Shown here: piece after piece, positions 1 to 64,000 of the stretch | Numbering within the stretch: position 1 is the stretch's first letter | Layout: each line of letters begins with the position of its first letter | Assembly: GCA_026396675.1 (NCBI GenBank) | Contig: JAPLWI010000008.1 | Coordinates: forward strand, 42,883 to 106,882 | DNA length: 64,000 nucleotides | Reading direction: 5' to 3' | Source of the DNA: Candidatus Kaiserbacteria bacterium | GTDB lineage: Bacteria > Patescibacteriota > Minisyncoccia > Phycocordibacterales > Phycocordibacteraceae | The notes under the pieces: model-generated | Databases searched by the model: none | Told to the model about the DNA's origin: nothing | The model's input: only the letters and a program-made list of their open reading frames with translations | Made by a program: the position numbers and the translations under genes

Positions 1-1030
<1,030 letters not shown>

Positions 1031-1050
1031 TTAGGTTTAAGGGATAAGGT

Positions 1051-1356
1051 TTAAGCGATAAGTAAAATTTCTGACTCAGAAACTATGTAGTATTCAATGT
1101 CATTCACTTTTATCGGCTCGTCCCATGGCTTCTTAAAAAAGACCGTGCCGCCCGTCTTCACCTCAACCGGAATGCGCTTCCCTTCATCATTTCGTCGGCC
1201 TGGACCAACTGCAATGACTTCCCCTTTTAAAAGCTTCTCCTTATTTACTGCCTCGGGAATGATAATCCCGGACGCGAGTCGCTTCTCGCCTTCTTTTTCA
1301 GACGGCTGAACTACAATGCGGTCGCCAAGCGGCTGAAGTGGAAATTTCTTTGCCAT
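1051..1356 (-). CDS. groS: co-chaperonin GroES (101 aa)
   Basis: The ORF translation MAKKFPLQPLGDRIVVQPSEKEGEKRLASGIIIPEAVNKEKLLKGEVIAVGPG... matches the GroES family and sits in groES-groEL order. Confidence 0.9.
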   Translation of the reverse strand: MAKKFPLQPLGDRIVVQPSEKEGEKRLASGIIIPEAVNKEKLLKGEVIAVGPGRRNDEGKRIPVEVKTGGTVFFKKPWDEPIKVNDIEYYIVSESEILLIA

Positions 1357-1397
1357 ATACCTTTATATAAATGAATAATCGCGCACGGGTAGAAGGA

Positions 1398-1426
1398 GTA
1401 TAGAGAAACTCTTGTGGTATAGCAAC
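1398..1426 (-). promoter_or_regulatory. putative sigma70-type promoter for groES-groEL (minus strand TTGCTA-N17-TATACT)
   Basis: On the minus strand, TTGCTA (plus 1421-1426) is followed by a 17-nt spacer and TATACT (plus 1398-1403), about 40 nt upstream of the groES ATG. No CIRCE (TTAGCACTC-N9-GAGTGCTAA) is present. Confidence 0.45.
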
Positions 1427-1427
1427 T

Positions 1428-1457
1428 TGACAAAGACAGTACTGTCTTGCTATATTG
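1428..1457 (+). promoter_or_regulatory. sigma70-type promoter TTGACA-N18-TATATT with a perfect 16-bp palindrome AAGACAGTACTGTCTT in the spacer (candidate operator)
   Basis: TTGACA is at 1428-1433 and TATATT at 1452-1457. The palindrome occupies 1434-1449. It sits back to back with the groES promoter. Confidence 0.5.
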
Positions 1458-1505
1458 GTTTCAGAAGTACGAAGTTAAATAAAAGAAGAAATTGGAGGTG
1501 CTATA

Positions 1506-1882
1506 TGTTTGGTATCGTCTTGGGTTTGGTTGTTTTCTTTGTTTTTGGAGGTGCCGCGTGGTACTTCCTCGTTAGTAATGCGAAGGTTTTTGGCGCAGGC
1601 GTTGGTGTTATTGCTCTGGGTGCTCTTGCATTGACAGTCTTTAGCATTTCCCCAAACGAATTAGGGTACGGGCATGTACCCCAAAGTGCAGAAGAGTACA
1701 CGAAACGACTTGATGCAGGGGTAGTTTACAGGGCTCTTTCGTCCCACACCGTTGGAGTTGATCGTATCACCCTTATAAGTAGGACTGGTACATCAAAGTT
1801 CTACGCAATCAGGGTGAAGGATACGGGGCCGCTTCCAGAGAAATTCACTCTGGTTAACGGCAACCCTGTAGCTCTGCAGTAG
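1506..1882 (+). CDS. small membrane protein (125 aa from the ATG at 1506; the ORF track starts at 1412)
   Basis: A Shine-Dalgarno GGAGGTG is 8 nt upstream of the ATG at 1506. It has an N-terminal TM helix (IVLGLVVFFVFGGAAWYFLV) and an LGYGHVPQ motif shared with the next gene. Confidence 0.5.
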
Positions 1883-1905
1883 TAGGTCAATTGCACAAAG
1901 AACAA

Positions 1906-1931
1906 CCCCCGCGAGGAATCGCGGGGGTTTT
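1906..1931 (+). terminator. rho-independent terminator CCCCCGCGA-GGAA-TCGCGGGGG + TTTT
   Basis: A perfect 9-bp GC stem with a tetraloop and a T-run, directly after the stop codon at 1882. Confidence 0.75.
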
Positions 1932-1950
1932 GCTATCTAACTCACAACGC

Positions 1951-1979
1951 TTGACAAAAATATGGCGGTATGCTAGGAT
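1951..1979 (+). promoter_or_regulatory. sigma70-type promoter TTGACA-N17-TAGGAT
   Basis: TTGACA is at 1951-1956, followed by a 17-nt spacer and TAGGAT at 1974-1979. It lies upstream of the SD-bearing small ORF at 2035. Confidence 0.45.
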
Positions 1980-2034
1980 GGTCGAAGATGACCTTTACGG
2001 TCTTAATATAAATCAGTCGGAAAAGGGAGGAAGT

Positions 2035-2232
2035 ATGGATGGATTTGAAACATCTATTCGTTTCTTGATTGTTCTTGTTTTATTCTTTTATCTTGCTTTT
2101 GGCATCGTGCCGAGAGCGCTTGGGTATAGAAATGTACCCAACAAAATTGAAAAAATGGTTTGTGGGGAGACCACCAAAAGTACTGTTGTTTGGTACTATG
2201 GTTTTGACCCTGAAAAGGAGAAAGGTAATTAA
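2035..2232 (+). CDS. small membrane protein (65 aa), paralog of the 1506 gene
   Basis: SD AGGGAGG is upstream of the ATG at 2035. The protein MDGFETSIRFLIVLVLFFYLAFGIVPRALGYRNVPN... has one TM helix and an LGYRNVPN motif resembling LGYGHVPQ of the upstream paralog. The 113-aa track ORF from 1891 reads through the terminator and is unlikely. Confidence 0.45.
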   Translation: MDGFETSIRFLIVLVLFFYLAFGIVPRALGYRNVPNKIEKMVCGETTKSTVVWYYGFDPEKEKGN

Positions 2233-2276
2233 CCCCGCGAGGAAGCCCTGCTTCCGAGCGGGGTTTCTCTTTTTTT
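2233..2276 (+). terminator. rho-independent terminator (CCCCGCGAGGAAG ... CTTCCGAGCGGGG + TTTCTCTTTTTTT)
   Basis: An imperfect 13-bp stem followed by a long T-tract. Its 5' arm AACCCCGCGAGGAA is nearly identical to the terminator at 1906. Confidence 0.7.
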
Positions 2277-2390
2277 ACCCGCACACCCAATTCGGCATCA
2301 TTCCTCTGGAATGCCTGCGGCCATGCCGAGTTGGGTGTTCGGGTATACACAGTTGCGCTCGCTTCCCTGTTCATGGTATTCTCTCCTGTA

Positions 2391-2633
2391 CAGATGGAGG
2401 CACTCGTATCGGCATTGCCGTACGCGGAAATTATCCTCTCGATCCTCCTCATTGTCGGCATCGTGCTCCAACAGCGCGGCGCGACCTTGGGTGGGGCTTT
2501 CGGAGGTGATAATTTCGCATCGACATTCTACAAGCGCAGGGGCGCTGAAAAATTTCTATTCAATGCGACAATCGGAATCGCCGTTCTCCTCGTACTAGCG
2601 GCGGTAGCGAACTTTCTTCTGGCGAATCCATGA
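2391..2633 (+). CDS. secG: preprotein translocase subunit SecG (start uncertain: 2391 or 2331)
   Basis: MEALVSALPYAEIILSILLIVGIVLQQRGATLGGAFGGDNFASTFYKRRG...IGIAVLLVLAAV follows the SecG pattern: N-terminal TM, LQQ+G, a Gly-rich ...FGG... segment, then a second TM. Confidence 0.6.
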   Translation, partial: QMEALVSALPYAEIILSILLIVGIVLQQRGATLGGAFGGDNFASTFYKRRGAEKFLFNATIGIAVLLVLAAVANFLLANP

Positions 2634-4384
2634 ACCCCATTAGAAATCTGATTTCTAATGGGGTGAATAAAGAATTGCGGGAACGACTTACGCGTATTCA
2701 GAACATTCCAGTTCTTGAACGTTTCAACGAACGCATTCGCGCTTTTTCTCCGAGCGATCGTATTATGTTTTATATTCTCGCGACCCTAGTCGGCATCGCC
2801 TCGCTTACAGGCCTTTATGCTCTTGAACAATCTCTCCTCAAACAAGTGCCCGCATACGGCGGAACGCTCGTTGAGGGCGAAGTAGGGAGTCCGCGATTTA
2901 TAAATCCACTTCTCGCTATCAGCGACGCCGACCGTGACCTTTCGGCACTCGCCTATGCCGGACTTATGGGCCTCTCTGGTTCTGGGAACCTAGTCCCAGT
3001 ACTCGCGAGCGACTATACTGTTTCAGCTGATGGAAAAGTGTATTCGTTTACCCTGCGTCCGAACGCTAAATTTTCAGACGGAGTGCCAGTTACAGCGCAG
3101 GATGTTGTCTTCACAATACAAAAAGCGCAGGATTCTGCACTAAAGAGTCCTGAATATGCGAACTGGTCGGGAATTATTGTTGAAGCTGTTGATTCGCATG
3201 TCGTGCGCTTCACTCTCCAAAAAGCGTATGCCCCTTTCCTAGGACTCACAACTTTAGGGATCCTACCTGCACACTTATGGCAGAACATATCAAACGAAGA
3301 ATTTGCATTCTCTACGCTCGAGACAAACCCAGTTGGAGCAGGGCCCTTCCGAGTAACGAGCGTTTCGCGTAATGCATCAGGACTCATACAGAGTGTATCG
3401 CTTACACAGAACTCTTTTTATGCGCTTGGACGACCGTATCTTGACGGCATTCGTTTTGACTTCTATTCACGAACAGAAGATCTCGTCGGTGCTCTTGCTG
3501 GCGGCGGTATAGAGAGCGCGTATGACATCCATTCAAATGGAACGACAGTAACCGCTCCGTATGCACGTGTCTTCGGCGTGTTCTGGAATCCAAGCGAAAA
3601 ACAAGTGTACGCTCGCGCGGAGGTTCGTAAGGCGCTCTCGCTCGCGCTCGACCGAAAAACAATTGCCGATACGGTGCTTGGCGGTTATGCGACAGCAATT
3701 ATGGGTCCTGTGCCACCAGGAAGAAAGGTGGAGCAGGTTCCAATTCCGCAATCGAGTAATCCGACGGAAACGGCTGCGGGAATACTTAAGGCAGCCGGAT
3801 GGACATATGACAGTTCTGCGCGCATTTGGAAAAATATAGGTGCAAAACAAACAATCGATAGTATTACAATACGAACTTCAAATGTTCCTGAATTAAAAAA
3901 TGTGGCGAGTGCTGTGAAAGCGGATTGGGAAAAACTCGGTATTCCAGTTACAATCGAGCTCTACGAGCCGGGCGATCTCTCACAAAATGTAATCCGTCCG
4001 CGTAAGTATGAAGCGCTTCTCTACGGTATGGTCATCGGCCGCGATCAAGACCTGTATGCTTTCTGGGATTCACAAGAGCGCAACGACCCTGGTTTGAATA
4101 TTGCGCTTTATGCGAACAAGACAATTGATAATCTCCTCGAAGATGCACGTAGTTCTACGAGCGAACAAGAACGAACTGCAGATCTTCAGAAAATCGAGAA
4201 TCTTGTCGCCGCAGATTACCCCGCCGCATTCTTGTATGCACCGAATTTCGTCTACGCAGTGCCGAATGATCTACAGGGTGTTGAATTGCCACAAATTATA
4301 ACGCCGTCCGATCGTTTCGCTTCAGTCGCATCGTGGTATCGCGTGACCGATAAAGTGTGGCCATTTTTAGTAAATAAAAAATAA
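2630..4384 (+). CDS. ABC transporter substrate-binding protein, family 5 (oligopeptide/dipeptide/nickel-type), 584 aa
   Basis: An N-terminal TM/signal anchor is followed by a fold typical of OppA/DppA family-5 solute-binding proteins (…YTVSADGKVYSFTLRPNAKFSDGVPVTAQDVVFTIQKAQD…). Confidence 0.65.
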   Translation: MNPIRNLISNGVNKELRERLTRIQNIPVLERFNERIRAFSPSDRIMFYILATLVGIASLTGLYALEQSLLKQVPAYGGTLVEGEVGSPRFINPLLAISDADRDLSALAYAGLMGLSGSGNLVPVLASDYTVSADGKVYSFTLRPNAKFSDGVPVTAQDVVFTIQKAQDSALKSPEYANWSGIIVEAVDSHVVRFTLQKAYAPFLGLTTLGILPAHLWQNISNEEFAFSTLETNPVGAGPFRVTSVSRNASGLIQSVSLTQNSFYALGRPYLDGIRFDFYSRTEDLVGALAGGGIESAYDIHSNGTTVTAPYARVFGVFWNPSEKQVYARAEVRKALSLALDRKTIADTVLGGYATAIMGPVPPGRKVEQVPIPQSSNPTETAAGILKAAGWTYDSSARIWKNIGAKQTIDSITIRTSNVPELKNVASAVKADWEKLGIPVTIELYEPGDLSQNVIRPRKYEALLYGMVIGRDQDLYAFWDSQERNDPGLNIALYANKTIDNLLEDARSSTSEQERTADLQKIENLVAADYPAAFLYAPNFVYAVPNDLQGVELPQIITPSDRFASVASWYRVTDKVWPFLVNKK

Positions 4385-4395
4385 TTAACTTCTTT

Positions 4396-6360
4396 ATGAA
4401 TTCAGCACCAGCCCCGGCACCGAGTCCGGCAAATCCGAGTCCTTCGCGCGATGAACATTCTTTCTCTCGTCCTTCTTCTCCGCGGCGTTTTGACAAAAGA
4501 GGAAGTCGTCCACTTGGACAACGCCCGCCCGTAAGTTCGCCTCGCCGAGGATTTAGCGAGGCGAGTAGGAAGGGGCCACGCCCAGGAGGCGCAACGCGTC
4601 GAATTCAACGAATTCTTCGTCGCCCATCGGCGAACCCGACACATCGGATTAAGAGCGCCGATTACTTCCCTTCTCAGCCGAGCGCGACAACGGTTCGCAT
4701 TATTCCGCTCGGCGGAGTAGAAGAAGTGGGGCGCAACATGATTGCCGTTGAGGTCGGTGCGACCGGCGACATTCTCGTTTTCGATGCAGGTTTTCAATTC
4801 GTTTCCGAAGATGTGTCTCCGGGCGTTGATTATATTCTCCCAAACACAAAGTATCTTGAGAAGAATGCCGAGCGAGTGAAGGGGGTCATCATTACGCACG
4901 GACACCTCGATCACATCGGCGGTATTCCTTTCACATTGCCGCGTTTCGGGAACCCTCCTGTATACACTCAGAATCTCACTTCAATAATGATTCAGAAACG
5001 GCAAGAGGAATATCCAGATATCCCGAAGCCAGAATTGATAATCGTTGAAATCGGCCAAACTGTAACTATCGGTAAGACGCGCGTAAAATTTTTCCCAGTT
5101 ACGCATTCAATTCCCGACTCCATGGGCGTGTCAATTGAAACGCCGCAAGGCAACGTGGTCATCACCGGTGACTTGAAACTTGAACACGATGACGGCATTC
5201 CTTCAGAACGCGAGGTAAAGACCTGGGGCGATATCGGCAAAGACAATAATATTTTCTTTATCGCCGATTCGACGAACGCCGAAAAAGACGGGTTCTCTAT
5301 TCCCGAGAAACGCGTCATTCAAACGTTGGAAGATATTGTGAAGACGGTTTCCGGACGCCTTATTATCGGCACTTTCGCTTCGCAATTTGAGCGCATGATT
5401 CATATCATAGAGATAGCGGAAAAATTGCATAAAAAAGTCGTTACTGAAGGTCGCTCCATCAAAACCAACCTTGAAATCGCAGAAAAAGTTGGGCTTTTGA
5501 AGATTAATAAAGATACTCTCATTCCCGCACAAGATATCGGGGACTATCCGCCAGATAAAATCGTCATTCTTTCAACCGGCGCACAGGGAGAAGAATTCGC
5601 CGCCTTGATGCGTATCGCAACCAAACAGCATAAATACATCATGCTTTCTGAACGCGACACGATTGTACTTTCATCATCGGTTATTCCGGGAAATGAGCTC
5701 AATGTGCAGAAATTGAAGGATAATCTCTACCGTCATGGCGTTACGCTTATCAATTATCGTTCGTCGGATGTTCACTCGACTGGCCATGGCAACACAGGCG
5801 AACTCGTGTGGATTAATAAACAGGTTCATCCGAAATTCTTTATGCCCTCTTACGGCTACCATTCAATGCTTCGTTGCCACGCGAAGGCCGTCGAGCAATC
5901 GGGATTCCCTCGAGAAAACATCGTCATTCCTGACAATGGCTTCGTCATCGACATTGAAGATGGTGAACGGATGAATGTACACAAGCAGAAAGTACCCTCC
6001 ACACCGATGGTTGTTGACGGATTCAATATCGGTGATATACAGGAAGTCGTAATTCGTGATCGCCAGTCACTCGCGAAGGATGGTATGTTCGTCATCATCG
6101 CGAGCGTCAATCTTAAGACCGGCAAATTGCGTAAGTCGCCTGATATTATCAGCCGCGGCTTTATTTATCTGCGCGAATCGCAGAATCTTCTAAACGAAGC
6201 GCGCATTCTCATCAAAAAAACAGTTGAGGATTCAACACGCAATATGAATCCGATTGATTTGGATTATGTAAAAAATAATCTGACTGATGTAATGGCGGGC
6301 TACCTCTTCAATCGCACCAACAAAGCCCCGATGGTGATTCCTGTCCTGATTGGGATGTAA
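4396..6360 (+). CDS. rnj: ribonuclease J (metallo-beta-lactamase / beta-CASP) with a ~100-aa Arg/Pro/Ser-rich N-terminal extension
   Basis: VRIIPLGGVEEVGRNMIAVE...GVIITHGHLDHIGGIPF (HxHxDH motif), followed by beta-CASP and C-terminal RNase J domains. Confidence 0.85.
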   Translation: MNSAPAPAPSPANPSPSRDEHSFSRPSSPRRFDKRGSRPLGQRPPVSSPRRGFSEASRKGPRPGGATRRIQRILRRPSANPTHRIKSADYFPSQPSATTVRIIPLGGVEEVGRNMIAVEVGATGDILVFDAGFQFVSEDVSPGVDYILPNTKYLEKNAERVKGVIITHGHLDHIGGIPFTLPRFGNPPVYTQNLTSIMIQKRQEEYPDIPKPELIIVEIGQTVTIGKTRVKFFPVTHSIPDSMGVSIETPQGNVVITGDLKLEHDDGIPSEREVKTWGDIGKDNNIFFIADSTNAEKDGFSIPEKRVIQTLEDIVKTVSGRLIIGTFASQFERMIHIIEIAEKLHKKVVTEGRSIKTNLEIAEKVGLLKINKDTLIPAQDIGDYPPDKIVILSTGAQGEEFAALMRIATKQHKYIMLSERDTIVLSSSVIPGNELNVQKLKDNLYRHGVTLINYRSSDVHSTGHGNTGELVWINKQVHPKFFMPSYGYHSMLRCHAKAVEQSGFPRENIVIPDNGFVIDIEDGERMNVHKQKVPSTPMVVDGFNIGDIQEVVIRDRQSLAKDGMFVIIASVNLKTGKLRKSPDIISRGFIYLRESQNLLNEARILIKKTVEDSTRNMNPIDLDYVKNNLTDVMAGYLFNRTNKAPMVIPVLIGM

Positions 6361-6443
6361 AAACAAAAGGACTCTCCTCCGCTCTGCAAATTTCTTTGCA
6401 AAGTTTCAGAGAGTTCAAATGTAAAAAGATCAAAAAGAATTAG

Positions 6444-7058
6444 TCAGCGGGAGACAACCTGATTATTGATATCCCACTTGAGCAGGCTCGCGACTGAATA
6501 GGCCTCAATAAACCAACCGTCATCGTCGGAGTCGGTGTTCCAGCGCGCGTACATAACCCAGTCAGCAACATAAAAGACATACAATTTGCTCTTGCCAGCG
6601 GTCTTTAGAAATTCAAAGACATGTGCGAGAGCGATTACAGCCGTGTCGCCGAGTTCTGCGAGAATTGAAACATCGCACGACCGTTCCTTCAATTTCTGAA
6701 TACGAAGCATCGCCGGGGCGATGCTCGTTTCCATCTTAATGAGAAGATTTTTCTTGAAGTTCGAACCGAGCCAGGCGATTTTTACACCATCGGTCGTCTT
6801 CCCTTCGCGGAATTTCTCTGCAGCAATAAATAAATCGGTGCCGGTGACTCCGACGGCGGCGATGTGTTCGAGAATTGATGCCTTCTCGTTTGTTTTTCTA
6901 TCCGCAGTCGCTAAATTCACAGTAAGAGCCGCAAGATCTGCAAGGAACTTCGGGTCAAGGTTGATCCGAGCCGCTACTACGCCTGCGCTATCACCGAGTG
7001 CAGCCCAGAATTTTTTGGTTGTCTCATGGGGCATTTTTGCCCACGGTATTCTTTCCAT
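6444..7058 (-). CDS. hypothetical protein (204 aa)
   Basis: A long ORF with good coding appearance. No family was recognised by eye. Confidence 0.4.
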   Translation of the reverse strand: MERIPWAKMPHETTKKFWAALGDSAGVVAARINLDPKFLADLAALTVNLATADRKTNEKASILEHIAAVGVTGTDLFIAAEKFREGKTTDGVKIAWLGSNFKKNLLIKMETSIAPAMLRIQKLKERSCDVSILAELGDTAVIALAHVFEFLKTAGKSKLYVFYVADWVMYARWNTDSDDDGWFIEAYSVASLLKWDINNQVVSR

Positions 7059-7164
7059 GACTACCTCCTTCTTAAAGATCTTATTTTACTTTCTGCCCGC
7101 ACCTTACGGCACTTCTCGTAATTCGTCAACTAATCTGCACGAGGTCGAACCTCGTGTAAGTTAG

Positions 7165-7860
7165 TCAAGCTGCCTTCGGCCCGCCTCGCCTTGACGGGCG
7201 AGTCGAGGCGGGCCAGCGGAGGGCGGCTGGTGGCCAGAGTTTCGTGAGAGGATGATTTGTGCAGTCGTGTGAGCGCGCTGGACAAACATATCGGCCATAC
7301 AGAACAAGGCCATTGTTCACATATTTCCAGTCATTTTTTGGAATGAGCATTTCCAAATCTTTCGAGATTTTTGTCGGGTTATTGTTGTCGGTAAGGTCAA
7401 AGCGTTTTGCAAAACGCATTACATGCGTGTCAGTGGCTATTCCCTCCCAAATATTGTATAGCTCGCCGAGGACGACATGGGCGGTTTTATAGCCGATGCC
7501 GGACAGTCCAATGAGCTCCGTTTCACTACGCGGCACAATGCTGTTATATTTCTCTTTGATTATTTTTGCCGCGCCGATAATTGCCTTTGCTTTATTTCGG
7601 AAAAATGGAATGGAAGAAATCTCTTTCATAAAAATCGCTGGGTTTGCTTCCGCAAAATCTTTCACTGTTTTATATTTCTTGAAAAGTTTTGCCGTACATT
7701 CATTTACTTTTTTATCTGTACATTGTGCCGAAAGAATAACTGCAACAACAAATTGAAACGGCGTTTGATATGTGAGTTCACTTTTTGGTTTTGGATAGGT
7801 TTTCTTCAAATAAGCAACGATTTTTTTCGCTCGATGCTCCCGTTCAATACTATTCGTCAT
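7165..7860 (-). CDS. nth: endonuclease III (Nth, HhH-GPD DNA glycosylase) with a degenerate Fe-S cluster loop
   Basis: The HhH-GPD core (…LIGLSGIGYKTAHVVLGELYN…ATDTHVMRF…) is present. The C-terminal CX6CX2CX5C motif reads C-PARSHD-C-TN-H-PLTKL-W, so ligands 3 and 4 are His and Trp. The ORF then runs about 20 codons into a GC-rich hairpin. Confidence 0.75.
   Translation of the reverse strand: MTNSIEREHRAKKIVAYLKKTYPKPKSELTYQTPFQFVVAVILSAQCTDKKVNECTAKLFKKYKTVKDFAEANPAIFMKEISSIPFFRNKAKAIIGAAKIIKEKYNSIVPRSETELIGLSGIGYKTAHVVLGELYNIWEGIATDTHVMRFAKRFDLTDNNNPTKISKDLEMLIPKNDWKYVNNGLVLYGRYVCPARSHDCTNHPLTKLWPPAALRWPASTRPSRRGGPKAA
7180..7216. other. GC-rich inverted repeat GGCCCGCCTCG ... CGAGGCGGGCC (11-bp stem plus a nested CTCGCC/GGCGAG stem) inside the 3' end of the nth ORF
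   Basis: The inverted repeat was read directly from the sequence. It is terminator-like, but it is embedded in the coding tail PPAALRWPASTRPSRRGGPKAA. Confidence 0.5.
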
Positions 7861-9020
7861 AGATTAAGCGTCTGTTCTTCGTGAGGAAAAGCGAAATTGA
7901 AGAAAATAACCAGTAGCGCGCCCATAGAAAAAGTAGTGAGAAGAATCACGATGAAAAGACCGATGAATGGAATGAGCGCAATGAGAGAAAATGCGAGCAT
8001 GCCGAGAACGCCATCATGCCACAATACTGTTTCGCGATGCGCGAAACGATTCGCGAACATACCGCCGAGAAGAATACCTGCATACATAAGCGACAGAAAC
8101 ACAATAAAAGCATATGCAATGAAGGCAAGGAGTGCGATACCAATACCGACGAAAGTAAGTGCGAGAACGATGAGTAAAATCGGTGTAGCTACAAGCATAG
8201 CAAAACCGAGCAGAAGAGTTAATAAGATACTGCGTACACGCCTTCTGCTGGCACGTTCGACTACTGCTTCTGCGAGGCGTGGGAAAAGACCGGCGAGTAG
8301 ACCGGCGAGAATAAGAACGCTCAAAATGCGCACAAAGAGAAAGAATCCGACGCTCGCGAGTGCAAGTGTTCGTGAAGTCCCAGCATCCGGCAGATATGAA
8401 ATGTTCGTATATGTGGTGCCACCGACTATAGTAGCGGATACCGGAATAGATGCCGCTTCGGGTGCTTCGTAAGATAATGCCCCCATAATTTTAGTTCCAG
8501 GTGCGATAGTGACTCGACCGCTCGCGACAATGTTTACATTATTTGCGAAGTCACCAGCAAGTGACACATTGTTTCCATAAATCGTAACCGGACCTGAAGC
8601 GCCGTTTGTGAGAGTGGTGTTCAAGGCAATGATAAAAACATTTCCACCTGCCCGTCCGGAATCATTCACGGAAATACCGAGAGCAACCAGATCGCCTGCA
8701 ATTGGTTTCTCAATTGCGATACTCCCACCGACGGCTCTAAAATCGCCCATTACCGGCGCGCGCGAATCAATGGAACCAGCGAAAAGAAGTTCGTCGCCGG
8801 TTACTGGCGCGGCAGAAACAATATTGCCGCCAACTGCCGATAGATCCCCTTTCACTGGCGCGGTAATCACAACAGAAATGCCGGCAGTATACGCATTGCC
8901 TGGCGAAGAACTAGCTGTGTTAAGCGAGCGTGCCGCTGAAAAAGATGCTGGAGCATTCGCCGCGAGAGCACTCGCTGGAATGAGGAACGAGATGAATAGA
9001 AAAAGAAAAAAACGATTCAT
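7857..9020 (-). CDS. secreted/membrane protein: signal peptide, bactofilin-like beta-helical repeats, C-terminal polytopic membrane domain (387 aa)
   Basis: The N-terminus MNRFFLFLFISFLIPASALAANA is a signal peptide. Repeated GDLSAVGGNIVSAAPVTGDELLFAGSIDSRAPVMGDFRAVGGSIAIEKPIAGDLVALGISV units follow, then about six hydrophobic helices. The gene overlaps nth by 4 nt. Confidence 0.5.
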   Translation of the reverse strand: MNRFFLFLFISFLIPASALAANAPASFSAARSLNTASSSPGNAYTAGISVVITAPVKGDLSAVGGNIVSAAPVTGDELLFAGSIDSRAPVMGDFRAVGGSIAIEKPIAGDLVALGISVNDSGRAGGNVFIIALNTTLTNGASGPVTIYGNNVSLAGDFANNVNIVASGRVTIAPGTKIMGALSYEAPEAASIPVSATIVGGTTYTNISYLPDAGTSRTLALASVGFFLFVRILSVLILAGLLAGLFPRLAEAVVERASRRRVRSILLTLLLGFAMLVATPILLIVLALTFVGIGIALLAFIAYAFIVFLSLMYAGILLGGMFANRFAHRETVLWHDGVLGMLAFSLIALIPFIGLFIVILLTTFSMGALLVIFFNFAFPHEEQTLNL

Positions 9021-9028
9021 AGAAATTA

Positions 9029-9481
9029 TTATGAGGGTGGACGGTAGAGAGAACTTTTTCGTAATGGTTCAATGAGACATGCAAAAATGAAAATACCGAT
9101 TGCCACACCAGCGGAAGCCAAGCAATAGACACAAAGTGCCTTTACAACAAAAAATTCAATGAAAGTAAGATAAAACGATATGGCGATACCGACAAGCGAG
9201 ACACCTTGAAGAATGCGCCGCAAAAGTCGATCAAAGATTACGAGCTCAAGCGCGGCAACAATAAACATGAAAGCGCAAAAAATGACGCCGTACTCGGCAA
9301 GCGACACGCCAAAAAATCGCGCATACTGACTTGCGGCAACGATGTTACAACCGGAAAGATTCTCAACATTACAGAGAAGCGGAGTATTGCTCGCCTCATG
9401 CTGAGCGAGATATATCGAGTCAGAGAGGCCGCAAAAAGCGAGAATTAGTATACAGACGACACCTGCACGCTTCATACCCAC
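9029..9481 (-). CDS. vitamin K epoxide reductase (VKOR)-family membrane thiol oxidoreductase (150 aa)
   Basis: Four or five TM helices, a loop Cys pair (LLCNVENLSGCN) and a membrane CVYC (CxxC) motif match the VKOR/DsbB-like architecture. Confidence 0.5.
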   Translation of the reverse strand: MGMKRAGVVCILILAFCGLSDSIYLAQHEASNTPLLCNVENLSGCNIVAASQYARFFGVSLAEYGVIFCAFMFIVAALELVIFDRLLRRILQGVSLVGIAISFYLTFIEFFVVKALCVYCLASAGVAIGIFIFACLIEPLRKSSLYRPPS

Positions 9482-9574
9482 AGAATACGCGTCTTGTTGG
9501 CTTGGTGCAATCTGCTTAATTCAGGTGCGCCAGTTTAATAAATGGGCTCCTTTTGTTTTTGCGAATTATTTTTT

Positions 9575-10231
9575 CTACAGTATATCCTTATATTTCTCCT
9601 TTCCAGCATCTACCCTCTTTTTTTGCTCATATTCTTCTTTCCTCTTTTCCTCTTCTTCTCCCTTTTTTCTTTCTTGCATCTCTTTATATTTTGGACTTTC
9701 TTCCCATTCTTTCTTTTTCTTTTCTTCTTCTTCCTCTCTTCTCTTCTCCTCTTCTTCTGCACGAATTTCTTTATCAGCTTCCTCTTCAAAAGAATTAAAA
9801 ATACCGCCGTCCTGAAGATTTGCTACATCTCGATATTTATTAAACAACTCAATAGCAAGTTCGTCATCGATTTGTTCCCCGTCAATTTCTCCATGTGCTT
9901 TATATTTTGACCAGTCGTGTTTTGCCTGTTGATCAAGTTCGATATAAATTTGATGTTCGCCTATCTTACCTTCCAACACTCCATTATTGCCAGTTTGAAA
10001 TTCTTCATCATAAAGTCTTTGTAAATCTTTTTTTGTTATATCTTTTTTGATATTACTTGCAATTCTCAAATCAAATTTACCTTCCTTTAAATCTCTAAAT
10101 AATTCTCTCCCGATATTTTCTATCGCCTTTTCTCTCATACTAGACATTTTTTCTTCTTTTTTGTTCATCATTCCCTTGGCTTCATTTAACTCTTTCGTAG
10201 ATGGGCGATATTGTTCTGGTGATTTTGTCAT
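9575..10231 (-). CDS. hypothetical protein with an extreme Glu/Lys-rich C-terminal tail (218 aa)
   Basis: The C-terminal tail reads …EEEADKEIRAEEEEKRREEEEEKKKKEWEESPKYKEMQERKKGEEEEKRKEEYEQKKR…. The coding strand is a ~200-nt purine tract, so the plus strand shows a pyrimidine tract. Confidence 0.45.
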   Translation of the reverse strand: MTKSPEQYRPSTKELNEAKGMMNKKEEKMSSMREKAIENIGRELFRDLKEGKFDLRIASNIKKDITKKDLQRLYDEEFQTGNNGVLEGKIGEHQIYIELDQQAKHDWSKYKAHGEIDGEQIDDELAIELFNKYRDVANLQDGGIFNSFEEEADKEIRAEEEEKRREEEEEKKKKEWEESPKYKEMQERKKGEEEEKRKEEYEQKKRVDAGKEKYKDIL

Positions 10232-10279
10232 ATGCTCGCAATTCTACCCCCCCCATTTTGCTGTCAATGAATTACTTGT

Positions 10280-11164
10280 TTAAAAACCACTGTCTTCAAT
10301 ATCGCGGAGTTGCTGATAGGGACGAATATTCTTGCACAAATCGCTTTGGGTTGTTGTGGCATCTCGTTTGCTCGTCGAGGCAACTACTGCGAGTGGCGGT
10401 GGAAGCCCATTTTTAGGACCTCCACGGAAATTCCAAGGAAACACAAAGCAAGCATGAAAGGATGAACTTGTTGCTGAGGCAGAAGTGCCTGTCTGCACAG
10501 GCAATCCTACAACACGCACGATACCGCCGCGAGCAATAGTAGTTAGATCTGGATTGCGAAGATCACTTCCGTCGATTTCCCACATATGCCCAGAAAAATC
10601 ACGGAGAGTGAAGGAAGCAAGGTCTGATGCAACATTTATAACTTCCCCTCCCAAAAGCCCCTTCTCCGGCGCGAGCCACCATGATTGTTGTTGAACGAGA
10701 ACAGGACGATAAAAAGGAGGGTGATCGCCGATTGCCTCATCAATTCTGCCGCCAAAACCAATCGCATACAGACCTGTACCGAGAGTGAGTGAAGTAAGTA
10801 CTGCCCCGAGAGCGATGATAGGAAGTGAATACCGATATCCGTGATTGGTTCGACGAATATTTATATATCCAATACAAATGAAAAGGGCGAGTGTTCCTAT
10901 CCAAACGAATGGTGCGGCGGCTAGAAAGAATGAGAAAAAGGTGGTGTGCGTCGCGGCTGAGAGACGCCAATCGACATTCGCGATTTCAAAGAATGTCGCT
11001 GAACAAGCTAGCGCGCCAAATGCCACAGCAAGCGCTCCTAATAGCCAGAAAAAATAATTTTTGATTACGAATTCCCAGCGCGGGCGTGGTACGAGATGTT
11101 CATTCTTGATGTAGTCGAACACTCGCTCTGCGATATGTGCTTTGTTGTGATTATTTGTGTTCAT
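10280..11164 (-). CDS. membrane protein, probable cognate anti-sigma factor (294 aa)
   Basis: Its start overlaps the stop of the ECF sigma gene by 4 nt. It has a short cytoplasmic N-terminus, three TM helices and a ~160-aa extracytoplasmic domain. No conserved anti-sigma motif was recognised. Confidence 0.4.
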   Translation of the reverse strand: MNTNNHNKAHIAERVFDYIKNEHLVPRPRWEFVIKNYFFWLLGALAVAFGALACSATFFEIANVDWRLSAATHTTFFSFFLAAAPFVWIGTLALFICIGYINIRRTNHGYRYSLPIIALGAVLTSLTLGTGLYAIGFGGRIDEAIGDHPPFYRPVLVQQQSWWLAPEKGLLGGEVINVASDLASFTLRDFSGHMWEIDGSDLRNPDLTTIARGGIVRVVGLPVQTGTSASATSSSFHACFVFPWNFRGGPKNGLPPPLAVVASTSKRDATTTQSDLCKNIRPYQQLRDIEDSGF

Positions 11165-11781
11165 GATGAAAAAGTTTTTGGAAGTGCATCCCGTAATGCA
11201 TGCTTGGCACGGTAGAGGAGTGTCGAGACCGTTCCCACCGGTACTTGTAAAATATCAGACATCTCCGCATAAGAGCGATTCTCGAAAAATCTTAATGTGA
11301 GAGCATCGCGATAGGATTGCGAGAGTGTTTCAAGTGCTTTCGTTAATTCCTTTTGCGAGAGACGCGTCTCTGCGAGGAGAGAAGTGTCCGCTGTCTCATC
11401 CTGCAATTCTGTAATAAGTGCTTCTCCTTCTTCGTTTAGGACAACCTGCGGTCGAGCGTGTTTCGCACGGAAGAAACTCATTGCTTCGTTATGCACTATG
11501 CGATACATCCACGAAGAGAATGCTAGCGTCGGATCAAAACTATTGAGATTTTTATATGCTTTAATGAAAGCATTCTGCAAAATATCTTCCCGATCCTCTA
11601 GAAGCCCGACACCTAGCCGCTCTAAGTACCGCATTAGCTTCGCTTCGTACCGTTTAATAAGAAACACGAATGCTTCCTTATCGAGGAGCGTGCGGCGAAC
11701 AATTTCCTCATCTGATGCATCATCACCCTGTCGAGGGTGCATTTCGAGTGTCATGACTCCATATCTTACTACGCTTTCCAC
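11161..11781 (-). CDS. ECF-type RNA polymerase sigma-70 factor (206 aa)
   Basis: Region 2 (ILQNAFIKAYKNLNSFDPTLAFSSWMYRIVHNEAMSFFR) and region 4 (SYAEMSDILQVPVGTVSTLLYRAKHALRD) signatures are both present. Confidence 0.75.
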   Translation of the reverse strand: MESVVRYGVMTLEMHPRQGDDASDEEIVRRTLLDKEAFVFLIKRYEAKLMRYLERLGVGLLEDREDILQNAFIKAYKNLNSFDPTLAFSSWMYRIVHNEAMSFFRAKHARPQVVLNEEGEALITELQDETADTSLLAETRLSQKELTKALETLSQSYRDALTLRFFENRSYAEMSDILQVPVGTVSTLLYRAKHALRDALPKTFSS

Positions 11782-11811
11782 TCTACAAACATTTCATGCG
11801 CCCAAGAAATT

Positions 11812-11820
11812 TGCTAGAAT
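11812..11820 (+). promoter_or_regulatory. extended -10 element TGCTAGAAT, 12 nt upstream of the DedA ATG (near-leaderless)
   Basis: Matches TGnTAnnnT. The same TGnTAGAAT motif recurs upstream of xerC. Confidence 0.4.
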
Positions 11821-11832
11821 AAAACGACTTAC

Positions 11833-12432
11833 ATGTTTCCATCACTTTTCCTTTCCCATTTTATTGGTGGCGCGGTTGGTGGCACGGCCGTTATTCTGGC
11901 ACTCACGATTATCCTCTGTGCATTTATTCTTGAAGATGCGACAACGGTTATTGTCGGAGTGCTTGTGGCAGATGGGATTATTTCTATCCCGCTCGCAATC
12001 GTTTCAATCTATATTGGGATAATAATCGGGGATGCCGTTCTTTATTCTGTCGGTTCTCTCGCGCGAACCCATCCGCGACTTGCTCATTATATTGATCATG
12101 ATTTTACGGCGCCATTTCGTTCGTGGCTTGAGAAGCGCTACGCGCTGACGATACTTTCCGGTCATTTTGTGCCGGGGCTGCGATTCACGACTTATATCGC
12201 AAGCGGTTTTTTCCGTTCCAAGCTCTCCACATACATTCTTATGGCAATTGTCGGGAGTTTGATTTGGGAAACGATTCTTTTTTCTGCAGCATTTTGGTTT
12301 GGTAGCTTTACCTCCGAATGGATTGGTACGGCTCGCTGGGGACTTGCACTTGTGTTCCTTCTCATTCCCTTCTTCATCGGCCGGTACAACTTACGTGCGT
12401 ATCAGGCGAAGAAAAACGGTGGCGAAGAGTAG
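11833..12432 (+). CDS. DedA / SNARE-associated (VTT domain) family membrane protein (199 aa)
   Basis: FILEDATTVIVGVLVADG and the following TM pattern resemble DedA-family proteins. Confidence 0.55.
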   Translation: MFPSLFLSHFIGGAVGGTAVILALTIILCAFILEDATTVIVGVLVADGIISIPLAIVSIYIGIIIGDAVLYSVGSLARTHPRLAHYIDHDFTAPFRSWLEKRYALTILSGHFVPGLRFTTYIASGFFRSKLSTYILMAIVGSLIWETILFSAAFWFGSFTSEWIGTARWGLALVFLLIPFFIGRYNLRAYQAKKNGGEE

Positions 12433-12508
12433 TGCGAATGAGTTTGACAGAACATCCAGCTGTGATACCCTGCACTTCAGAAAAATAAACGCTCATTGGA
12501 GGTGAGAA

Positions 12509-12958
12509 ATGAAATCGAGATTGAAATCTGAGTTAAAATGGCAAGCTTTGTGGATTATTGTTATAACACTTCTTTTTCAGGTAATAACGGTGGCGGCAAT
12601 ATATCTCTTCGCAACACCAACAAATTTGGACAAGATATTGATTATCGCTATTTTTGTGGGAGTCTTAATCTCAGTTGTATGTGCTATAGGCAGAACAGTG
12701 CCTCATATCCCAGTAATTTTGTGGATGTCGGCACTTTTGGTGGGAATTTACATTATCTCGTCATTGATAAAAAATGCTGACGTCCAGAACATACCGGGGA
12801 TTCTTGCTTCAGCAATACTTTCCGCGATGATCTGTTCTGTCTTAGATGCACGCAACCTGGTAGGTTGTAGAGATATTGGCAACTTGTTGTTGTTTTTTAT
12901 CATCTTAGTAGCACCGCAGATCTGCATAGCTATTATCGCGGCAATTCTCATTTTCTGA
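12509..12958 (+). CDS. hypothetical polytopic membrane protein (149 aa)
   Basis: SD GGAGGTGA is upstream. The protein has four or five hydrophobic helices and is followed by a terminator. Confidence 0.45.
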   Translation: MKSRLKSELKWQALWIIVITLLFQVITVAAIYLFATPTNLDKILIIAIFVGVLISVVCAIGRTVPHIPVILWMSALLVGIYIISSLIKNADVQNIPGILASAILSAMICSVLDARNLVGCRDIGNLLLFFIILVAPQICIAIIAAILIF

Positions 12959-12986
12959 TCTTTCGACCGCTCTCAAATCCCCAACC

Positions 12987-13017
12987 TCCCCCGTCTAAAA
13001 CGGGGGATTTTGTTTTT
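12987..13017 (+). terminator. rho-independent terminator TCCCCCGT-CTAAA-ACGGGGGA + TTTTGTTTTT
   Basis: An 8-bp stem followed by a T-tract, directly after the gene ending at 12958. Confidence 0.75.
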
Positions 13018-13034
13018 ATGAGTATACTGAACAC

Positions 13035-13952
13035 ATGAGACAAAAAATTATTCGTGCGGGAGTTGCACTCGTGCTGGTGGGAGCTGCCGGCGCCGCTGGA
13101 TATTCTCTCGGTAACGGAAATGTATCGGCACAAACAGCTAATATCTCTATTCCTGCACAGACCGTTGCAGCACCGGCGGCAAATTCTGTTCGTGTGATTT
13201 ATAGTTTGGACCAAAAACAAAATGATAAAGAAATCATCGCTCTTATTGACGCGGCGAAAAGCCACGTCTATTTCGCGATATATACATTTACTCTTCCAAG
13301 CATCGCCGATGCTCTTATTGAAGCGAAGAAACGCGGTATTGATGTGAAAGGGATCATAGATTCAGAGCAAAGCAGTAACAGCTACGGCGCGCCAATTACT
13401 GCAAAATTGCTTGCTGCAGGCATTCCGGTCGTGACCGAGAAACACACAACTGGCAACGGCATTATGCATATCAAAGCAATCGTTACCGACTCGGCATATG
13501 CAATCGGTAGTTATAATTGGACCAGTTCAGCGACAAATTTGAATGATGAAATCCTTGAAATTGGCACTGGTTCAGAACTTCGACAGACCTATGAAAACAT
13601 TTTGAAACGTTTACTTGACGCCTATAAAGGCAACGCGGCCGCGGGAGCGGCCGCGCCCGTTTCAATCGGAACTATCGACTACACTGAGGCAGGAGCACAC
13701 ATCGGCGCGCTTGCCTCCGTGCGCGGCATGCTTGTTGACGCCTACACATCAGCGAGTGGCACGGTCTTTTTGGACTTCTGCAAGAGTTATAAAACCTGCA
13801 CATTCTCCGGAGTCATCTTCGCCGACGATGTGAAGAAATTTGGCGACCTTTCTCGCTACAACGGAACGACCGTCACTCTCACCGGCAAAATTTCATCGTA
13901 TCAAGGCAAGGCCGAAATCATTCTCTCCGACCCGAGCCAGATTTCAAAATAG
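13035..13952 (+). CDS. secreted phospholipase-D-family (single HKD motif, Nuc-like) nuclease/phosphodiesterase (305 aa)
   Basis: A signal peptide MRQKIIRAGVALVLVGAAGAAG is followed by the HKD motif MHIKAIVTDSAYAIGSYNWTSSATNLNDE (HxKx4Dx6GSxN). Confidence 0.65.
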   Translation: MRQKIIRAGVALVLVGAAGAAGYSLGNGNVSAQTANISIPAQTVAAPAANSVRVIYSLDQKQNDKEIIALIDAAKSHVYFAIYTFTLPSIADALIEAKKRGIDVKGIIDSEQSSNSYGAPITAKLLAAGIPVVTEKHTTGNGIMHIKAIVTDSAYAIGSYNWTSSATNLNDEILEIGTGSELRQTYENILKRLLDAYKGNAAAGAAAPVSIGTIDYTEAGAHIGALASVRGMLVDAYTSASGTVFLDFCKSYKTCTFSGVIFADDVKKFGDLSRYNGTTVTLTGKISSYQGKAEIILSDPSQISK

Positions 13953-14002
13953 AAATAAGTTGCGCTCTCTTACCTTTTCATGCTATACTTGCGTTACTTC
14001 CA

Positions 14003-14497
14003 GTGATTACCGATCGAATTCGCATCAATAACGAAATACGCGCACAAGAACTGCGCGTCATTGGCGCGGAAGGAGAAAACCTTGGAGTTCTTCCACTTTC
14101 AGATGCACTCACGGCAGCAAAAACCGCCGGATTAGACCTTATCGAAATTTCGCCATCGGCTGTTCCGCCTGTTGCGAAGATTGCAGATTATGGTAAATTT
14201 GAGTACGAGCGAAGCAAAAAGGAAAAAGTCGCCAAGGCGAAGGTCAAGATATCTGAGACCAAGGACGTCCAGATTAAGGTCGGCACCGGAGAAAATGACA
14301 TGCTTCTGAAGGCGAAAAAGGCCGCTGAGTGGCTCGCCGAGGGACATCGGGTGCGCGCTGAACTTTTCCTTAAGGGCCGCTATAAGGGCATGGATGAGGC
14401 ATTTCTCAAGGATCGCCTAGAGAAGTTTCTTGTGCGCATTCCGTACGCGTACAAAGTTGCTGAACCAATTACAAAAAGCCCAAAAGGTTTTGCTTGA
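14003..14497 (+). CDS. infC: translation initiation factor IF-3 (GTG start)
   Basis: (M)ITDRIRINNEIRAQELRVIGAEGENLGVLPLSDALTAAKTAGLDLIEI... is the classic IF-3 signature. It is followed by rpmI-rplT. Confidence 0.9.
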   Translation: MITDRIRINNEIRAQELRVIGAEGENLGVLPLSDALTAAKTAGLDLIEISPSAVPPVAKIADYGKFEYERSKKEKVAKAKVKISETKDVQIKVGTGENDMLLKAKKAAEWLAEGHRVRAELFLKGRYKGMDEAFLKDRLEKFLVRIPYAYKVAEPITKSPKGFA

Positions 14498-14559
14498 GTT
14501 ATTGAACGCGATCTTGCTGTTCAACAGAAGCGCGAAAAAGAAAAACAAACACTTACCAC

Positions 14560-14745
14560 ATGAAAACAAATAAATCATACTCAAAAAGAATTCGCGTAAC
14601 GCGCACGGGTAAGCTTATGGTGCGCAAGCCGGGTCAAGATCATTTCAATGCAAAGCAGAGCGGATCACAGCGAAGCGCGAAACGGCGTTCAGTTTCAATC
14701 ACACTCTCAGCGCGAACGCGCCGCCGTTTTCTTCCCGGCTCTTAG
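14560..14745 (+). CDS. rpmI: 50S ribosomal protein L35
   Basis: MKTNKSYSKRIRVTRTGKLMVRKPGQDHFNAKQSGSQRSAKRR matches L35. Confidence 0.85.
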   Translation: MKTNKSYSKRIRVTRTGKLMVRKPGQDHFNAKQSGSQRSAKRRSVSITLSARTRRRFLPGS

Positions 14746-14794
14746 TATTTGCATTTCTACTTACTACTTTCTACAAACTACTAACTAATCTTGT

Positions 14795-15142
14795 ATGGCA
14801 CGAATCAAAGGAGGCGTCACGGCACAGAAACGTCGCAAAAATATCCTTAAGCGCGCGAAGGGTTACCGCGGTCTGCGCTCGAAGAAAGAACGCTACGCAC
14901 ACGAAGCCCTCATGCGTGCGGGCAAATATTCTTTCGCACACCGAAAGGATAAGAAGACCGACTTTCGCCAACTCTGGATTGTTCGTTTGAACGCCGCCGT
15001 TCGCGATAATGGCCACAAGTCCTACTCCACCTTCATCGCAAAATTAAAGAAAAATGGTTTCGCACTGGACCGCAAAGTCCTCGCGCAGTTCGCCTCCGAC
15101 CAGCCCGAAATCTTCGCTCGCATTTCAAAATTGGTCGTCTAA
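14795..15142 (+). CDS. rplT: 50S ribosomal protein L20
   Basis: MARIKGGVTAQKRRKNILKRAKGYRGLRSKKERYAHEALMRAGKY... matches L20. Confidence 0.9.
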   Translation: MARIKGGVTAQKRRKNILKRAKGYRGLRSKKERYAHEALMRAGKYSFAHRKDKKTDFRQLWIVRLNAAVRDNGHKSYSTFIAKLKKNGFALDRKVLAQFASDQPEIFARISKLVV

Positions 15143-15144
15143 AC

Positions 15145-15168
15145 AAAAACCGCCCTCGGGCGGTTTTT
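15145..15168. terminator. bidirectional rho-independent terminator AAAAA-CCGCC-CTCG-GGCGG-TTTTT
   Basis: Flanked by an A-run and a T-run. It lies between the convergent rplT gene (+) and the MBL-fold RNase gene (-). Confidence 0.8.
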
Positions 15169-16555
15169 AAATTCTATTTACAGAATTATTTTTGATCTCC
15201 CAGGTCTGCCCTATTTCGGGAACAATGGCGCGAGTACCGAGATAGTCGTGGATGCGTTGGGCGAGGAATCGCTCGGCAGATGGCTCGCCCATCGCGGTGA
15301 AAATTGTTTTTGTATATGGGAGCGACGCCTCAGCAAATTTCAATAATTCATCTCTATCAGCGTGGGCCGACCAACCCTCTAAAAGCTCTACTTTGGCCCT
15401 TATTTTCACATCATGCCCATTGAGACGTACACTCGGTGAACCTTCGGCTATACGCCTTCCAGGGCTCCCTGGGGCCTGATAACCGACTATAAAGAGCGTC
15501 GTGGAAGGGTCGGGGAGATACTTCTCCTCCCAGCGGCCGATGCGGCCGCCATGACTCATCCCAGCGCCGGCGATGATGATTTTCGTACTGGGGACAAGTT
15601 TATCTATTTCTTCTGACTGATCACGCGAAAGTGTCTTCTTCAAAAAGGGGAACTCGAAAATGCTCCCTTCCCTTTTCATCTCATCTTCGGTCTCCGGTTT
15701 AAAATACGTCGCGCCCCATTTTTCATACACCTGTGTGACATGAATCGCGAGTGGCGAGTCCAGAAAGACGGGAATCTTCGGCAGGTCACCCGCATCAAAA
15801 AAGTTCGAGAGTTCGTAGAGCATGAGCTGAGTGCGCTCTAATGAAAATGCTGGGATGAGAATGGTGCCACCTTTCGCAATTGCACGTTTAAGTGCCTCGG
15901 CCAAGACCTCGGCACGCCCCTGCTGTGGCGGATGAACTCTATCACCATAAGTGCTTTCCATCACAATGGCATCAGCGTCAGTAATTGGCTCCCAATCTGG
16001 CAAAAGCGGTGACGGCGAGTTGCTGATATCACCAGTGAGAGCAACTGCATTTCCTTCTTCGTCTTTGATTCGCACGCTTGCCGAGCCGAGAATGTGGCCT
16101 GTGTTGCGCAAATAAATTGAGAGTCCTGGCGCGGTCTCTTTTTCTGTGTGATATTCGAGCGTTTCGAAAAGAGAAAATGCAATTTCGACGTCTTCTTCGG
16201 TGTAGAGAGGTTCACGACCATGCCGCTTTGCTTCTTCGCTCAATATCCCTACCGAATCATGCAAGATAAGTTTGGAAAGATCAGCGGTCGGAGGCGTCAT
16301 GTAGATTTTCCCGCGGAAACCATCTCTTACTAGCTTCGGAATGCGGCCGCAGTGGTCAAGATGGGCATGTGTTAGAACGAGTGCATCAATTGTCGCAGCA
16401 TCATACGGAAACGCCTCGTGCATATGCGCTTCACTGAAGTCATTCCCCTGTTCAATGCCACAGTCGATAAGTATTTTACCTTTCCTCCCTTCGACTAAAA
16501 AATTTGAACCGGTTACTTTACCAGTACCACCATAAAAACTTAATCGCAATGACAT
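15167..16555 (-). CDS. metallo-beta-lactamase / beta-CASP family RNA-processing nuclease (CPSF-like), 462 aa
   Basis: LVLTHAHLDHCGRIP (HxHxDH) plus beta-CASP motifs and a C-terminal RNA-metabolising MBL domain. Confidence 0.75.
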   Translation of the reverse strand: MSLRLSFYGGTGKVTGSNFLVEGRKGKILIDCGIEQGNDFSEAHMHEAFPYDAATIDALVLTHAHLDHCGRIPKLVRDGFRGKIYMTPPTADLSKLILHDSVGILSEEAKRHGREPLYTEEDVEIAFSLFETLEYHTEKETAPGLSIYLRNTGHILGSASVRIKDEEGNAVALTGDISNSPSPLLPDWEPITDADAIVMESTYGDRVHPPQQGRAEVLAEALKRAIAKGGTILIPAFSLERTQLMLYELSNFFDAGDLPKIPVFLDSPLAIHVTQVYEKWGATYFKPETEDEMKREGSIFEFPFLKKTLSRDQSEEIDKLVPSTKIIIAGAGMSHGGRIGRWEEKYLPDPSTTLFIVGYQAPGSPGRRIAEGSPSVRLNGHDVKIRAKVELLEGWSAHADRDELLKFAEASLPYTKTIFTAMGEPSAERFLAQRIHDYLGTRAIVPEIGQTWEIKNNSVNRI

Positions 16556-16600
16556 AGATGAACTTTAGCATGCGACACAGCCCCTCGCTTTTGCTCGGGA

Positions 16601-16638
16601 CGCGAAAAAATCGCTCCTTGCGGAGCGATTTTTTCGCG
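16601..16638. other. perfect 17-bp inverted repeat CGCGAAAAAATCGCTCC-TTGC-GGAGCGATTTTTTCGCG (terminator-like hairpin)
   Basis: Read directly. It is located 46 nt upstream of the MBL gene start and about 190 nt downstream of the ndk stop. Confidence 0.5.
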
Positions 16639-16828
16639 GAGTCATTCCCTAGAGCAACTTTATCTTGCCAAGTGGGTGCTGCAACGACGGTTATCGGATT
16701 CCCAGCTTGCAGAGGGATTCACCAAACACGCCTCAATGCTTTGCTCCCGAAAAGACGGCAAGTTGCGTAAAAAAGGAAAGACTCCACTTATTAGTATATA
16801 CCCAGTGTCAAGAGGTCTGACTTTTACA

Positions 16829-17416
16829 TTAATAATCGCAATGACGCTTGTAGCTATACACTTTTTTGTCGCCGAACCAGTGTTTGATTTCGTGCGCGGC
16901 TTCTTCTGGTGTTTCGGAAGCATGAAGAATATTTGCGACAGCTCTCTTCTCGGCATTTGCGAGTACCGGAGAATCGTTGGAGAAATCGCCGCGGATAGTA
17001 CCCATATCTGCTTGATATGGGAGCGTTGGACCACAAATCTTGCGTACCATATCGACTGCGTGCGTGCCTTCGACAACCATCTTCACGAGCGGTGCCGAAG
17101 TCATATAATCGATAACCCATTGGCGCACATTAGGACCAATTTTTTCTGGGTCAGTTGTACCAAAATCCTCCATCGCATCGAAACCATATTTTTCATAGGT
17201 GCCGAGCGTCTTTTCGCCAAGGCGTCTAATCCAGACGGGATCTTTCGGATAGTGATTGTCCATTTCTTCAAATGTTGGCTGGAACATTTCAAGCGCAACG
17301 ATTTTCAAATCGCGTTGTTCAAAACGTTTGATGATTTCACCGATAAGGCCTTTTTTTACGCCGTCGGGTTTTACCATTACATATGTTCGTTCTTCTTTCG
17401 GATTTTTATTTGCCAT
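16829..17416 (-). CDS. ndk: nucleoside diphosphate kinase (long form, 195 aa)
   Basis: ERTYVMVKPDGVKKGLIGEIIKRFEQRDLKIVALEM... and the catalytic-His region NILHASETPEEAAHEIKHWF match NDK. Confidence 0.75.
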   Translation of the reverse strand: MANKNPKEERTYVMVKPDGVKKGLIGEIIKRFEQRDLKIVALEMFQPTFEEMDNHYPKDPVWIRRLGEKTLGTYEKYGFDAMEDFGTTDPEKIGPNVRQWVIDYMTSAPLVKMVVEGTHAVDMVRKICGPTLPYQADMGTIRGDFSNDSPVLANAEKRAVANILHASETPEEAAHEIKHWFGDKKVYSYKRHCDY

Positions 17417-17429
17417 AAATTAAAAAATT

Positions 17430-17481
17430 GGATTTACGAAGTCCCTAAATTCCTACTTGCATGTCAGGACTTCGTAAATCC
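17430..17481 (-). terminator. 15-bp perfect hairpin GGATTTACGAAGTCC-(22 nt)-GGACTTCGTAAATCC, followed on the minus strand by AATTTTTTAATTT
   Basis: It lies between the map stop codon and the ndk start on the minus strand, with a T-rich tail. It is a likely map terminator. Confidence 0.6.
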
Positions 17482-17490
17482 TAATATCGA

Positions 17491-18255
17491 TTATTCGGTA
17501 ATAATACGCGCTCCATCCTTTTCTATCAAGATAGTATGTTCAAAATGTGCCGAGCGAGAGCCATCTCTAGTACGAAATGTGTATCCATCAGGTGCAAGTG
17601 TGACCGCTGCTTTTCCTGCCGATGAAATCGGTTCTAGTGCGAGTACCATTCCCTCACGAAGCTCGGGGCCTTCTCCAGCGTGACCGAAATTTGGAATAAA
17701 TGGTTCTTCATGAACTTTTTTGCCAACGCCGTGTCCGCCGAGCGATTTCACCACCCTGAAACCTGCGTTTTTAATTTCTTCTTGAATCGCATACGAAATG
17801 TCGCCTATATGATTCCCAGGAATGGCCGCTGCGATTCCTGCTACAAGTGCCTGCTCAGTCGCACGAAGAAGTTTTTTTGATTCCTCGTTTATCGTTCCGA
17901 CCGGTACGGTAACAGCTGCATCAACAATTACGCCATTATGAATAAGCCCGAAATCTAAACCGACAATATCGCCTTCTTTCAATATTTTTTCCGATTCATT
18001 CGGAATGCCATGCACGATTTCGTCATTTATGGAAACGCAGAGAGTCGCCGGATACGACCGTGCCGCTCCTTCTGGCTTATAGCCCAAAAAGGACGGAGAA
18101 TCGCCGGCATCGCGAATCATCTGCTCAGCGAGATCATCGAGTTCTTCGGCTGTCACACCCGCGCGAACTTTAGCGCGAAGCGCATCCATTACACTAGCAA
18201 GGTGCTCCCCTGCTTCGATGAGATCCTCTCGCTCTTTTTCGTTCGTGATGATCAT
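17491..18255 (-). CDS. map: methionine aminopeptidase type I
   Basis: …IVHGIPNESEKILKEGDIVGLDFGLIHNGVIVDAAVTVPVG…GGHGVGKKVHEEP… carries the MetAP metal-ligand motifs. Confidence 0.9.
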   Translation of the reverse strand: MIITNEKEREDLIEAGEHLASVMDALRAKVRAGVTAEELDDLAEQMIRDAGDSPSFLGYKPEGAARSYPATLCVSINDEIVHGIPNESEKILKEGDIVGLDFGLIHNGVIVDAAVTVPVGTINEESKKLLRATEQALVAGIAAAIPGNHIGDISYAIQEEIKNAGFRVVKSLGGHGVGKKVHEEPFIPNFGHAGEGPELREGMVLALEPISSAGKAAVTLAPDGYTFRTRDGSRSAHFEHTILIEKDGARIITE

Positions 18256-18818
18256 TCTAGCGTCAGTGCCTTACGAATATCGGCAGCAATTTCTTCTCGT
18301 GTTCGTTCACCGTCTATCTCGATCAGTACACCCGTCTTGCGAAACATTTCAACTACTGGTTCAGTGTAGGATCGGTATTCTTTCAGTCGTTCATCAACGA
18401 CACTGTCATCCGCACGGTCCTGAATCCCCTTTCGAAGCGCGAGGCGGCGAGAAATTTCTTCATCAGATACTTTCAAATACAAAACGGAAAATGGTCGTCC
18501 GATCCACGCCAGTGATTCAATAACGAGTTCTGCCTCGGGGATCTTGCGAGCGAAACCATCGAGTATAACGCTGTCGTCGTTCGAGAGTGAAAAAATATTT
18601 TTCAGAAATAAATATGTCGGAAGCCAGTTCGGCAGAAGAAGTCCTGCATTCATTTCTGATTGCATCTTCCGCCCAACAGGAGTTGTTTCTACCGACATCT
18701 CTCGAAATTCATTACCGGCCGTGAATATCTTCCAGCTGGTCTTTTCCGAAAGCAACCGCGCCTGATCACCCTTCCCGCATCCCGGCTTCCCGATGAAAAA
18801 TATCGTATGTGTTTCCAT
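18252..18818 (-). CDS. adk: adenylate kinase (short form)
   Basis: The P-loop FIGKPGCGKGDQA is present, and the gene sits after secY as in spc operons. Confidence 0.8.
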   Translation of the reverse strand: METHTIFFIGKPGCGKGDQARLLSEKTSWKIFTAGNEFREMSVETTPVGRKMQSEMNAGLLLPNWLPTYLFLKNIFSLSNDDSVILDGFARKIPEAELVIESLAWIGRPFSVLYLKVSDEEISRRLALRKGIQDRADDSVVDERLKEYRSYTEPVVEMFRKTGVLIEIDGERTREEIAADIRKALTLE

Positions 18819-18836
18819 CCTTTTACTCTAACACTT

Positions 18837-20111
18837 TTAATATTCCCTTAACGAGACCTGTGCATCAATCTTCTGTGCGAGATCGAGCGCGACCTGCACC
18901 GCGATAAGAAGCGCGGTGCCTCCGAGAACTAGAGTTGTGACACCGGTAATCCCTTGAATAATCGACGGTGCTACCGCGATGAAACCGAGAAATACTGCTC
19001 CTGGGAAAGTGATGCGGTTTACGATGCTGCCGATATATTTCTCTGTCTCACGACCCGGTCGCACACCAGGAACGAATGCTCCGGTTTTTTGAAGATTCTC
19101 GGCAACACGATGCGGCTCGAAAGTAACCGCGGTATAAAAGTAAGTAAAGAGTACAACGAGACAAAAGTAAATTGAACCGTACTTCCACGGATTAGAAAGA
19201 AAGGCCGTATACCAGAATGCCGCTCCGGAAGCGAACGATATGTGCGCTGCAGAGAGCATTGAAAGCGCCATTTGCGGCACGAGCAGGAGCGAGAGCGCGA
19301 AAATAATTGGAATGACACCTGCCTGCAGAAGACGGATTGGAAGATAAGTCGCCGCACCTTGGGACATCGCCGCTCCTCTCACGGCTCGTGCATATGCAAT
19401 CGGTATTGAACGTTCGGCGTCGGACACCACCACAACCGCATAAATCATCGCGAGCGCGAGGATGAAAAATGCGAGATAGGTCGGGATGTTCGCTGCGGTT
19501 GCAGAGAAGATGGTTTCCGAGATACTTGATGGTACACGCGCTAAAATGCCCGCGAGAATAATTAGAGAAACACCATTCCCGATACCGAATTCGGTAACGA
19601 GCTCGCCAATCCACATAAGGAGCATTGAACCGGCAGCGACCAATGCGATGTTCGTGAGAAATGCCATTGTGCCCAAATGCATGATGACATTCTGGTTTTG
19701 GAGAAGAAACAAGAAACCGATTGATTGAAGTATGGCAATCGGAATCGTGAGGATACGGCTCCATTCTATAAACTTTGCACGACCCGCTTCCCCTTCTTCG
19801 GCATATGCCTGTTTAAGTTGCGGGAAAATGATAGTTCCTAACTGCATAATAATAGAAGCGGTGATGTATGGACCGACACCGAGCATCACGATTGAAAGTT
19901 GCGAAAGTCCACCACCAGAGAACATATTAAGAAGACCGAAAAATTGGTTGCTTGAAAAGAAAGATGCGAGTGCGGCACGGTCCACTCCTGGTATTGGTAC
20001 CGATGCTAGGAGTCGGAAGATCGCTAGCGCGCCAACGAGAAACAAAATACGAAAGCGTATTTCAGAATCGCCGAGAGCAAGTTTTATCTTACGAATGAAA
20101 GAATTAAGCAT
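18837..20111 (-). CDS. secY: preprotein translocase subunit SecY (start taken at MLNSFIRKIKL; the longest ORF extends to 20204)
   Basis: …LGVGPYITASIIMQLGTIIFPQLKQAYAEEGEAGRAKFIEWSRILTIPIAILQSIGF… and ten TM helices match SecY. Confidence 0.9.
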   Translation of the reverse strand: MLNSFIRKIKLALGDSEIRFRILFLVGALAIFRLLASVPIPGVDRAALASFFSSNQFFGLLNMFSGGGLSQLSIVMLGVGPYITASIIMQLGTIIFPQLKQAYAEEGEAGRAKFIEWSRILTIPIAILQSIGFLFLLQNQNVIMHLGTMAFLTNIALVAAGSMLLMWIGELVTEFGIGNGVSLIILAGILARVPSSISETIFSATAANIPTYLAFFILALAMIYAVVVVSDAERSIPIAYARAVRGAAMSQGAATYLPIRLLQAGVIPIIFALSLLLVPQMALSMLSAAHISFASGAAFWYTAFLSNPWKYGSIYFCLVVLFTYFYTAVTFEPHRVAENLQKTGAFVPGVRPGRETEKYIGSIVNRITFPGAVFLGFIAVAPSIIQGITGVTTLVLGGTALLIAVQVALDLAQKIDAQVSLREY

Positions 20112-20556
20112 GGTATGTGCCTGCTGCTGCGAGAAGTGCCTTGTGCGCACTGACGGAAATCGTGCACCCTCTGATAACAAACGCCTTTGTAAACGGCTCA
20201 GCACCGAGAATCTTCACGGCTGGAGCGCGTCCTTTTATTCGACGCACGAGTCCTTTCGCGAGAAGCGATGCCGGAGAAACCGTCTCACCAACAGTATACG
20301 CCGCTTCAATCGCCGCGATATTAACAGGAACGATTGCTGTATGGTTCGTCCGAATCGTTCTTGAGCGATTCTTGCCATGACCTCGAAGTTTCGGGATCTT
20401 TTTGATGAGGTCACGTGCTTCAGGACGAATTTTGTGCCCGGCGCGCGATGACTGACCCTTGTGGCCACGACCGCTTGTCTTGCCACGACGACCGCCGCGT
20501 CCGACAGGCGCTACTTTCTTATTTTTTGTGCGAGGTGAGAGTGAATTGAGTTGCAT
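20104..20556 (-). CDS. rplO: 50S ribosomal protein L15
   Basis: MQLNSLSPRTKNKKVAPVGRGGRRGKTSGRGHKGQSSRAG... matches L15. Confidence 0.9.
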   Translation of the reverse strand: MQLNSLSPRTKNKKVAPVGRGGRRGKTSGRGHKGQSSRAGHKIRPEARDLIKKIPKLRGHGKNRSRTIRTNHTAIVPVNIAAIEAAYTVGETVSPASLLAKGLVRRIKGRAPAVKILGAEPFTKAFVIRGCTISVSAHKALLAAAGTYHA

Positions 20557-20565
20557 AAAAAAATA

Positions 20566-21189
20566 TTATCCGCCAAAAGTATTCTTTCCTGTTTGTGCAC
20601 GAAGTTTTTTCAAAGCCGCGACTGTTGCACGTGCTATGGTGAGCTTATTTTTTGAACGAGAATGTATCTTGGTCACAACATCTGTGATTCCTGCGAGATC
20701 AAGCACTGTGCGCACTGCAGAACCGGCGACAAGACCGCGTCCTTTTGATGGGATTATTTCAACAGTGGAAGATGCATACTTCGCCATGGCTTGATGTGGT
20801 ATTGATCCTAACGCAGTGCGAGGAACAATGAAAAGATGCTTCTTCGCGTCACGAGTCGCCTTATCAATAGCGAGTGAAGTATCGGCTCCTTTGCCAAGAC
20901 CAACCCCAACACGACCTTTCCGATCGCCAATGACCACTGCCAAACTGAAATTAAATCGTCTCCCTCCTGCCATCACGCGCGCTACACGCCGGGCATTAAT
21001 AGTTACTTGGTCAAATTCACTGTGTTCACGTGAAGAACGGTCGCCACGACCGCCGCCGCGTGGTGCCCGACCACGAATGGATCCTCGACTGCGCGCGACC
21101 GGACCGCGCATTTCTTGCTCTGCTTCTACTACAACGGCTGTTGTTCCGTTCTCATCCTGTACAATCTCTGGTTCTTTTTTTGTTGTCAT
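20566..21189 (-). CDS. rpsE: 30S ribosomal protein S5 with an N-terminal extension
   Basis: …FDQVTINARRVARVMAGGRRFNFSLAVVIGDRKGRVGVGLGKGADTSLAIDKA… matches S5. No L30 gene lies between S5 and L15. Confidence 0.9.
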   Translation of the reverse strand: MTTKKEPEIVQDENGTTAVVVEAEQEMRGPVARSRGSIRGRAPRGGGRGDRSSREHSEFDQVTINARRVARVMAGGRRFNFSLAVVIGDRKGRVGVGLGKGADTSLAIDKATRDAKKHLFIVPRTALGSIPHQAMAKYASSTVEIIPSKGRGLVAGSAVRTVLDLAGITDVVTKIHSRSKNKLTIARATVAALKKLRAQTGKNTFGG

Positions 21190-21195
21190 AATTAT

Positions 21196-21546
21196 TTAAA
21201 AAGTGAGCCCGCCTTCGCGTGCCGCGTCGGAAAGCGTTTTTACCTGCCCACCATATCGATATCCAGCACGATCAAAAACGACTGAGCCAACACCAGCGGC
21301 CTTGGCTGCCTTCGCAATTGCAGAGCCGACAGCCTTCGCCTGAAGCGACTGTGGGCCTTTGAACTCGCGGCCGTGCGCAGCAGCAATCGTCTTACCAGCC
21401 GCATCGTCAATGAGCTGTGCGGAAACGAAACGATTGCTCCGATACACCGCGAGACGCGGACGTGTTGCTGTACCTTTAATGACAGCGCGCACGCGTATAT
21501 GACGACGCTTTCGGAGTTCACGATTTGTTGTTGGTTTGTGTTGCAT
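21196..21546 (-). CDS. rplR: 50S ribosomal protein L18
   Basis: …RPRLAVYRSNRFVSAQLIDDAAGKTIAAA…VVFDRAGYRYGGQVKTLSDAAREGGLTF matches L18. Confidence 0.9.
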   Translation of the reverse strand: MQHKPTTNRELRKRRHIRVRAVIKGTATRPRLAVYRSNRFVSAQLIDDAAGKTIAAAHGREFKGPQSLQAKAVGSAIAKAAKAAGVGSVVFDRAGYRYGGQVKTLSDAAREGGLTF

Positions 21547-21569
21547 ATATTTCGTGATTCGTATTGCCT

Positions 21570-22100
21570 TTATACGGCCTTCTTACCCTGCTTGCGGCGG
21601 ACAACTTCATCATCATAGCGAATGCCCTTCCCGAGATATGGTTCCGGCGGCTTTACGCGTCGAATGTCCGCCGCAAATTGTCCGACTGATTCTTTGTTTA
21701 TGCTTTCCAATTTTATGATATTTTTTTCCACCGTTACTGACACATCCTCCGGTATTTCAAGTGGGACTGTGTGAGAGAAACCGACCGTGAGGATAACCTT
21801 ATTTCCTTTTACCTCCACACGATAGCCGACGCCATTTAGGATAAGTTTTACCAAATAGGGCGTCTCGACACCTTGTACCATATTTTTCACATGCGAAGCG
21901 AAGGTACCGGTAAGTGCTTTGGCGAGTCGTGAATTATTTTTCGGCGACACCATAACACCTTCTTCTCCAACGACGATAGAGACAGAAGGATGCACGCGCT
22001 TAGTGAGAGTACCTTTTGAGCCCTTAACTGAAAGCATCCCGCCCGCAACTGAAACGGCGGTTTCCCCTACAGATATTGGTTTTTTTGCGAGACGGCTCAT
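21570..22100 (-). CDS. rplF: 50S ribosomal protein L6
   Basis: MSRLAKKPISVGETAVSVAGGMLSVKGSKGTLTK... matches L6. Confidence 0.9.
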   Translation of the reverse strand: MSRLAKKPISVGETAVSVAGGMLSVKGSKGTLTKRVHPSVSIVVGEEGVMVSPKNNSRLAKALTGTFASHVKNMVQGVETPYLVKLILNGVGYRVEVKGNKVILTVGFSHTVPLEIPEDVSVTVEKNIIKLESINKESVGQFAADIRRVKPPEPYLGKGIRYDDEVVRRKQGKKAV

Positions 22101-22115
22101 AGTAAAATTATCAAA

Positions 22116-22520
22116 CTACCAAATTTCAAAAAGCTCTTCGCCGCCGACGTGGTTCTTCCTTGCTTCAACATCAGAAACGATACCGATGGAAGAAGAAAGA
22201 ATACGAGCACCAGTGCCGCCTTTTACACGATGTGCGGTAGTGTGCGGAGCGTAAAGTCGTCGACCTGGTTTGCTTACGCGCTTAACTCCACGCAATTTTG
22301 CTTCTCCGCGCCCATCGTATGCGAGCGTTACGACAAACGACTTTTTAACGCTATCGTTTTCTTTTGTCTTTATTTCTACAGCGGTAATGAACCCGAGTTC
22401 TTTAAGTTTTTCCGCTATGGAGACGAGGTGCGTTGAATACGGCATTATTACATCGCGCTTGCCGATGCGCGCGGCGTTCTGAAGACGGATAATAAAGTCC
22501 CCGACGCGGTCAGTTATCAT
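22116..22520 (-). CDS. rpsH: 30S ribosomal protein S8 (start taken at MITDRV; the ORF track extends to 22634)
   Basis: MITDRVGDFIIRLQNAARIGKRDVIMPYSTHLVSIAEKLKELGFI... matches S8. Confidence 0.9.
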   Translation of the reverse strand: MITDRVGDFIIRLQNAARIGKRDVIMPYSTHLVSIAEKLKELGFITAVEIKTKENDSVKKSFVVTLAYDGRGEAKLRGVKRVSKPGRRLYAPHTTAHRVKGGTGARILSSSIGIVSDVEARKNHVGGEELFEIW

Positions 22521-22539
22521 AGATAGTGAGGAAATGAAT

Positions 22540-22809
22540 CTACCATGATGCTTTTTTAACGCCCGGGATTTTTCCTTCGCGCGCAAGCTCGCGGAATTGA
22601 ATTCGCGAAAGGCCGAACGCGCGCATATAACCACGAGAGCGGCCAGTAATCGCGCAACGATTCTTCAGCCGCACCGGCGAGGAATTTCTAGGGAGCTTTT
22701 GAAGACCTTCGGAATCACCAGCCAATTTCAAAGCAGCACGCTTGACCGCGTACTTCTTCACGAGTTTCGCCTTTTTTGCGTATCTCGCCAGCTGGGATTT
22801 CTTAGCCAT
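22540..22809 (-). CDS. rpsN: 30S ribosomal protein S14 (start taken at [10 protein letters not shown])
   Basis: [28 protein letters not shown]...[43 protein letters not shown] matches S14. Confidence 0.9.
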
Positions 22810-22911
22810 GAAAAATAAATAGCCCCGAAGAGCGTGCTGACACTGTAGCAAATAGCGTCTGCGCCGTCAAACTGATTGAAAACAGGATTTTATGGGTGAC
22901 CAAAAGGAAAT

Positions 22912-22943
22912 CCCGTATTCTGCCGGAAAGGCCAGAATACGGG
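22912..22943 (-). terminator. strong hairpin CCCGTATTCTG-CCGGAAAGGC-CAGAATACGGG downstream of the inserted 72-aa ORF
   Basis: A perfect 11-bp stem, extendable, just after the stop at 22952 on the minus strand. Confidence 0.5.
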
Positions 22944-22951
22944 ATAAAATG

Positions 22952-23167
22952 TTAAAAAGATTTCTCGTACAGCTTTTCAAGACGAGGAGACAATCTGTTC
23001 CGTGCCTTAGGATGTACTGAGCTGGAAGGCAATCCTTTCTCGAGAACCTTATTCAGATGCCTGCGCCATTTCTTGCCTTCCGGATTGTCCTCAGACATTT
23101 TGAACGCAGCCCTCGCGAGTATTTCTTCACCAAGCTTCGATAACGTTGATCCTAGAATTCTTTTCAT
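22952..23167 (-). CDS. small basic hypothetical protein (72 aa) inserted between rplE and rpsN
   Basis: A strong SD GGAAGGAG lies 8 nt upstream of the ATG. MKRILGSTLSKLGEEILARAAFKMSEDNPEGKKWRRHLNKVLEKGLPSSSVHPKARNRLSPRLEKLYEKSF. No family was recognised. Confidence 0.4.
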   Translation of the reverse strand: MKRILGSTLSKLGEEILARAAFKMSEDNPEGKKWRRHLNKVLEKGLPSSSVHPKARNRLSPRLEKLYEKSF

Positions 23168-23301
23168 TTCTCTCACTCCTTCCCTTTTTATTTTAAGACC
23201 TTTCTGGTTGATAGAGTATATAAAGATGACTGTTCTGTCAACAACGAAAACAAATTGTAAACGCCGCGGGTTAGCGCGGCGTTCAGATAATGAGCGACGA
23301 T

Positions 23302-23583
23302 TTACCTCCTCCGTAAAACCTTGGCAAAAATCCGTACTTCGTCTCCTGGTTCTACTGGCATATAGTTCCTGAGAGACCCTCTCTTTTTCGAAAGTTTCCT
23401 TTCAAATTTCCCGAAAAGACTGTTCGCCTTGGTTCTGGCGGCCTCCAAGTTGGGGGATTTAAACCTCTCGAAAAGAGAAAGGGACTTCGGCCTTGTGTCT
23501 TCGACACTGTCTAAACCCATACCAGATGGACGTACAAAGATTTCACGCCACTTCACATTCGCAATAACCATATATTCTTCCAT
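23302..23583 (-). CDS. small hypothetical protein (93 aa) inserted between rplE and rpsN
   Basis: A strong SD GGAGGT is upstream of the ATG. MEEYMVIANVKWREIFVRPSGMGLDSVEDTRPKSLSLFERF...EVRIFAKVLRRR. No family was recognised. Confidence 0.4.
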   Translation of the reverse strand: MEEYMVIANVKWREIFVRPSGMGLDSVEDTRPKSLSLFERFKSPNLEAARTKANSLFGKFERKLSKKRGSLRNYMPVEPGDEVRIFAKVLRRR

Positions 23584-23619
23584 CGTTTAACCTCCAACCA
23601 TTTTTTATGCTTCTGTGAG

Positions 23620-23639
23620 CTAATTTAGCACTAAATTAG
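23620..23639. promoter_or_regulatory. near-perfect 20-bp DNA palindrome CTAATTTAG-CA-CTAAATTAG overlapping the rplE stop codon
   Basis: Read directly. The 2-nt centre makes a tight RNA hairpin unlikely, so it more plausibly serves as a protein-binding site. Confidence 0.3.
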
Positions 23640-24178
23640 TCCTTGTCAACAATCAGCGGCACGCCAATATGGCGGAGGAATGCCTCAGCTTCGGACTTCG
23701 ATTTGGCTGTGGTAACGATTGTAACTGCAAAACCGAATACATCTTTCAGGTCTTCATCGGAGGTCTCTGGGAAAATAGTGTGCTCACGGATACCGATAGT
23801 GAGATTACCCATATCATCAATTGCTTTCGCAGAGAGTCCGCGGAAGTCGCGAGTGCGTGGAAACGCGATGTGAATAAGTTTGTCCAAAAAGTCGTACATC
23901 CGTGCGCCACGCATTGTTATCTGAAGACCAACAGTGTCGCCCTCACGCACTTTGAACGACGCAATGGAAAGGCGCGCAGAACGAGGGGATGGTTTCTGTC
24001 CAGTAATTTTCGCGAGTCGATCTTCGATGGTCTCCAGTTGTTTTTTGTCGCGCTTCTTGCCAACGCCCGAAGATACAATGACTTTCTGTATACGCGGACT
24101 CTGCATCGGGCTCGTGTAGCCGAATGTTTCTGCGAGTGCGAGATACGCTGTTTGCTGTTTTTGTTTGGTGATAGACAT
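23636..24178 (-). CDS. rplE: 50S ribosomal protein L5
   Basis: MSITKQKQQTAYLALAETFGYTSPMQSPRIQKVIVSSGVGK... matches L5. Confidence 0.9.
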   Translation of the reverse strand: MSITKQKQQTAYLALAETFGYTSPMQSPRIQKVIVSSGVGKKRDKKQLETIEDRLAKITGQKPSPRSARLSIASFKVREGDTVGLQITMRGARMYDFLDKLIHIAFPRTRDFRGLSAKAIDDMGNLTIGIREHTIFPETSDEDLKDVFGFAVTIVTTAKSKSEAEAFLRHIGVPLIVDKD

Positions 24179-24182
24179 ACCT

Positions 24183-24440
24183 CTATTTTACGCTAAAGAC
24201 GGACTCTTTCTTTACCGAGTCGGCGGAATCGACGCGTTTTACATTTGAAACATCGACTGGTCGCGGGCGTTCAATAATGCGACCGACCTTCCCCGCACTT
24301 CCCTTCAGATGACGCTTATAGATAGCAACGCCTTCAATGACAACTTTATTTTCGCGCGGCAGAGCACGCATGACGTTGCCAATAGCGCCTTTGTCCTTGC
24401 CTGAAATCACTTTTACTTTATCTCCTTTTTTAATTTTCAT
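24183..24440 (-). CDS. rplX: 50S ribosomal protein L24
   Basis: MKIKKGDKVKVISGKDKGAIGNVMRALPRENKVVIEGVAIYKRHLKG... shows the KOW motif. Confidence 0.85.
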   Translation of the reverse strand: MKIKKGDKVKVISGKDKGAIGNVMRALPRENKVVIEGVAIYKRHLKGSAGKVGRIIERPRPVDVSNVKRVDSADSVKKESVFSVK

Positions 24441-24476
24441 ATAAATTTCTTAATTTATCCCGAGTGTAACGAGGGA

Positions 24477-24854
24477 TTAAACTACTTCTTGCGCTAAGGA
24501 TATAATCGAATGCCAACCACGTTCAGAGAGCTCGCGCGGAACGGGGCCGAAAATGCGATTTCCTTTCGGGCCCATTTCTTTGCCTTGCTTCTCGATGAGT
24601 ACAACAGCATTCTCATCAAAACGAATGCTTGAACCGTCCTTGCGTCCCCATGGCTTAGTTTGGCGGACGACAACTGCGCGATAAATATCTTTTTTCTTCA
24701 CCGCCTTGCGCGGCTCGGCTGTCTGTACAGAAACGACAACAGTATCACCGATGCGTGCATACCTGCGATGCGAGCCGCCGAGCACCTTGAAAATCCGAGC
24801 GACCTTACCGCCGGAATTGTCTGCAATCGTTACGATGGATTGTGTCTGTAACAT
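24477..24854 (-). CDS. rplN: 50S ribosomal protein L14
   Basis: MLQTQSIVTIADNSGGKVARIFKVLGGSHRRYARIGDTVVVSV... matches L14. Confidence 0.9.
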   Translation of the reverse strand: MLQTQSIVTIADNSGGKVARIFKVLGGSHRRYARIGDTVVVSVQTAEPRKAVKKKDIYRAVVVRQTKPWGRKDGSSIRFDENAVVLIEKQGKEMGPKGNRIFGPVPRELSERGWHSIISLAQEVV

Positions 24855-24855
24855 A

Positions 24856-25197
24856 TTATTTCGTAGGGCGAGACGAGGTGACTCCTTGCTTCAAGGTGTC
24901 ACCTCGGCCTGCAATCTTGAAATGCTTCATTTTCGAAATTGGGCGAGTTGCCACAATGGTTACTGTGTCACCAATCTGTGCGATATTGCCCTGGTCGTGC
25001 ACGAGATAATTTTTTGACCGCACGAAATACTTTTTATATTTTGCGTTCTTCACAAAGCGATTAACACGGACAACGGCAGTATCTTTCGCCGCCGTTCTAA
25101 CGACAACTCCAGTAAATGATTGTGGACGAGCCGAAGGCACTGAGCTTGCCTGCGGTGAGCTTGTCGAACTCGTCGAATGTGTAGTGTTTTGTTCCAT
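24856..25197 (-). CDS. rpsQ: 30S ribosomal protein S17 with a Ser/Thr-rich N-terminal extension (start taken at MEQNTT; the ORF track extends to 25353)
   Basis: …FTGVVVRTAAKDTAVVRVNRFVKNAKYKKYFVRSKNYLVHDQGNIAQIGDTVTIVATRPISKMKHF… matches S17. Confidence 0.85.
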   Translation of the reverse strand: MEQNTTHSTSSTSSPQASSVPSARPQSFTGVVVRTAAKDTAVVRVNRFVKNAKYKKYFVRSKNYLVHDQGNIAQIGDTVTIVATRPISKMKHFKIAGRGDTLKQGVTSSRPTK

Positions 25198-25201
25198 ACA
25201 A

Positions 25202-25420
25202 TTATGCGGAGCGGGTCGCAGATCCTGAGCTGAGCGAACGGGCGGACTGTTCAGTGAGTATGCGCGCAATTTCTGCGCGAAATTTCTTCGGGGAGTTGCT
25301 GTCCTTTGGACGTGCACCGGCCGCCGCAAATCGCTCGGTACGCAGGAGCGCACGCGTGTCAGCGAGAAGTTTAGAAAGCTCTTGTTCTGTCTTTGTCGTC
25401 ATTGATTCCCTTTTTGTCAT
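25202..25420 (-). CDS. rpmC: 50S ribosomal protein L29
   Basis: …EQELSKLLADTRALLRTERFAAAGARPKDSNSPKKFRAEIARILT… matches L29. Confidence 0.8.
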   Translation of the reverse strand: MTKRESMTTKTEQELSKLLADTRALLRTERFAAAGARPKDSNSPKKFRAEIARILTEQSARSLSSGSATRSA

Positions 25421-25440
25421 AAAAATTGTAGAAAAGCAAA

Positions 25441-25863
25441 TTATTGATGCATAACGATTGCCGTTTTAACTGGAAGTTTCATTCCGGCCTGTCGTAGATG
25501 CGCACGAGCGATTGTTTCAGGCACGCCGTCATACTCAAAGAGTATGCGCCCTGGGCGAACTTCAAAGACATAGTGCTTTGGATCGCCCTTACCTTTACCC
25601 ATGCCGACTTCCGCTGGCTTAGCAGTTACTGGACGATCTGGGAAAATGCGGATCCAGAGCTTGCCTGTCTTCGCGGTTGCGCGCGTAAGCACTTTACGTG
25701 CTGCTTCAATCTGATTGCTCGTAACTCGCGCACTCGAGAGCGCTTTCATCCCGATAGAACCGAAAACAACCGTTGTGCCGCGGGTATCTGGACGAGACAA
25801 GCGCTTCTTGCTTTTACGTCCGGTCTGCCATTTACGATGTTTTACTTTTTTGGGAAATAACAT
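25441..25863 (-). CDS. rplP: 50S ribosomal protein L16 (start taken at [11 protein letters not shown])
   Basis: [42 protein letters not shown]... matches L16. Confidence 0.9.
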
Positions 25864-25873
25864 ATGCAAAATA

Positions 25874-26572
25874 TTAGCGAGCTACAGACACGGCACTCCG
25901 TCGGCTGGTGGATTTATCCTGATACACATTACCGCGATAGATCCACACTTTTACTCCGATAACTCCGTATGGTAAATGCGCTTCTTCATTTGCAAAATTA
26001 ATATCCGCACGGAATGTTTGAAGTGGGATACGGCCTTTCTTCACTTCTTCCTTTCGGCTCATTTCTGCACCGCCAAGGCGGCCTGAGATTGTAACTCTCA
26101 CACCTTCAACTTCGCGCGACGCCATAACCTTCTCTACTGTCTGCTTCAACACGCGACGAAACGGCATTCTTTTTTCAAGCCCTTCGACAACCATATAAGC
26201 GACAACAGAGGCATCCGTTTCCGGTTGGCGCAATTCTATGATATCGAACTTTAGTGCGCGACGATCGAGAGGAGCTACCGTACGAATCACGTCAGAAAGT
26301 TCCTTGCGCAACTTTACTGCATTCTCGCCAGAACGACCTATAACGAGTCCTGGGCGCGCTGTCGCAAGGATAACGCGAAGTGTGCTCGCTGATCGTTCGA
26401 TTTCGATGCCGCTTGTGTATGTACCGCGCAAACGTTTTGTGAGAAATCGACGAATTGTTTCGTCAACTTTGATATTTTCTCGGTAACTCTTCGCGTCACG
26501 GGCGAACCAACGGCTCTTCCAATCACGGATGATGCCGAGACGATGTGCGTAAGGATGGACAGTGTGGGTCAT
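25874..26572 (-). CDS. rpsC: 30S ribosomal protein S3
   Basis: MTHTVHPYAHRLGIIRDWKSRWFARDAKSYRENIKVDETIRRFL... matches S3 (KH domain). Confidence 0.9.
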   Translation of the reverse strand: MTHTVHPYAHRLGIIRDWKSRWFARDAKSYRENIKVDETIRRFLTKRLRGTYTSGIEIERSASTLRVILATARPGLVIGRSGENAVKLRKELSDVIRTVAPLDRRALKFDIIELRQPETDASVVAYMVVEGLEKRMPFRRVLKQTVEKVMASREVEGVRVTISGRLGGAEMSRKEEVKKGRIPLQTFRADINFANEEAHLPYGVIGVKVWIYRGNVYQDKSTSRRSAVSVAR

Positions 26573-26579
26573 AAAAAGA

Positions 26580-26924
26580 TTAGGAGAGTGTTACTTTCAC
26601 ATGACTCTTCCGGTGGCGAATAGCCGACGCGCGACCGAATGCGCGAGGCATAAATCGCTTTGTCATTCCGGCGCTATCAACTGTTATATCTTTAATGATG
26701 AGCCCATCAAATTTTTCTCCCTTTTTGCCGGAGATGGATCCTCCATTGACAGACGCATTTGCCGCCGCGCTTTTGATGAGTTTCGCAATTGGTTCTGCCG
26801 CGCGTTTCGGAAGGAATTGAAGCACAGCAAGTGCATCAGGAACTGACTTCCCTTTTACGAGGTCAGTCACGAGGCGAACCTTGCGCGGTGTCTGGTTATG
26901 GGTCTTGAGTGTTGCGCTTGCCAT
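26580..26924 (-). CDS. rplV: 50S ribosomal protein L22 (start taken at MASATLK; the ORF track extends to 26942)
   Basis: MASATLKTHNQTPRKVRLVTDLVKGKSVPDALAVLQFLPKRAAEPIAKLIKSAAANA... matches L22. Confidence 0.85.
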   Translation of the reverse strand: MASATLKTHNQTPRKVRLVTDLVKGKSVPDALAVLQFLPKRAAEPIAKLIKSAAANASVNGGSISGKKGEKFDGLIIKDITVDSAGMTKRFMPRAFGRASAIRHRKSHVKVTLS

Positions 26925-26925
26925 A

Positions 26926-27267
26926 TTATTTCTTGCCGGCAACAGGCGCTTTCGCGGCCTTAGCGGAAGCGATTTCCGCTTCCTGTTTCTTCTGTTCCAT
27001 CTCTTTCTGCATCTTACCGCCGTGACGGACGAACTTCTTGGTCGGCGAAAATTCGCCGAGACGATGACCGACCATTTCTTCAGTTACTAAAACATCAATA
27101 TGCTGTCTGCCATTATGTACACCAAAAGTAAAACCAATCATATCAGGGCTTATCTGACTTCGACGCGCCCACGTCTTAATAACCCCGGCCGATGACGGTT
27201 TCTTATCAACAAGTTTCTTCAGGAGTTTTGCATCCACGAAGGGTCCTTTTTTAATTGATCTGCTCAT
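26926..27267 (-). CDS. rpsS: 30S ribosomal protein S19 with a Lys/Ala-rich C-terminal extension
   Basis: [23 protein letters not shown]...[35 protein letters not shown]... matches S19. Confidence 0.9.
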
Positions 27268-27338
27268 GCAATGAAAAATCCGCTACGCGCGGTAGTTAGA
27301 CGATACAGGAATAGTCATACGCCGTCAAATTAACGTAA

Positions 27339-28187
27339 TTATCCCTTTCGTTTCTTGCCGACCTTGCGGCGCGAGACGATGAAGACGTTAGAGTACTTCT
27401 TCGGCGTGCGCGTCTTCTGCCCCTTGCCCGACGGCTTGCCCCACGCGGTCTTCTCGCGCTTCAAACCGCGGCCTTGCTTGCCTTCGCCGCCGCCGTGCGG
27501 ATGATCAACTGGGTTCATCGCAGTACCACGAACGGTAGGACGAATGCCCATCCAACGACTCCGACCTGCCTTACCTATAACGACAAGATTATATTCCTCA
27601 TTGCCAACCGCACCGATAGACGCCCAACAGAGATCGGATACCTTGCGAATTTCGGTTGATGGAAGTTTTATCTGTGCATAGCCGGCATCATGCGCGACTA
27701 CTTCAGCAAAGTTGCCAGCGCTTCGGACAAGCACGGCGCCCGCATTCAGAGAGAGTTCAATATTGTAAACAAATGTACCGACAGGAATTTTCCCAAGCGG
27801 CATTCTATTACCGACGATAATCGACACATTTTCACCAACAACAAACGAACTCCCGACCTTCATTTCTTTCGGCAAAATTACGTAGCGTCGTTCACCATCA
27901 CGATAAAGCGCGAGCCCGATAAAGGCGCTACGAAATGGATCGTATTCAACTGTTTCAATTTTCGCGGGAATATCTTTTTTGTTATATGAGAAATCAATGG
28001 TGCGAAAGTTACGTTTATGTCCCCCGCCCTGGTGGCGAGTGGTAATGCGCCCGAACGCGTTCCGTCCGCCCTTGCTTCTGTTCGCCTTCATCAAGGGCTT
28101 GTGCGGCGCATCGCCCGAGAGAAGTTCTCGGTATGGCAGAGTGGTCATAAAACGGCGGCTCTTTGTGGTTGGTTTGTACGTTTTCAT
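27339..28187 (-). CDS. rplB: 50S ribosomal protein L2
   Basis: …GRNAFGRITTRHQGGGHKRNFRTIDF…MNPVDHPHGGGEGK… matches L2. Confidence 0.9.
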   Translation of the reverse strand: MKTYKPTTKSRRFMTTLPYRELLSGDAPHKPLMKANRSKGGRNAFGRITTRHQGGGHKRNFRTIDFSYNKKDIPAKIETVEYDPFRSAFIGLALYRDGERRYVILPKEMKVGSSFVVGENVSIIVGNRMPLGKIPVGTFVYNIELSLNAGAVLVRSAGNFAEVVAHDAGYAQIKLPSTEIRKVSDLCWASIGAVGNEEYNLVVIGKAGRSRWMGIRPTVRGTAMNPVDHPHGGGEGKQGRGLKREKTAWGKPSGKGQKTRTPKKYSNVFIVSRRKVGKKRKG

Positions 28188-28189
28188 AA

Positions 28190-28564
28190 TTATGAGAATT
28201 GTATTGAATCACCAGCATTCAAGTAAACGTACGCCTTATGGCGCGCTGCGCGTGTACCGACTCCACGCTTGGTGCGCATTGCCTTTTTCTTCCCAGGCAA
28301 GTTTACGATACGGATTTTACGTGGCTCGACTTTGTAAATCTCTTTGATTGCGCCTGCAATCTCTGCTTTCGTCGCGCGCTTCGGCACTTCAAAAGTGTAA
28401 ATGCCTTTTTCGGTCACAATAAGCGACTTCTCTGAGAACCACGGGGCGCGAATAATTTCGTGTGCGATTCCATTGGACAATTTCATAGCACGCGCATGAT
28501 GCACGCGTACGGATTTTTCCTTTTTCGCTTTTACCTCTTTCTTTTTGTCGCCGAAAATAGCCAT
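28190..28564 (-). CDS. rplW: 50S ribosomal protein L23
   Basis: …IIRAPWFSEKSLIVTEKGIYTFEVPKRATKAEIAGAIKEIYKVEPRKIRIVNLPGKKK… matches L23. Confidence 0.9.
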   Translation of the reverse strand: MAIFGDKKKEVKAKKEKSVRVHHARAMKLSNGIAHEIIRAPWFSEKSLIVTEKGIYTFEVPKRATKAEIAGAIKEIYKVEPRKIRIVNLPGKKKAMRTKRGVGTRAARHKAYVYLNAGDSIQFS

Positions 28565-28570
28565 AATGAT

Positions 28571-29353
28571 TTATTTAGAATTCACGCGAGAGAGAATCGC
28601 CGCAAACGCCGCTTCTGGCTTTTCAATGACAAGATATTTGTGCGTCATCACCTCAAGAGGATTTAGATTGCGCACTTCCTCTGTCTTCAGGTTTCCGAAA
28701 TTACTGAAACTCTTTATCGTTGATGCGTCATATGCGGATAGAGCAATAAGCGCGGCATTTTTCTTTTTAAGAAGATATTTCGCATCGGCGCCTTTCGCGA
28801 GTGCGATGATTGCCGACTTAGCTACAGCAGTTGATGGTTTCGCAAAAGAAAATGTATCGACAAAAATAATTTCGCCATCCTTCGCCTTTCTTGAAAGTAC
28901 CGCGAGCAGTGCGCTGATTCGCATCTTGTGATTAATCTTTTCGCCATAGTCGCGTTCATTTCGCGGACCGAAAGTAACACCACCATGACGCCAGATTGGA
29001 GAACGGCTGGACCCAACGCGTGCCTGTCCGGTACCTTTTTGTTTCCATGGTTTCTTTCCTCCCCCAGAAACCTCGGAACGATCTTTCGTATGAGCGCGGT
29101 TTTGGCGCGCATTTGCTTGCATCGCCGTCGTCACTTGATGCACCAAATCAGCACGCCATGGAACATTAAATATTTTCTCAGGAAGTGCAATGCTTCCGAC
29201 TTTTTCTCCATTCATTGAGAAAATCGGTGCCTCGCTCACGTTCGGCATCTGCGCTTTCGCTTCGACTTTTTTTACGGCCGCAGGCACCGAGGTCTTCCGA
29301 GGTGCCGCAGGTCCCGATTTCTTTTGAGAGATGATTTTTTTAGTTAAAGTCAT
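28571..29353 (-). CDS. rplD: 50S ribosomal protein L4 with an N-terminal extension (start taken at MTLTKK; the ORF track extends to 29449)
   Basis: …GGGKKPWKQKGTGQARVGSSRSPIWRHGGVTFGPRNERDYGEKINHKMR… matches L4. Confidence 0.9.
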   Translation of the reverse strand: MTLTKKIISQKKSGPAAPRKTSVPAAVKKVEAKAQMPNVSEAPIFSMNGEKVGSIALPEKIFNVPWRADLVHQVTTAMQANARQNRAHTKDRSEVSGGGKKPWKQKGTGQARVGSSRSPIWRHGGVTFGPRNERDYGEKINHKMRISALLAVLSRKAKDGEIIFVDTFSFAKPSTAVAKSAIIALAKGADAKYLLKKKNAALIALSAYDASTIKSFSNFGNLKTEEVRNLNPLEVMTHKYLVIEKPEAAFAAILSRVNSK

Positions 29354-29363
29354 AGTATTAAAA

Positions 29364-30029
29364 TTACTTAGATGCACCGTGCTTACGCGCAGGAACGGAC
29401 ACGACCTCAAGAAGTGTGCCGCGATGTCCCGGTACTGCACCAGAAACAATTATCTTTCCTGCCTTCACATCGACCGCAAGAATCTTCAAATTCTCGACCG
29501 TCACGCGATCGGCACCCATCCGACCGGCCATGCGAATGCCCTTGGCTACACGACCACCTGCACGGCCACCTGATCCGCCGATGGAGCCCGGCTCGCGCTC
29601 GGAGTGCTTCTGTCCGTGCGAGCGCGGACCGCCGTGGAAACCGTGACGCTTTACTCCACCGGCAAAACCTTTTCCTTTTGTGAGTCCTGAGACACGAACT
29701 ATATCGCCGACAGCGAAGATTGACGCGTCGATCGTACTCCCAACTTCGGTCGCATTGTTTCCCTCGACTGAAGTTCCAAATGGTACGGGGAATTCTCGAA
29801 TGGCTGAATAGCCCTTCCCGCCAGTGTGCCCAAGAACTGCCTTGCTGATATTTTTTGTTTTGCGTGTGCCGAAACCAATCTGAACTGCCGAGTATTTATC
29901 CTTGCCATCCTTCGTCTTCACTTGGGTAACGACGACCGGATCGGCAACGAGAATAGTCCCCGCGCGCGCGCGACCATCATCCGCGAAAACGCGGGTCATT
30001 CCTTCTTTTTTTGCGAGAATGAATTTCAT
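29364..30029 (-). CDS. rplC: 50S ribosomal protein L3
   Basis: MKFILAKKEGMTRVFADDGRARAGTILVADPVVVTQVKTKDGKDKYSAVQIGFG... matches L3. Confidence 0.9.
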   Translation of the reverse strand: MKFILAKKEGMTRVFADDGRARAGTILVADPVVVTQVKTKDGKDKYSAVQIGFGTRKTKNISKAVLGHTGGKGYSAIREFPVPFGTSVEGNNATEVGSTIDASIFAVGDIVRVSGLTKGKGFAGGVKRHGFHGGPRSHGQKHSEREPGSIGGSGGRAGGRVAKGIRMAGRMGADRVTVENLKILAVDVKAGKIIVSGAVPGHRGTLLEVVSVPARKHGASK

Positions 30030-30037
30030 TTTTTAAA

Positions 30038-30073
30038 GCAAATCGCCCCAGCAGATCGCGTGGGGCGATTTGC
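30038..30073 (-). promoter_or_regulatory. perfect 13-bp hairpin GCAAATCGCCCCA-(10 nt)-TGGGGCGATTTGC ending 8 nt upstream of the rplC start codon
   Basis: The minus-strand RNA would read hairpin-UUUAAAA-AUG(rplC). It is either a terminator for the inserted upstream gene or a leader attenuator / translational operator. Confidence 0.5.
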
Positions 30074-30141
30074 TGGAGGTCCCTCGTGGGACATAGCGAT
30101 TTAGGCACTCTACACGAAAGGATTAAAAGATGCAAGAAATT

Positions 30142-30864
30142 CTACTGGGCAAGTAATTTTTGCAAGTTTGTAATTCTTCCAACCATTCGTTCTTTGTCCG
30201 CGCCAGATAAATAGCTGGTATCAAAAGACACCAATTGGTCGCTAAGATTTTTCTTTTGATCTGAACTCATTGCGCTCACTTTCGACGATAGAGAATCAAG
30301 TGCTGTTAAGCGTACGTCAATTGCAATGGATTCATTACGTGCAATGGACATCATCTTATCCATGAACGATGCGACGTCAGTTTCTGCTTTCGCCATCACC
30401 ATAATCGCGTTCATGGCAACTGATTCCCTGCGAAAATCTTCTCCTGTTCTTTGTGTTCCTTCTGGAAGGGCTTTCGCGGCATGGATGTCGGAATCTGCGG
30501 ACTTGAGCGCTGCTTGAAAAGTCTGCTGATCTTTTATGAGTCCATACACGGTCGGAAGTATTACGAGCATCGAAACGAGAATGATTATTACCCCTGGGTT
30601 TTCTCTGCCAATTTTTCTAAGGACAGCGTGTATTATCCAACCGTAAACGAAGAACACTACAGGTAGAGTGAAGAGAGCAATTACATAAAATAGAAGTCCG
30701 TAGCTGAAAAAGTCACCAACAAACGGAATTACCCATGAGATAGGGTTCAACAGGAAGATCTTCGAACTTTCCCAAGCAGGAAAAGATACTATCCCTAAAG
30801 CAAAACCGGCCCAGCTTCCCAACATTTTAAACGGGTTGTATGATTTTTTTATTTCTTGTGGCAT
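30142..30864 (-). CDS. hypothetical polytopic membrane protein (240 aa) inserted between rpsJ and rplC
   Basis: Four TM helices are followed by a soluble C-terminal domain. No family was recognised. Confidence 0.45.
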   Translation of the reverse strand: MPQEIKKSYNPFKMLGSWAGFALGIVSFPAWESSKIFLLNPISWVIPFVGDFFSYGLLFYVIALFTLPVVFFVYGWIIHAVLRKIGRENPGVIIILVSMLVILPTVYGLIKDQQTFQAALKSADSDIHAAKALPEGTQRTGEDFRRESVAMNAIMVMAKAETDVASFMDKMMSIARNESIAIDVRLTALDSLSSKVSAMSSDQKKNLSDQLVSFDTSYLSGADKERMVGRITNLQKLLAQ

Positions 30865-30886
30865 GAATTCAAGATTAGCATGAAAA

Positions 30887-30939
30887 ATCCCGCCTTGAAG
30901 GCGGGATTTTTCGTAAGTTAGGACACTCGGTGTCCTAAC
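30887..30939. terminator. tandem hairpins: AAAA-ATCCCGCC-TTGAA-GGCGGGAT-TTTT (bidirectional terminator) then GTTAGGACAC-TCG-GTGTCCTAAC
   Basis: They lie directly downstream of rpsJ on the minus strand and separate tuf-rpsJ from the inserted membrane gene and rplC. Confidence 0.7.
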
Positions 30940-31006
30940 TTTTAAACCATTCCCTCGATTGACTCGGGATTAGTTAAAACCATAGTCGCGCGGACACTCC
31001 TTGGTT

Positions 31007-31441
31007 TTATACCATCTTTACATCAATCGTGACGCCGGAGGGGAGATTGAGGTTCGTGAGGGCTTCAACAACCTTTGACGATGGGTTCATGATGTCGATA
31101 AGGCGCTTGTGGATGCGCATCTCGAATTGCTCGCGTGCGTCCTTATGAACGAAGGTTGAGCGATTTACCGTCCAACGCTTAATCTCAGTCGGAAGCGGTA
31201 CTGGGCCAACGACCACCGCATCAAAGCGTGCAGCAGTGTCCATAATTTGCTTCACCGAAAGGTCAAGAATCTTGTGTTCATACGCACAGACGCGAATGCG
31301 CAGTTTATGTTCCGCAACGATAGTTGCAACGGCTTCTTTTTTCTTTCTCGGAGCCGCGACTTTCTTACTCTCCGTAACTTTTGAGGGAGAAGGTTTCGTT
31401 TTTGGCTTTGCTTTTGGCTTTGTGGCTGTCGCTTTAGGCAT
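31007..31441 (-). CDS. rpsJ: 30S ribosomal protein S10 with a ~40-aa Lys/Pro-rich N-terminal extension
   Basis: …HKLRIRVCAYEHKILDLSVKQIMDTAARFDAVVVGPVPLPTEIKRWTVNRSTFVHKDAREQFEMRIHKRLIDIM… matches S10. Confidence 0.9.
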   Translation of the reverse strand: MPKATATKPKAKPKTKPSPSKVTESKKVAAPRKKKEAVATIVAEHKLRIRVCAYEHKILDLSVKQIMDTAARFDAVVVGPVPLPTEIKRWTVNRSTFVHKDAREQFEMRIHKRLIDIMNPSSKVVEALTNLNLPSGVTIDVKMV

Positions 31442-31448
31442 GTTTGGA

Positions 31449-32648
31449 TTACGCAGTAATCTTCGTTACCACGCCTGCGCCGACGGTTTTGCCGCCTTCG
31501 CGAATAGCGAAGTGCTGCTGTTCCTCAAGTGCTACTGGAGCAACTAGTTTCACTTTGAAAGTGACTGTGTCGCCCGGCATAACCATTTCCTTCCCTTCCG
31601 GAAGAGTGACCTCGCCTGTTACGTCCGTTGTGCGGATGTAGAACTGTGGCTTGTAGCCGGAGAAGAACGGCGTGTGTCGGCCTCCTTCATCTTTGCCCAA
31701 GATGTAGACCTCGGCGTCAAAGTCAGTGTGTGGGGTAACCGAGCCAACCTTCGCTAGAACTTGACCGCGATGCACGTCTTCTTTCTTCGTACCGCGCAAG
31801 AGAATGCCTGCGTTGTCGCCTGCGGTCCCTTCTTGAAGCTGTTTATTGAACATTTCAATACCGGTAACAGTTGTCTTTGCAGTTGCTTTAATACCGACAA
31901 TTTCAACTTCCTCACCAACTTTTATGGTGCCGCGTTCGATGCGACCAGTAACTACTGTGCCGCGACCTTCAATAGAGAAGATGTCTTCAATAGGCATAAG
32001 GAACGGCTTCGTTGTTTCGCGTTCCGGAAGATCAAAATAAGTATCCATCGTGTCAACGAGATTTTTGATATCTGCCGCCCATTTATCCGTCAAATCCTTA
32101 GAGTCAAGCGCTTTGAGCGCTGAACCACGGATAATTGGAGTGTTTACTCCATCATAATTCTGCTTCGTGAGAAGTTCGCGGACTTCCTCTTCAACGAGAT
32201 CGATAAGATCGGCTTCCTGAACCATGTCTACCTTGTTGAGGAAGACAATGAGCTTCTTGAGACCCACCTGCTTCGCAAGAAGAATGTGCTCACGCGTCTG
32301 CGGCATCACGCCGTCAGTCGCGGCGACCACGAGAACTGCACCGTCCATCTGAGCGGCACCCGTAATCATGTTCTTGATGTAGTCAGCGTGTCCTGGTGCG
32401 TCGATGTGCGCGTAGTGACGATTCGGTGTTTCATATTCCGAATGGTGGAGAGCGATGGTAATACCACGCGCCTTTTCCTCAGGTGCGCTGTCAATTTTAT
32501 CAACTCCTTCAACACGGGCGCTATAGCCCTGATCCTTCAACATTGAAAGGATATGCAGGATACTTGCGGTCAAAGTTGTTTTCCCATGGTCAACGTGACC
32601 GATGGTGCCGACATTCATGTGCGGCTTACTGCGATTAAATTCTGCCAT
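31449..32648 (-). CDS. tuf: elongation factor Tu
   Basis: [30 protein letters not shown]...[31 protein letters not shown]... matches EF-Tu. Confidence 0.95.
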
Positions 32649-32866
32649 AATCGGATAAATTAAATTAATAATTCACGAATTAAATCCGACGCCCGCCTTG
32701 CAGAAGCAACGGCGAGGCAGGCGAGTCGGAAACAAACACTCTCCGGCTCATCAAACAGATTCGCCAGCTGGCGAAAGACAAGCCAAAGAGCGACGCCACA
32801 ATGCGTTATGGGCACTATACGAGAGCATCTGCATAAATGCAAGGTGTTCTGTCGTGGATAAACAGT

Positions 32867-32894
32867 AAAGCCCGCGATATGCATCGCGGGCTTT
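32867..32894. terminator. hairpin AAAGCCCGCGAT-ATGC-ATCGCGGGCTTT (12-bp stem)
   Basis: It lies between the small ORF ending at 32903 and the tuf upstream region. Confidence 0.5.
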
Positions 32895-32902
32895 GGTTGT
32901 GT

Positions 32903-33208
32903 TTATTTCCCTCCTTTTCTCCACACCCCCTTTAACATCACCCCGAGACCGATGAAAACGACCCCGAGTAACAATGCGGCCTTGAAGAGCGGTTCTAATG
33001 CATAGAACAACTCATTAAGTGCCGCACCGAGCTTCTGAGGAAACGCGAGCCCGTAAAAAAACGTAAATCCGCCAAGTGTCGCCAATAACCGTCTCGGTGT
33101 CCCGAGAAAAAATCTCACAAATGCTATATGACACCCCCTTATATTTTTTGAATTTTGACAGATCCAAACGTCTGCGTACAATATAGCGCACTTGTCCAAT
33201 TTTGTCAA
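32903..33208 (-). CDS. small hypothetical membrane protein (101 aa); gene model uncertain
   Basis: Two predicted TM helices. It overlaps an alternative-frame ORF (33015..33314). Confidence 0.25.
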   Translation of the reverse strand: MTKLDKCAILYADVWICQNSKNIRGCHIAFVRFFLGTPRRLLATLGGFTFFYGLAFPQKLGAALNELFYALEPLFKAALLLGVVFIGLGVMLKGVWRKGGK

Positions 33209-33285
33209 GCGCAGTTATTTTCGCGAGGCGATAATGTCCGCAGCAATATTGTTCGGGGCTGTGATAGGAAATGTAAAAACTATAG

Positions 33286-33690
33286 CTAAACAGCGTAAGT
33301 AGTTCGTGCTGCAAAAAAGTCAGACACAGAGAGTATGCTTCTCATTCTTGCTGCTTGATATGTAATGAATAACACAGGCAAAGTAAATAACATGCTTCTA
33401 ATCGGATACACGATGAAGGAAAGAGCAAGGCCTACTCCTCTTGGGTTTCTTTTAATAAAAGATTTCGCATTTTCAATTGCAAATCCATAAATCTTTTTGT
33501 TTTTTCCTATACGAACTAAAACTCCGTCTTCGACAGGAACATAGAAACTGCCCTTTGGAAAAGATTCCCCCATGAGAACCATGTCTGCCCTACGATTATA
33601 GGAAACTGACCATGCATCACTCTTAATCCGCCTATCCAAATTAGGATTAGCTAGCATTATTTCCTTTAGTTCATTTAGGTTTTGTTCCAT
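33286..33690 (-). CDS. DUF2283-like small protein (putative antitoxin-like partner), with an atypical hydrophobic C-terminal extension
   Basis: SVSYNRRADMVLMGESFPKGSFYVPVEDGVLVRIGKNKKIYGFAIENAKSF matches the DUF2283 pattern (Y-D/N-x-x-AD … D … G-[IV]-x-G-[IF]-E-I-x-x-A). It overlaps the upstream ORF by 16 nt. Confidence 0.45.
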   Translation of the reverse strand: MEQNLNELKEIMLANPNLDRRIKSDAWSVSYNRRADMVLMGESFPKGSFYVPVEDGVLVRIGKNKKIYGFAIENAKSFIKRNPRGVGLALSFIVYPIRSMLFTLPVLFITYQAARMRSILSVSDFFAARTTYAV

Positions 33691-34070
33691 ATAGTTTCTT
33701 CTCCTTCTGGGAAAAATGCCGTGAAATAAGCAGTCAACACTCTTATCTTACCATACCATGTATGTTCTAGCACAACCTTCATATGTTGATTCGAGTAATC
33801 TTTATCTCCAGAAAACCAAGCATAATAACACTTTCTTTTATCCTCATTCCTATCTTGACGCACTTCATTTGGGTTTTCAATTGCTTCCCTTACCGTCTTA
33901 AAATGTGTCTCTATTTCTAAATGTCCAGTGTGATTCTTCTTTCCATCTCTCACCGCTAAATAGTCCTCTTCAAACCATACTACTGGTTCGTGATTCATTC
34001 CCTCAACAAATCTATGCAATATCTTCCACGAAAGCATGCTTTGAAAATAGCACGCTACTACTTTTTTCAA
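33675..34070 (-). CDS. small hypothetical protein (131 aa), possible DUF4258-type toxin-like partner of the DUF2283 gene
   Basis: Its gene order and overlap with the DUF2283-like ORF are typical of such pairs. Weak His/Tyr-containing motifs (…HTGHLEIETHF…KIRVLTAYF) are present. The family assignment is tentative. Confidence 0.35.
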   Translation of the reverse strand: MKKVVACYFQSMLSWKILHRFVEGMNHEPVVWFEEDYLAVRDGKKNHTGHLEIETHFKTVREAIENPNEVRQDRNEDKRKCYYAWFSGDKDYSNQHMKVVLEHTWYGKIRVLTAYFTAFFPEGEETIWNKT

Positions 34071-34099
34071 AAGACAGTCTTGTGCTCAATTGTTTATTT

Positions 34100-36247
34100 T
34101 TACTTCCTGCTCGCGATGATATCAGTGGCAATGTTATTGGGAACCGTGTCATAGTGATCGAATTCCATCGTCATCGAGCCGCGGCCTTCGGTCATTGAAC
34201 GAAGAGTGGTTGTGTAGCCGAACATTTCGGAGAGCGGGACTTTTGCCTTCACCACCTTATTTAAGCCGCGTTCTTCCATTCCCTCAATCTGGCCGCGCTT
34301 CCCAGAGAGATTGCCTGTGATGTCGCCCATGAATTGTTCCGGTACGATAACTTCAACGCGCATAATCGGTTCCAGAATAACCGCTTTCGCTTTGCTAGCC
34401 GCTTCTTGGAACGCCATTGACGCCGCAATCTTGAATGCGATTTCGGACGAGTCCACATCGTGATATGAACCGTCATAAAGGTCTACTGAAATATCAACCA
34501 TCGGGAAGCCAGCGAGGAATCCGCGCGACATTGCTTCGCGGAGACCCTTCTCCACTGCTGGAATATATTCCTGCGGAACGACACCGCCTTTGATGTTGTT
34601 AATAAATTCAAAATGATCTTCGCGTGTGATGTTCTTCGGCATCTTCGCGCCTTCCACGAGCGGCTCCATCTTCTTCATCTTTATCTTTACGTGGCCATAC
34701 TGACCGCGACCTCCTGTTTGTTTAATGTACTTCCCTTCAGCATCTGCAGAGCCGAGAATTGTTTCGCGGTATGCCACCTGTGGCTTACCCACATCAGCGA
34801 CGACATTGAATTCGCGCTTCATTCGTTCCACAAGAATTTCCAAATGCAATTCGCCCATACCAGAAATAATGGTCTCACCGGTCTCATCGTCGGTTTTGAT
34901 TCGGAATGTCGGATCTTCATCAGAAAGTTTGCGGAGTGCGATGCCCATTTTTTCCTGATCCGCTTTCGTTTTCGGTTCAATGCGAAGTGATACAACCGGC
35001 TCAGGGAATTTAATTTGTTCAAGTATGATTGGATTTGCTTCGTCGCAGAGAGTGTGCGATGTCTTCGTATCTTTAAGACCCACAGCGGCGGCTATTTCTC
35101 CAGCAAAGACCTTTTCAACCTCTTCGCGCTTATCGGCCTGAAGTCGCACGATGCGGCCGACGCGCTCTTTCGTTCCTGTCGTTGAATTATAGACATAAGA
35201 GCCGGCTGAAAGTGTACCGGAATATACACGGAAGAAAGTTAACGCACCGACGAATGGATCTGTTTGGAGTTTGAACGCAAGTGCACAGAACGGCTCGTCG
35301 TCCGACGCGTGGCGCTCAACCGGATCGCCTGTCTTTGGATTTGTGCCAGTCGCTGGCGGTAGTTCGAATGGTGATGGTAGATAATCAACAACAGCGTCAA
35401 GAACAAGTTGTACGCCTTTATTTTTCAGAGCGCTCCCACAGTAAACCGGAAAGACCTCATTTGCGACGACCGCCTTATGTAAAATCGCTTTTAATTCTTC
35501 AAGCGGTGGTTCTTTCCCTTCCAAATACGCGTTCATTGCAGAATCGTTTTGCTCAACAATGCGTTCAATGAGTTCGGCGCGATATTTTTTCGCATCTTCA
35601 AGAAGGTTCGCTGGAATTTCTACTTCAACCACTTCTTCGCCCATATTCCCAGTAAAATGATAGGCCTTCATCGTCAGTAAATCCACAGAGCCCTCGTGTG
35701 CCGTTTCTTCACCGATAGGAATCTGCATGCGAATGGCCTTCGGCGAGAGCCGATCAAGAATACTCGCATAAGAATTTTCAAAAGACGCGCCAGTGCGGTC
35801 AAGCTTATTGATGAAACAAATGCGCGGCACCTGAGCCTCGTCTGCATAGCGCCAGTTGGTCTCGGACTGCGGTTCAACGCCGGCGACACCATCAAAAACG
35901 ACGATGGCTCCATCAAGCACGCGCATTGAACGCTTCACTTCTGCAGTGAAATCAATATGCCCCGGAGTATCAATAATATTGAAACGAGATTTTTTTGAAG
36001 TGTCCTTTTTATCCTTCTCGCTGGTCTTAGTCCAGAAACAGGTAATGGCGGCAGATGTAATCGTGATGCCACGTTCGCGTTCCTGTTCCATCCAGTCGGT
36101 CGTTGTTTCTCCCTCGTGTACTTCGCCGATTTTATGCTGACTGCCCGTATAGAAAAGAATTCGTTCGCTTACAGTCGTCTTCCCCGCGTCAATGTGAGCG
36201 ATAATGCCGAAGTTGCGCACGCGTTCTAGTGGATAATCACGATTCAT
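34100..36247 (-). CDS. fusA: elongation factor G (start taken at [25 protein letters not shown]; the longest ORF extends to 36418)
   Basis: The G-domain motifs [17 protein letters not shown] and NKLD are present, followed by domains II-V. Confidence 0.95.
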
Positions 36248-36254
36248 ACAATTC

Positions 36255-36349
36255 TTCCAATCTACTACCAAGCGAACCGAATAACAAATATATGTCGCAT
36301 ATATTTGTTTGAGGTAAGCGCATGGAGGAAGCCGTTCATACGGCTTACC
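36255..36349 (-). promoter_or_regulatory. conserved ~95-bp module, copy B: hairpin overlapping the rpsG stop, a perfect 12-3-12 palindrome AACAAATATATG-CGA-CATATATTTGTT, and a TTGTTA-N17-TAGATT promoter 11 nt upstream of the fusA ATG
   Basis: Minus-strand read: GTGGTAAGCCGTATGAACGGCTTCCTCCATGCGCTTACCTCAAACAAATATATGCGACATATATTTGTTATTCGGTTCGCTTGGTAGTAGATTGG. It is about 80% identical to copy A at 50885-50978. Confidence 0.55.
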
Positions 36350-36809
36350 ACGCAAAATGTGCGAAGGCCTTGTTTGCTTCTGCCATGCGATGCATTTCGT
36401 CTTTCTTTTTAATCGCATCGCCTTCGTTTTTGGCGGCCAACACGAGTTCGGCGGCGAGTTTTTCAGCCATCGGCTTTCCCTTTTTTGAACGAGCGGCGTT
36501 TATGAGCCAACGAAATGAAAGTGCGAGACGACGCGTCTGCGGCACCTCACGCGGAACTTGATAATTCGCCCCACCGACACGACGCGAACGCACTTCCATC
36601 AATGGCGACACATTGCGCAACGCCGCTTCAAAGGTTTCTAGAGGATTCGCGCCGTCCTTCTCTATCACCGCGAGTGCGTCATAAACAATTGCGCGCGCTG
36701 TATCCTTTTTCCCATTCCACATCACCGCATTGATAAAACGTGTGAGCGTCTCCGAACCGTATTTCAGGTCCGGGCGCCAAGTTCTTTTATGTTTTAGAGG
36801 ACGACGCAT
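36345..36809 (-). CDS. rpsG: 30S ribosomal protein S7 (start taken at MRRPLKHK)
   Basis: …[67 protein letters not shown]… matches S7. Confidence 0.9.
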
Positions 36810-36810
36810 A

Positions 36811-37218
36811 TTATTTCGGGCGTTTCGCGCCATAACGTGAACGACCGCGACGACGCTTTTCAACGCCGCTTGTGTCTAGTTTGCCGCGGACAATTGTGTA
36901 TTGCACGCCGATATCTTTTACGCGGCCACCACGAAGCAGAACGACCGAGTGCTCTTGGAGATTATGTCCCATTCCTGGGATGTAGGCGGTCACTTCCATA
37001 CCATTGGTGAGACGAACGCGGGCGATCTTACGGATGGCGGAGTTCGGTTTTCGCGGGGTCTTCGTGGTTACCTTCGTGCACACTCCTCGCTTGAAGGGAG
37101 AAGGATAATAGGTCGGACGATTTGAAAGCGTATTAAAACCGCGGGCGAGCGCAAGCACGCCTGTCTTTGACGGTTTGTTCTTGCGCCCTTTTCTGGAAAG
37201 TTGATTGATCGTTGACAT
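36811..37218 (-). CDS. rpsL: 30S ribosomal protein S12 (start taken at [13 protein letters not shown])
   Basis: …[58 protein letters not shown]… matches S12. It carries a small insertion ([12 protein letters not shown]). Confidence 0.9.
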
Positions 37219-37246
37219 TAAAATAAGACCCGCGAGGGTCAACGAC

Positions 37247-37275
37247 AATATAAAGGAATTGCGAGAAGAAAGCAA
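37247..37275 (-). promoter_or_regulatory. putative rpsL promoter TTGCTT-N17-TATATT (minus strand) with a short GACCC/GGGTC leader hairpin
   Basis: Read on the minus strand: TTGCTTtcttctcgcaattccttTATATT, followed by a 28-nt leader to the ATG. Confidence 0.4.
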
Positions 37276-37285
37276 CTGTGCACTC

Positions 37286-38110
37286 CTACTTCTCGTCAAT
37301 TGGTTCGCGATATGGGTCAACTGAATAAGGTCTTGAAGAAACAGGGGACAGCGGCTGAACGGGAGGAGTTGATTTCGGTTGAACTGTCGGGGGCAATATT
37401 ACTCCAGGAAGATTCGGTGGTGGAGGGGCAGTTCGTGCGGGGACAGAAAGTTTCGGCGTTGTGTTGAATTCGATATGTGGTTCTTCGCGGTCTTCTAGAA
37501 GTTTTTCGTTTGTTATCGGCTGTGGTGTAGATACGACAGGGCGCGGTTGCATTGAACTAGGTGGTGGCAATTTATTTTCCAAATGAAAATATTTCTTTGC
37601 CTCGCCAGAGCCCTGCGCGGAGGCGGGTGGCGTTTGCGGTGGAGTATAAGCCGGAACTGGCGCGTGTATTTGCGGTGGTCGCGGAATTGCAGTCGGCGTC
37701 GCACTCCACGAGCGCGGCGGCGCAGGAGGTAAATTAGAAGGTGGAGTTGGTATTTTGAGCGGTTGTTGTTTGAGTATTTCAGCTCCTTTACGCATTTCTT
37801 CTTGAAGAGGTATGAAAATCTGAGTGTTTACATCTTGAATTATGTTATTGATAGTTTGTTGACTTATATTCGCCTCTTCCACGAGCGCTTGAGTGAATTC
37901 TGCTGGATTCTCAATACCCATTAAGAGCAACATTATTTCTCGCTCAAGAATGCTCGCTTGATCAACATGGAGCGCATATTTAGTCATCAAGTTTTTCGCA
38001 ACTTCTGAATATTTTCCTTGCGCGAGATACTGCCGAATCGGCGGCGGCAATGTTTGCATCACCTCTTTGATGCTTTTTTCTAAATCCGGTTCTTGTTGTT
38101 GTGGTTCCAT
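37286..38110 (-). CDS. proline/glutamine-rich hypothetical protein (274 aa)
   Basis: A folded N-terminal ~100 aa is followed by a long Pro-rich low-complexity region ([42 protein letters not shown]…). Confidence 0.45.
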
Positions 38111-38116
38111 AGTGAA

Positions 38117-40309
38117 TTACTTTTTATCTCCTTCCTCTTTTGACTTTGCTTTTGCTTCTTCAACCTTCTTTTCAAAATTCTTCATGTAATCGCTCATACC
38201 GCCAGTTGCGTTTTCTTTCTTTTCCTCTTTACCTCCGGATTCCTTTTCTTCAGATTTTTCAAGAAGTTCTTGAATTTTATTAAAACCATACTTGTCAGCT
38301 TTCTTTCCTTTCCTTTTAATAATTTCCTTTGCTGCGTCTGTATTAGCTGCGAGGTTGATATATTTGTTAAAGAACGATTCTTGATCAAGACCGAGTTGTA
38401 GATTCTTTGCGTATTTTGCTTGAGCACCCACATTCGACTTCGCAATCTTCATCTCATTTTCTTTTGCTTCTTTTGCTTCTTCTGCTTTTGTCTTTACTGT
38501 CGCTTTTTCCTGAAGAGTTTTTTGTGCCTGCTGTAATTTCAGCTCTGCATCTCTAACGCCGAATTGGCTAGTGGTAAGATTTTTCCGCGCAACTTCAAGT
38601 TTTTGCCCAGTATCTCGTGTGACACCTCCAGGAGAGAATTGACGTTCTTGTTCTTCTTCCTTTTCAAGTCGACCGACCTCTGCTTCTTGTTTATGAAGTT
38701 CCTGTACAGCAGCTGTGCCTTCTTCACGCGCCGAATCCATTTGAGTTGATGCTGTATTATGTTCTTCTTGCGCTTTCTTTAGATTTTTTTCTGTCAGCGC
38801 AACACTTTCCTTCTCTTTCCCAGTAAGCCCTCGTCCTGTAAGTTCTGCTGCATAACTAGTTCTCTTCCCTATTCTTTCTTTTAGCTCAGCTCGATATCCA
38901 CCTTTTTGCGCCTGGCCTGCATTAATGCCACCGCCGGGGAAATTTTTTAGTGCTCCCGTACCACGAACATCAAAGCTTCCTTTAGCAGCACGATCAAGAC
39001 CTTTTACGACTCCTGTTCCTAGAAGGGGTATACTCGCAAACCGCGTATTGCGCAGACCTCTAGCGGCTTTATTAGCGCCCCACCCAACCGTAGAGCGCAT
39101 ACCAAAAGCAGTTGCGCCAAACGAAAGTTTTCCTGCGGTTTTTGATGCCCAGTCAGCACCGATGGCGCCCAATTTTTTTGAAAAGACAACAACAGAGAGA
39201 AGCAATCCCATTGCGACAAGGAAAGAAAGTAAGAGACCAGCAAAACCAGTGATACCTCCAGGAATAAAGATACTGTCCCATCCTGTATTTTTATCTACGC
39301 CAAATCCAGTAAGGAACTGCACATCGGTAATGACAGCGAGCGCTATATAGAGCAAAAGAAGCAAAATCGGAGCAGTAATAGTTTGTTCAATAAGCATATC
39401 TTTCCACTGCTTCGCTATGCCGGAGAGTTTAGGTATCGCATAACCAGCGAAACCGATTGGCGCGATAATAATAACGAAAATCAGTATGACGAATCGTGAA
39501 ATGAGTATGAATGAGAGCGAAAACATCACGAATGCCGTGACGAGAAAAAGTAAGATACCCATAAAACCGATAAACCACGGATTAGCGCCACTGAAAATTG
39601 CCGTATTTGTAACCGCTTTACCATAGATGGACTGAAGCCCCAACTGCCCCATAATCTTGCTCGAGATACCATTGCTCGTAGCATTTTTTATGTTATCAAA
39701 ATTTAAATCTTGTGCTCCAGCTGGATTGCCGCCGTTGATCTGCGTATAAAATTGCGTTGCAAAAAGATTCCCTGTATCAACCACCGCTTCAGAGATGAAA
39801 AGTGAAAAATTGAGAAAGACGGCGGATATGAGTAATGTTGGAAGCATCTTGGTTCCCCATCCGAATTTTTCTGTATTCAGAATAGTTGAAATACCGACGG
39901 CGAGAAAACCGAATATGAGAATAATATTGCCAATATCGCGCAATATCCTCCAAACAACACCGACAGCTGTGAGATTGTTCACATATTTCCCCATCGTAAC
40001 GACGGTGTAGTACACTGCGTTATCCAGCGTAATCGCTGCAACTCCAACGAGCCAGGCAAATAGACCCATAATCCTAACCATCACGCCGTCGTAGGCGGAA
40101 TCCATACTTTGATTGAATTGAGTTGGATTTTGCGCGCCAGCGGCTGGTGTTGCCGCAGTTTTTGGTGTTGCTGGATTTTGAGTACTAGGAGAATCGAAAG
40201 CCGCAGCATCTCCTGCCGACTCATATTGAGCGTGCGCGGCGGGTGCAACGCCCGCCGCGCCCGTAACAAGTGCGAGTGAGATGAGAGAAATGGAAAGAAA
40301 TCGTCGCAT
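38117..40309 (-). CDS. polytopic membrane protein with signal peptide, ~7 TM helices and a ~340-aa charged coiled-coil cytoplasmic tail; VirB6/TrbL-like topology
   Basis: The signal peptide MRRFLSISLISLALVTGAAGVAPAAHA-Q is followed by a TM block (…IILIFGFLAVGISTIL…FVILIFVIIIAPIGFAGYAI…LLLSFLVAMGLLLSVVVF) and a KE-rich C-terminus. The ORF track starts 57 nt further upstream, at 40366. Confidence 0.45.
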   Translation of the reverse strand: MRRFLSISLISLALVTGAAGVAPAAHAQYESAGDAAAFDSPSTQNPATPKTAATPAAGAQNPTQFNQSMDSAYDGVMVRIMGLFAWLVGVAAITLDNAVYYTVVTMGKYVNNLTAVGVVWRILRDIGNIILIFGFLAVGISTILNTEKFGWGTKMLPTLLISAVFLNFSLFISEAVVDTGNLFATQFYTQINGGNPAGAQDLNFDNIKNATSNGISSKIMGQLGLQSIYGKAVTNTAIFSGANPWFIGFMGILLFLVTAFVMFSLSFILISRFVILIFVIIIAPIGFAGYAIPKLSGIAKQWKDMLIEQTITAPILLLLLYIALAVITDVQFLTGFGVDKNTGWDSIFIPGGITGFAGLLLSFLVAMGLLLSVVVFSKKLGAIGADWASKTAGKLSFGATAFGMRSTVGWGANKAARGLRNTRFASIPLLGTGVVKGLDRAAKGSFDVRGTGALKNFPGGGINAGQAQKGGYRAELKERIGKRTSYAAELTGRGLTGKEKESVALTEKNLKKAQEEHNTASTQMDSAREEGTAAVQELHKQEAEVGRLEKEEEQERQFSPGGVTRDTGQKLEVARKNLTTSQFGVRDAELKLQQAQKTLQEKATVKTKAEEAKEAKENEMKIAKSNVGAQAKYAKNLQLGLDQESFFNKYINLAANTDAAKEIIKRKGKKADKYGFNKIQELLEKSEEKESGGKEEKKENATGGMSDYMKNFEKKVEEAKAKSKEEGDKK

Positions 40310-40314
40310 ATAAA

Positions 40315-42042
40315 TTACCAGTAAGAACCACCGGACTCGTTGGAAGGAACGACCGGAATATCGCACGATGCCTTCAGTGAATTTGCATTCGCGCTGATGA
40401 GATTCATTTTGTCTAAAAGAGAACCGCCAGAAACAGTAAGTGATCCGGAAGGATTTGCAGATGCCGTTCCGAATGCCTGCGAATCCTGCAAAACGCTCGC
40501 GATATCGGAGCCAGTCGGCGACATCGTTTGAAGCGTTTGCATATCGGCTGCATAAATGTCGCCAGACGCCGCATCAGTAATGGAATTTTGTTCACTTTGT
40601 ACTTTTTGCGCCATAGCATTAGCGGTCGCGATGGTTGCGAATGCCGCCGCTATTTGATCAAGTACTGGCTTAATCTCGGTTGTAAGTGCCGTACGCGAAG
40701 CGGTTGCTTGTGCGTTACTGGCGCTTATGAATGGCGTTAAAATTTCTCCGGCCGAAGCATTCCCAGAGTAAGTTACGTTCAATAAGTCGTGTGCGGCAAC
40801 CGCCTGCGATGAACAGTAGCTCGCGAGCGTCGCTGCGCTAGTTGATGCTGTATTGGCTGCAGTGCTGATGGTATTCCACGCCGATTGATATTGAGAAATG
40901 CGACTTGCCATATCAGAGCCAATCGGAAGTGTTGCAGCATTTTGCGCTACGACGCTAGACGGCGTAGTGCCTAAGAATCCTGATGACTGATATTGCGAAA
41001 ACAAGGAGTTCCTATTTGACGAAGAAGTATTCCCAATACCGAGAAGACCGCCAGACGTACCGCCGCCGCCGAAAACGCTAAACGTAAGACCTGCCGTTTT
41101 TATGACCGCACCGATATTTCCTAAGATGCTGTTGATTTCAGAAGCCGTGCTCCCCATCTTGACGAGCTTGTCCTGGTCGGTGCCGAGGGCTTTATCCAGA
41201 GATGATTTTATGATCGAGCCGGGCGTTTGAATCTTGCCAGGCGAACCGTCTTTGTTTGTACAAGGATCACCAGAGCTGGAAGTGGAGCTGCCGCCGCACC
41301 ATGATTCAAAGCCCTGTCCCCAATTAAGCTCTGTGATGCGAGTGGACTGCGCGCCGCTGACAACAGAAGCGAGCTCGTTCTGCGAATTTTGATAGAGAGT
41401 GTAAGGATTATTCTGATTCTGTGTAGTGAGTGCAAACCATTCTTTTACGCCGCCTTGCGACCAATCGCCAGCGAGAAACTTATTAACATTCGGCGACGAT
41501 TTGGCGAGTGTGCATTGATTGGCGGCGAAGAATCCTGCCATACTCGTATTCTGAAGATAATTTGTGGTAAGAGAGGAAGTAATTGAGGCGGCGAAAGGTG
41601 AGTTGAGACCTTTTAGTCGCGCAAAAAAAGCGAGTGCCTGCGTGTCGCCGACTGTTTGGAGTGTCCCCGGCAAATTTGTCACAAACTGTGCTTTGCCAGA
41701 GCCGTTAGTATTTCCATTTACGAATCCAACTACACTCGCGGTAATTGACTTCAGTAAATTTCCTGACAACGCGAATGCAAGCGGCTGAAGCACGTAGGAG
41801 TTGACCTGTTGTGCGACGGTCGCGGCGGCGATGACGGGAGCTGCAATGGCCGTAATGGTATTCTTAACGGCGCTGATGGTGCTCTCTAATGTGGTTTTAA
41901 TATTTGTATATAAATTTGGTCCAATTTCTTCTACTGCTTCCTGCGCACGAACTTGTTGCGGTGCAATTAGAAAAACAGAAGGTGCAACAAGTGTAATAGT
42001 GAGGAGTATTGCAAGTGCCGATATTGAAAAGTGCGATTTCAT
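40315..42042 (-). CDS. secreted low-complexity (Ser/Thr/Ala/Asn/Gly-rich) protein, 575 aa
   Basis: The signal peptide is MKSHFSISALAILLTITLVAPSVFLIAPQQVRA. The composition is biased, with no recognisable enzymatic motif. It overlaps the upstream gene by 4 nt. Confidence 0.45.
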   Translation of the reverse strand: MKSHFSISALAILLTITLVAPSVFLIAPQQVRAQEAVEEIGPNLYTNIKTTLESTISAVKNTITAIAAPVIAAATVAQQVNSYVLQPLAFALSGNLLKSITASVVGFVNGNTNGSGKAQFVTNLPGTLQTVGDTQALAFFARLKGLNSPFAASITSSLTTNYLQNTSMAGFFAANQCTLAKSSPNVNKFLAGDWSQGGVKEWFALTTQNQNNPYTLYQNSQNELASVVSGAQSTRITELNWGQGFESWCGGSSTSSSGDPCTNKDGSPGKIQTPGSIIKSSLDKALGTDQDKLVKMGSTASEINSILGNIGAVIKTAGLTFSVFGGGGTSGGLLGIGNTSSSNRNSLFSQYQSSGFLGTTPSSVVAQNAATLPIGSDMASRISQYQSAWNTISTAANTASTSAATLASYCSSQAVAAHDLLNVTYSGNASAGEILTPFISASNAQATASRTALTTEIKPVLDQIAAAFATIATANAMAQKVQSEQNSITDAASGDIYAADMQTLQTMSPTGSDIASVLQDSQAFGTASANPSGSLTVSGGSLLDKMNLISANANSLKASCDIPVVPSNESGGSYW

Positions 42043-43064
42043 GATTTTTGTTTTGCCGTCATATCACTTATGAGATTTACGAGAGAGGCGCCAGGAGTAT
42101 CTTTTGTGAGAGAAATGCCGGCATTTGCGTATATTTCTCCAATATTTATAAACGCATTTCTGAGTGCGAGTACCGCCTGCGGATACTGGTTTAGTGCGAG
42201 GATAGTTGCCAAAGGATCGTCGTTCACGCGCGTGAAGTCGGTTGTTATTTCACCAATGCGCATCATCGCATTGATAAGTGCGAGGTCGGCGGTGGCGAGT
42301 TCTTTCGGCACAGGAAGAACCGCGAGTCCGGCAGCGCTATTCCGATATGCTTTCGCTATCGAAGCGATATGAGGAAGTGTGGTGGCGTCATTATTCTGAA
42401 CTGCCGATGTAAGATAATTGATTTCACTGGTTGTCGCGTTGCTAGTATTCTTCAAAAGTACAGCTTCTGCGCTTACCGCAAACGCTTTAAGTGTGTCTGT
42501 GCCGGAACCAGAAACTGTGAGGTCTTCTACTGTTTTAAAATCGGGTGCGGCGGCAATGGCTGACGAGAAAGAGTTTAATGCTTCATTTGAAATGGCTGAG
42601 ATATCGCTCTCAGAAAGTTCCTTGCCGCCGTTGGCACTCTTTGCCGAAAGATAGAGAGTAATGAAATTTTTTGCGAAAGCGGCAGTGAGAGTATCGTCGG
42701 CTGGAGCCGGCGGAAGCGAGCTGCCTACGATCGCGGACGTGTCTGGTGAAGAAGTGGCGACTTTTATATCAGCGATTGCTTTTGGTACGATAAGCCCTTT
42801 CGTAACTGCCTCACCGTCGGTCATTCCGAGATGAAGAGAATCAGCATTGTTCGGATTCGTTCCGTATAGCGCCTCTTCCCAGTTAGGAAGACCATCGTTG
42901 TCAGAATCCTTCGTCGCGATTGCTTTTAAGAGTGCCGTTTCGGCCGAGGCCTCGGCCACAGGAGGCGATGTAATGCCGCGTGCGAGCACGAATGCGCCGA
43001 TAATAAGCGCTACCGAAAAGAGCGTTGCGGCCGGAACACGCCAATGTTCGAGAATCCTTCCCAT
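42039..43064 (-). CDS. secreted protein with a thrombospondin-type-3-like Ca-binding motif DSDNDGLPNWEE (start taken at MGRILEHW; the ORF track extends to 43205)
   Basis: It has a signal-anchor (AATLFSVALIIGAFVLARG) and a DxDxDG motif. It is the first gene of a three-gene minus-strand operon. Confidence 0.45.
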   Translation of the reverse strand: MGRILEHWRVPAATLFSVALIIGAFVLARGITSPPVAEASAETALLKAIATKDSDNDGLPNWEEALYGTNPNNADSLHLGMTDGEAVTKGLIVPKAIADIKVATSSPDTSAIVGSSLPPAPADDTLTAAFAKNFITLYLSAKSANGGKELSESDISAISNEALNSFSSAIAAAPDFKTVEDLTVSGSGTDTLKAFAVSAEAVLLKNTSNATTSEINYLTSAVQNNDATTLPHIASIAKAYRNSAAGLAVLPVPKELATADLALINAMMRIGEITTDFTRVNDDPLATILALNQYPQAVLALRNAFINIGEIYANAGISLTKDTPGASLVNLISDMTAKQKS

Positions 43065-43129
43065 GGTACTTCCATTTAGTATAACAGTCGTGGAAAGAGA
43101 GTGGGTACGGAATTGGTATAAATAGTGTA

Positions 43130-43879
43130 TTAGACCTTGCTCAAAGTAAGCCAATCGGAAAGCGGCACGTCTTCTGCACGTGCTTTTTCTGGAATATTGC
43201 CGCACGGAAGTCCAGCATCTTCTAAATTGCTTCGTACAAATTTACGCTTATGTGCAAATCCGGCGTGAATGAGCTTGAAAAATTGCTGTTCCGATTCTTG
43301 TGAATAAAAATTCATGCGTGAAATATCGCGAATAGTTAGTACAGCCGAATCAACTTTCGGCGCGGGTTTGAATGCCCCGCGTGGAACTGTGAATTCATAT
43401 TTTGGTGTGCCGTATGCTTTTACCGAAAGCGATAAAATGCTTTCCTTCTTATCTCGGGCGATTCTCTCTGCCACCTCTTTTTGCACTAGAAGTGTCATTG
43501 CGCTCGGCTGGTTTTCTGATTCAAGAAACATTCTAAAAATCTCTCCGGTGAGATAATACGGAATGTTCGCAACGAGAGTGTAACATTTGGGGAATGTAGA
43601 AATATCAAAAGTACGAATATCGCCATGAATGAGTTCTAATCGTCCTGAAGCAATTTCATTTGCAAAATCAATTTGCAGTTTTTCAAAAAGTTCTTTGTCC
43701 GCTTCAATCGCGATAACTTTGCCCGCCCGCTGCAGCAGCGGGCGGGTGAGCATTCCAGTACCAGGACCAATTTCGAGTACTGTCGCGCCCGACGCTATCT
43801 TTGCGGTGTCCGCAATGCGCTTCGCAATGTGCGCATGCATCAAGAAATTTTGCCCGAGCGATTTTTTTGCGTATGTCAT
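43130..43879 (-). CDS. rsmA: 16S rRNA (adenine1518/1519-N6)-dimethyltransferase
   Basis: KKSLGQNFLMHAHIAKRIADTAKIASGATVLEIGPGTGMLTRPLL… and the following region, which contains NIPY, match KsgA. Confidence 0.9.
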   Translation of the reverse strand: MTYAKKSLGQNFLMHAHIAKRIADTAKIASGATVLEIGPGTGMLTRPLLQRAGKVIAIEADKELFEKLQIDFANEIASGRLELIHGDIRTFDISTFPKCYTLVANIPYYLTGEIFRMFLESENQPSAMTLLVQKEVAERIARDKKESILSLSVKAYGTPKYEFTVPRGAFKPAPKVDSAVLTIRDISRMNFYSQESEQQFFKLIHAGFAHKRKFVRSNLEDAGLPCGNIPEKARAEDVPLSDWLTLSKV

Positions 43880-45837
43880 AGAATAACCGTCTCTTTTTCA
43901 TCTTCATCATAAAGCATAAGCGACGAATCAATATCAGCGAGAAAAGAAGATGGCTCTGTCAGAAAATCATTTCCATAAATTTTACGAACGCGCGCCAAGG
44001 TGAGAAAAAGTCGTTCTTTCGCGCGCGTCATCGCGACATAAAAGAGCCGCCGCTCTTCTTCTTCATCTCTATCTTTGTTTCCCATCCCACTGTGCGGGAA
44101 TAACCCCTCTTCCATACCGCTGATAAAAACCGTGTTGAATTCGAGACCCTTTGCCGCGTGCACAGTCATCAAGGTGACTCCTGCCCTCAAGGAGTCACCT
44201 CGCTGCGAGGTGTCACCTTGATGAAGATCCATCTCGTCCTGGTCGCTTGCGAGAGCGGTTTCAGCAAGAAATAAAGCAATGCTTTCTTTACCTTTAACTG
44301 CGTCATGCCGCGTAGCGACTGAGGCGAGCTCTTCAACATTTTCAAATCGTTCTCTATCCTCCTCGCTTCCTTCGTCAGAAAGCGCCAGGTGCATGCCGCT
44401 CTTTTCAATCACCATTTTTACAAATTCAGAAGGGGTGAGCGATTCGGCGGCGAGTGAAAGTTCTGTAATAACACGTTCAAACTTTTCAACTTTTTCGAGT
44501 TCGCCTGCGCGCAGTTGTGCGCGCTGCCCCGCCGCGAGTTTCCCGAGCGTTATGTGACCAATCCCGCGTGGCGGCGAAGTCACCGCGCGAATTTTATCAA
44601 CTTCGCGCGATGGATCTAGTGCGAGTCGTATCCACGCGAGCACATCTTTCACTTCTTTACGTGCGAAAAAATGCGTGCCGAGTAATCTGTATGGTACTCC
44701 TGCATTAAGAAGACCTTCTTCTAATGCCCGCGATTGGAAATTAGTTCGGAAAAGTATCGCAATCTCTTCGGGCTTAATGCCACTTTGCATTAATTCACGA
44801 ACTTTCGCAGCAATCCAGCGCGCTTCATCTTCGGCAGAACGCGTCATATGAATCACGATGGGTTCACCTGTAGGGCGTTCTGTTTTTGAAAATTTTTCTT
44901 TGCGATTTTTATTTTTCTCAATAACAGCGTTCGCCGCATTAACTAAATTTTTTGTTGAACGATAATTTTGTTCCAAAATAATTGTCTGTGCCTTTGGATA
45001 GGTCTTATCAAACTCCAGTAGATTTTCAATAGTCGCGCCGCGCCATGTATAAATTGTTTGATCTATATCGCCGACAACGAAAAGATTTTTGTGTTTTGCC
45101 GCTAGTATATTCGCGAGACGCCCTTGGAGCGCATTTGTGTCCTGATATTCGTCAATATGAATATAACGCCAGCGATTCTGCGCCAATTCGCGAACATCGG
45201 CGTGTGTTTCAAGCAACCGTACCGGAAGAGCGATAAGATCATCAAAATCAAACGCCTTTTCTTCTTTCAGAGTGTTTTCATATCTGCGCCATGCTTCTGC
45301 AGTAATGCGATTGCCGAAACCTGATCGCGCGTGCTTCTCATAAAATTCATCGACCGTTATTCCCTCCCCTTTCGCGCGTGAAATACGTCCGAGTATGGCT
45401 CGCGGAGAAAATTCTTTTGCTCCAACATCGAGCGCTTTCAATGCTTTCGCAATTGCCTTTTCCGAATCGTTGCGGTCGTACACACTGAAAAAACGCGGGA
45501 CTTTAATTACATTTCCATAATTTTCTAAAAGCTCACGACCAAGGCCATGAAAGGTTGCGATAAAAGGCAATGACGACTTTTCTTCTGTTCCAAGCATATG
45601 CTGGACTCGTTGTCGCATCTCGCGAGCGGCTTTATTGGTGAAAGTCACCGCGAGAATCTGGTCGGCCAGTACTCCCTCGCGGATAAGGTGATAAATGCGC
45701 GTCGTGAGCACACGCGTTTTCCCGCTACCGGCACCAGCGAGCACGGAAATTGGGCCATCGGTCGCCAACACCGCGCGTTTTTGTTCCTCATTTAATCCTT
45801 CAAGGTATTTCACTATCGGACTATACCGCAAAATCAC
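43876..45837 (-). CDS. pcrA: ATP-dependent DNA helicase, UvrD/PcrA family
   Basis: LNEEQKRAVLATDGPISVLAGAGSGKTRVLTTRIYHLI… and helicase motifs I-VI are present. Confidence 0.9.
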   Translation of the reverse strand: MILRYSPIVKYLEGLNEEQKRAVLATDGPISVLAGAGSGKTRVLTTRIYHLIREGVLADQILAVTFTNKAAREMRQRVQHMLGTEEKSSLPFIATFHGLGRELLENYGNVIKVPRFFSVYDRNDSEKAIAKALKALDVGAKEFSPRAILGRISRAKGEGITVDEFYEKHARSGFGNRITAEAWRRYENTLKEEKAFDFDDLIALPVRLLETHADVRELAQNRWRYIHIDEYQDTNALQGRLANILAAKHKNLFVVGDIDQTIYTWRGATIENLLEFDKTYPKAQTIILEQNYRSTKNLVNAANAVIEKNKNRKEKFSKTERPTGEPIVIHMTRSAEDEARWIAAKVRELMQSGIKPEEIAILFRTNFQSRALEEGLLNAGVPYRLLGTHFFARKEVKDVLAWIRLALDPSREVDKIRAVTSPPRGIGHITLGKLAAGQRAQLRAGELEKVEKFERVITELSLAAESLTPSEFVKMVIEKSGMHLALSDEGSEEDRERFENVEELASVATRHDAVKGKESIALFLAETALASDQDEMDLHQGDTSQRGDSLRAGVTLMTVHAAKGLEFNTVFISGMEEGLFPHSGMGNKDRDEEEERRLFYVAMTRAKERLFLTLARVRKIYGNDFLTEPSSFLADIDSSLMLYDEDEKETVIL

Positions 45838-46215
45838 TCTCCACAGACGTCTGATAAGTCGGTTGACTCACGGTTCTCACTAGTTATACTTCTGGTATCG
45901 CTGATTAGATTGTATGAAAGAAATGGCTTATGTCTTGTATATAAGCCATTTTTGTATGCGCTGACCCACCGTCTTCTCTAAGTTTCCATTAATTTCAACC
46001 AAAAAATTCTCATATTAGGATTCGCGGGTTTAACGGCCACTGCGGCATTCTTACCGAATCATGCAGACGCCTTTTGGCCTTTTTCTACGAACGCAAGTGC
46101 GGCAGCGAATGTTTTTATACCCACTTCTTCAACGCCGACGCTCCATGCCGCAATAAATTTTGACCCGAATCCGAATAAGGGTTTCGGCGACATTGTTCAA
46201 ACAAGTGACAACGCA

Positions 46216-47043
46216 ATGATTGCTTACACCGGTCCGTCGGGTACGATTGCCGATGTTGCGAGTTCTACGCCATCTGACCGTATTTCAATCTATGTCGTGC
46301 GCCCGGGCGATACTCTTTCAGATATCGCGGATATGTTCGACGTCTCGATAAATACCATTATTTGGGCTAATAATCTCTCTGGAGTAAAAGATGCTCATCC
46401 GGGCGATACACTCATAATTCTTCCGATTTCTGGCATTAAACGCACTATTGTAAAAGGTGACACATTTAAATCACTTGCAAAAAAATATGGCGCTGATGCA
46501 AAGGAAATCGCGCAATTCAATGGCCTTGATTTGTCAGAACCGCTCGCGATTGGTTCAACGATTATTATCCCTGGCGGAGAGGTCGCACCTGTGGCGCCAA
46601 AAAGTTCATCGCGTCGCGTAGCAAGTGAGCCGTATATTGGCGGAAGCGGCAGCGCACAGACCGGTTACTATAGTAATCCTGTGCCTGGTGCTCTTATCAC
46701 GCAGAGAGTTCATGGTTGGAATGCTGTAGATCTCGGGGCCGCGCGTGGCACGCCGATTCATGCTGCCGCTGATGGCACTATTATCATCGCGCGCAGTAAT
46801 GGCGGTTGGAATGGTGGTTACGGTAATTATGTCGTCATCACGCACGAGAATGGCACTCAAACACTGTATGGCCACATGACGCACGCAATTGTTTCGTCTG
46901 GGCAGTCGGTTTCATCCGGTCAGGTTATTGGCTATGTCGGGTCAACTGGCGAATCCACTGGACCGCACCTCCACTTTGAAGTCCGTGGTGCAACTAATCC
47001 ATTCCGCAATTGCCGAGTCGGCAGCGTTTGTTCTCCTCAATAG
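46216..47043 (+). CDS. LysM (x2) + M23 family metallopeptidase (cell-wall hydrolase); the true start is probably upstream and non-canonical
   Basis: Two LysM motifs (YVVRPGDTLSDIADMFDVSINTIIWANNL; VKGDTFKSLAKKYGADAKEIAQFNGL) and an M23 core (…VDLGAARGTPIHAAADGTIIIARSNGGWNGGYGNYVVITHENGTQTLYGHMTH…) are present. An in-frame upstream region encodes a signal-peptide-like segment. Confidence 0.8.
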   Translation: MIAYTGPSGTIADVASSTPSDRISIYVVRPGDTLSDIADMFDVSINTIIWANNLSGVKDAHPGDTLIILPISGIKRTIVKGDTFKSLAKKYGADAKEIAQFNGLDLSEPLAIGSTIIIPGGEVAPVAPKSSSRRVASEPYIGGSGSAQTGYYSNPVPGALITQRVHGWNAVDLGAARGTPIHAAADGTIIIARSNGGWNGGYGNYVVITHENGTQTLYGHMTHAIVSSGQSVSSGQVIGYVGSTGESTGPHLHFEVRGATNPFRNCRVGSVCSPQ

Positions 47044-47062
47044 ATTTTCGGCATAGAAACAA

Positions 47063-47095
47063 ATCCCCGCGGTGCCTTCGGCGCCCCGCGGGGAT
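47063..47095. terminator. bidirectional terminator ATCCCCGCGG-(12 nt)-CCGCGGGGAT
   Basis: A 10-bp GC stem between the convergent M23 peptidase (+) and comM (-) genes. Confidence 0.7.
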
Positions 47096-47098
47096 CTG

Positions 47099-48661
47099 TT
47101 ATTCAAACCCGAATAGGCCGCGTGGACGATACTGGAGCGCTTCGTGGACAAAAGCTGGCGTGACCACATCGACGTCGGCGAGGTCGGCAATAGTACGCGC
47201 GACGCGCATAGTGCGATGGAAACTGCGTGGTGAGAGATGTAATCGTGCGGCTGCATTCATGAGTGTTTCTTTTGCGAGTGGCGTGAAGCCGCTTTTTTCA
47301 TCAAGTTGTCTGCCAGTTAATGCCGCATTCGTAGCGCCTCGTTTCCCTGTGCGCTTTTCGGCTCGCGTGCGGGCGGCAACAACGCGCTCGCGGACTCGCG
47401 CTGATGCCTCGCCGGTTGAAAGTTTCGATAAGGTGTCGTGTGGCACAAGCGGCACTTCAATCCAAAGATCAAGACGATCAACAATAGGTCTAGAAATGCG
47501 GCGCGCTTGTTTCATCGCCGCCCGTATCGCCACGCGAGTATCGTCGGAGAGTGTGTTTGCCGGATTCATCGCCGCGACAATCATACAGTCAGCCGGAAAA
47601 GTGACGGTTGCTCGCGCCCGAGAAACAGTCACAATGCGATCCTCAAGCGGCTGTCGCAATGCTTCAAGTGTTCGTGAATCAAATTCTGGAAATTCGTCCA
47701 AAAATAGAACGCCCTTATGCGCGAGCGTTACTTCACCCGCTTTCGGAAATGTGCCACCACCTACAATCGCAACGTGCGAGATTGAGTGGTGTGGTGCGCG
47801 GAACGGCGGCCAGTAGACGGCTTCGCCATCTTGTAAAAGTCCCGCGGTCGAATGTATCGCGGTTACTTCAAGCATCTCGTCGTCGGTCAATGGTGGGAGA
47901 ATCCCCGCGAGCGCACGAGCGAGCATCGTCTTCCCAGTTCCTGGTGGACCGTAGAAAACAATATTGTGGCGACCAGCGGCAGCAATTTCAAGTGCACGTT
48001 TGGCACTTTCCTGCCCTTTCACGTCAGCGAGATCGAGCGCAGGCGGCGGCACAAGCGCGAGGCGATCGCGTACGAGGCGCGGTAATATTTTTTCTCCATT
48101 CAAATGCTGTAGAAGTTTTGCAAGTGATTCTGGTGCATACACAGCGACGCCATCGGCAAGAAGCGCTTCGCGAACATTCCCCGGTGGAACAAAAATTGTT
48201 TTAATACCGTGCCGTTTGGCGGCAAGTACTTGTGGAAGAACTCCTCGTACGCTCCTCAGTGTTCCATCGAGTGCGAGTTCTCCGATGAAAAGTATGTCCT
48301 CATGAAATGGTTCTAGATCGCCAGCGGCGATGAGATATGCGAGAGCAAGAGCGAGGTCGTAGTGTGAGCCCTCTTTTTTCAAATCCGCCGGTGAGAGCGA
48401 TAGAACAATGCGTTTATTCTGTTGCTTCGGCGGCTTGTAGCCGGAATGTCGTATCGCGGCGCTGACTCGGTCACGCGCTTCGTCAACTGCCTTATCAGCG
48501 AGACCAACGACTGAGAAATTATGTAGCCCACGTGTGAGGTCGGCTTCAACAACAATCATTTCCGCACCTGATCCGACCGGTTGTGCGGCAAGTGTCTTGG
48601 CATAACCATGCTTTGGAAGTGAAGAGGGCGTTGCAACTTGTGGTGAGCTTGTCGAATCCAT
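47099..48661 (-). CDS. comM: Mg-chelatase-like AAA+ protein YifB/ComM
   Basis: …[25 protein letters not shown]…[11 protein letters not shown]… plus the N-terminal Lon-like domain match the ComM family. Confidence 0.9.
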
Positions 48662-49008
48662 TATAAATGTTCGGTGCAGGTTGTGGCGGCAGGATCGGCC
48701 TCGAGACGTGCTTCTTCTATTTTTTCACCACACACTTCGCACTTTCCATAGGTTCCTTTTTCAATTCGTAAAAGCGCGGCGAGAATAGTATCGTAGTGTG
48801 CTTCGAGATCTGCTAGGATGGCCGCGTCGTTTTCGCGATTAACGATGATGTCCGCCTGGTCAACAATATCTGACTCAACATTTTCTTCGAGTGGTGCCGG
48901 TTCCCAATCATTTGGAACGAGAGGATTTCTGCGACCGATAGTTCCCATCGCTGACTCCAATCTTATTTTTTCTTCTTCCAATTTTTTTCTAAAATGTTCG
49001 GTTTTCAT
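48661..49008 (-). CDS. DksA/TraR-family zinc-finger protein (115 aa)
   Basis: A coiled-coil N-terminus is followed by a C-terminal [25 protein letters not shown] finger (C-C-C-H rather than C4). Confidence 0.6.
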
Positions 49009-49020
49009 GCAGGAATACTA

Positions 49021-50274
49021 TCACCGTTGCGCTTTCGCATTCGCAAGGCGATTTAAAATTTCAGTAAATGCTGACGGCGTGCGCGCGATGATGAGCGTCG
49101 CTTGATTCCAGTAGCCGTAGAGAAGGACACTCCGGCCAGCTGCATCGCGATAGATGCGCACATCATGATTACCGATGACTTCATCGCGGAAACTGGCGAT
49201 GGCTGTTGGAGTAGTTGTTGACGCAACTTTTTGCGTTGTTGTCGCGGTTGTTGCTTTCGTTTTAACTTTTGGTGTAGTTGTTGCTGTTGTCGTCGCTACT
49301 GCTGACGACGTTGTTGTGCTTACGATTGGGACAACGTATGGCGGAAAGAGCTCCGTAAGATCTCGTGGCATTGATGATTCCCATGAGAGCATTCCGGAGA
49401 ATGTCTCGCCGTATGAAGCGACAGAAAGAATAAAAAATGGGCTTTGGCCTGTCCCGAGAGTGTTTGAGGGATTGCCTCCAACATTCACGACGCCAGCCAT
49501 ACTGCCGTCAGTTTTCAGATTACGTATAAGAACATCGGGCGCTGGCGTTTGGAGCGCAGAAAAGACATTGTCTCCAGAAGTCATATAGAGAAATCGAATA
49601 GAGCCAGAAGCGATGAGACGGTTTACTGATTGTTCGATTGCTTGTATTAAAGCGGTACCGACGCCGGAGATTTCTTGGCGATCATCTACAGCAATTGGCG
49701 CTGATACTGCCGGCGTAAAAATAACCGGTGCGATTGCAGCCAAATGTTTTGTGTATGTGATATACACACCAACTCCACCAGCGACAATAAGTACAGCTCC
49801 GGCAATCGTGTACAACATATTGCTACGCGAATGCCTCACCGATTCGGGCGTTTCTATTTTCTCGGGTAGCGCGTCCTGCTCAGCTGCTAAAACTGTCACT
49901 GGTGAAGCGTGTTCTTCTTTCATCCGATCCGAGAAATCGCTCTCATAGGTCTTGATTGGTGACTCTCCATCGGCGACTTTTGGTGGAAGAGGAATCGGTT
50001 TCTCTTCTTCTGGTTCTGGTAATGGAGGAGATAACGGTTCATCTCTGGATAATGGAACGGATAGCGGAGATGCAGAAACATGTCCCTCGTTCGATGAAGG
50101 AATTGGTCCGCCGGTCGGCAGAGGTGTAACGGGCGATGCTTCAATTAATCGTTCTGGTGGAGTTGGTGGCGGTTTTGATTCTGAAAGAGGAACGAGATCG
50201 GGCATGCCGCCTTTTTTCAGCATCTCCATATCGCCAGCAAAAGTGCGAATATATTTTTTCGGTTGCGTGTCCAT
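49021..50274 (-). CDS. hypothetical bitopic membrane protein: Pro-rich cytoplasmic N-terminus, single TM, Thr-rich linker, extracellular domain (417 aa)
   Basis: The TM helix is LYTIAGAVLIVAGGVGVYITY. The Thr-rich tract is TTTSSAVATTTATTTPKVKTKATTATTTQKVASTTTPT. Confidence 0.45.
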   Translation of the reverse strand: MDTQPKKYIRTFAGDMEMLKKGGMPDLVPLSESKPPPTPPERLIEASPVTPLPTGGPIPSSNEGHVSASPLSVPLSRDEPLSPPLPEPEEEKPIPLPPKVADGESPIKTYESDFSDRMKEEHASPVTVLAAEQDALPEKIETPESVRHSRSNMLYTIAGAVLIVAGGVGVYITYTKHLAAIAPVIFTPAVSAPIAVDDRQEISGVGTALIQAIEQSVNRLIASGSIRFLYMTSGDNVFSALQTPAPDVLIRNLKTDGSMAGVVNVGGNPSNTLGTGQSPFFILSVASYGETFSGMLSWESSMPRDLTELFPPYVVPIVSTTTSSAVATTTATTTPKVKTKATTATTTQKVASTTTPTAIASFRDEVIGNHDVRIYRDAAGRSVLLYGYWNQATLIIARTPSAFTEILNRLANAKAQR

Positions 50275-50315
50275 TCACTACCTATAGTAGCGTACCTTAG
50301 ACCAGTGAAAATGAG

Positions 50316-50831
50316 TTATCCTCGTGAAGTGATTGTGAATTTCTTCGGATCATCACACATGTCTGTAAATGCGTGCGCCGCTTCTTTGAGTTTGCTCGAT
50401 GAGGATTTTCCGAAAGAGATTACCTCAACCTGACATCCCTCATTCATATCCAAATACTGGATAAGAGGAACGAAATCACCGTCGCCAGTGGCGAGCACAA
50501 CCGTGTCGAGTTTTGGAGCGAGCTTGACTGCATCAATTGCTAAGCCAACATCCCAGTCGGCCTTCTTGGCGCCATCAGCGAATACCTGAAGGTCTTTCAT
50601 CTTTGTTTCTATGCCCATTTTAGTGAGCGCTTCAAAAAAACTCTTTTCTTCGCCGCTTTCTGTTGAAATCACGTAGGCGATTGCGCGCACCAGAATACGG
50701 CCGCCAACCGCTTCTTCAAGGATTTTATTGAAATTCACGCGCGCCTTGTAGAGATGTTTAGCACTATGATAAAGATTTTGCGTGTCAATGAATACGCCCA
50801 CACGCTGGGCTGGATGTTTGATAACTGCCAT
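50316..50831 (-). CDS. NYN-domain (LabA-like, PIN-like) protein, 171 aa
   Basis: VGVFIDTQNLYHSAKHL… and the acidic cluster …VVLATGDGDFVPL… are typical of NYN/LabA nucleases. Confidence 0.65.
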   Translation of the reverse strand: MAVIKHPAQRVGVFIDTQNLYHSAKHLYKARVNFNKILEEAVGGRILVRAIAYVISTESGEEKSFFEALTKMGIETKMKDLQVFADGAKKADWDVGLAIDAVKLAPKLDTVVLATGDGDFVPLIQYLDMNEGCQVEVISFGKSSSSKLKEAAHAFTDMCDDPKKFTITSRG

Positions 50832-50884
50832 AAAAAATAAATATTATGAAAATAAAATAATAAAAAGGAACTGGTATTCCCTAC

Positions 50885-50978
50885 TCATACTACTACCAAG
50901 TGAGCCGAATAACAAAAACATTCTTATGTATTTGTTTGAGGCAAGCGCAGGTAGAAAGCTTGGCTTTGCAAGCTTACC
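50885..50978 (-). promoter_or_regulatory. conserved ~95-bp module, copy A: hairpin directly after the rpsO stop, palindrome AACAAATACAT-AAGA-ATGTTTTTGTT, and a TTGTTA-N17-TAGTAT promoter upstream of the NYN gene
   Basis: Minus-strand read: GTGGTAAGCTTGCAAAGCCAAGCTTTCTACCTGCGCTTGCCTCAAACAAATACATAAGAATGTTTTTGTTATTCGGCTCACTTGGTAGTAGTATGAG. The hairpins covary with copy B (GCCG/CGGC versus CTTG/CAAG; TATATG/CATATA versus TACAT/ATGT). Confidence 0.55.
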
Positions 50979-50991
50979 ACTTATAGAAAAA

Positions 50992-51258
50992 CTATTTCTT
51001 CAAACCAAGCTTTTTGATAACGGCGTTGTAGCGACGTTTATCATTTGATTCAAGGTAGCGAAGATGTGAACGGCGATCGGCAACCATTTGGAGAAGCCCG
51101 CGACGAGAATGGATATCTTTCGGGTTTTTCTTCAAATGCTTGGCGAGTTCGTCAATTTGTTTGGAAAGAAGCGCGACCTGAACATCCGGCGAGCCGGTGT
51201 CAGCATCGTGCCGAGCAATATTCTTAATAACTACGGCTTTTTTCTTCGTGGTAAGCAT
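50992..51258 (-). CDS. rpsO: 30S ribosomal protein S15
   Basis: …IARHDADTGSPDVQVALLSKQIDELAKHLKKNPKDIHSRRGLLQMVADRRSHLRYL… matches S15. Confidence 0.9.
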   Translation of the reverse strand: MLTTKKKAVVIKNIARHDADTGSPDVQVALLSKQIDELAKHLKKNPKDIHSRRGLLQMVADRRSHLRYLESNDKRRYNAVIKKLGLKK

Positions 51259-51275
51259 GTGCGTTTACCTTACCA

Positions 51276-51299
51276 CGGCTTGTGAAATTGTGCAAGCCG
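51276..51299 (-). promoter_or_regulatory. hairpin CGGCTTG-(10 nt)-CAAGCCG in the rpsO 5' leader (candidate S15 autoregulatory element)
   Basis: A 7-bp stem lies 17 nt upstream of the rpsO ATG on the minus strand. S15 autoregulation through 5'-UTR structure is known in other bacteria. Confidence 0.3.
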
Positions 51300-51345
51300 A
51301 AGGTGCCGACCGTATTCGGGAGGCATAATGTCGCACAATATTCGG

Positions 51346-51354
51346 TGTTAGAAT
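51346..51354 (+). promoter_or_regulatory. extended -10 element TGTTAGAAT ending 6 nt before the xerC ATG (leaderless transcript likely)
   Basis: It shares the same TGnTAGAAT form as the DedA promoter. Confidence 0.4.
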
Positions 51355-51360
51355 AGAAGA

Positions 51361-52260
51361 ATGGAAGCAGAACCTGCAAAACGACAATTTTTGGAATACA
51401 TAGAGATTGAACGCGGGCGCGCGGTGAAAACAATTGAAAATTATGACCAGTATCTTACGCGCTACTTCATGCAGATGAACATAAAGAGTGTCGGTGATAT
51501 CAGTGAGCAGAATATCCGCGAATTCCGTCTCTGGTTAAATCGCCAGCCCGGCACTGGCAACGGTTCGATGAAACGCCGCACGCAGAATTACTATATGATC
51601 GCGCTCCGCGCGTTCTTAAAGTTTCTGCGTAAACGAGGAATTGAATGTATCTCGCCAGAACGCATAGAACTAGCCAAACTCCCTGAGCGGGAGCTCGATC
51701 TTATCTCACCCGCTGAACTTCAGCGGCTTCTCGCGTCGGCAGACGGCGCCGAAGAACGCGGTCTCCGCGATAAAGCGATACTTGAACTTTTTTTCTCCAC
51801 AGGTCTTCGTGTTTCGGAACTCTGTGCGCTTGATTGTGACCTTGATCTCACCCAAGATTCTTTTTCTGTGCGCGGCAAGGGCGAAAAAGTGCGAGTCGTC
51901 TTCCTCTCCCCCGCTGCTAAGAGTGCTGTCGCCGCATATCTCAAAGCGCGAAAGGATATGGCGGAGGCGCTTTTTGTAAATATTAGAAGCGATAAAGCGA
52001 TTCCGACTCGTCTAACACCACGCTCGGTAGAGCGCATCATAAAAAAATATGCAATGAAAGCCGGCATCACAAAAAAAATGACCCCGCACGTCCTCCGCCA
52101 CGTCTTCGCCACCGATTTACTCAACAACGGCGCCGACATTCGTTCCGTCCAACAACTCCTCGGCCACGCTTCAATCAACACAACGCAGATTTACACGCAC
52201 ATAACGGACTCTCATTTGCGAGAAATCCACAAAAAATATCACAATAAAAACAGTAGTTGA
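51361..52260 (+). CDS. xerC: tyrosine recombinase XerC/XerD family
   Basis: The N-terminal SAM-like domain is followed by a catalytic domain with …HVLRHVFATDLLNNGADIRSVQQLLGHASINTTQIYTHITDSHL… (R..H..R..Y catalytic residues). Confidence 0.85.
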   Translation: MEAEPAKRQFLEYIEIERGRAVKTIENYDQYLTRYFMQMNIKSVGDISEQNIREFRLWLNRQPGTGNGSMKRRTQNYYMIALRAFLKFLRKRGIECISPERIELAKLPERELDLISPAELQRLLASADGAEERGLRDKAILELFFSTGLRVSELCALDCDLDLTQDSFSVRGKGEKVRVVFLSPAAKSAVAAYLKARKDMAEALFVNIRSDKAIPTRLTPRSVERIIKKYAMKAGITKKMTPHVLRHVFATDLLNNGADIRSVQQLLGHASINTTQIYTHITDSHLREIHKKYHNKNSS

Positions 52261-52262
52261 TT

Positions 52263-53291
52263 CTATTTTCCGACCCTTTCAACCATAAACTTTACCGCAT
52301 CATCCATATTTATCGGTTGAATTTCTATGTGCGGATATTTTTCTTTAAACACTCTAAATATTTCATCAGAAAAAGCTTGCCCGATCATGGGCACATTATC
52401 AAAATCCAAAATTATGGAGTCAAATTTATCCAAACCATCAAGAATTCTTCGAGCTTGAGAACGGGATATATGTACACCATCTCCAGAAGTATAGAGTTTT
52501 ACCTTAATTTCAGTTTTGTTGAATGCAAAATCTGTGCCCACGCTGAATTCCCTGAAGAGGGCACTCAAGTGCCTGTTAGATTTTACATCGATTGTAAATA
52601 CGACTCTTGTTCCTCTTTTTAATGCAGGACGTTTTTTGTAGAACAGTTCGCGAGTTTTGTTATTAATCACTAGGATATATCCATAACTCTCAAGAGTGAA
52701 AACATCCCCTGCTTTGGATGTAAAGAAGATTCCTTGGCCGGAATGTGATTTTGGCATTGTTGTCGTCTTACCTTTCAGGAGATCCTGCATGGCTTCAATC
52801 TCTGTCCTCAACTTTTTTTCGCGCATAACATTTCTAAACACACCGATTCCAAAATCGTTAACAATAAAATTTAACTTGCGATTTTGAACCGACATCTCCA
52901 CTTCAATGTATTTAGACTTAGAGTGTTCAATAGCGTTATTCACCATTTCAGAGAATGAGTAGTTCAAGATGCTTTTGATGTTTTCTGGAAGCAGTCCAAT
53001 GGGAGGATATTGCGCCAGAATATCTGCATAGATTTCATGTTCCTGCAATTTATAATTCTTGATTCGCTTGCTTATTTTTGTAGGAAAAGATCCATTTTCA
53101 TTTACCGATTCGGACAAAAGATAGTAAGCCGCACTTGTCGATCCAACTTTAATAAGCTTGCCTTTCGCAACAAGATCGTTGATCAGCACTACTGCGTATT
53201 GCCTAGAAACCCTAAATAAAGCAACAACATCGCTACTTCTGAGCTTCTTTTTGATTCTTGCTATTTTTACTATCTCCAGTTCTCTATCCAT
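52263..53291 (-). CDS. wHTH + GHKL (HATPase_c) ATPase + C-terminal STAS-like (DUF4325-type) domain protein, 342 aa
   Basis: The N-terminal winged helix is …VVALFRVSRQYAVVLINDLVAKGKLIKVG…. The N-box is EMVNNAIEHS, the G1 box NDFGIGV and the G2 box SGQGIF. The C-terminal …SIILDFDNVPMIGQAFSDEIFRVF… is DUF4325/STAS-like. Confidence 0.5.
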   Translation of the reverse strand: MDRELEIVKIARIKKKLRSSDVVALFRVSRQYAVVLINDLVAKGKLIKVGSTSAAYYLLSESVNENGSFPTKISKRIKNYKLQEHEIYADILAQYPPIGLLPENIKSILNYSFSEMVNNAIEHSKSKYIEVEMSVQNRKLNFIVNDFGIGVFRNVMREKKLRTEIEAMQDLLKGKTTTMPKSHSGQGIFFTSKAGDVFTLESYGYILVINNKTRELFYKKRPALKRGTRVVFTIDVKSNRHLSALFREFSVGTDFAFNKTEIKVKLYTSGDGVHISRSQARRILDGLDKFDSIILDFDNVPMIGQAFSDEIFRVFKEKYPHIEIQPINMDDAVKFMVERVGK

Positions 53292-53347
53292 ACCACTATG
53301 ATATTCCAGTGTTTATTGGTTGTCAACCACTTTTAAATTCATTGTAA

Positions 53348-53434
53348 ACTGATTGTAAACAACTCTACACTCACATCACCGACGCGCACCTGCGCGAGGT
53401 GCATAAGAAATATCACTCAAACGGGAGTCAGTAA
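53348..53434 (+). pseudogene. relic of a tyrosine-recombinase 3' end (last ~24 codons, including the catalytic Tyr) from a second, diverged Xer-like gene
   Basis: Frame-2 translation reads TDCKQLYTHITDAHLREVHKKYHSNGSQ*, against the XerC C-terminus …TQIYTHITDSHLREIHKKYHNKNSS*. It is preceded by an in-frame stop at 53345 and the tandem repeat ATTGTAAAC-TG-ATTGTAAAC (53341-53360). No upstream remainder of the gene is present. Confidence 0.55.
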
Positions 53435-54369
53435 TGTTTTAAAGCCAATTTAATTTTCGGATTGTTATACCAGTCTTTATCTTCAAAATACGCATCTGGC
53501 CCATCCTTTATAATTTTTTCCGTTGCTTTCCTCCCATCCTCAATTCCACTTGAAAAAAGACTGTAGGCCATAAAGCGATTTTTTCTAACAATTGCCTCTA
53601 CCACATCTTTATCTTCCGCAAGATTTGAACGCTCTGCCAGATTTCTTAAGTAGCTATATCCACCAGAATCGTGATCATATTCGTCATTAATTGGCATAGA
53701 ATTTATTATTTCAAGCACTATGTTTTTAGAATAAACCTTGCCTCTATCATATGCCAACAGAGGAGATAAGGCACCAGGATTGCCCATTCCTTTCACATAG
53801 CGCAAAATCATTGCGTCATTATTCAGAAAATCAATTGCCTTATCATCACGCATAGTTTGAAACATAAGGTTATAATCCCCTGCCTTTCCTCCTAATTTTT
53901 TAAACCGAGCAATATAATCATCCATCTTCTCTTCCGGAGACTTTTCGCCTTGTTCCTTGTTTTCTGCTACTACTGGTTCTTCCTTATCAACCGTCATTGA
54001 CTCAGTTTTTTCCATTGCTGGAGGTTGCACATTCCCACCCTTAAGCTTTTCCAAAATTTCTGCTGCTTCTTTTTGGGACTTTTCTGCGTCCAATTTCGCC
54101 TGCTCGGCAAGTGCCGCTTCCCTGCCTGCTTTTTCTTCTGCGGCTTTTGCTTCGTCAATCCCTTTATTGATTTCCAATGCTTCTTCTTGAGCATTGCCCA
54201 TCATTTCAACTTTTGCCGTTTCCATACTTTTTGCCTCTTGTGCTAGTTCTGCAACCTTTCCATAATCCCCTGCCGCAACAGCATCGGTAAGTTCCTGTTT
54301 CTTTTGTGCAATACCTGCTTCATTTTCATCAAAGACCTCTCGCGAGCTTGTTGGATTTTCGTTGGACAT
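53428..54369 (-). CDS. hypothetical protein: N-terminal Ala/Glu/Lys-rich coiled coil plus a C-terminal globular domain (314 aa from MSNENPTSS)
   Basis: No recognisable family. The ORF track starts 63 nt upstream, at 54432. Confidence 0.4.
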   Translation of the reverse strand: MSNENPTSSREVFDENEAGIAQKKQELTDAVAAGDYGKVAELAQEAKSMETAKVEMMGNAQEEALEINKGIDEAKAAEEKAGREAALAEQAKLDAEKSQKEAAEILEKLKGGNVQPPAMEKTESMTVDKEEPVVAENKEQGEKSPEEKMDDYIARFKKLGGKAGDYNLMFQTMRDDKAIDFLNNDAMILRYVKGMGNPGALSPLLAYDRGKVYSKNIVLEIINSMPINDEYDHDSGGYSYLRNLAERSNLAEDKDVVEAIVRKNRFMAYSLFSSGIEDGRKATEKIIKDGPDAYFEDKDWYNNPKIKLALKHY

Positions 54370-54450
54370 AAGTTTGTTATTTAATCCCTTGAGAATACCA
54401 ATGGGGGGGCAAAACGCAATGTGGTTCTGCACTGCCGATCAAATTGGGTT

Positions 54451-54735
54451 TTATTCGCCGAACAGTTCTGGGTGCGTACCAATTTCAGAGATAGTAACAA
54501 TCCCCGCTTCATCATTGCGTTTGTATATCAATAACAAGTTAAATCCCAAGTGACACTCTCTAAAACTCGCGAATTCCCCATGAAGTTGGTGGTCTTTAAA
54601 CCTCTCTGGAAGCGGATTCCCTTGCTCAAGACAATTAAGGACTGAATTGAAAACAGAAGAATTGAATGTGCCAGAATACCTTAATTTCTTTAAACGCCTT
54701 CGCGCCGAGATAGAAAGCGATACAGAATAGATCAT
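54451..54735 (-). CDS. yafQ: type II toxin, RelE/YafQ family mRNA interferase
   Basis: …KDHQLHGEFASFRECHLGFNLLLIYKRNDEAGIVTISEIGTHPELF follows the YafQ pattern (H.L.G…rEcHi…LLiY…vtl.ri.gtHselF). It overlaps the upstream dinJ-like gene by 4 nt. Confidence 0.75.
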   Translation of the reverse strand: MIYSVSLSISARRRLKKLRYSGTFNSSVFNSVLNCLEQGNPLPERFKDHQLHGEFASFRECHLGFNLLLIYKRNDEAGIVTISEIGTHPELFGE

Positions 54736-55016
54736 TGGAAGAATTCTTTCATTATCTCCTTCGCGGTATATCGTTTACCATGCTTCTCCGCGTATTCCGT
54801 TTCGCGAATAACGCGTGCTTCAAACTCGGGCGTGAAGCCATTTATTGTGCGTGGCGTAAACGGCATCGCCTTGTCTTGGACAACGCGAGAAAGGTACATA
54901 TTGATACCGGTCGAGAGATCGAATCCCATCTGCTTGAATACGCGCTGTGCGGCGAGTTTCGTCGCTTTGTCGGTCCGCACGTTCACCACTGCTTTTGCGA
55001 TTGTTTTGGTAGCCAT
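54732..55016 (-). CDS. dinJ: type II antitoxin, RelB/DinJ family, with a C-terminal extension (start taken at MATKTIAK)
   Basis: MATKTIAKAVVNVRTDKATKLAAQRVFKQMGFDLSTGINMYLSRVVQDKAMPF matches DinJ-family antitoxins. An extra ~40 aa follows. Confidence 0.7.
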   Translation of the reverse strand: MATKTIAKAVVNVRTDKATKLAAQRVFKQMGFDLSTGINMYLSRVVQDKAMPFTPRTINGFTPEFEARVIRETEYAEKHGKRYTAKEIMKEFFQ

Positions 55017-55024
55017 ACGGATAG

Positions 55025-55090
55025 TATACACATTGTATATACAAATGCAATCATACCTGTGCATAAGAAATAAAATGATTAAGGTATACA
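55025..55090. promoter_or_regulatory. operator-like TATACA / TGTATA half-site cluster in the dinJ-yafQ / xth divergent promoter region
   Basis: TATACA-CAT-TGTATA lies at 55025-55039, with a further TATACA at 55085-55090. The arrangement is typical of an autoregulated TA operator. Confidence 0.45.
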
Positions 55091-55099
55091 ATAGTTTCT

Positions 55100-55867
55100 A
55101 TGAAAATCGTCTCGTGGAATGTGAATGGATTGCGCTCGCTCGCAAAAAATGGCTATTGGGAAGCATTTTTGAAAGGCACGAAGCCGGACATATTCTGCCT
55201 TCAAGAGACGAAAGCGAGTCCTGAACAAGTGCCGGATGAGTTGCGCGAAGTTGCCGGATTTTCTTCTTTCTTCTCATCTTCGCAAACAAAAAAGGGTTAT
55301 AGCGGCGTCGCGCTTTATTCAAAAATCGAACCATTGTCCGTTATTTACGGTATGGGAATAAAAGAATTTGATCATGAAGGTCGGATTATCGGCGCAGAAT
55401 ACGAAGATTTTTGGCTCTTGAACGTCTACTTCCCTAATGGCGGAATGGGTCCTCATCGTCTCGACTACAAAATGCGTTTTTACGATGCCTTTCTTTCATT
55501 TGCAGAAAAATTACGGAAGAAAAAGCCAGTTATTTTTTGCGGCGATATCAATACCGCTCATGAAGAAATCGACCTTGCGAGACCAAAAGAAAATGAGGGG
55601 AATACTGGCTTTTTGCCTCAAGAACGTGCCTGGATCGATGAGGTTGTGAACGCCGGATATGTTGATTCATTTCGACATTCCAACCCACATCGGACAGGGG
55701 CATACACATGGTGGGATATGAAGTTTCGCGCTCGCGATAGAAATGCCGGATGGCGTTTTGATTACTTTTTTGTTGCAAATGAATTTTTAAAACGAATTAA
55801 AAAAGCGGAAATTCATAGCGAGATTTACGGCTCAGACCACTGCCCTATTTCCATCACTGTGTCATAA
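55100..55867 (+). CDS. xth: exodeoxyribonuclease III (AP endonuclease, EEP family)
   Basis: MKIVSWNVNGLRS…IFCLQETK…FCGDINTAHEEIDL…WWDMKFRARDRNAGWRFDYFFV…SDHCPISI matches ExoIII. Confidence 0.9.
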   Translation: MKIVSWNVNGLRSLAKNGYWEAFLKGTKPDIFCLQETKASPEQVPDELREVAGFSSFFSSSQTKKGYSGVALYSKIEPLSVIYGMGIKEFDHEGRIIGAEYEDFWLLNVYFPNGGMGPHRLDYKMRFYDAFLSFAEKLRKKKPVIFCGDINTAHEEIDLARPKENEGNTGFLPQERAWIDEVVNAGYVDSFRHSNPHRTGAYTWWDMKFRARDRNAGWRFDYFFVANEFLKRIKKAEIHSEIYGSDHCPISITVS

Positions 55868-56100
55868 AGGACATTTGTAAAAGTTATCCACAGGGTGTCC
55901 TTTACATTGTCCTTTATCGTCGCTATTCTTCACAAAGGAAGGAGAAGGTGGTTCATTACTTCGGTAAGGTGTCGCCTTCGCAGTTGATCTTTTATAGCTC
56001 TTTCGCTGTCCGTGTTTTCTTTCTGGCTCCTGCCTACGCTCGCGACGATTCGCACATACAAGCCCTTCGGCACGGTGTTCCACATGGAACGCATGGCTAG

Positions 56101-56134
56101 CACAAAACAAAGCCGCCCGACCCTTTTCTCGGGC
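56101..56134 (-). terminator. rho-independent terminator GCCCGA-CCCTTTTC-TCGGGC followed by GGCTTTGTTTTGTG on the minus strand
   Basis: It lies about 100 nt downstream of the cca stop on the minus strand. Confidence 0.55.
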
Positions 56135-56234
56135 TGGAAGCACCATTCACTTACGCCCCTGCTCCTTTTTTGCTTCTGGCCACCTTCTTGGTTAGGCGGT
56201 TTTTTGTTTCGCGTGAGACAGATTTCACACTTAA

Positions 56235-57698
56235 CTAGCTCACTCCATGCTTTTTCATTATATGCTTTATTTCCTCATTTTCTTCAGCTTCCTTACGCTC
56301 TTCCCCTGCCTTTCCGAGCCTTTGTAACTCATTTTCAGGCATTTCAAGTAGTTCGTCAGTTCGCTTATCGAGATATTCCTCTGTATTTAAATCGGCGTTA
56401 TCAAGAACTTCTTCGAGAAGGGCATTTAATAAATAGCCGATCTTCGGCCCCGGTTTCTCGTGGAACTTTTCCATTATGCGATTTCCATCCGTTTTGAGCC
56501 TAGAAACAGAAATTGGATCATGGAGGGCTTGTTCTACCAATGCCTTATACTTACGAAACCGAAATGGTTGCTCTTTTGGTCGACCCATCCCGATACGGTC
56601 GCACATTCTAAGATTAAGCAGATCCCAGATATTCTCCTCGCCGACGTTGGTTATCATACGACGCACTGCTGATAGAGTAATTTGATCGGGATCCGAAAAA
56701 AACATGTGCCAGCGGACCAATTTTACGACCTTATCAATTGTTTCGCGTGGGAAGCGTAGATTTTCAAGGATTTTCTTTGTTTCGCGTGAACCAACAACTT
56801 CATGGCCATGGAAGCTCCAATCATCTTTTTCATCTGAATGACGGCGCGTTTCTGTCTTTGATATATCATGGAATAGGGCAGCGAGACGAATTTCCAAATT
56901 AAAATTTTTATCCGCCGCATGCTGTAAGGAACGAACAAGATGTTCAAAAACATCGTAACTATGTGCTTGATTCTGTCCTATACCAAAAGAATCGGCTAGT
57001 TTCGGAATTATGAATTCAAGGATACCAAGCCGTTGCGCCAGAATAAGAGCATTCATCGGCTGACTTGATTCTAATATTCTTACAAATTCGTCTCGAATCC
57101 TTTCACATGAAACATGGCCTAAATGCTTGCTATTTTCGCTTATCGCCATTGCTGTATCACCATCTATTCCAAAATTTAACTCGGCAACAAAGCGAACGGC
57201 GCGTAAGAGACGCAAAGCATCCTCTTCAAAACGTTCACTCGGATTCCCGACTGCGCGAACTATTTTGTCCTTTATGTCCTTTTGACCTTCATAGGGATCT
57301 ATAATTTGTCCTTTTGATTCATCGAGGGCGATGGCGTTGATCGTGAAGTCCCTCCGAGCGAGATCTTCAAGAAGGGAAGTGCCGAATTCAACTTTATCCG
57401 GCCTACGTTTATCGGAATATTTGGATTCAATACGGTAAGGAGTGACTTCAACAATAGCCAGTCGTTCGTCTTCAGAATTCGTCTTTACTCCAACCGTCCC
57501 GTAGTCATTTTCATAAAAGGAGTCGGGGAATACTGCCTGGATTTGTTCTGGCGTTGCGTTGGTAGTAATATCCCAGTCCTTTGGTTCCTTTCCGACAAGG
57601 AGATCGCGAACGCACCCGCCAACAAGATATGCCTCGAATCCGGCATTTCGCAGTTTCGCGGAGACGGTCGAAATTTCTTTTGGGATGCGATACGACAT
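56235..57698 (-). CDS. cca: CCA-adding enzyme / tRNA nucleotidyltransferase with HD domain
   Basis: GGCVRDLLVGKEPKDWDITT… is the polymerase-beta nucleotidyltransferase head. The C-terminal HD domain reads …RLAALFHDISK…. Confidence 0.85.
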   Translation of the reverse strand: MSYRIPKEISTVSAKLRNAGFEAYLVGGCVRDLLVGKEPKDWDITTNATPEQIQAVFPDSFYENDYGTVGVKTNSEDERLAIVEVTPYRIESKYSDKRRPDKVEFGTSLLEDLARRDFTINAIALDESKGQIIDPYEGQKDIKDKIVRAVGNPSERFEEDALRLLRAVRFVAELNFGIDGDTAMAISENSKHLGHVSCERIRDEFVRILESSQPMNALILAQRLGILEFIIPKLADSFGIGQNQAHSYDVFEHLVRSLQHAADKNFNLEIRLAALFHDISKTETRRHSDEKDDWSFHGHEVVGSRETKKILENLRFPRETIDKVVKLVRWHMFFSDPDQITLSAVRRMITNVGEENIWDLLNLRMCDRIGMGRPKEQPFRFRKYKALVEQALHDPISVSRLKTDGNRIMEKFHEKPGPKIGYLLNALLEEVLDNADLNTEEYLDKRTDELLEMPENELQRLGKAGEERKEAEENEEIKHIMKKHGVS

Positions 57699-57758
57699 AA
57701 ATGCATCGTAGCATAACGCATCTGGTTTTTTACTGCCCGTGCCGTAGTATGGAGATAC

Positions 57759-57830
57759 GCCCCGATGGTGAAATGGATATCACGACTGACTTCGGATCAG
57801 TTATTCTGGGTTCGAATCCTGGTCGGGGCA
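57759..57830 (+). tRNA. tRNA-Arg (anticodon TCG)
   Basis: The acceptor stem is GCCCCGA/TCGGGGC and the D-stem GTGA/TCAC. The anticodon arm ACTGA-CTTCGGA-TCAGT gives anticodon UCG. The T-arm is CTGGG-TTCGAAT-CCTGG, with discriminator A and no encoded CCA. Confidence 0.8.
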
Positions 57831-57876
57831 CAAACTGGTAAACAGATGGAAGTGCGTGGTACTATGTCGCCTAGAA

Positions 57877-57950
57877 GCGGGCATGGTTCAGTGGTAGAAC
57901 GCGTCCTTGCCAAGGACGAGACGGGAGTCCGATTCTCCCTGCCCGCACCA
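57877..57950 (+). tRNA. tRNA-Gly (anticodon GCC), CCA encoded
   Basis: Read as GCGGGCA-TG-GTTC-AGTGGTA-GAAC-G-CGTCC-TTGCCAA-GGACG-AGAC-GGGAG-TCCGATT-CTCCC-TGCCCGC-A-CCA. The T-loop has C at position 55. Confidence 0.75.
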
Positions 57951-58117
57951 CTTCGTCACTAGGAAACTCGGGACTACGCGGTGCACAGCACTAGAAAATG
58001 TGATTTCAAAACGACTTTTGCTCTGTGTATAACATGGGGGATACTGGGGATAAAGGACAGGGGACTTTTGGAGAAGTCCGTGAAATAATAAGCAAGTAAG
58101 CCGTATCTATAAAAGGC

Positions 58118-58513
58118 ATGAATATTTCTTCTTTCACACGAAAAGAGGTTGGGAATCTGGGCGAGAGTGTTGCCTGCGAGTATCTTAGACGACATGGTTT
58201 TAAGATCTTGGATCGCAATATCGCACGAAAAACAGGGGAGCTAGATGTCGTCGCGAAGAAAGAAGATACGCTTCATTTCGTTGAAGTGAAGACGATTCTT
58301 GCTGACGAATTTCCTCAAACAGAGAAGGTGAAAGATGATTACGATCCTTCATTAAACTTACACGAAGCGAAAGTGCGGAAAGTTGCAAGAACTGGCGAGT
58401 GGTATGTCCTTGAGAAAAAATGGGAGGGGGAGTGGCAGGTGGATGGCTGTCTCGTGTGGCTTCGCCGGAGAGACGGAATGGCGAGGGTTTCGTATTTGCC
58501 GCAAATCGTTTAA
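58118..58513 (+). CDS. yraN: YraN / UPF0102 family endonuclease
   Basis: …LGESVACEYLRRHGFKILDRNIARKTGELDVVAKKEDTLHFVEVKT… matches the UPF0102 signature. Confidence 0.75.
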   Translation: MNISSFTRKEVGNLGESVACEYLRRHGFKILDRNIARKTGELDVVAKKEDTLHFVEVKTILADEFPQTEKVKDDYDPSLNLHEAKVRKVARTGEWYVLEKKWEGEWQVDGCLVWLRRRDGMARVSYLPQIV

Positions 58514-58571
58514 GAATGGTAATGTGAAGCGAAGCGAAAACGGGCTGTGCCCGCCGTAGCTTTAGCGAAGG

Positions 58572-58642
58572 CGGGGCGTAGTATACCGGTAGTACGCTTG
58601 CTTTGGGAGCAAGAAGACCGAGTCCAATTCTCGGCGCCCCGA
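58572..58642 (+). tRNA. tRNA-Pro (anticodon TGG), slightly atypical T-loop
   Basis: The acceptor stem is CGGGGCG/CGCCCCG and the D-stem GTA/TAC. The anticodon arm CTTGC-TTTGGGA-GCAAG gives anticodon UGG. The T-arm is CCGAG-TCCAATT-CTCGG (C at position 55), with discriminator A. Confidence 0.6.
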
Positions 58643-58645
58643 CAA

Positions 58646-59758
58646 CTAAGGTAAATTCGCAGTTATGATCGATTCGAGTTCGGAAATTCGTGGAGCGAAG
58701 TCGGCGACAGCGGTTGCAGGTGATTCGGCGAGAAGAAGATCGAGTGCTTGGCCGGTCTCGCTCGCGTATTCGCCTCGGATATAAGAGGCAGTAATAGCAT
58801 CAAGAGAACGCGTGTCGGTCGTTCCGGTGATTGTGCTCGTTGTGATGGTTCCTACAAGATTCCTAAAAACGTCAGCGACGCCGCCGCCCGAGGAACCCTC
58901 TTGCGCTGCGGCGGAGCCACCGAGCGCAAGAACGTCAATTGTGTTCGTTCCGAAAGTGAGAACATCTTTCACCGAACCGAACACGATCGTAGGGAAGAGT
59001 CCATTCGTTATCTGGCTTGCTTCAAGAAATTGTGAGCCATACGAAGCGATAACAACAGGTGTGTCTTTGGGTGGCGTCGTTGAAAGCGTCATATACGGAA
59101 ATATGGAAGGAAGTTTGCTGTCGGTAGCGGATTTCGTAATAGCGAGAAAAGCGAAATCATATTCTCCGGTTCCGCTCGGCGTCGTTTTTGTTAAAACGGT
59201 CGGATTCGCCTTGAGCCACGCTGGCGAGATGTATGCAAGTGCAGCATTGTAACTATCGGTGGCTGGACTGCCAGAACGGATAGTGCAAGAAACGTCGCGA
59301 TCCGCGAGAAGAAAATATTGCGCGACATGCGCGTTGGTAAGGATGATTCCTTTTGGATCAATTATAACGCCGCTGCCTGAAATGGAGTGAATACCGCTTC
59401 TTGCAGGGGCGTAGCAGATGATGTTTACAAGTGCAGACCGTAATATCAACGCGGAAGTATCTAACGCCGCATTCAGAGCGGCAATCGATTCAGCAGTTGG
59501 CGGTGTTACGGCAACCGCCGCGGGAGTGGATGACGCCGGTATCTTTTTTGAAACGGAAGAATGTGTTTGCACTGAAGTGGTTGCTCCGACGCTTTTGGTC
59601 GAAGCCACGACCACTTCTGGCGTCGTTGGTGAAGCGATGGGAATAATGATAGGAATGCGCGAGACAGTTGTACTGCCTGAAAAGACAGAAATAAAAATGC
59701 CGAGCGCGAGAGCGGCTACAATGCCGAGATATGGCGAAAAGCGGGACACTATATACAC
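58646..59758 (-). CDS. membrane-anchored trypsin-like (S1 family) serine protease, 370 aa
   Basis: An N-terminal TM and a Thr/Ser/Pro/Ala linker precede …SGSGVIIDPKGIILTNAHV (His), the Asp region and …EGSSGGGVAD (Ser, GDSGG-like). Confidence 0.6.
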   Translation of the reverse strand: MYIVSRFSPYLGIVAALALGIFISVFSGSTTVSRIPIIIPIASPTTPEVVVASTKSVGATTSVQTHSSVSKKIPASSTPAAVAVTPPTAESIAALNAALDTSALILRSALVNIICYAPARSGIHSISGSGVIIDPKGIILTNAHVAQYFLLADRDVSCTIRSGSPATDSYNAALAYISPAWLKANPTVLTKTTPSGTGEYDFAFLAITKSATDSKLPSIFPYMTLSTTPPKDTPVVIASYGSQFLEASQITNGLFPTIVFGSVKDVLTFGTNTIDVLALGGSAAAQEGSSGGGVADVFRNLVGTITTSTITGTTDTRSLDAITASYIRGEYASETGQALDLLLAESPATAVADFAPRISELESIITANLP

Positions 59759-59840
59759 GTTAACTTAAAAAGTGCCCGAAATACAGCAACAGTGGATATC
59801 GAACTGGCGTATATATACTGTACAGATATATAATCTAAAG

Positions 59841-60524
59841 ATGCATACTCTGTCTATCCGAGAGAGAGCTCTGGCGTTAAGAAAGAGCGGTTTTTCTTAT
59901 ACATACATTTCATCTAAAACGGGGCTCTCAAAAAGTACTTTGAGTGGATGGCTCACGGAAATACCCTATACTCCCAACAAAGAAACAATAGCCGCATTCG
60001 GCAAAGCAAGAGCCGCAGCCAGTGCTCGTCGAGCTGAGTTGCGGCAAAAATCAATCCAAGAAATCAGAAAAACGGCGACCAAAGACATCGGGGAAGTAAG
60101 CAAAAGAGATCTTTTTGTGTTTGGGCTAGGTCTCTATTTGGGAGAAGGGTGCAAGTCAAATGGACAGGTTCGTGTAGTAAATTCAGATCCGAGTATCATC
60201 CAAGCTGCTATTACATGGTTCAAGATGCTCGGTGTAAGAAAAGACCAAATTAAGATTCGCTTGCATTTATATCCGGATAACAACATCCGGCAATGTTTGC
60301 AATTTTGGTCTCGTACTACTAGCATTCCATTATCCCAATTCCAAAAGCCCCAGATCGACAATCGTGTCGGTAAAAAAGCGAAAAAAATGCGTAAACTTCC
60401 TTTTGGTACCGTACAACTGGTTGTTCTGAGCAGGGGACGAAAGGAATATGGGGTTCTCTTCTTCCGGAAAATTCAACTCTGGAATGAAGTGGTTCTGTCG
60501 GAAATTAGAGCGGGCGTGGTCTAA
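59841..60524 (+). CDS. HTH + LAGLIDADG-like homing-endonuclease-family protein (start taken at MHTLSIRE; the ORF track starts at 59772)
   Basis: The N-terminal HTH is SGFSYTYISSKTGLSKSTLSGWL. A single LAGLIDADG-type motif LFVFGLGLYLGEG is present. The 3' end overlaps the tRNA-Gly(TCC) gene by 15 nt. Confidence 0.45.
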   Translation: MHTLSIRERALALRKSGFSYTYISSKTGLSKSTLSGWLTEIPYTPNKETIAAFGKARAAASARRAELRQKSIQEIRKTATKDIGEVSKRDLFVFGLGLYLGEGCKSNGQVRVVNSDPSIIQAAITWFKMLGVRKDQIKIRLHLYPDNNIRQCLQFWSRTTSIPLSQFQKPQIDNRVGKKAKKMRKLPFGTVQLVVLSRGRKEYGVLFFRKIQLWNEVVLSEIRAGVV

Positions 60525-60581
60525 CGGCTATGACGGCTGCCTTCCAAGCAGTCAGCGCGGGTTCGACTCCCGCCGCCCGCA
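60510..60581 (+). tRNA. tRNA-Gly (anticodon TCC)
   Basis: The acceptor stem is GCGGGCG/CGCCCGC and the D-stem GTC/GAC. The anticodon arm GCTGC-CTTCCAA-GCAGT gives anticodon UCC. The T-arm is GCGGG-TTCGACT-CCCGC, with discriminator A. Confidence 0.75.
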
Positions 60582-60652
60582 CAAATTGATTTTTTATAAA
60601 GAAAGAGTATTCTTCCGCCAGAAGTTCAAATTGAAAGAAAGGAGGCAACAAA

Positions 60653-60904
60653 ATGGACGATGATAGAATCATAGAAATGAAGGTGGTTAAAGTTAAAGAC
60701 GGCGATTTTGCTGGTTCAGAAATGCTTATTAAGCCTATTGCCGTAGGAAAGGTGGTTCGTGACTTATCTAACGTATTCTATAGCAATAGTATCCCTCCGC
60801 CGCCGAAGGAGGAATTAGTTAAATTGGTAGAAATGGCAGTCGATCAACAGAATCGGTGTTCCGATGATGTAGCAACATTCTGCGGTATGAAAAAAGATGG
60901 ATAG
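60653..60904 (+). CDS. small hypothetical protein (83 aa)
   Basis: A strong SD GGAGG is upstream. MDDDRIIEMKVVKVKDGDFAGSEMLIKPIAVGKVVRDLSNVFYSNSIPPPPKEELVKLVEMAVDQQNRCSDDVATFCGMKKDG. Confidence 0.4.
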   Translation: MDDDRIIEMKVVKVKDGDFAGSEMLIKPIAVGKVVRDLSNVFYSNSIPPPPKEELVKLVEMAVDQQNRCSDDVATFCGMKKDG

Positions 60905-60977
60905 ATTCTGACTGATTGTCGGATGAGGCGCGGGATCCAATCCTGCGCCTTTTTTGATTCGGGAGTACCATATCCTT

Positions 60978-62123
60978 ATGGAGCCACTTGCCGCACAAAT
61001 ACGACCCGTAAAGATAGAAGATGTCGTTGGTCAGGAACACCTTGTGGGAGAAGGAAAGCCCTTGCGCGTTGCGGTAGAGAAGAAACACAAATTTTCTTTT
61101 ATTCTCTGGGGACCGCCCGGGACAGGAAAGACGACCATCGCGCGCATTTACGCGCGCGCGCTTGATGCGGAACTTTTTGAACTCTCAGCGGTCTCTGCCG
61201 GGAAGGACGACATTCGTAAAATCATAGAGAAAAAAGTTGAGAGACAAAAAGTTTTATTTTTGGATGAGATTCATCGATTTAATAAAGCGCAACAGGATTT
61301 TCTTTTGCCCTATGTTGAAAGCGGAGAATTAACGCTTGTCGGCGCGACGACCGAAAATCCATCGTTTGAAATTATTGCGCCGCTTCTCTCGCGTTGCCGC
61401 GTCTTCGTGCTTGAACCACTCTCTGAAGAAGCTCTGCGAATAATAGTGAAGAGTACGAAATTAAAAATAAACAAAGACGCCTTCGACTGGCTCTTGGGCT
61501 ACGCGAGCGGAGACGCGCGCAAGGCGCTTGGAATGATAGAGGGCGCGCAGAGTTTATATGGGAAAATAACAGCCGATACGTTAAACAGGGCGCTAGAATC
61601 GCCGCACCTGCGCTACGACAAAAAAGGCGAAGAACATTACGACACCATTAGTGCATTTATTAAAAGCATGCGCGCTTCGCAACCAGATGCCGCGCTGTAT
61701 TATCTCGCACGAATGGTTGAGGCAGGAGAGGACCCGCTTTTTATTGCACGGCGAATGGTTATATTTGCTTCAGAAGATGTAGGCCTCGCGCAACCGACAG
61801 CGTTAGTTGTCGCAAATGCAGTTTTCCGTGCATGCGAAACCATTGGCTATCCAGAATGTTCCATCAATCTCGCACATGGCGTCGCCTATCTCGCGCAAGC
61901 GAAGAAAAATCGCTCTGCTTATGATGCGTTACGAGCCGCGCAAAAAGATGTTCGCGATTATGGCAATCTACCTATACCGAAAAAGATTCGAAATCCGGAG
62001 ACAAAATTGATGAAAGAACTTGATTATGGGAAAGGGTACGAAAAGTACGATACTGAAAGTTATTTACCAGATAAATTGAAGAAAAAGAAATATCTGATAC
62101 CATCTACAAATGAGAAAGTGTGA
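60978..62123 (+). CDS. rarA: replication-associated recombination protein A (AAA+ ATPase, MgsA/RarA/WRNIP family)
   Basis: …[46 protein letters not shown]…VLFLDEIHRFNKAQQD… matches RarA. Confidence 0.9.
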   Translation: MEPLAAQIRPVKIEDVVGQEHLVGEGKPLRVAVEKKHKFSFILWGPPGTGKTTIARIYARALDAELFELSAVSAGKDDIRKIIEKKVERQKVLFLDEIHRFNKAQQDFLLPYVESGELTLVGATTENPSFEIIAPLLSRCRVFVLEPLSEEALRIIVKSTKLKINKDAFDWLLGYASGDARKALGMIEGAQSLYGKITADTLNRALESPHLRYDKKGEEHYDTISAFIKSMRASQPDAALYYLARMVEAGEDPLFIARRMVIFASEDVGLAQPTALVVANAVFRACETIGYPECSINLAHGVAYLAQAKKNRSAYDALRAAQKDVRDYGNLPIPKKIRNPETKLMKELDYGKGYEKYDTESYLPDKLKKKKYLIPSTNEKV

Positions 62124-63612
62124 TGACTTTTTTGAGCATTTGAAGAAACAGGACCTTGCTGTGACCTACGATGAGGTGCGGCTGAAAACAGGGCTTTCAA
62201 AGGTAATGCCAAGTGACGTGTCGCTCGGTAGCTTTTTTTCGCGAAATGTCCCGCTTAAAATCCCAATTGTGAGCGCCGCGATGGACACAGTGACCGAGAG
62301 CAAAATGGCGATTGCTCTGGCAAAACTCGGCGGCATTGGTGTCATTCATAGGAATCTCACGCCAAAACAACAGAGTGAAGAAGCTCAACGAGTGAAATTT
62401 CATTTGTCGGGTATTATCGCAAAACCAATAACTGTTCTTGAGCGTATGACAATGGGTGAAGTGGAAACAATGCGTAAGGAACGCAATTTTTCTTTTTACA
62501 GTTTCCCTGTCATTAATTCGAATGGGAAGTTGGTCGGATTATTGACTGAAAACGATTTTGATTTTTGCGGGGACTTCTCTCAACCAGTGTCGAAAATTAT
62601 GACGCGTGCGCTTACTGTCGCTTCTCCAAGCATTTCTATGAATGGCGCATATGACAGGATGAAGAAGGAAAAGAAGAAAGTGCTCCCGCTTATAAATAGT
62701 GATGGAACACTTGCAGGACTTTACCTCTTTACCGACTTGAAGCGAATACTTTTGGGACAGTCAAAAATGTATAATGTGGACAAAAATGGACGGCTACGAG
62801 TCGCTGCGGCGATCGGCACCGGCGAAGAAGAAATGGAACGACTGCAGGAAATCGCAGATTATGTAGATGCTGTGGTTATTGATACAGCACACGGTGATTC
62901 TGATCCTGTTTTCCGAATGTTGAAAGCCATCAAGAAAAAATATGACTTAGACGTCGTAGCTGGGAATATCTCTGAGGGCGATTCGGCCAGGCGGCTCGTG
63001 AAGGCCGGTGTGGACGGAATCAAGGTAGGCCAAGGCCCTGGATCAATTTGTACGACGCGTATTGTCGCTGGTATTGGCTGCCCGCAAGTAACGGCAATCT
63101 ATTCAGTATCAAAAGCAATTGAGGGTACTAACATTCCTGTTTGTGCTGACGGTGGTATCGAAAACTCAGGCAGTATCCCGATCGCAATCGGTGCCGGAGC
63201 TCATTCTGTTATGTTGGGGAAATTATTAGCTGGTACGACAGAAGCACCGGGAGAAGTTGATTTCCAATTTGGTAGTCCGATGAAATATTATCGCGGGATG
63301 GGGTCATTGTCTGCGCTAGAATCAAGCCGCGCTTCACGCGAACGTTATCGGCAAAGTGATGGAGGAGGGAACACGCTTGTACCAGAAGGAGTTGAAGCGG
63401 CCGTTCCGTATACCGGAGATCTTTCAACAATAATGCATCAATATATCGGAGGGCTTCAGAAGGGAATGGGATATGTGGGAGCGGCGACTATCCCAGAGCT
63501 CCGGAAGAAAGCTGATTTCTGGCGTATTACAAGCACTGGTATGAAAGAATCGCACCCTCATGGCGTACGTATTATGCGTGACGCGCCAAATTATAAAAGG
63601 GATAGTGATTAA
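62110..63612 (+). CDS. guaB: inosine-5'-monophosphate dehydrogenase with CBS pair
   Basis: …GGIGVIHRNL…, the CBS tandem, …GIKVGQGPGSICTTRIVAGIGCPQVTAI… (catalytic Cys) and …GGNTLVPEGVEAAV… are present. Confidence 0.9.
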   Translation: MRKCDDFFEHLKKQDLAVTYDEVRLKTGLSKVMPSDVSLGSFFSRNVPLKIPIVSAAMDTVTESKMAIALAKLGGIGVIHRNLTPKQQSEEAQRVKFHLSGIIAKPITVLERMTMGEVETMRKERNFSFYSFPVINSNGKLVGLLTENDFDFCGDFSQPVSKIMTRALTVASPSISMNGAYDRMKKEKKKVLPLINSDGTLAGLYLFTDLKRILLGQSKMYNVDKNGRLRVAAAIGTGEEEMERLQEIADYVDAVVIDTAHGDSDPVFRMLKAIKKKYDLDVVAGNISEGDSARRLVKAGVDGIKVGQGPGSICTTRIVAGIGCPQVTAIYSVSKAIEGTNIPVCADGGIENSGSIPIAIGAGAHSVMLGKLLAGTTEAPGEVDFQFGSPMKYYRGMGSLSALESSRASRERYRQSDGGGNTLVPEGVEAAVPYTGDLSTIMHQYIGGLQKGMGYVGAATIPELRKKADFWRITSTGMKESHPHGVRIMRDAPNYKRDSD

Positions 63613-63615
63613 AAA

Positions 63616-63647
63616 ACGCGAGCCGCCAGAGGCGGCTCGCGTTTTTT
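63616..63647. terminator. bidirectional rho-independent terminator ACGCGAGCCGCC-AGA-GGCGGCTCGCGT flanked by AAAAAA / TTTTTT
   Basis: A perfect 12-bp stem between the convergent guaB (+) and hup (-) genes. Confidence 0.85.
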
Positions 63648-63656
63648 ATTTCTCTC

Positions 63657-63929
63657 TTATTTCACCGCATCCTTAAGCGCCTTTGCAGGGCGGAACTTCG
63701 CTGTGCGGGATGCCGCGATGCGAATCGTCTCGCCAGTGCGAGGATTGCGACCCTCGCGTGCTGGACGTGCCTTCGTCGCGAAGATGCCAAGACCTGCGAT
63801 TGACACTTCGTCGCCTGCCTTAAGGCCGGAAACGATAGAACTAATGACGGTCTCAACCGCGCGTTCAGCATCGGCTTTTGTAGATCCGAGAACTCCGTGC
63901 ACCTTGTCAATGATATCTGCTTTATTCAT
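63657..63929 (-). CDS. hup: DNA-binding protein HU
   Basis: MNKADIIDKVHGVLGSTKADAERAVETVISSIVSGLKAGDEVSIAGLGIFATKARPAREGRNPRTGETIRI… matches HU/IHF-family. Confidence 0.9.
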   Translation of the reverse strand: MNKADIIDKVHGVLGSTKADAERAVETVISSIVSGLKAGDEVSIAGLGIFATKARPAREGRNPRTGETIRIAASRTAKFRPAKALKDAVK

Positions 63930-64000
63930 GAGTATCTGCTAATTGCTAATCCCACGGCCTAAGCAGGGTGGGCATAGGGGGAAGTATAGGAAATGCGCCA

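Follow-up and report, generated by a model that had tools for sequence, protein, structure and literature searches.

A conserved ECF sigma factor gene with an unusual membrane partner, and its probably separately transcribed neighbors, in Candidatus Kaiserbacteria

The window analyzed in this study, a 64-kb stretch of DNA from a Candidatus Kaiserbacteria (CPR) MAG, contains an ECF sigma factor gene and a gene for a three-TM protein of 294 aa that together form a real, conserved and translationally coupled module. The 294-aa protein is a new kind of membrane partner for a stress sigma factor and probably its anti-sigma factor. Four further genes follow on the same (minus) strand between positions 7165 and 11781, encoding an E/K-rich protein, a VKOR-family protein (vkor), a DUF8173 protein and an endonuclease III homolog (nth); from sigma to nth, the gaps are -4, 48, 93, 8, and -4 nt. 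All six co-directional ORFs proposed in an earlier sequence-only reading were found on this strand, at the positions it gave. We consider it rather probable that they make up three neighboring transcription units and not one regulon. The first would comprise promoter P1, the sigma gene and the gene of the membrane partner, the second the E/K-rich gene alone, and the third promoter Pv, vkor, the DUF8173 gene and nth.

The sigma gene (11161..11754) encodes an ECF (group 4) sigma factor. Its longest ORF (11161-11781, starting with GTG at 11781) matches Pfam Sigma70_r2 (1e-13) and Sigma70_r4_2 (8e-14), as well as TIGR02937 (97 bits, cut-off 42.9). The closest solved relatives are AlgU-type (6in7), SigW (5wuq, 4e-22) and RpoE (1or7), and SigW of Bacillus subtilis is among the best matches by both structure and model (3e-29). 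The true start is probably ATG 11754, giving the 197 aa that gene callers also report, since a conserved promoter falls within the longer GTG ORF. This predicted ECF-type promoter, P1 (11770..11795, minus strand), was located by an exact pattern match and a PWM and consists of a -35 element GAAAT (11795-11791), a 17-nt spacer and a -10 element CGTA (11773-11770). The motif conserved ahead of the sigma gene across relatives, GAAAY-N16/17-CGTA, resembles the SigW consensus TGAAAC-N16-CGTA. It occurs at the matching position with a PWM score of at least 12 in 44 of 56 related loci, against a background of 58 such sites per 1.23 Mb. With 23.7, P1 has the top score of the window (shuffles mostly reached 12-17, with one outlier at 21.9), a value that is inflated because P1 itself belonged to the 18 sites on which the PWM was trained. 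P1, the sigma gene and the 294-aa protein would thus constitute an autoregulated ECF sigma module.

The partner gene (10280..11164, minus strand) lies directly 3' of the sigma gene in all loci with upstream DNA (30/30 from genomes and 31/31 from metagenomes), and the start/stop overlap is likewise present in 61/61. The earlier description of an ECF sigma gene overlapping a three-TM gene by 4 nt was verified for both the domains and the overlap. The pairing persists at 34-37% identity in four Uhrbacteria loci (L028-L030, L032), all of which lack vkor, DUF8173 and nth. The proposed sigma/anti-sigma arrangement therefore gains support from their adjacency in all 61 loci and from the conserved ECF-type promoter. 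The claimed three-TM protein with a 160-aa outside domain agrees with the prediction: the sequence has three hydrophobic segments, and its C-terminal 159 aa are expected to be extracytoplasmic. In AF2 models of moderate quality (mean pLDDT 68-69), the protein has a cytoplasmic helix (residues 8-21), three TM helices, a cytoplasmic loop RRTxHGYRY and an extracytoplasmic OB-fold at about 165-245, followed by a tail carrying C277, the second cysteine of the co-conserved pair C239/C277. Both cysteines are present in 101 of 124 family representatives and neither in 17, while six have the downstream cysteine alone and none has C239 alone; the pair is thus gained and lost jointly. The most invariant residues include PRPRW-F, which precedes TM1, and the T-x-x-G-Y-R-Y of the loop between TM2 and TM3, both at the cytoplasmic face. 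The family is large, with 2,370 clusters, and unannotated.

Neither zf-HC2 nor any other anti-sigma family of Pfam or NCBIfam matched the partner, even at E<=10, which bears out the earlier remark that a zinc-binding anti-sigma motif is missing. A PDB sequence search found no relative, and the model contains a single cytoplasmic helix before TM1, versus three or four in class I domains. Some ECF groups are known to have no anti-sigma factor (e.g., PMC8999054). The 294-aa protein might accordingly be another co-expressed membrane effector or sensor, either a sigma target or a positive regulator, with the sigma factor controlled otherwise, e.g., by transcription alone. We regard this as improbable, given the strict adjacency and overlap with the sigma gene, the highly invariant cytoplasmic-face residues, and a layout (N-in, membrane anchor, outside sensor domain) that is the one of membrane anti-sigma factors. 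Moreover, anti-sigma domains of the CnrY-type class II can be as short as one or two helices. The partner is therefore a probable, non-canonical cognate anti-sigma factor, a role that we infer from adjacency and from predicted topology and fold.

SigW-RsiW of B. subtilis, an ECF30-type sigma factor with a membrane anti-sigma factor that is regulated by intramembrane proteolysis, shares with the window an autoregulated sigma gene followed by an overlapping gene for a membrane protein with an outside domain. In the partner, by contrast, the zinc-binding class I domain is missing, and the cytoplasmic N-terminus (about 35 aa) contains a single helix. The protein has three TM helices, compared to one in RsiW, and outside the cell it forms an OB-fold that bears a Cys pair. 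By analogy with CnrY, the small cytoplasmic N-terminal segment before the anchor might be enough for binding an ECF sigma factor. This likeness is one of layout; CnrY (about 95 aa) is single-pass and works with CnrX, whereas the partner is polytopic and has its own outside domain. The sigma factor would be held at the membrane by the short N-terminal helix and the invariant T-x-x-G-Y-R-Y loop, while the disulfide-stabilized OB-fold would sense something outside the cell. Upon a signal, proteolysis would probably inactivate the partner and release the sigma factor, which would then transcribe from P1.

About 60% of the relatives have a second predicted sigma-type promoter (P2) within the 3' end of the partner gene. 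Two covarying hairpins follow it and, in 8-9 loci, a predicted terminator as well. Codon choice at P2 deviates strongly from that elsewhere: CGT in 20/26 versus 91/400 (Fisher p 3e-8), AGA in 13/19 versus 2/407 (p 1e-18) and GAA in 21/21 versus 69/135 (p 4e-6). Hairpin covariation scores 0.93, compared to 0.25 in shuffles, and the loop of the 3'-UTR hairpin has the consensus U[UA]GCGAGC. P2, the 5' hairpin and the conserved-loop hairpin occur together in 28 loci, neither hairpin is found in any P2-less locus, and a covariance model of the hairpin matches P2-positive loci only. The strong terminators (dG -19 to -32) end about 90 nt past the stop codon, which delimits an RNA unit of about 155 nt (folding z = -6.6) that has no match in Rfam. 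This element looks like a sigma-dependent small RNA. It recalls MicL (PMC4102768), an E. coli sRNA that depends on sigma-E and is transcribed from within the coding sequence of cutC, in that an ECF-type promoter in the 3' coding part precedes a structured RNA ending at the terminator of the gene. The host gene is here the sigma factor's own partner, however, neither sequence nor Rfam links the two RNAs, and the element is missing from the window. Alternatively, P2 and the hairpins may act in cis within the mRNA of sigma and partner (3'-end stability or processing) or as an internal promoter for downstream genes, as Uhrbacteria L029 and L030 have a hairpin-free P2-like site before an overlapping downstream ORF, and the strong terminator went undetected in many P2-positive loci. 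The joint occurrence of P2 and hairpins, and the terminator-bounded unit with its folding score, make this alternative doubtful.

Judging from its sequence, the genome of the window has lost this putative small RNA. A codon-level comparison shows that the P2-homologous position (10340..10372, minus strand) has decayed to AGC AAA CGA ... CAA AGC GAT; the best PWM score in the 110-nt zone before the partner stop codon is 8.1, and off the P2 position, versus 12-19 at P2 in relatives. The 5' hairpin at this site is just 5/8 paired, TTGCGAGC (10234..10241, minus strand) is a possible remnant of the 3'-UTR hairpin loop with its stem gone, and a covariance-model search of the window gave no match.

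The slot in which about 60% of relatives carry the candidate small RNA would be occupied in the window by the E/K-rich gene (9575..10231, minus strand). Its product EK218 (218 aa) is an orphan that matches only itself among 5.8 billion proteins, has no homolog in 65 related loci, and matches nothing in Pfam, NCBIfam and PHROGs. It has neither TM segments nor cysteines, and an E/K/R-rich stretch at residues ~157-218 confirms the earlier description of a charged cytoplasmic protein with a tail of about 60 residues. The GC content is 33.6% (GC3 26.9%), compared to 44-49% GC in the neighbors. A sigma-70-like promoter (10241..10267, minus strand) can be read directly upstream, with TTGACA (10267-10262), a 15-nt spacer, TAGAAT (10246-10241) and the ATG 9 nt downstream; the consensus scan missed it because it demands a spacer of 16-18 nt. 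The gene was probably inserted recently, as a low-GC stretch under a promoter of its own.

The vkor gene (9029..9475, minus strand) encodes a thiol oxidoreductase with four TM helices and no fused thioredoxin domain, probably starting at ATG 9475 (148 aa) within the ORF 9029-9481. Its assignment, including the CVYC site and loop Cys pair already noted from the sequence, is borne out by PF07884 (3e-22) and by alignment of CVYC (117-120) and C37/C45 with the active-site CxxC and loop Cys pair of Synechococcus 4nv6/3kp9. Upstream lies Pv (9482..9510, minus strand), a predicted housekeeping-type promoter conserved in about 50 loci, with TTGCAC (9510-9505), a 17-nt spacer and TATTCT (9487-9482). 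It fits the pattern TTGnnn-16..18-TAnnnT, as ahead of groES, infC and ribosomal-protein genes of the window. Since the ATG follows only 6 nt past Pv, the vkor mRNA is probably leaderless. Pv and the -10 region of P1 share the string GCGTAT, so recognition of Pv by the ECF sigma factor is possible.

The distance from partner to vkor varies from 42 to 5,436 nt among loci, and the inserted content differs by locus. A peroxiredoxin gene lies in the vkor neighborhood in 14/27 genome loci, and MsrB, with MsrA, in four; these gains in relatives suggest a theme of thiol-redox repair and oxidative-damage maintenance rather than surface building. VKOR and MdbA-like families were reported to be enriched in CPR bacteria (PMC6744442). 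As a stand-alone four-TM protein of a monoderm-like CPR cell, with CxxC and a pair of loop cysteines, the VKOR resembles the Actinomyces/Corynebacterium MdbA-VKOR pathway, and by analogy it probably reoxidizes a separate thioredoxin-fold oxidase. In contrast to that pathway, the 64-kb window contains no MdbA/DsbA-like gene, and VKOR is accompanied by a DUF8173 protein devoid of cysteines and, in relatives, by peroxiredoxin and Msr genes.

The sequence-only reading had united the six genes in one sigma-controlled regulon for building or repairing a surface structure; the beta-helix DUF8173 protein would be this structure, and VKOR would catalyze its oxidative folding. The co-directional genes with the above gaps, the lack of predicted coding-strand terminators in the intergenic gaps of the window, and the order sig, partner, vkor, DUF8173, nth, which nearly all Kaiserbacteria-like loci share (genome and metagenome), speak for it. 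So does the vkor position in P2-less relatives, 42-89 nt past the partner gene and too close for a terminator; none was found there in eight relatives with such gaps. This single regulon is nevertheless unlikely. vkor has its own conserved predicted promoter, 8-9 relatives have a predicted strong terminator between the sigma operon and vkor, and pattern and PWM scans of the window found no sigma-type promoter before the E/K-rich gene, vkor or the DUF8173 gene. The E/K-rich member is absent from all relatives, and distant relatives keep sigma and partner without the other genes. Conservation of the cluster holds for the sigma/partner pair throughout and for the gene order in Kaiserbacteria-like loci, but not for the E/K-rich gene, nor for vkor, DUF8173 and nth in Uhrbacteria. 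Moreover, the flanking genes infC, PLD, DedA and RNase J are equally syntenic, making gene order unspecific evidence for a regulon. With three transcription units, P1 may read through into vkor in the window, where no terminator is predicted between the genes, and add some sigma-dependent expression to the third unit. The two weak coding-strand terminator matches, at 9272-9299, are internal to vkor. Functional linkage and inherited synteny would explain equally well why the gene order is kept across the whole Kaiserbacteria-like clade.

The DUF8173 protein (7857..9020, minus strand; 387 aa) shows all the proposed features, a signal-peptide-like N-terminus, an extracytoplasmic beta-helix (residues 43-206, pLDDT >90) and a polytopic C-terminus. 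It contains no cysteine and can therefore not be a substrate of the VKOR pathway, a further point against the single regulon. The label ‘bactofilin-like’ holds for the right-handed beta-helix of short repeats, which is also reminiscent of LiaG/YvlB-type envelope-stress proteins, but the protein does not match PF04519, and unlike bactofilins, it combines an exported beta-helix with a polytopic membrane domain. One homolog is labeled ‘polymer-forming cytoskeletal protein’ by NCBI and one has a precomputed PF04519 hit. The nth gene (7165..7860, minus strand) overlaps the DUF8173 gene by 4 nt; its product scores just under the TIGR01083 cut-off (210.6 versus 211.7 bits), matches HhH-GPD (7e-21) and retains two of the four Fe-S cluster cysteines.

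The window comes from a Candidatus Kaiserbacteria (CPR/Patescibacteria) MAG of a species assembled from ERR15302205 and SRR20698650. The six co-directional ORFs recognized by the sequence-only reading are all present on its minus strand, and their proteins are exact matches to NTU85_ locus tags. In the order of transcription they encode an ECF sigma factor (11161-11781; Pfam r2 and r4_2 domains, TIGR02937), a 294-aa membrane protein with three hydrophobic segments (10280-11164), a 218-aa E/K-rich protein without a family match in Pfam or NCBIfam (9575-10231), a VKOR protein (9029-9481; PF07884 at 3e-22), a 387-aa protein with a beta-helix and a membrane domain (7857-9020), and Nth (7165-7860; TIGR01083, HhH-GPD), with successive intergenic gaps of -4, 48, 93, 8, and -4 nt. 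The proposal that these genes serve, as one regulon, to build an oxidatively folded structure of the cell surface is not supported: vkor has a separate predicted promoter, the E/K-rich gene is an orphan, and the 387-aa protein is free of cysteines. The best reading of the sequence comparisons is that of three neighboring units: an ECF module under its own control, an inserted orphan gene, and a vkor-DUF8173-nth operon with a constitutive promoter (DUF8173 being the 387-aa protein). The units are better read as syntenic by happenstance than as a tidy six-gene ‘envelope regulon.’ Among relatives, the pair of sigma gene and membrane protein gene and the pair of vkor and the 387-aa gene recur; the E/K-rich gene occurs in none of the related loci. 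Promoters, terminators, and RNAs are assigned throughout by comparative sequence analysis and should be read as predictions.

The sigma factor consists of sigma-2 and sigma-4 domains only (PF04542 at 1e-13, PF08281 at 8e-14) and scores 97.4 bits against TIGR02937 (cut-off 42.9), as expected for an ECF (group 4) sigma factor. None of the equivalogs (SigW, RpoE, others) matched at its own cut-off; the best matches were SigW, RpoE, and AlgU. The related loci have in common a motif GAAAY-N16/17-CGTA upstream of the sigma gene. This motif resembles the Bacillus subtilis SigW consensus, which agrees with these best matches. The corresponding predicted promoter in the window (P1; GAAAT-N17-CGTA, 11795-11770, minus strand) combines an AAC-type -35 with a CGT-type -10 upstream of the sigma factor’s own gene, the arrangement expected for ECF autoregulation, and its position indicates that ATG 11754 is probably the real start codon. 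A PWM was built from 18 sites, the window’s own P1 included. P1 has the top score in the 64 kb (23.7), compared to mostly 12-17 for shuffles with one outlier of 21.9. At a PWM score of at least 12, the motif recurs in 44 out of 56 related loci; the background frequency at this score is 58 sites in 1.23 Mb, or 0.005 per 110 nt. The window hits ranked second and third, at 7530 inside nth and at 35529 inside a 772-aa ORF, were rejected as chance because they are intragenic, at shuffle level, and unconserved. Neither the strict pattern nor the PWM scan revealed an ECF-type promoter ahead of the E/K-rich gene, vkor, or the 387-aa gene in the window. A literature search for ECF sigma factors in Parcubacteria returned nothing, and CPR taxa are unmentioned in the ECF reclassification paper.

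For the 294-aa membrane protein (hereafter the partner), 32 genome loci and 33 metagenome loci encoding relatives were compared. An ECF sigma gene is located directly upstream of the partner gene in all loci with upstream DNA (30/30 genome and 31/31 metagenome loci), and the suggested sigma/anti-sigma pairing is thus well supported as a genomic association (61/61). The pairing extends to four Uhrbacteria-like loci (L028-L030, L032) at 34-37% identity, which lack vkor, the 387-aa gene, and nth and have convergent or unrelated genes after the pair. In the window both genes overlap by 4 nt, an arrangement of adjacency and presumable co-transcription that is characteristic of an anti-sigma factor and its cognate sigma factor. 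We predict that the partner is likely the anti-sigma factor of the adjacent sigma factor.

The partner indeed has no zinc-binding motif, as the window alone had already indicated: its cysteines are found at positions 54, 97, 239, and 277 only, none of them in the cytoplasmic N-terminus, and neither the sequence nor the HxxxCxxC motif of class I anti-sigma factors (ASDI; RsiW, RseA, zf-HC2) could be recognized. No anti-sigma family of Pfam or NCBIfam matched at E<=10, so that the partner, if an anti-sigma factor, is non-canonical. An AF2 model of moderate confidence contains a single helix (residues 8-21) ahead of TM1, which starts near residue 29, and not the cytoplasmic bundle of three or four helices that precedes the membrane segment in class I. 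A PDB sequence search gave no relative, and ten of the more diverse family members yielded nothing above the curated cut-off in Pfam. With 2,370 clusters at 50% identity (E<=1e-3), the partner defines an uncharacterized family. Its highly conserved residues form three clusters, being PRPRW-F on the cytoplasmic face just ahead of TM1, the TM2-TM3 loop with a conserved T-x-x-G-Y-R-Y, and the OB domain. Among 124 representatives, Cys239 and a downstream Cys are both present in 101 and both missing in 17, with six having the downstream Cys only and none Cys239 only; this joint gain and loss suggests that they form a disulfide in the ectodomain.

Of the 55 loci in which the 3′ end of the partner gene is complete, 33 have a second sigma-type site (P2) inside this gene; it lies about 65 nt ahead of the stop codon, and its spacer is invariably 16 nt. 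We first suspected a by-product of peptide conservation (S-E-R...R-S-E). This explanation was rejected since synonymous codons are fixed against the genes’ own usage: Arg is encoded by CGT in 20/26 cases at the motif versus 91/400 at other conserved columns (Fisher p 3e-8) and by AGA in 13/19 versus 2/407 (p 1e-18), and Glu by GAA in 21/21 versus 69/135 (p 4e-6). It is also contradicted by the codon after Glu, which is constantly A-N-A despite a varying residue (R, T, I, or K). In L029 and L030, P1 and P2 share an unusual -35 (GTCAG).

Downstream of P2, an 8-bp hairpin within the C[KR]GIRPY codons is fully paired in 13 out of 17 distinct P2-positive sequences versus none of 22 P2-negative ones. 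Just past the partner stop codon, P2 loci have a hairpin whose loop reads U[UA]GCGAGC and which shows covariation at 12/12 base pairs; 81.8% of its cells are paired (45.9% when shuffled, 33-45% with the partner columns slid) and its covariation score is 0.93 versus 0.25 for shuffled data. The covariance model of this hairpin matches only P2 loci and L024, a related locus outside the training set, with no other match in 646 kb. A strong terminator, ending about 90 nt after the partner stop codon, was predicted in eight to nine loci, and the unit of locus L009 folds at -81.8 kcal/mol (z = -6.6). Together these features resemble a small RNA under sigma control, which would overlap the 3′ end of the partner gene in relatives with a logic like that of MicL (PMC4102768). 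By sequence comparison, the putative intragenic promoter and the structured RNA after it were recognized in 28 relatives. The candidate RNA has a length of about 150 nt (L007:8790-8965, L009:8790-8968, L015:6520-6690, L016, L019, L043, L051, and about 20 further loci). No Rfam family matched at gathering thresholds, permissive thresholds giving only sub-threshold, terminator-driven hits, and the fetched loci contain no consistent target site complementary to the loop (GCTCGC[AT]A).

The window does not follow this organization: P2 is decayed (10340-10372), the 5′ hairpin is paired at 5/8 positions, and the covariance model finds no match. The sole possible remnant of the RNA is the octamer TTGCGAGC (10241-10234), adjoining the ATG of the E/K-rich gene. 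The slot of this orphan gene is best read as having ancestrally held the putative sigma-dependent RNA. Across loci, the distance from partner to vkor varies between 42 and 5,436 nt, with varying contents; in the window the slot is occupied by the 218-aa E/K-rich gene (9575-10231). The protein has no homologs in the related loci and retrieves only itself among 5.8 billion proteins, although the gene recurs on almost identical contigs of two further samples (L033, L034). Its GC content is 33.6% versus 44-49% in the neighboring genes, and it has its own predicted promoter (TTGACA-15-TAGAAT). Judged by these features, it is a recent orphan insertion (a true ORFan) outside any conserved system. Where P2 is missing, vkor tends to lie 42-89 nt past the partner gene, with no terminator between them; given that no terminator follows the partner gene, read-through from P1 is possible in these loci and in the window.

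The vkor gene itself is directly preceded, in the window and in every related locus (about 50), by TTGC[AG]n-N16/17-(GCG)CGTAT[TC][GC]T. The predicted vkor promoter in the window (Pv) consists of TTGCAC (9510-9505) and TATTCT (9487-9482) on the minus strand, and in related loci the vkor ATG lies 6-10 nt past the -10. A second ECF promoter was considered here because Pv shares GCGTAT with P1, and was rejected as the main reading because the -35 is TTGCA/G and the site follows the housekeeping pattern TTGnnn-16..18-TAnnnT of groES, infC, and ribosomal-protein genes in the window. A Pv-like site also precedes tuf. Pv is thus read as a putative housekeeping promoter that would produce a near-leaderless vkor mRNA. 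The -10 elements end 6 nt (vkor, 9475-9487) and 9 nt (orphan gene, 10231-10246) before the ATG, distances that predict leaderless or near-leaderless mRNAs for both genes; for vkor the spacing is kept in about 50 loci.

VKOR scores 79.5 bits against PF07884 (cut-off 27.5) and has four hydrophobic segments. In an alignment with the Synechococcus VKOR structures (4nv6/3kp9), the CVYC active site (117-120) and the loop Cys pair (C37/C45) noticed earlier do fall on the catalytic and loop cysteines. VKOR has no Trx domain fused to it, and the 64-kb window encodes no exported protein with a CxxC motif. The enrichment of VKOR and MdbA-like oxidoreductases in CPR genomes is already known (PMC6744442). 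Gaps of only 8 and -4 nt separate vkor, the 387-aa gene, and nth, and vkor adjoins the 387-aa gene in 25 out of 27 genome loci. These genes are best read as a putative operon, constitutively promoted and with a thiol-redox or oxidative-repair flavor.

Precomputed annotation assigns PF26514 (DUF8173) to the exact 387-aa protein and to all 120 homologs listed; the direct Pfam search gave no PF26514 match, probably for lack of this model. A literature search on DUF8173 found nothing, and for the 294-, 218-, and 387-aa proteins the sequence searches against Pfam, NCBIfam, PHROGs, and PDB were uninformative. An exported beta-helix is predicted with confidence, with generic structural neighbors only. 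The repeats of this protein had been described as bactofilin-like; the bactofilin model PF04519 is unmatched even at E<=10, and the fold is a generic beta-helix. A precomputed PF04519 match exists in one homolog only (P0238). Having no cysteines, the protein is not a client of the VKOR pathway. The nth product, an endonuclease III homolog, reaches 210.6 bits against TIGR01083, just short of the cut-off (211.7), and matches HhH-GPD at 7e-21. From the [4Fe-4S] motif C-x6-C-x2-C-x5-C it retains only C193 and C200 (C193-x6-C200-x2-H), and the homolog in locus L019 (L019:10619-11359) likewise has two of the four cysteines. The whole clade may encode a cluster-free Nth.

A Bcp-type peroxiredoxin is encoded between the DUF8173 gene and nth in 14 out of 27 genome loci and takes the place of DUF8173 in L019, L021, and L049, while MsrB with MsrA is found just upstream of vkor in four loci (L017, L018, L024, L027). 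Loci with such a peroxiredoxin or Msr are L003, L004, L006, L010, L013, L016-L021, L024, L027, L031, L049, and L065. In relatives, the gene after that of the partner often encodes a Zincin_1 metallopeptidase. The peroxiredoxin, MsrA/MsrB, and Zincin_1 genes form a recurring redox-repair neighborhood.

Regulators are very scarce in CPR (Patescibacteria) cells, and to our knowledge almost nothing is known about their envelope sensing. A bold reading, which we consider rather improbable, is that the sigma-partner module is a CPR-peculiar extracytoplasmic sensor of thiol or oxidative stress, with a VKOR-made disulfide, a small RNA arm, and read-through into repair genes. The OB-fold ectodomain of the partner would need its co-conserved disulfide, supplied by the VKOR pathway; failed oxidative folding or oxidant damage to the ectodomain would lead to destruction of the partner and release of the sigma factor. 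The freed sigma factor would raise its own operon, fire in most relatives the small RNA encoded within the partner gene, and, by read-through from P1, increase the expression of the repair genes next to it (vkor, DUF8173, peroxiredoxin, nth). The window would represent a derived state in which the orphan gene replaced the RNA arm. 

A widespread, unannotated family of membrane proteins is now defined by its constant association with an ECF sigma factor, and the pair is testable in a heterologous host. With the sigma promoter motif in hand, the regulon can be predicted in any CPR genome. As for the RNA of the relatives, with its clear covariation, no sigma-dependent small RNA would have been proposed for a CPR bacterium before it.

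Further genes surround the module. Three Uhrbacteria-like loci have a third sigma-type site on the opposite strand upstream of the sigma gene (L028 ~6089, L029 ~4224, L030 ~7269), facing a divergent gene that encodes a secreted YceI-like protein in L029. In the same locus, the partner gene overlaps at its end with a gene for a secreted helical protein of 158 aa, which is unmatched in Pfam. In the window, the gene divergent from the sigma gene (11833-12432, plus strand) encodes a membrane protein of the DedA/VTT family that weakly matches UptA, a transporter of undecaprenyl phosphate; no sigma-type site faces this gene, which has the same position in nearly all Kaiserbacteria-like loci. A further plus-strand gene (13035-13952), syntenic with the sigma neighborhood in most relatives, encodes an exported PLD-like (NucT-type) nuclease with an OB-fold-like region fused at the C-terminus.

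Follow-up and report, generated by a model that had tools for sequence, protein, structure and literature searches.

Accessory genes between rplE and rpsN in a Parcubacteria ribosomal protein cluster: a probable insertion hotspot at a predicted transcription-unit boundary

Introduction

Hotspots of integration and recombination are found between the core genes of bacterial pangenomes. Horizontal transfer of the gene for ribosomal protein S14 has been reported earlier, and the ribosomes of CPR bacteria have an unusual protein complement. The disruption of ribosomal operon clusters usually starts at operon boundaries, where a few genes become inserted, and replacement of rpsN by recombination within the spc operon has also been described (Brandis 2021, PMC8046335).

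Here we analysed the interval between rplE and rpsN in a stretch of 64,000 nucleotides from a Candidatus Kaiserbacteria bacterium, called hereafter the window; all positions are given relative to it. This locus resembles the described disruptions of ribosomal clusters (PMC8046335) in that a few unrelated genes are found between ribosomal genes, with a patchy distribution among relatives, and in that the cluster of distant relatives is fully disconnected at the same point. It differs from them by the position of the break, which is internal to the spc operon of E. coli and Bacilli instead of lying between named operons, and by its recurrence across a whole CPR clade, in which a conserved internal rpsN promoter is found at the same place. 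With the core-gene hotspots it shares conserved flanks, a variable cargo composed mostly of orphan genes or of defence and mobile genes (HicAB, a retroelement, a Cas2-like regulator), and discordant rates of divergence for insert and flanks. However, the inserts are tiny (0.1–3 kb, one to three genes) and usually devoid of recombinase, and the gene cluster around the site is the most conserved one in the genome. Finally, as in the case of rpsN replacement (PMC8046335), the rplE-rpsN-rpsH segment accepts foreign DNA without harm to its neighbours, but the rpsN of the window was inherited vertically (95% identity to that of relative L001, with a high dS), and extra genes were added in place of an rpsN swap. 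No description of an insertion hotspot between rplE and rpsN was found in the literature searched.

Results

Organisation of the rplE-rpsN gap

The gap between rplE and rpsN is 826 bp long, on the minus strand, and contains ORF-A and ORF-B as its sole ORFs (Table 1). A first reading, made from the sequence alone, had reported such a gap, with a length of 780 bp that proved too short. Of the two protein lengths it proposed, 93 aa is correct for ORF-A, whereas the 72 aa given for ORF-B become 71 aa when counted from the ATG at 23167. Each ORF is preceded by a Shine-Dalgarno sequence, as had been proposed: GGAGGT (23590–23595) for ORF-A, with the ATG 6 nt further, and GGAAGGAG (23176–23183) for ORF-B, with the ATG 8 nt further. 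A plus-strand ORF of 99 aa (23073–23372) was dismissed, as it spans a terminator signal and has a poor codon score. Across the region going from L14 to L6, Logan contigs of six separate sequencing runs matched the window at 100% identity, which rules out an assembly chimera or artefact as the source of the arrangement. SRR20698650/51 and the ERR153021xx-ERR153022xx series are among the runs in which the identical sequence is present.

Table 1. Features of the rplE-rpsN region, in the order in which they are read on the minus strand.
Feature	Position	Strand	Description	Evidence
rplE	23636–24178	minus	ribosomal protein L5, 180 aa	Pfam Ribosomal_L5 and L5_C
Candidate ORF-A promoter	23622–23649	minus	TTGACA-16 nt-TAAATT, TG before the -10 box	consensus scan, 10/12
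Palindrome	23620–23639		perfect 9-2-9, CTAATTTAGcaCTAAATTAG (CTAATTTAG-ca-CTAAATTAG); covers the ORF-A -10 box and the rplE stop codon (23636–23638)	
ORF-A	23302–23583	minus	orphan protein-coding gene, 93 aa, basic, pI 10.4	comparative and codon evidence
Terminator-like hairpin after ORF-A	23258–23285	minus	11-bp stem, 7 G-C pairs, T-rich tail	dG -18.2, z -3.3
Weaker candidate promoter of ORF-B	23213–23241	minus	TTGACA-17 nt-TACTCT	read from sequence, below scan threshold
ORF-B	22952–23167	minus	probable gene, singleton, 71 aa, basic, pI 10.4, predicted helical	Shine-Dalgarno, candidate promoter, terminator
Strong terminator-like hairpin after ORF-B	22910–22945	minus	followed by UUUCCUUUU	dG -23.7 kcal/mol, z -5.5
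rpsN promoter	22842–22870	minus	TTGACG-17 nt-TACAGT, TG upstream of the -10 box	consensus scan; homologous site in L001
Small conserved hairpin	22822–22833	minus	GCUC-UUCG-GGGC, start of the rpsN leader	30-species alignment, fold
rpsN	22540–22809	minus	ribosomal protein S14, long form, 89 aa	Pfam Ribosomal_S14

Neither protein belongs to a recognisable family, in agreement with the first reading. Searches of Pfam, PHROGs, NCBIfam and PADLOC gave no match for ORF-A or ORF-B at E values up to 1–10, nothing was found below E 0.1 among PDB sequences, and scans of metagenome and viral contigs returned no matches for either. AlphaFold gave low-confidence models (pLDDT 58.7 and 56.6, the latter for ORF-B with AF2). 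An Rfam search on both strands of 22400–23900 was likewise negative.

Promoters and terminators were called as consensus matches in the sequence. The -35 box of the promoter-like site of ORF-A is inside rplE, within its last codons GTT GAC A. The 20-bp palindrome noticed earlier over the rplE stop was found again, and is present once in the window, versus 0.04 occurrences expected by chance. Its fold as RNA is weak (-4.5 to -5.8 kcal/mol, z -0.5), and it is absent from the ORF-A promoter of L001. It is possibly an operator.

The two ORFs are separated by a spacer of 134 bp (23168–23301), which holds a terminator-like hairpin and a TTGACA box, and each unit of the window begins at a (T)TTGAC box. 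The hairpin following ORF-A had been overlooked in the first reading. The one following ORF-B, previously drawn with 11-bp arms at 22912–22943, is present and stronger than thought, its perfect arms being 13 bp long (22910–22922 and 22933–22945). Placement of both small proteins under ribosomal-operon expression may apply to ORF-A, for which read-through is possible, but not to ORF-B, which lies behind a predicted terminator. The 9-mer TTGTTGACA is directly repeated, at 23236–23244 and at the rplE end (23644–23652); this repeat includes the -35 consensus and is no more than chance would give.

The junction in related Parcubacteria

Spacing between rplE and rpsN was surveyed in 58 related Parcubacteria species, a spacing being called wide when above 120 bp. 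It was wide in 30 species, and exceeded 300 bp in 24. For the six neighbouring junctions, only 0 to 3 cases above 120 bp were found, and none above 300 bp. The L5-S14 gap ranged from 54 to 2920 bp, and some 15 further loci had neither S14/rpsN nor S8/rpsH within 1.9–3 kb. The contiguity of rplE and rpsN, taken for granted in the first reading, therefore does not hold for this clade. Among 17 close relatives, however, whose L5 proteins are 76–90% identical, the spacer is just 54–61 bp long, so that by synteny the two ORFs are indeed an insertion relative to close relatives.

An empty-site spacer consists of the rpsN promoter, with TTGAC in the rplE codons and TATTCT past the stop, followed by a hairpin and a U-rich leader. 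Filled sites are scattered over the neighbour-joining tree of ribosomal proteins. Their cargo is unrelated between species, save for two small families, and made mostly of orphans; the known genes are PaaX_M/Cas2-like genes, HicA/HicB, bAvd with a reverse transcriptase, and a LuxR-type regulator. In L016, a sister of the window, a different ORF of 97 aa occupies the junction. The junction thus has the attributes of an insertion hotspot, namely the same flanking core genes, a variability that is junction-specific, and inserts with a history unlike that of the flanks.

The rpsN promoter motif was detected upstream of rpsN in 40 of the 58 species, versus 21 of 1160 control windows (1.8%). Empty-site relatives carry it too, the last rplE codons serving as -35 box. 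In the rpsN leader of the window, the hairpin is followed by a U-rich tract, and then by the ATG, which has no Shine-Dalgarno sequence. The separate promoter that had been postulated for rpsN is thus present, but it was not brought about by the insertion, being clade-wide and also found at empty sites. Since it is clade-wide, empty sites included, the junction would already have been a transcription-unit boundary before any insertion. We conclude that the downstream unit opens with rpsN, and that the rplE-rpsN junction is, judging from these predicted signals, a pre-existing transcription-unit boundary at which accessory genes accumulate.

ORF-A is an orphan gene under selection

Only two relatives of ORF-A were found among about 15 billion proteins, making three family members in all. 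The closest one, with 86% identity, is encoded at the same rplE-rpsN junction in L001, where ORF-B is missing and the neighbour gene is different. The second, P0004, is a distant relative, and the only addition when the ORF-A profile was run with HMMER over all 1.84 billion representatives. Its gene adjoins a DUF3955 gene in L088-L090, outside any ribosomal context, and it is the only member with a match, a faint one, to DUF6894 (E 0.04). A repeat search with a profile detected no further relatives. A HicB-like fold was considered for ORF-A and dismissed (hhalign E 0.91), and kinship with PaaX-like proteins was tested and rejected.

Comparison of ORF-A with its L001 copy gave a dN/dS of 0.27, with an excess of synonymous change (binomial P 0.002) and an indel of 3 nt, which is in-frame. 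The ORF-A frame is the only one open in both copies, and it has the best codon score at the locus. Synonymous divergence (pS) between the window and L001 was 0.21 for ORF-A, versus 0.67 for rplE, 0.52 for rpsN and 0.64 for rpsH. The block of homology has sharp edges: it starts 7 nt past the -10 box, at the predicted +1. The 3′ hairpins are entirely different in the two genomes. An antisense gene opposite ORF-A was rejected as a cause of the low dS, as the mirror frame has a stop in both species; the omega of this frame merely reflects that of the sense frame.

ORF-A is therefore a real, selected, orphan protein gene, and either exchange between lineages or a constraint on its nucleotide sequence has acted on it. 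A simple recent transfer does not fully account for its low synonymous divergence together with promoter and terminator flanks that cannot be aligned.

ORF-B is a probable young orphan gene

For ORF-B, neither of the two protein collections searched gave a homologue, and its gene was present in Logan-derived gene calls only, with no NCBI entry, a point in which it differs from ORF-A. Its own frame has the best codon score, but a marginal one (0.009, for a 5th percentile of real genes near 0). These observations, and the low confidence of the structural model, would fit with a chance or decaying ORF in spacer DNA, deprived of gene function and possibly left over from a PaaX-like gene. A weak match of ORF-B to the linker between the wHTH and Cas2-like parts of PaaX-like proteins (32 columns, P 0.003, probability 10%) goes in the same direction. 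We nevertheless regard such an origin as rather unlikely. ORF-B has a strong Shine-Dalgarno sequence at ideal spacing, a TTGACA box upstream and a very stable terminator-like hairpin directly after it, and the codon score of its frame is far above those of the other five. Moreover, the PaaX-like genes of relatives are on the opposite strand, upstream of ORF-A, and have no nucleotide similarity to ORF-B. ORF-B is more probably a young orphan gene. Our best guess for these two small, basic and hydrophilic proteins, ORF-A and ORF-B, is a non-essential accessory role, possibly in nucleic acid binding.

Discussion

The gap is likely to consist of two independent single-gene accessory units, placed at a clade-wide transcription-unit boundary that acts as a hotspot of insertion and exchange. 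Among the three functional options offered by the first reading, a mobile insertion is the best fit. According to the predicted signals, ORF-A would be transcribed by read-through from the upstream ribosomal genes, or from a hybrid promoter whose -35 box is made of rplE codons, and its transcription would end at the hairpin that follows it. ORF-B would be transcribed from its own weaker promoter, up to the strong hairpin downstream. Transcription of rpsN and of the genes after it would restart at the conserved rpsN promoter, and the transcript would begin with the 5′ hairpin and the U-rich leader. Inserts would be tolerated, with a cargo varying by lineage, because rpsN expression would never have relied on read-through from rplE. 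ORF-A and ORF-B are more likely accessory cargo than a new ribosomal component, although it could still be for a function, and not by accident, that two small basic proteins are encoded inside a ribosomal cluster.

Taken alone, ORF-A and ORF-B are unremarkable orphan genes, and the wider pattern at the junction is more useful. It suggests that Parcubacteria have a conserved internal promoter after rplE which divides the textbook spc operon, with recurrent gene gain, exchange and eventual break-up at this point. The frequent non-adjacency of rplE and rpsN is of consequence for CPR binning, phylogenomics and the validation of contigs by ribosomal-protein synteny. The junction also provides a natural test of how transcription-unit boundaries in ribosomal-protein clusters shape the places where new genes land.

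Units could also arrive by site-specific integration at an att-like site, made up of the rplE 3′ end together with the rpsN promoter, in place of passive accumulation or homologous exchange. In L001, L009 and L016, a PaaX-like gene is flanked by a direct duplication, 44–57 bp long, of the rplE 3′ end (84–93% identity), so that rplE ends in a tail supplied by the element, as is classically left behind when an element integrates into a gene at its 3′ end. In L001, imperfectly palindromic repeats of 36 bp also flank the PaaX-like gene, and one similar copy is present in L016. In the window, the (T)TTGAC box opening every unit and the sharp edges of the ORF-A homology block would fit with such a process. 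However, TTGAC is the plain -35 consensus, none of the small inserts encodes a recombinase, and the duplication of the rplE end is lacking in the window as well as in L027 and L028. Most of the cargo is found in a single species, which fits many unrelated events. In the window's rplE-rpsN gap, no transposase, integrase or clear target-site duplication was found. We regard site-specific integration as unlikely.

A relic of the rplE 3′ end was searched for within the gap, and none was present. The units do not resemble integron gene cassettes, which lack promoters and end in attC sites next to an intI gene: each unit has its own promoter-like site, and its 3′ hairpin is a short G+C-rich stem with a T-run behind it. 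As for the PaaX/Cas2-like cassettes with duplicated rplE ends, they may indicate an undescribed small integrating element. It would be quite speculative to extend this to a dedicated landing site of Parcubacteria, where the rplE 3′ end with its embedded rpsN promoter would receive tiny recombinase-less cassettes, the PaaX/Cas2-like units among them, and of which ORF-A might be one, as a laterally exchanged small basic protein whose target would be the ribosome or the expression of the downstream rpsN unit.

The hotspot of independent accessory units also has to be weighed against a role in translation, in which one or both proteins would be lineage-specific factors, associated with the ribosome or regulating the operon, and placed for co-expression with ribosomal proteins. 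The proteins are small and basic; no predicted terminator separates rplE from ORF-A, so that co-transcription with L14-L24-L5 would be expected; and ORF-A is under purifying selection and also occupies this junction in another organism, L001. Yet all 17 of the closest empty-site relatives lack both genes, as does the sister L016, so that ORF-A and ORF-B are no core ribosomal factors. The three-member ORF-A family has one member outside the ribosomal context, and for neither ORF-A nor ORF-B was a resemblance to known ribosomal proteins or factors found, in sequence or in fold. The pair of ribosome factors imagined in the first reading is, accordingly, an improbable one.

Least probable is a single two-gene module, either a toxin-antitoxin or a regulator-effector pair, autoregulated through the palindrome over the -10 box of ORF-A: the two small, basic, adjacent, same-strand genes and the palindrome at the first promoter do recall type II toxin-antitoxin loci, and L076 holds a genuine HicAB pair at this very junction, but ORF-A and ORF-B appear as separate transcription units, their spacer holding both a terminator-like hairpin of 11 bp and a second TTGACA promoter, neither matches a toxin-antitoxin or defence family (Pfam, NCBIfam and PADLOC, E up to 10), the palindrome is not kept at the L001 promoter, and ORF-A stands without ORF-B in two other contexts, L001 and L088-L090.

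Gene content of the rplE-rpsN gap

The ribosomal genes of the window lie on the minus strand, and rplE and rpsN are separated by 826 bp. The sequence-only reading had described an insertion of 780 bp here, carrying two small genes with Shine-Dalgarno (SD) sequences. Both genes, ORF-A and ORF-B, are present, but the gap is longer, and with its ATG at 23167 ORF-B encodes 71 and not 72 aa. An assembly artefact is excluded, since Logan contigs from six sequencing runs were 100% identical to the window over the rplE-rpsN region. The palindrome noted over the rplE stop is real: it spans this codon and the -10 box and occurs once in the window, versus 0.04 copies expected. Since it makes a poor RNA hairpin, it would act at the DNA level, if functional.

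Features of the ribosomal cluster in the window
Feature	Position	Strand	Remarks
rpsN	22540-22809	minus	long-form S14, 89 aa
Promoter-like site upstream of rpsN	22870-22842	minus	TTGACG-17-TACAGT; consensus scan
Terminator-like hairpin 3' of ORF-B	22910-22945		13-bp perfect arms, dG -23.7 kcal/mol, z -5.5
ORF-B	22952-23167	minus	71 aa; SD GGAAGGAG 8 nt upstream
Inferred promoter preceding ORF-B	23241-23213	minus	TTGACA-17-TACTCT; treated as inferred because below scan threshold
Terminator-like hairpin 3' of ORF-A	23258-23285		11 bp, dG -18.2 kcal/mol
ORF-A	23302-23583	minus	93 aa; SD GGAGGT 6 nt 5' of ATG
Palindrome	23620-23639		20 bp
Promoter-like site	23649-23622	minus	TTGACA-16-TAAATT; consensus scan; -35 box = last rplE codons
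rplE	23636-24178	minus	Pfam L5 N- and C-terminal domains
S17	24856-25353	minus	Pfam domain from residue 82/165; Ser/Thr-rich stretch
L23	28190-28564	minus	Pfam domain from residue 37/124
L4	28571-29449	minus	Pfam domain from residue 87/292
rplC	29364-30029		
240-aa ORF	30142-30864	minus	flanks 30030-31006
rpsJ (S10)	31007-31441	minus	Pfam domain from residue 48/144

The public entry for ORF-A, from a Candidatus Kaiserbacteria MAG, calls it a hypothetical protein. Its single close relative (P0002, 86% identity) is encoded on a JGI contig, L001, likewise between rplE and rpsN. The two copies differ by 13 synonymous and 14 non-synonymous changes (dN/dS 0.27), an excess of synonymous changes with a binomial P of 0.002, and by a 3-nt in-frame indel; no frame other than that of ORF-A is open in both. 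When 1.84 billion representatives were scanned in full with HMMER, one distant relative, P0004 (E 2.5e-5), was added, which brings the family to three members in total. The P0004 gene stands alone outside the ribosomal context, with its own promoter, and adjoins a DUF3955 gene. For ORF-B, no relatives were found in the protein collection, metagenome contigs or viral contigs. A codon-usage log-odds score, with 47 long genes from the window as training set, was best in the annotated frame for both (ORF-A 0.031, ORF-B 0.009). Both values exceeded the 95th percentile of off-frame sequence, yet fell at the lower end of the distribution for real genes. Therefore, ORF-A is a gene and ORF-B probably is one.

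P0004 (loci L088-L090, e.g. L089 119-574) is a protein of 151 aa, behind a TTGACA promoter. Its N-terminal extension contains a CxxC motif and a PCP motif, with a faint zinc-finger match (E 0.03-0.04), and translation from an internal Met (residue 64) would yield an 88-aa protein collinear with ORF-A.

A hotspot of insertion at the rplE-rpsN junction

With an L5 query, the locus was retrieved for 80 genomes at species level, from Kaiserbacteria and other Parcubacteria. Contiguity of rplE and rpsN, which the sequence-only reading took as the norm, did not hold: of 58 species, 30 had a gap above 120 bp and 24 had one above 300 bp. The neighbouring junctions (L14|L24, L24|L5, S14|S8, S8|L6, L6|L18, L18|S5) each had zero to three cases above 120 bp, and none above 300 bp. 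About 15 further, more distant Parcubacteria (L067, L071, L074 and others) had no S14/S8 within 1.9-3 kb past rplE, so that the ribosomal cluster is fully broken at the rplE end; the genes that follow look, from their sequences, like adk-map (L067), ABC permeases or def.

The cargo differed almost everywhere among species. It consisted of a PaaX_M/Cas2-like regulator gene oriented against the operon (L001, L009, L016), HicA/HicB (L076), a LuxR-type regulator (L063) or bAvd/reverse transcriptase genes, the remainder being orphans. A neighbour-joining tree built from six ribosomal proteins grouped L001 and L016 with the window in a clade of filled sites, each with a content of its own, and the filled genomes L009, L027 and L028 were scattered among those with empty sites. 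This pattern matches the one reported for the ribosomal operon cluster of Gammaproteobacteria and Bacilli, where operon boundaries take up small insertions before the cluster disconnects fully, and where recombination can exchange rpsN itself (PMC8046335). In the library searched, no published account of this junction as a hotspot of CPR bacteria was found. More general than the two ORFs, and apparently undescribed, is the nature of rplE|rpsN in Parcubacteria: a hotspot and breakpoint across the clade, where an internal promoter of rpsN is conserved.

The PaaX_M/Cas2-like protein (L001 126-1005; L009 3497-4335; L016 3488-4361) is 195-196 aa long with an N-terminal membrane segment, and its gene lies between directly repeated copies (44-57 bp) of the rplE 3' end. 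On L001, two imperfect palindromes of ~36 bp (TCCCAATAA...CTATAG...GGGATA) flank it as well, and L016 has one similar copy. Such a footprint would be expected of a very small, recombinase-less element that integrates into the rplE 3' end. At L070 (3552-6418), the junction holds the components of a diversity-generating retroelement inside a ribosomal gene cluster: a bAvd-like gene, an RVT_1 reverse transcriptase and an orphan of 213 aa.

The rpsN promoter is independent of the insertion

In 17 close relatives (L5 76-90% identical), the rplE-rpsN spacer was only 54-61 bp, with a fixed architecture (...atcGTTGACtcgggcgtaaaacgcTGAtaTTCT...ACGCTCTTCGGAGCTTTATTTTTTatg). The -35 box of its promoter is formed by V-D codons inside rplE and the -10 box lies after the rplE stop; a small hairpin and a U-rich leader without SD follow. 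Filled-site relatives, the window and L001 included, carry a free-standing version, GTTTGACGG-N-TGATACATT, and the same leader. The motif TTGACN-N13-16-TGNTANNNT was present within 100 nt upstream of rpsN in 40 of 58 species, versus 21 of 1160 random windows. Because it occurs at empty and filled sites, rpsN has its own promoter clade-wide, insertion or not. The separate promoter that, in the sequence-only reading, the insertion might have made necessary therefore exists, but the causal order was reversed.

This promoter (window 22810-22870, minus; L001, L008-L055) is of a conserved extended -10 type, TTGACN...TGnTAnnnT. The hairpin past it has 4-5 G+C pairs and a UUCG-type loop, with compensatory changes in a few species (L030, L031, L042); together with the U-tract it could also be a weak terminator of rplE read-through. 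Compared with its near-identical sister L012, L017 (3586-3666) has an 81-bp insert between leader and rpsN ATG; with its long inverted repeat (GGGGAAGAGAAG...CTTCTCTTCCCC), this could be a palindromic element of miniature size.

History of the insert

Homology between the window and L001 fell into three blocks: the rplE 3' end (82% identity), an ORF-A block that spans the 5' UTR, beginning at the predicted +1, and the gene up to its stop codon (88%), and the rpsN promoter through rpsH (82%). On either side of ORF-A, the promoter and terminator sequences were unalignable. From ORF-A to the rpsN promoter, L001 has ~52 bp with one hairpin, versus ~425 bp bearing ORF-B in the window; ORF-B was thus either gained additionally in the window lineage or lost in L001. 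The PaaX-like gene, flanked by the duplicated rplE 3' end, lies between rplE and ORF-A in L001.

Synonymous divergence (pS) was 0.21 for ORF-A, far below rplE (0.67), rpsN (0.52) and rpsH (0.64). This points to a common ancestor of ORF-A younger than that of the backbone, i.e. to lateral exchange. Constraint at the nucleotide level is the alternative explanation of the low value; an overlapping antisense gene does not account for it. The window gap contained no recombinase and no convincing target duplication.

Possible roles of ORF-A and ORF-B

Among the roles proposed from sequence, a mobile or accessory insertion was best supported: the insertion is a true feature, and its most likely explanation is an ordinary one, namely that orphan accessory genes have settled where two transcription units meet. 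A pair of ribosome factors is unlikely, because neither gene occurs in close relatives and only three members of the ORF-A family are known. A toxin-antitoxin pair was not supported, because the two genes are predicted to be transcribed as separate units, ORF-A is found elsewhere without ORF-B, neither matches a family and the palindrome is not conserved. In contrast to these two units, the HicB-like/HicA pair at this junction in a Nomurabacteria genome (L076 3634-4102), a real toxin-antitoxin insertion, has overlapping genes.

Other observations in the ribosomal cluster

A second insertion in the window, between rpsJ and rplC, encodes a 240-aa ORF without Pfam match, probably membrane-spanning given several long hydrophobic stretches. 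Two hairpins precede it, and a promoter-like site (TTGCAT-17-TAGAGT) and a long leader hairpin follow before rplC. In S10, L4, L23 and S17, the Pfam domain begins well inside the longest ORF, reflecting either N-terminal extensions or over-long ORF calls.

Follow-up and report, generated by a model that had tools for sequence, protein, structure and literature searches.

Two look-alike stretches of about 95 nt lie on the minus strand of the 64-kb window (the whole stretch of DNA analysed here), one upstream of fusA (copy B) and one upstream of a NYN-domain gene (copy A), and they raise the question of whether such a pair is a regulatory signal belonging to these two genes or a unit that reached both places from elsewhere. 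The preliminary description had proposed the former, namely a module of terminator, palindrome and promoter acting either as a repressor operator that defines a small regulon of fusA and the NYN gene or as a structured RNA leader or attenuator. Our best reading takes the module for a small insertion element of about 83-95 nt, low in copy number, non-coding and non-autonomous, that is confined to a narrow group of Kaiserbacteria-like Patescibacteria. On balance, we consider it probable that this element is rare and restricted to the lineage, that it has conserved hairpins and a target adjacent to GTGGTA, and that it carries or rebuilds a promoter-like signal.

The minus strand carries rpsL, rpsG (S7) and fusA (EF-G) and, further along, rpsO (S15) with a NYN/LabA gene encoding 171 aa (Pfam). 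The NYN and S7 proteins of the window share ~90% identity with proteins that bear the names Candidatus Kaiserbacteria, Paceibacterota or Patescibacteria. Copy B, in the extent first described (36250..36351, nhmmer E 9e-32), fills the 97-nt gap between the rpsG stop codon (TAA, 36347-36345) and the fusA ATG (36247-36245). Copy A (50887..50980, nhmmer E 2e-30) lies between the rpsO stop codon and the NYN ATG (50831) and ends ~55 nt before the latter; it does not start at the rpsO stop codon, as had been stated, because that TAG is at 50994-50992 and GTGGTAAGC begins 11 nt later, at 50980. The blocks GTGGTAAGC, TGCGCTT(A/G)CCTCAAACAAATA, TTTGTTATTCGG and CTTGGTAGTAG are indeed common to both copies, which are 83% identical over 71 nt (blastn, E about 3e-14) and show 80% mean column identity across the aligned stretch, flanks included. 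A 26-nt block at the 3' side occurs twice in the window at up to 3 mismatches, against 0.00 expected. No third copy was found in the 64-kb window by pattern, profile (nhmmer) or repeat finding, and no further or degenerate copies were detected by nhmmer --max with four- and five-copy profiles in the window and all 36 comparison loci (designated here by L numbers). The similarity between A and B ends at the module edges and their flanks are unrelated, so the copies are not part of a larger recent segmental duplication, which had been named as the finding that would overturn the original claim. In short contigs of the same strain (99.8-100% identity), both copies are unchanged; the strain occurs in ERR15302166-223 and SRR20698651, and relatives occur in the JGI 3300-series data sets Ga0265296, Ga0209541/2 and Ga0209211 and in SRR22388071. 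There is no reading frame conserved across the copies, and thus no coding potential was seen. In copy B, an upstream open reading frame of 24 codons (36265..36339, minus strand, frame +0) runs from an old fusA-type ATG through the element to a TAG at 36267-36265 and stops 17 nt before the fusA ATG. The two genes are translationally coupled in relatives, and the frame could, judged from its position, keep that coupling in the window.

Presence and absence of the module at orthologous sites is directly observed. The rpsG-fusA gap measures 5 nt in L019, L020 and L029 and 10 nt in L021, in each case with no element; L030 has a different, unrelated 59-nt spacer with a canonical terminator, and L022 has extra genes between rpsG and fusA. 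At the second site, L014 is syntenic with the window over 47.1-59.4 kb at 75-78% nucleotide identity, and its rpsO-NYN spacer (AAGAAATAGTTTCGCAAAAAGTGGTAAGCTAAGATAGTAG...) lacks the module. The same holds for L001-L008, in which rpsO and NYN are syntenic, with TGGTAAGAT and a G+C hairpin in the spacer. For L032, the closest NYN relative, the sequence covers only 18 nt upstream of NYN, and it stands outside the empty-site comparison. The reverse situation occurs as well: the yraN(UPF0102)-tRNA-Pro spacer of the window (58514..58571, plus strand) is empty, whereas L014 carries the element at the same position. An adjoining XerC/D-like gene is syntenic in relatives without the element. The orthologous spacers of relatives thus lack the module and copies sit at unrelated loci elsewhere, which does not support a conserved leader or operator that defines a regulon of fusA and NYN. 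Mobility as such is what we infer from this pattern.

Copies at non-orthologous positions are likewise a direct observation. A 19-base pattern from the 3' block was scanned against GTDB representatives, JGI metagenomes, viral contigs and the window. It gave 0 matches in 185,579 representative genomes (GTDB), and one later GTDB match, within an Acidobacteriota coding region, was due to chance. The JGI metagenomes yielded nine pattern loci, four of them true and representing two distinct elements, and the viral contigs gave 0 and then 4 matches, all by chance, leaving no true viral match. The exact pattern occurs twice in the 64-kb window and once in the 693-kb contig of L014, the single match in so long a contig indicating a low copy number. 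In L014, the copy occupies the spacer between yraN (UPF0102) and tRNA-Pro, its end 11-14 nt upstream of the tRNA. L015, L010 and L017 represent one shared sequence, in which a stretch of ~540 nt upstream of an ABC-transporter gene is duplicated in tandem; one of the two units holds the element, in the orientation opposite to that gene, and the other is empty. A fifth copy, L031, was found via a protein-database search with an antisense-frame peptide of the module, the antisense frame being used as a device only. The first 20 nt of tRNA-Asn (TCCGCGGTAGCTCAGTGGTA) form its left flank, and its end, ...CTTGGTAGTA, is followed by GAGTGGCTCGCC, which matches tRNA positions 21-32. This places the element between nt 20 and 21, within the D-loop of a tRNA-Asn 5' half that has been duplicated, and an intact tRNA-Asn lies ~50 nt downstream. 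The known independent copies thus number five (B, A, L014, L015 and L031), and between loci or genomes they are 82-87% identical, compared with 69-81% for flanking genes. The search of related genomes for the shared blocks, as proposed at the outset, did return copies, at other loci and not before fusA or NYN, and the claim of a real, bounded and structured unit is supported. Two observations run counter to an insertion element: the copy number is very low, at 1-2 per genome searched, and the conservation of the blocks could also reflect a host function.

The copies share a flank motif, which was read directly from the alignments of occupied sites. The left flanks are GCGTGGTA (B), AAGTGGTA (A), CAGTGGTA (L031), AGTG-TA (L014) and GGTTATA (L015), so that the three best-resolved copies (B, A and L031) have an exact GTGGTA, and L014 and L015 a degenerate one. 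L031 is the cleanest case, with AGCCGTAGGAACGGC...GGCTCGCTTGGTAGTA inserted between GTGGTA and GAG. Since GTGGTA is the left flank in the best-resolved copies, GTGGTAAGC is partly pre-existing flank, that is, GTGGTA followed by AGC, the first bases of the element. The extent of the module as first drawn therefore has to be trimmed: part of it, namely GTGGTA and perhaps, in B, all of the first 18 nt, matches flank that is present in element-free genomes. In the model of insertion 3' of GTGGTA, the element proper of copy B is 83 nt long (36263..36345, AGCCGTATGAAC...CGCTTGGTAGTA) with its left flank GTGGTA at 36351-36346, the limits being taken from the empty rpsG-fusA junctions in L019, L020, L021 and L029 and from the L031 copy. 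That of copy A is 84 nt long (50891..50974, AGCTTGCAAAG...CTCACTTGGTAGTA), as delimited by the empty site in syntenic L014 (AAAAAGTGGTAAGCTAAGATAGTAG...) and by L001-L008, and its GTGGTA flank (50980-50975) is part of a pre-existing extended -10 of the NYN promoter. Three exact GTGGTAAGC sites exist in the window, two of them occupied.

Applied to the other copies, the rule read from L031 yields plausible pre-insertion sites. Site B would read GCGTGGTA^GATTGGAAGAATTGTATG, with rpsG ending TGG TAG and then a spacer with a Shine-Dalgarno-like GGAAG; site A would read AAGTGGTA^GTATGAGTAGGG, an extended -10 (TGGTAGTAT) comparable to TGGTAAGATGATAG in L001; and the L015 site would read GGTTATA^ACTATAACCCG, to be compared with its own empty unit GGTAATACTAATATAACCCG. 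The element-free junctions expected under the GTGGTA model are GTGGTA + GATTGGAAG at site B and GTGGTA + GTATGAG at site A. The 3' end of the element (TTGGTAGTA) resembles its own target. The termini (AGCY... and ...GGTAGTA) are not inverted repeats, the palindrome being internal, and weak outer complementarity (CTTCCTCC with GGAAGAA/GGAGAAG) is present in B and L014 only. As a further counterpoint to an insertion element, there is no consistent target-site duplication and there are no clear terminal inverted repeats.

Hairpin covariation is also observed directly. Hairpin 1 of copy B (36329..36346, minus strand) consists of AAGCCG (36346-36341), a TATGAA loop and CGGCTT (36334-36329), its first base belonging to the flank, and its counterpart in copy A (50956..50975) of AAGCTTG, the loop CAAAGC and CAAGCTT, which confirms the covariation described for this stem. 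The palindrome of hairpin 2 also stands as described: the long hairpin of B (36276..36315) has an ACC (36315-36313)/GGT (36278-36276) base, an internal loop and a perfect 12-3-12 palindrome (36309-36283), and that of A (50906..50942) has a GCC/GGC base and an 11-4-11 palindrome (50936-50911) with one T.T mismatch. The outer stem GGTAAGC/GCTTRCC that had been drawn around hairpin 1 is not confirmed; it competes with hairpin 1 and, by eye, is not kept in the copies of other genomes. The fold common to all five copies comprises a terminal hairpin closed by AAGC/GCTT with a variable, covarying extension, and a long imperfect hairpin built from GCG/CGC, RCC/GGY, an internal loop, AACAAA...TTTGTT and a variable tip that stays complementary. 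In a count over four copies, pairing holds in 96.4% of cells, and both sides have changed in 7 of 21 pairs; none of 500 shuffles reaches the observed values, and slid controls pair at 34-46%. The RCC/GGY base is ACC/GGT in two copies and GCC/GGC in two, and L031 shows, by eye, a compensatory AACAAG/CTTGTT change in the otherwise invariant stem. These pairing data are compatible with a hairpin formed as DNA or as RNA alike. The terminator that had been proposed is not borne out at either copy: neither hairpin combines a G+C-rich stem with a T/U run behind it (the bases after hairpin 1 are CCTCC, and hairpin 2 is rich in A+T), and a terminator scan lists nothing at either site.

The remaining shared feature is the spacing of two promoter-like hexamers, which was observed directly and had been described correctly. 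In copy B, the motif (36259..36287, minus strand) comprises TTGTTA (36287-36282), 17 nt and TAGATT (36264-36259), the last four bases of which lie outside the element; in copy A (50887..50915), it comprises TTGTTA (50915-50910), 17 nt and TAGTAT (50892-50887). All five copies have TTGTTA (TTGTTT in L031), 17 nt and TA plus NNN, the -10 versions being TAGATT, TAGTAT, TAAAGT, TAGAGT and TAACTA, and in each only the 'TA' comes from the element and the remainder from the flank. The conserved TTGTTA-17-TAnnnT spacing includes the L014 copy, in which the -10 ends 11 nt before tRNA-Pro; the tRNA-Arg and tRNA-Gly promoters of these genomes have 10-12 nt. As promoters, the motifs of A and B have weak hexamers, matching the consensus at 8/12 positions, below the scanner's threshold of 9/12, a level at which 26 sites were found against 25 expected in shuffles. 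Promoters elsewhere in the window are canonical, e.g. tuf with TTGCAT-17-TATAGT, and extended -10 boxes of the form TGGTAnnAT are common in these genomes. Plausibly, judging from these hexamers, the element converts or restores a promoter-like signal of the downstream gene.

These observations suggest how the element might work. It would have entered different intergenic or expendable sites, genome by genome, in the best-resolved cases directly 3' of GTGGTA. Extended -10 promoters (TGGTAnnAT) and tRNA D-loops contain this motif, and the TGG TAA/TAG with which rpsG ends has it by chance. Because the element ends ...CTTGGTAGTA, insertion would re-create a 'TA' that, joined to the flank, gives a TAnnnT -10 exactly 17 nt downstream of TTGTTA, and the first bases of the element would restore a TAA stop at rpsG. 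With the stop codon or the -10 restored, the element would be tolerated before essential genes, and it probably supplies or rebuilds a sigma-70-type promoter for the downstream gene. As to mechanism, our favoured guess, by analogy with IS200/IS605-derived or REP-like elements, is single-strand, hairpin-guided insertion by an HUH/Y1-type enzyme, and microhomology-mediated copying would be the alternative. A bolder form of the same idea, which we regard as unlikely, is a self-propagating mobile promoter cassette that homes to GTGGTA, inserts as a single-strand hairpin, restores the stop or the -10, adds a -35 and possibly uses a domesticated HUH/Y1 enzyme. Searches by tblastn and Pfam found no transposase among the about 50 ORFs of the window, and no Y1 gene, which speaks against an insertion element. 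L019 and L029 contain a Y1_Tnp-like (RAYT-like) gene flanked by an unrelated hairpin, CACTTGGGTGTGAAACACCCAAGTG; a link between the module and this gene of relatives was ruled out, as the hairpins differ and its 'TGGTAGTAT' is simply its promoter.

Could the module instead be a host regulatory cassette, in which the -35 lies within a palindromic operator and the whole was copied before translation-related genes (fusA, NYN after rpsO, tRNA-Pro and tRNA-Asn) to place a small regulon under one regulator? The invariant 17-nt hexamer spacing and the blocks, which are more conserved than neighbouring coding DNA, would suit such a cassette, as would the fact that four of the five copies are co-oriented with a translation-linked downstream gene about 10-70 nt away. 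The 4/5 orientation bias is not significant, however, and would be expected anyway of an oriented target motif found in promoters, and the L015 copy faces away from any gene. The inner palindrome differs within one genome by compensation, meaning that what is kept is a hairpin and not a protein-recognition sequence; different inner arms in two copies of one genome point to a hairpin rather than to an operator for one dimeric repressor. Moreover, conservation is higher in the spacer than in the proposed -10, which is half flank, and relatives express the same genes without the element. We therefore find a regulatory cassette quite doubtful as an explanation.

Just as hard to sustain, in our judgement, is a cis-acting structured RNA in the rpsG-fusA, rpsO-NYN and yraN-tRNA-Pro transcripts, whether as a processing or stability hairpin for RNase III, RNase J or NYN, or as an attenuator or leader that sequesters the Shine-Dalgarno (SD) sequence. 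Covariation backs base pairing, although it is equally expected for single-stranded or cruciform DNA. Likely sense transcripts include the copies A, B and L014, and in B and L014 the 5'-side CUUCCUCC can pair with GGAAG/GGAG just before the downstream gene; yet the element also occurs before tRNAs, where SD sequestration is meaningless, and once in antisense. The fold of B is more stable than that of shuffles (z = -3.5), but that of A is not better than shuffles (z = -0.44). In addition, the element is missing from the orthologous mRNAs of relatives and has no Rfam match: at the gathering score of Rfam 15, the whole window returned four tRNAs only, and by E-value the best match on the module, below threshold, reached 20 bits against a cutoff of 50.

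Some features of the junctions bear on the origin of the element. Copy B has an 8-nt direct repeat around an 84-nt insert, the first unit, GTATGAAC (36334..36341, minus strand), being identical to the native spacer and fusA start region of relatives (...TGGTAACCCGTATGAACCGCGAT in L019) and the second, GTATGAAT (36242..36249), containing the present fusA start codon. Copy B fits the GTGGTA-insertion model and also an 8-nt duplication model; no 8-nt repeat exists at the equivalent positions in A, L014, L015 or L031. Of the 17 nt at the left end of B (TGGTAAGCCGTATGAAC), 16 agree with the native rpsG-fusA junction of L019 (TGGTAACCCGTATGAAC), and this likeness together with the 8-nt repeat means that a single insertion rule fits the copies imperfectly. 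The start of the L031 element, AGCCGTAGGA, is the native spacer of L021. Such likenesses suggest that the left hairpin was captured from the rpsG-fusA junction, where the family may have been born. Local target duplications accompany three of the five copies (8 nt in B, about 40 nt in L031 and about 540 nt in L015), and they may be mechanistic or may be seen because insertions survive only if an intact copy of an essential sequence is left. At the right end the copies vary, with a weakly similar extra 12-14 nt in B and L014; a derivation of the right end from the rpsG 3' end was rejected, the local alignments being only marginal (p about 0.03). Passive spread of a sequence born once at an rpsG-fusA junction and copied to other loci and genomes by microhomology-mediated recombination at GTGGTA/TTGGTAG without dedicated machinery would account for the native-like starts of B and L031, the similar motifs (GTGGTA and TTGGTA) that bound the element, the tandem duplications and the low copy number, but it needs several independent microhomology events with the same left boundary, has to accommodate the L014/L019 genome, in which the rpsG-fusA junction is empty and the element lies elsewhere, and leaves the compensatory upkeep of the hairpins unexplained, which makes it very improbable.

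The insertion element that we favour is of interest for several reasons. The genomes of Patescibacteria (CPR) are small, and mobile repeats are thought to be few in them; a non-exhaustive check of the literature found no description of MITEs or small intergenic repeats in this group. The element splits rpsG-fusA, among the most conserved gene junctions in bacteria, and it also sits inside a promoter and a tRNA fragment with no obvious harm. If the promoter-rebuilding is true, it would be a natural example of operon rewiring in minimal genomes, and it would offer a compact, portable promoter/insulator part for organisms not yet culturable alone. The case also advises caution, as a 'regulatory motif' conserved twice in one genome may be an insertion and not the signal of a regulon.

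Among known systems, several can be set aside. The module is not a tRNA or tmRNA (ARAGORN), and blastn gave no plasmid or phage match. A classical MITE derived from a DDE transposase fails on a fixed-length target duplication and on many copies, and terminal inverted repeats are not clearly present. An integron attC or Xer dif site fails because CTCAAAC/GTTATTC fit no core site and do not pair together, and two direct copies of a dif site 14.6 kb apart would delete essential genes. An S7/S15 autoregulatory leader is excluded by the position of the element downstream of rpsG and rpsO and by its lack in relatives. The E. coli rpsO-pnp leader, an intercistronic hairpin with an internal promoter, is likewise a hairpin-rich spacer after rpsO and before a ribonuclease-type gene, but that region is fixed and orthologous, whereas the element is absent in close relatives and repeated at unrelated loci. 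ERIC, RUP and BOX of enterobacteria and streptococci are likewise imperfect intergenic palindromes of about 100 nt in transcribed regions, patchy in distribution and uncertain in function, but they are high-copy repeats of other phyla with no shared sequence, and we know of no GTGGTA target reported for them.

In its working, the element appears most like hairpin-defined, target-specific, non-autonomous elements such as PATEs (IS200/IS605-derived) and REP/REPINs (Y1/RAYT). These are likewise short, non-coding and extragenic, defined by covarying hairpin stems and not by terminal inverted repeats, with a conserved left flank and a similar right end (here TGGTA^ and GTAGTA^) and no regular target duplication, and Y1_Tnp-like genes occur in genomes related to the window. 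The differences are that there is no sequence similarity, that the flank motif exceeds the usual 4-5 nt, and that the Y1-like gene of relatives has another hairpin and is absent from the window. Elements of the IS200/IS605 type insert 3' of a short conserved target without duplicating it and have subterminal hairpins at both ends, which TnpA recognises as single-stranded DNA; the hairpins of our element are present and covary, and they might act in the same form. In REPs, a short imperfect palindrome stands behind GT(A/G)G and is repeated in tens to hundreds of extragenic copies. Hairpin 1 has GTGG in front of it; with one or two copies, and with no RAYT/Y1 gene flanked by the same repeats in the window, L019 or L029, membership of REP/REPIN fails on copy number and cognate RAYT. 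The Correia elements of Neisseria (CREE/NEMIS) occur in hundreds of copies, carry terminal inverted repeats of 26 bp and duplicate a TA target. The terminal repeats, the TA duplication and the high copy number are not seen in our element, and there is no sequence similarity; Correia elements are likewise palindromic intergenic insertions of about 100 nt with presence/absence variation, form long hairpins in transcripts and provide -35/-10 boxes for their neighbours. By analogy, the effect of the element on its neighbours would resemble that of the promoter-bearing Correia elements.

The rpsG-fusA junction is a site that has been opened up repeatedly within the clade. In the window, insertion of the hairpin-forming element (copy B) gave rise to a 24-codon upstream ORF (36265-36339, minus strand). 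This ORF ends in FAW and its stop codon, a C-terminus resembling that of S7, and the stop lies 17 nt ahead of the fusA ATG. A related genome (L030) has a differing spacer of 59 nt at this junction (10466-10524), in which a canonical terminator hairpin, GCGCGGGGCGCG, is followed by a T run, and another relative (L022) carries two additional ORFs between rpsG and fusA.

Duplications were found around element copies in two loci from related genomes. In L015, a tandem duplication of ~540 nt (7909-7974 and 8451-8516, also 8066-8103 and 8530-8567) spans the 5' end of an ABC-transporter gene and the hairpin upstream of it. Between its units this duplication has left a pseudo-start 66 nt long, together with a short ORF of 70 aa. 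In L031, tRNA-Asn is partially duplicated (813-690 and 661-589, minus strand); the duplicated stretch of ~40 nt comprises 8 nt upstream of the tRNA and its first ~33 nt, and the element interrupts the upstream copy.

Three relatives whose rpsG-fusA junctions lack the element carry a 221-aa Y1_Tnp-like (RAYT/IS200-like) gene upstream of rpsL (L019, 8323-9062; L020, 8282-9021; L029, 1212-1515). In L019 and L020, the hairpin CACTTGGGTGTGAAACACCCAAGTG lies on the flanks of this gene and also occurs twice within it, in frame, encoding the peptide LGCETPKL, while the scan of L029 for this hairpin returned only the two copies inside the gene. The Y1_Tnp-like gene is absent from the 64-kb window. Type II toxin-antitoxin genes (YafQ/RelB, ParE, HicA) are scattered among the ribosomal-protein and translation-factor genes of these small genomes (window 54451-55091, minus strand; L019 664-927, 12914-13123 and 15741-16001).

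The window also encodes a dense RNA-processing set, consisting of two beta-CASP metallo-beta-lactamase ribonucleases, one RNase J and another with an RMMBL domain (4396-6360, plus strand, and 15167-16555, minus strand), a CCA-adding/poly(A) polymerase (56235-57698) and the NYN/LabA gene after rpsO (50316-50831, minus strand). The NYN/LabA protein is ~85-94% identical among many Kaiserbacteria/Paceibacteria, and the rpsO-NYN gene order is kept (window and eight related loci, L001-L008). This protein may be a housekeeping ribonuclease, and the placement of its gene is analogous to the rpsO-pnp arrangement of other bacteria.

A separate palindromic repeat family in the window, AGGTGACnCCTTG..CAAGGnGTCACCT, has both copies in frame within coding genes, one (24876-24906) at the 3' end of a 165-aa ORF (24856-25353; product C-terminus ...GRGDTLKQGVTSSRPTK, then the stop) and the other (44172-44220) within a UvrD-like helicase (...QGDTSQRGDSLRAGVT...). 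These in-frame repeats recall the Rickettsia palindromic elements.
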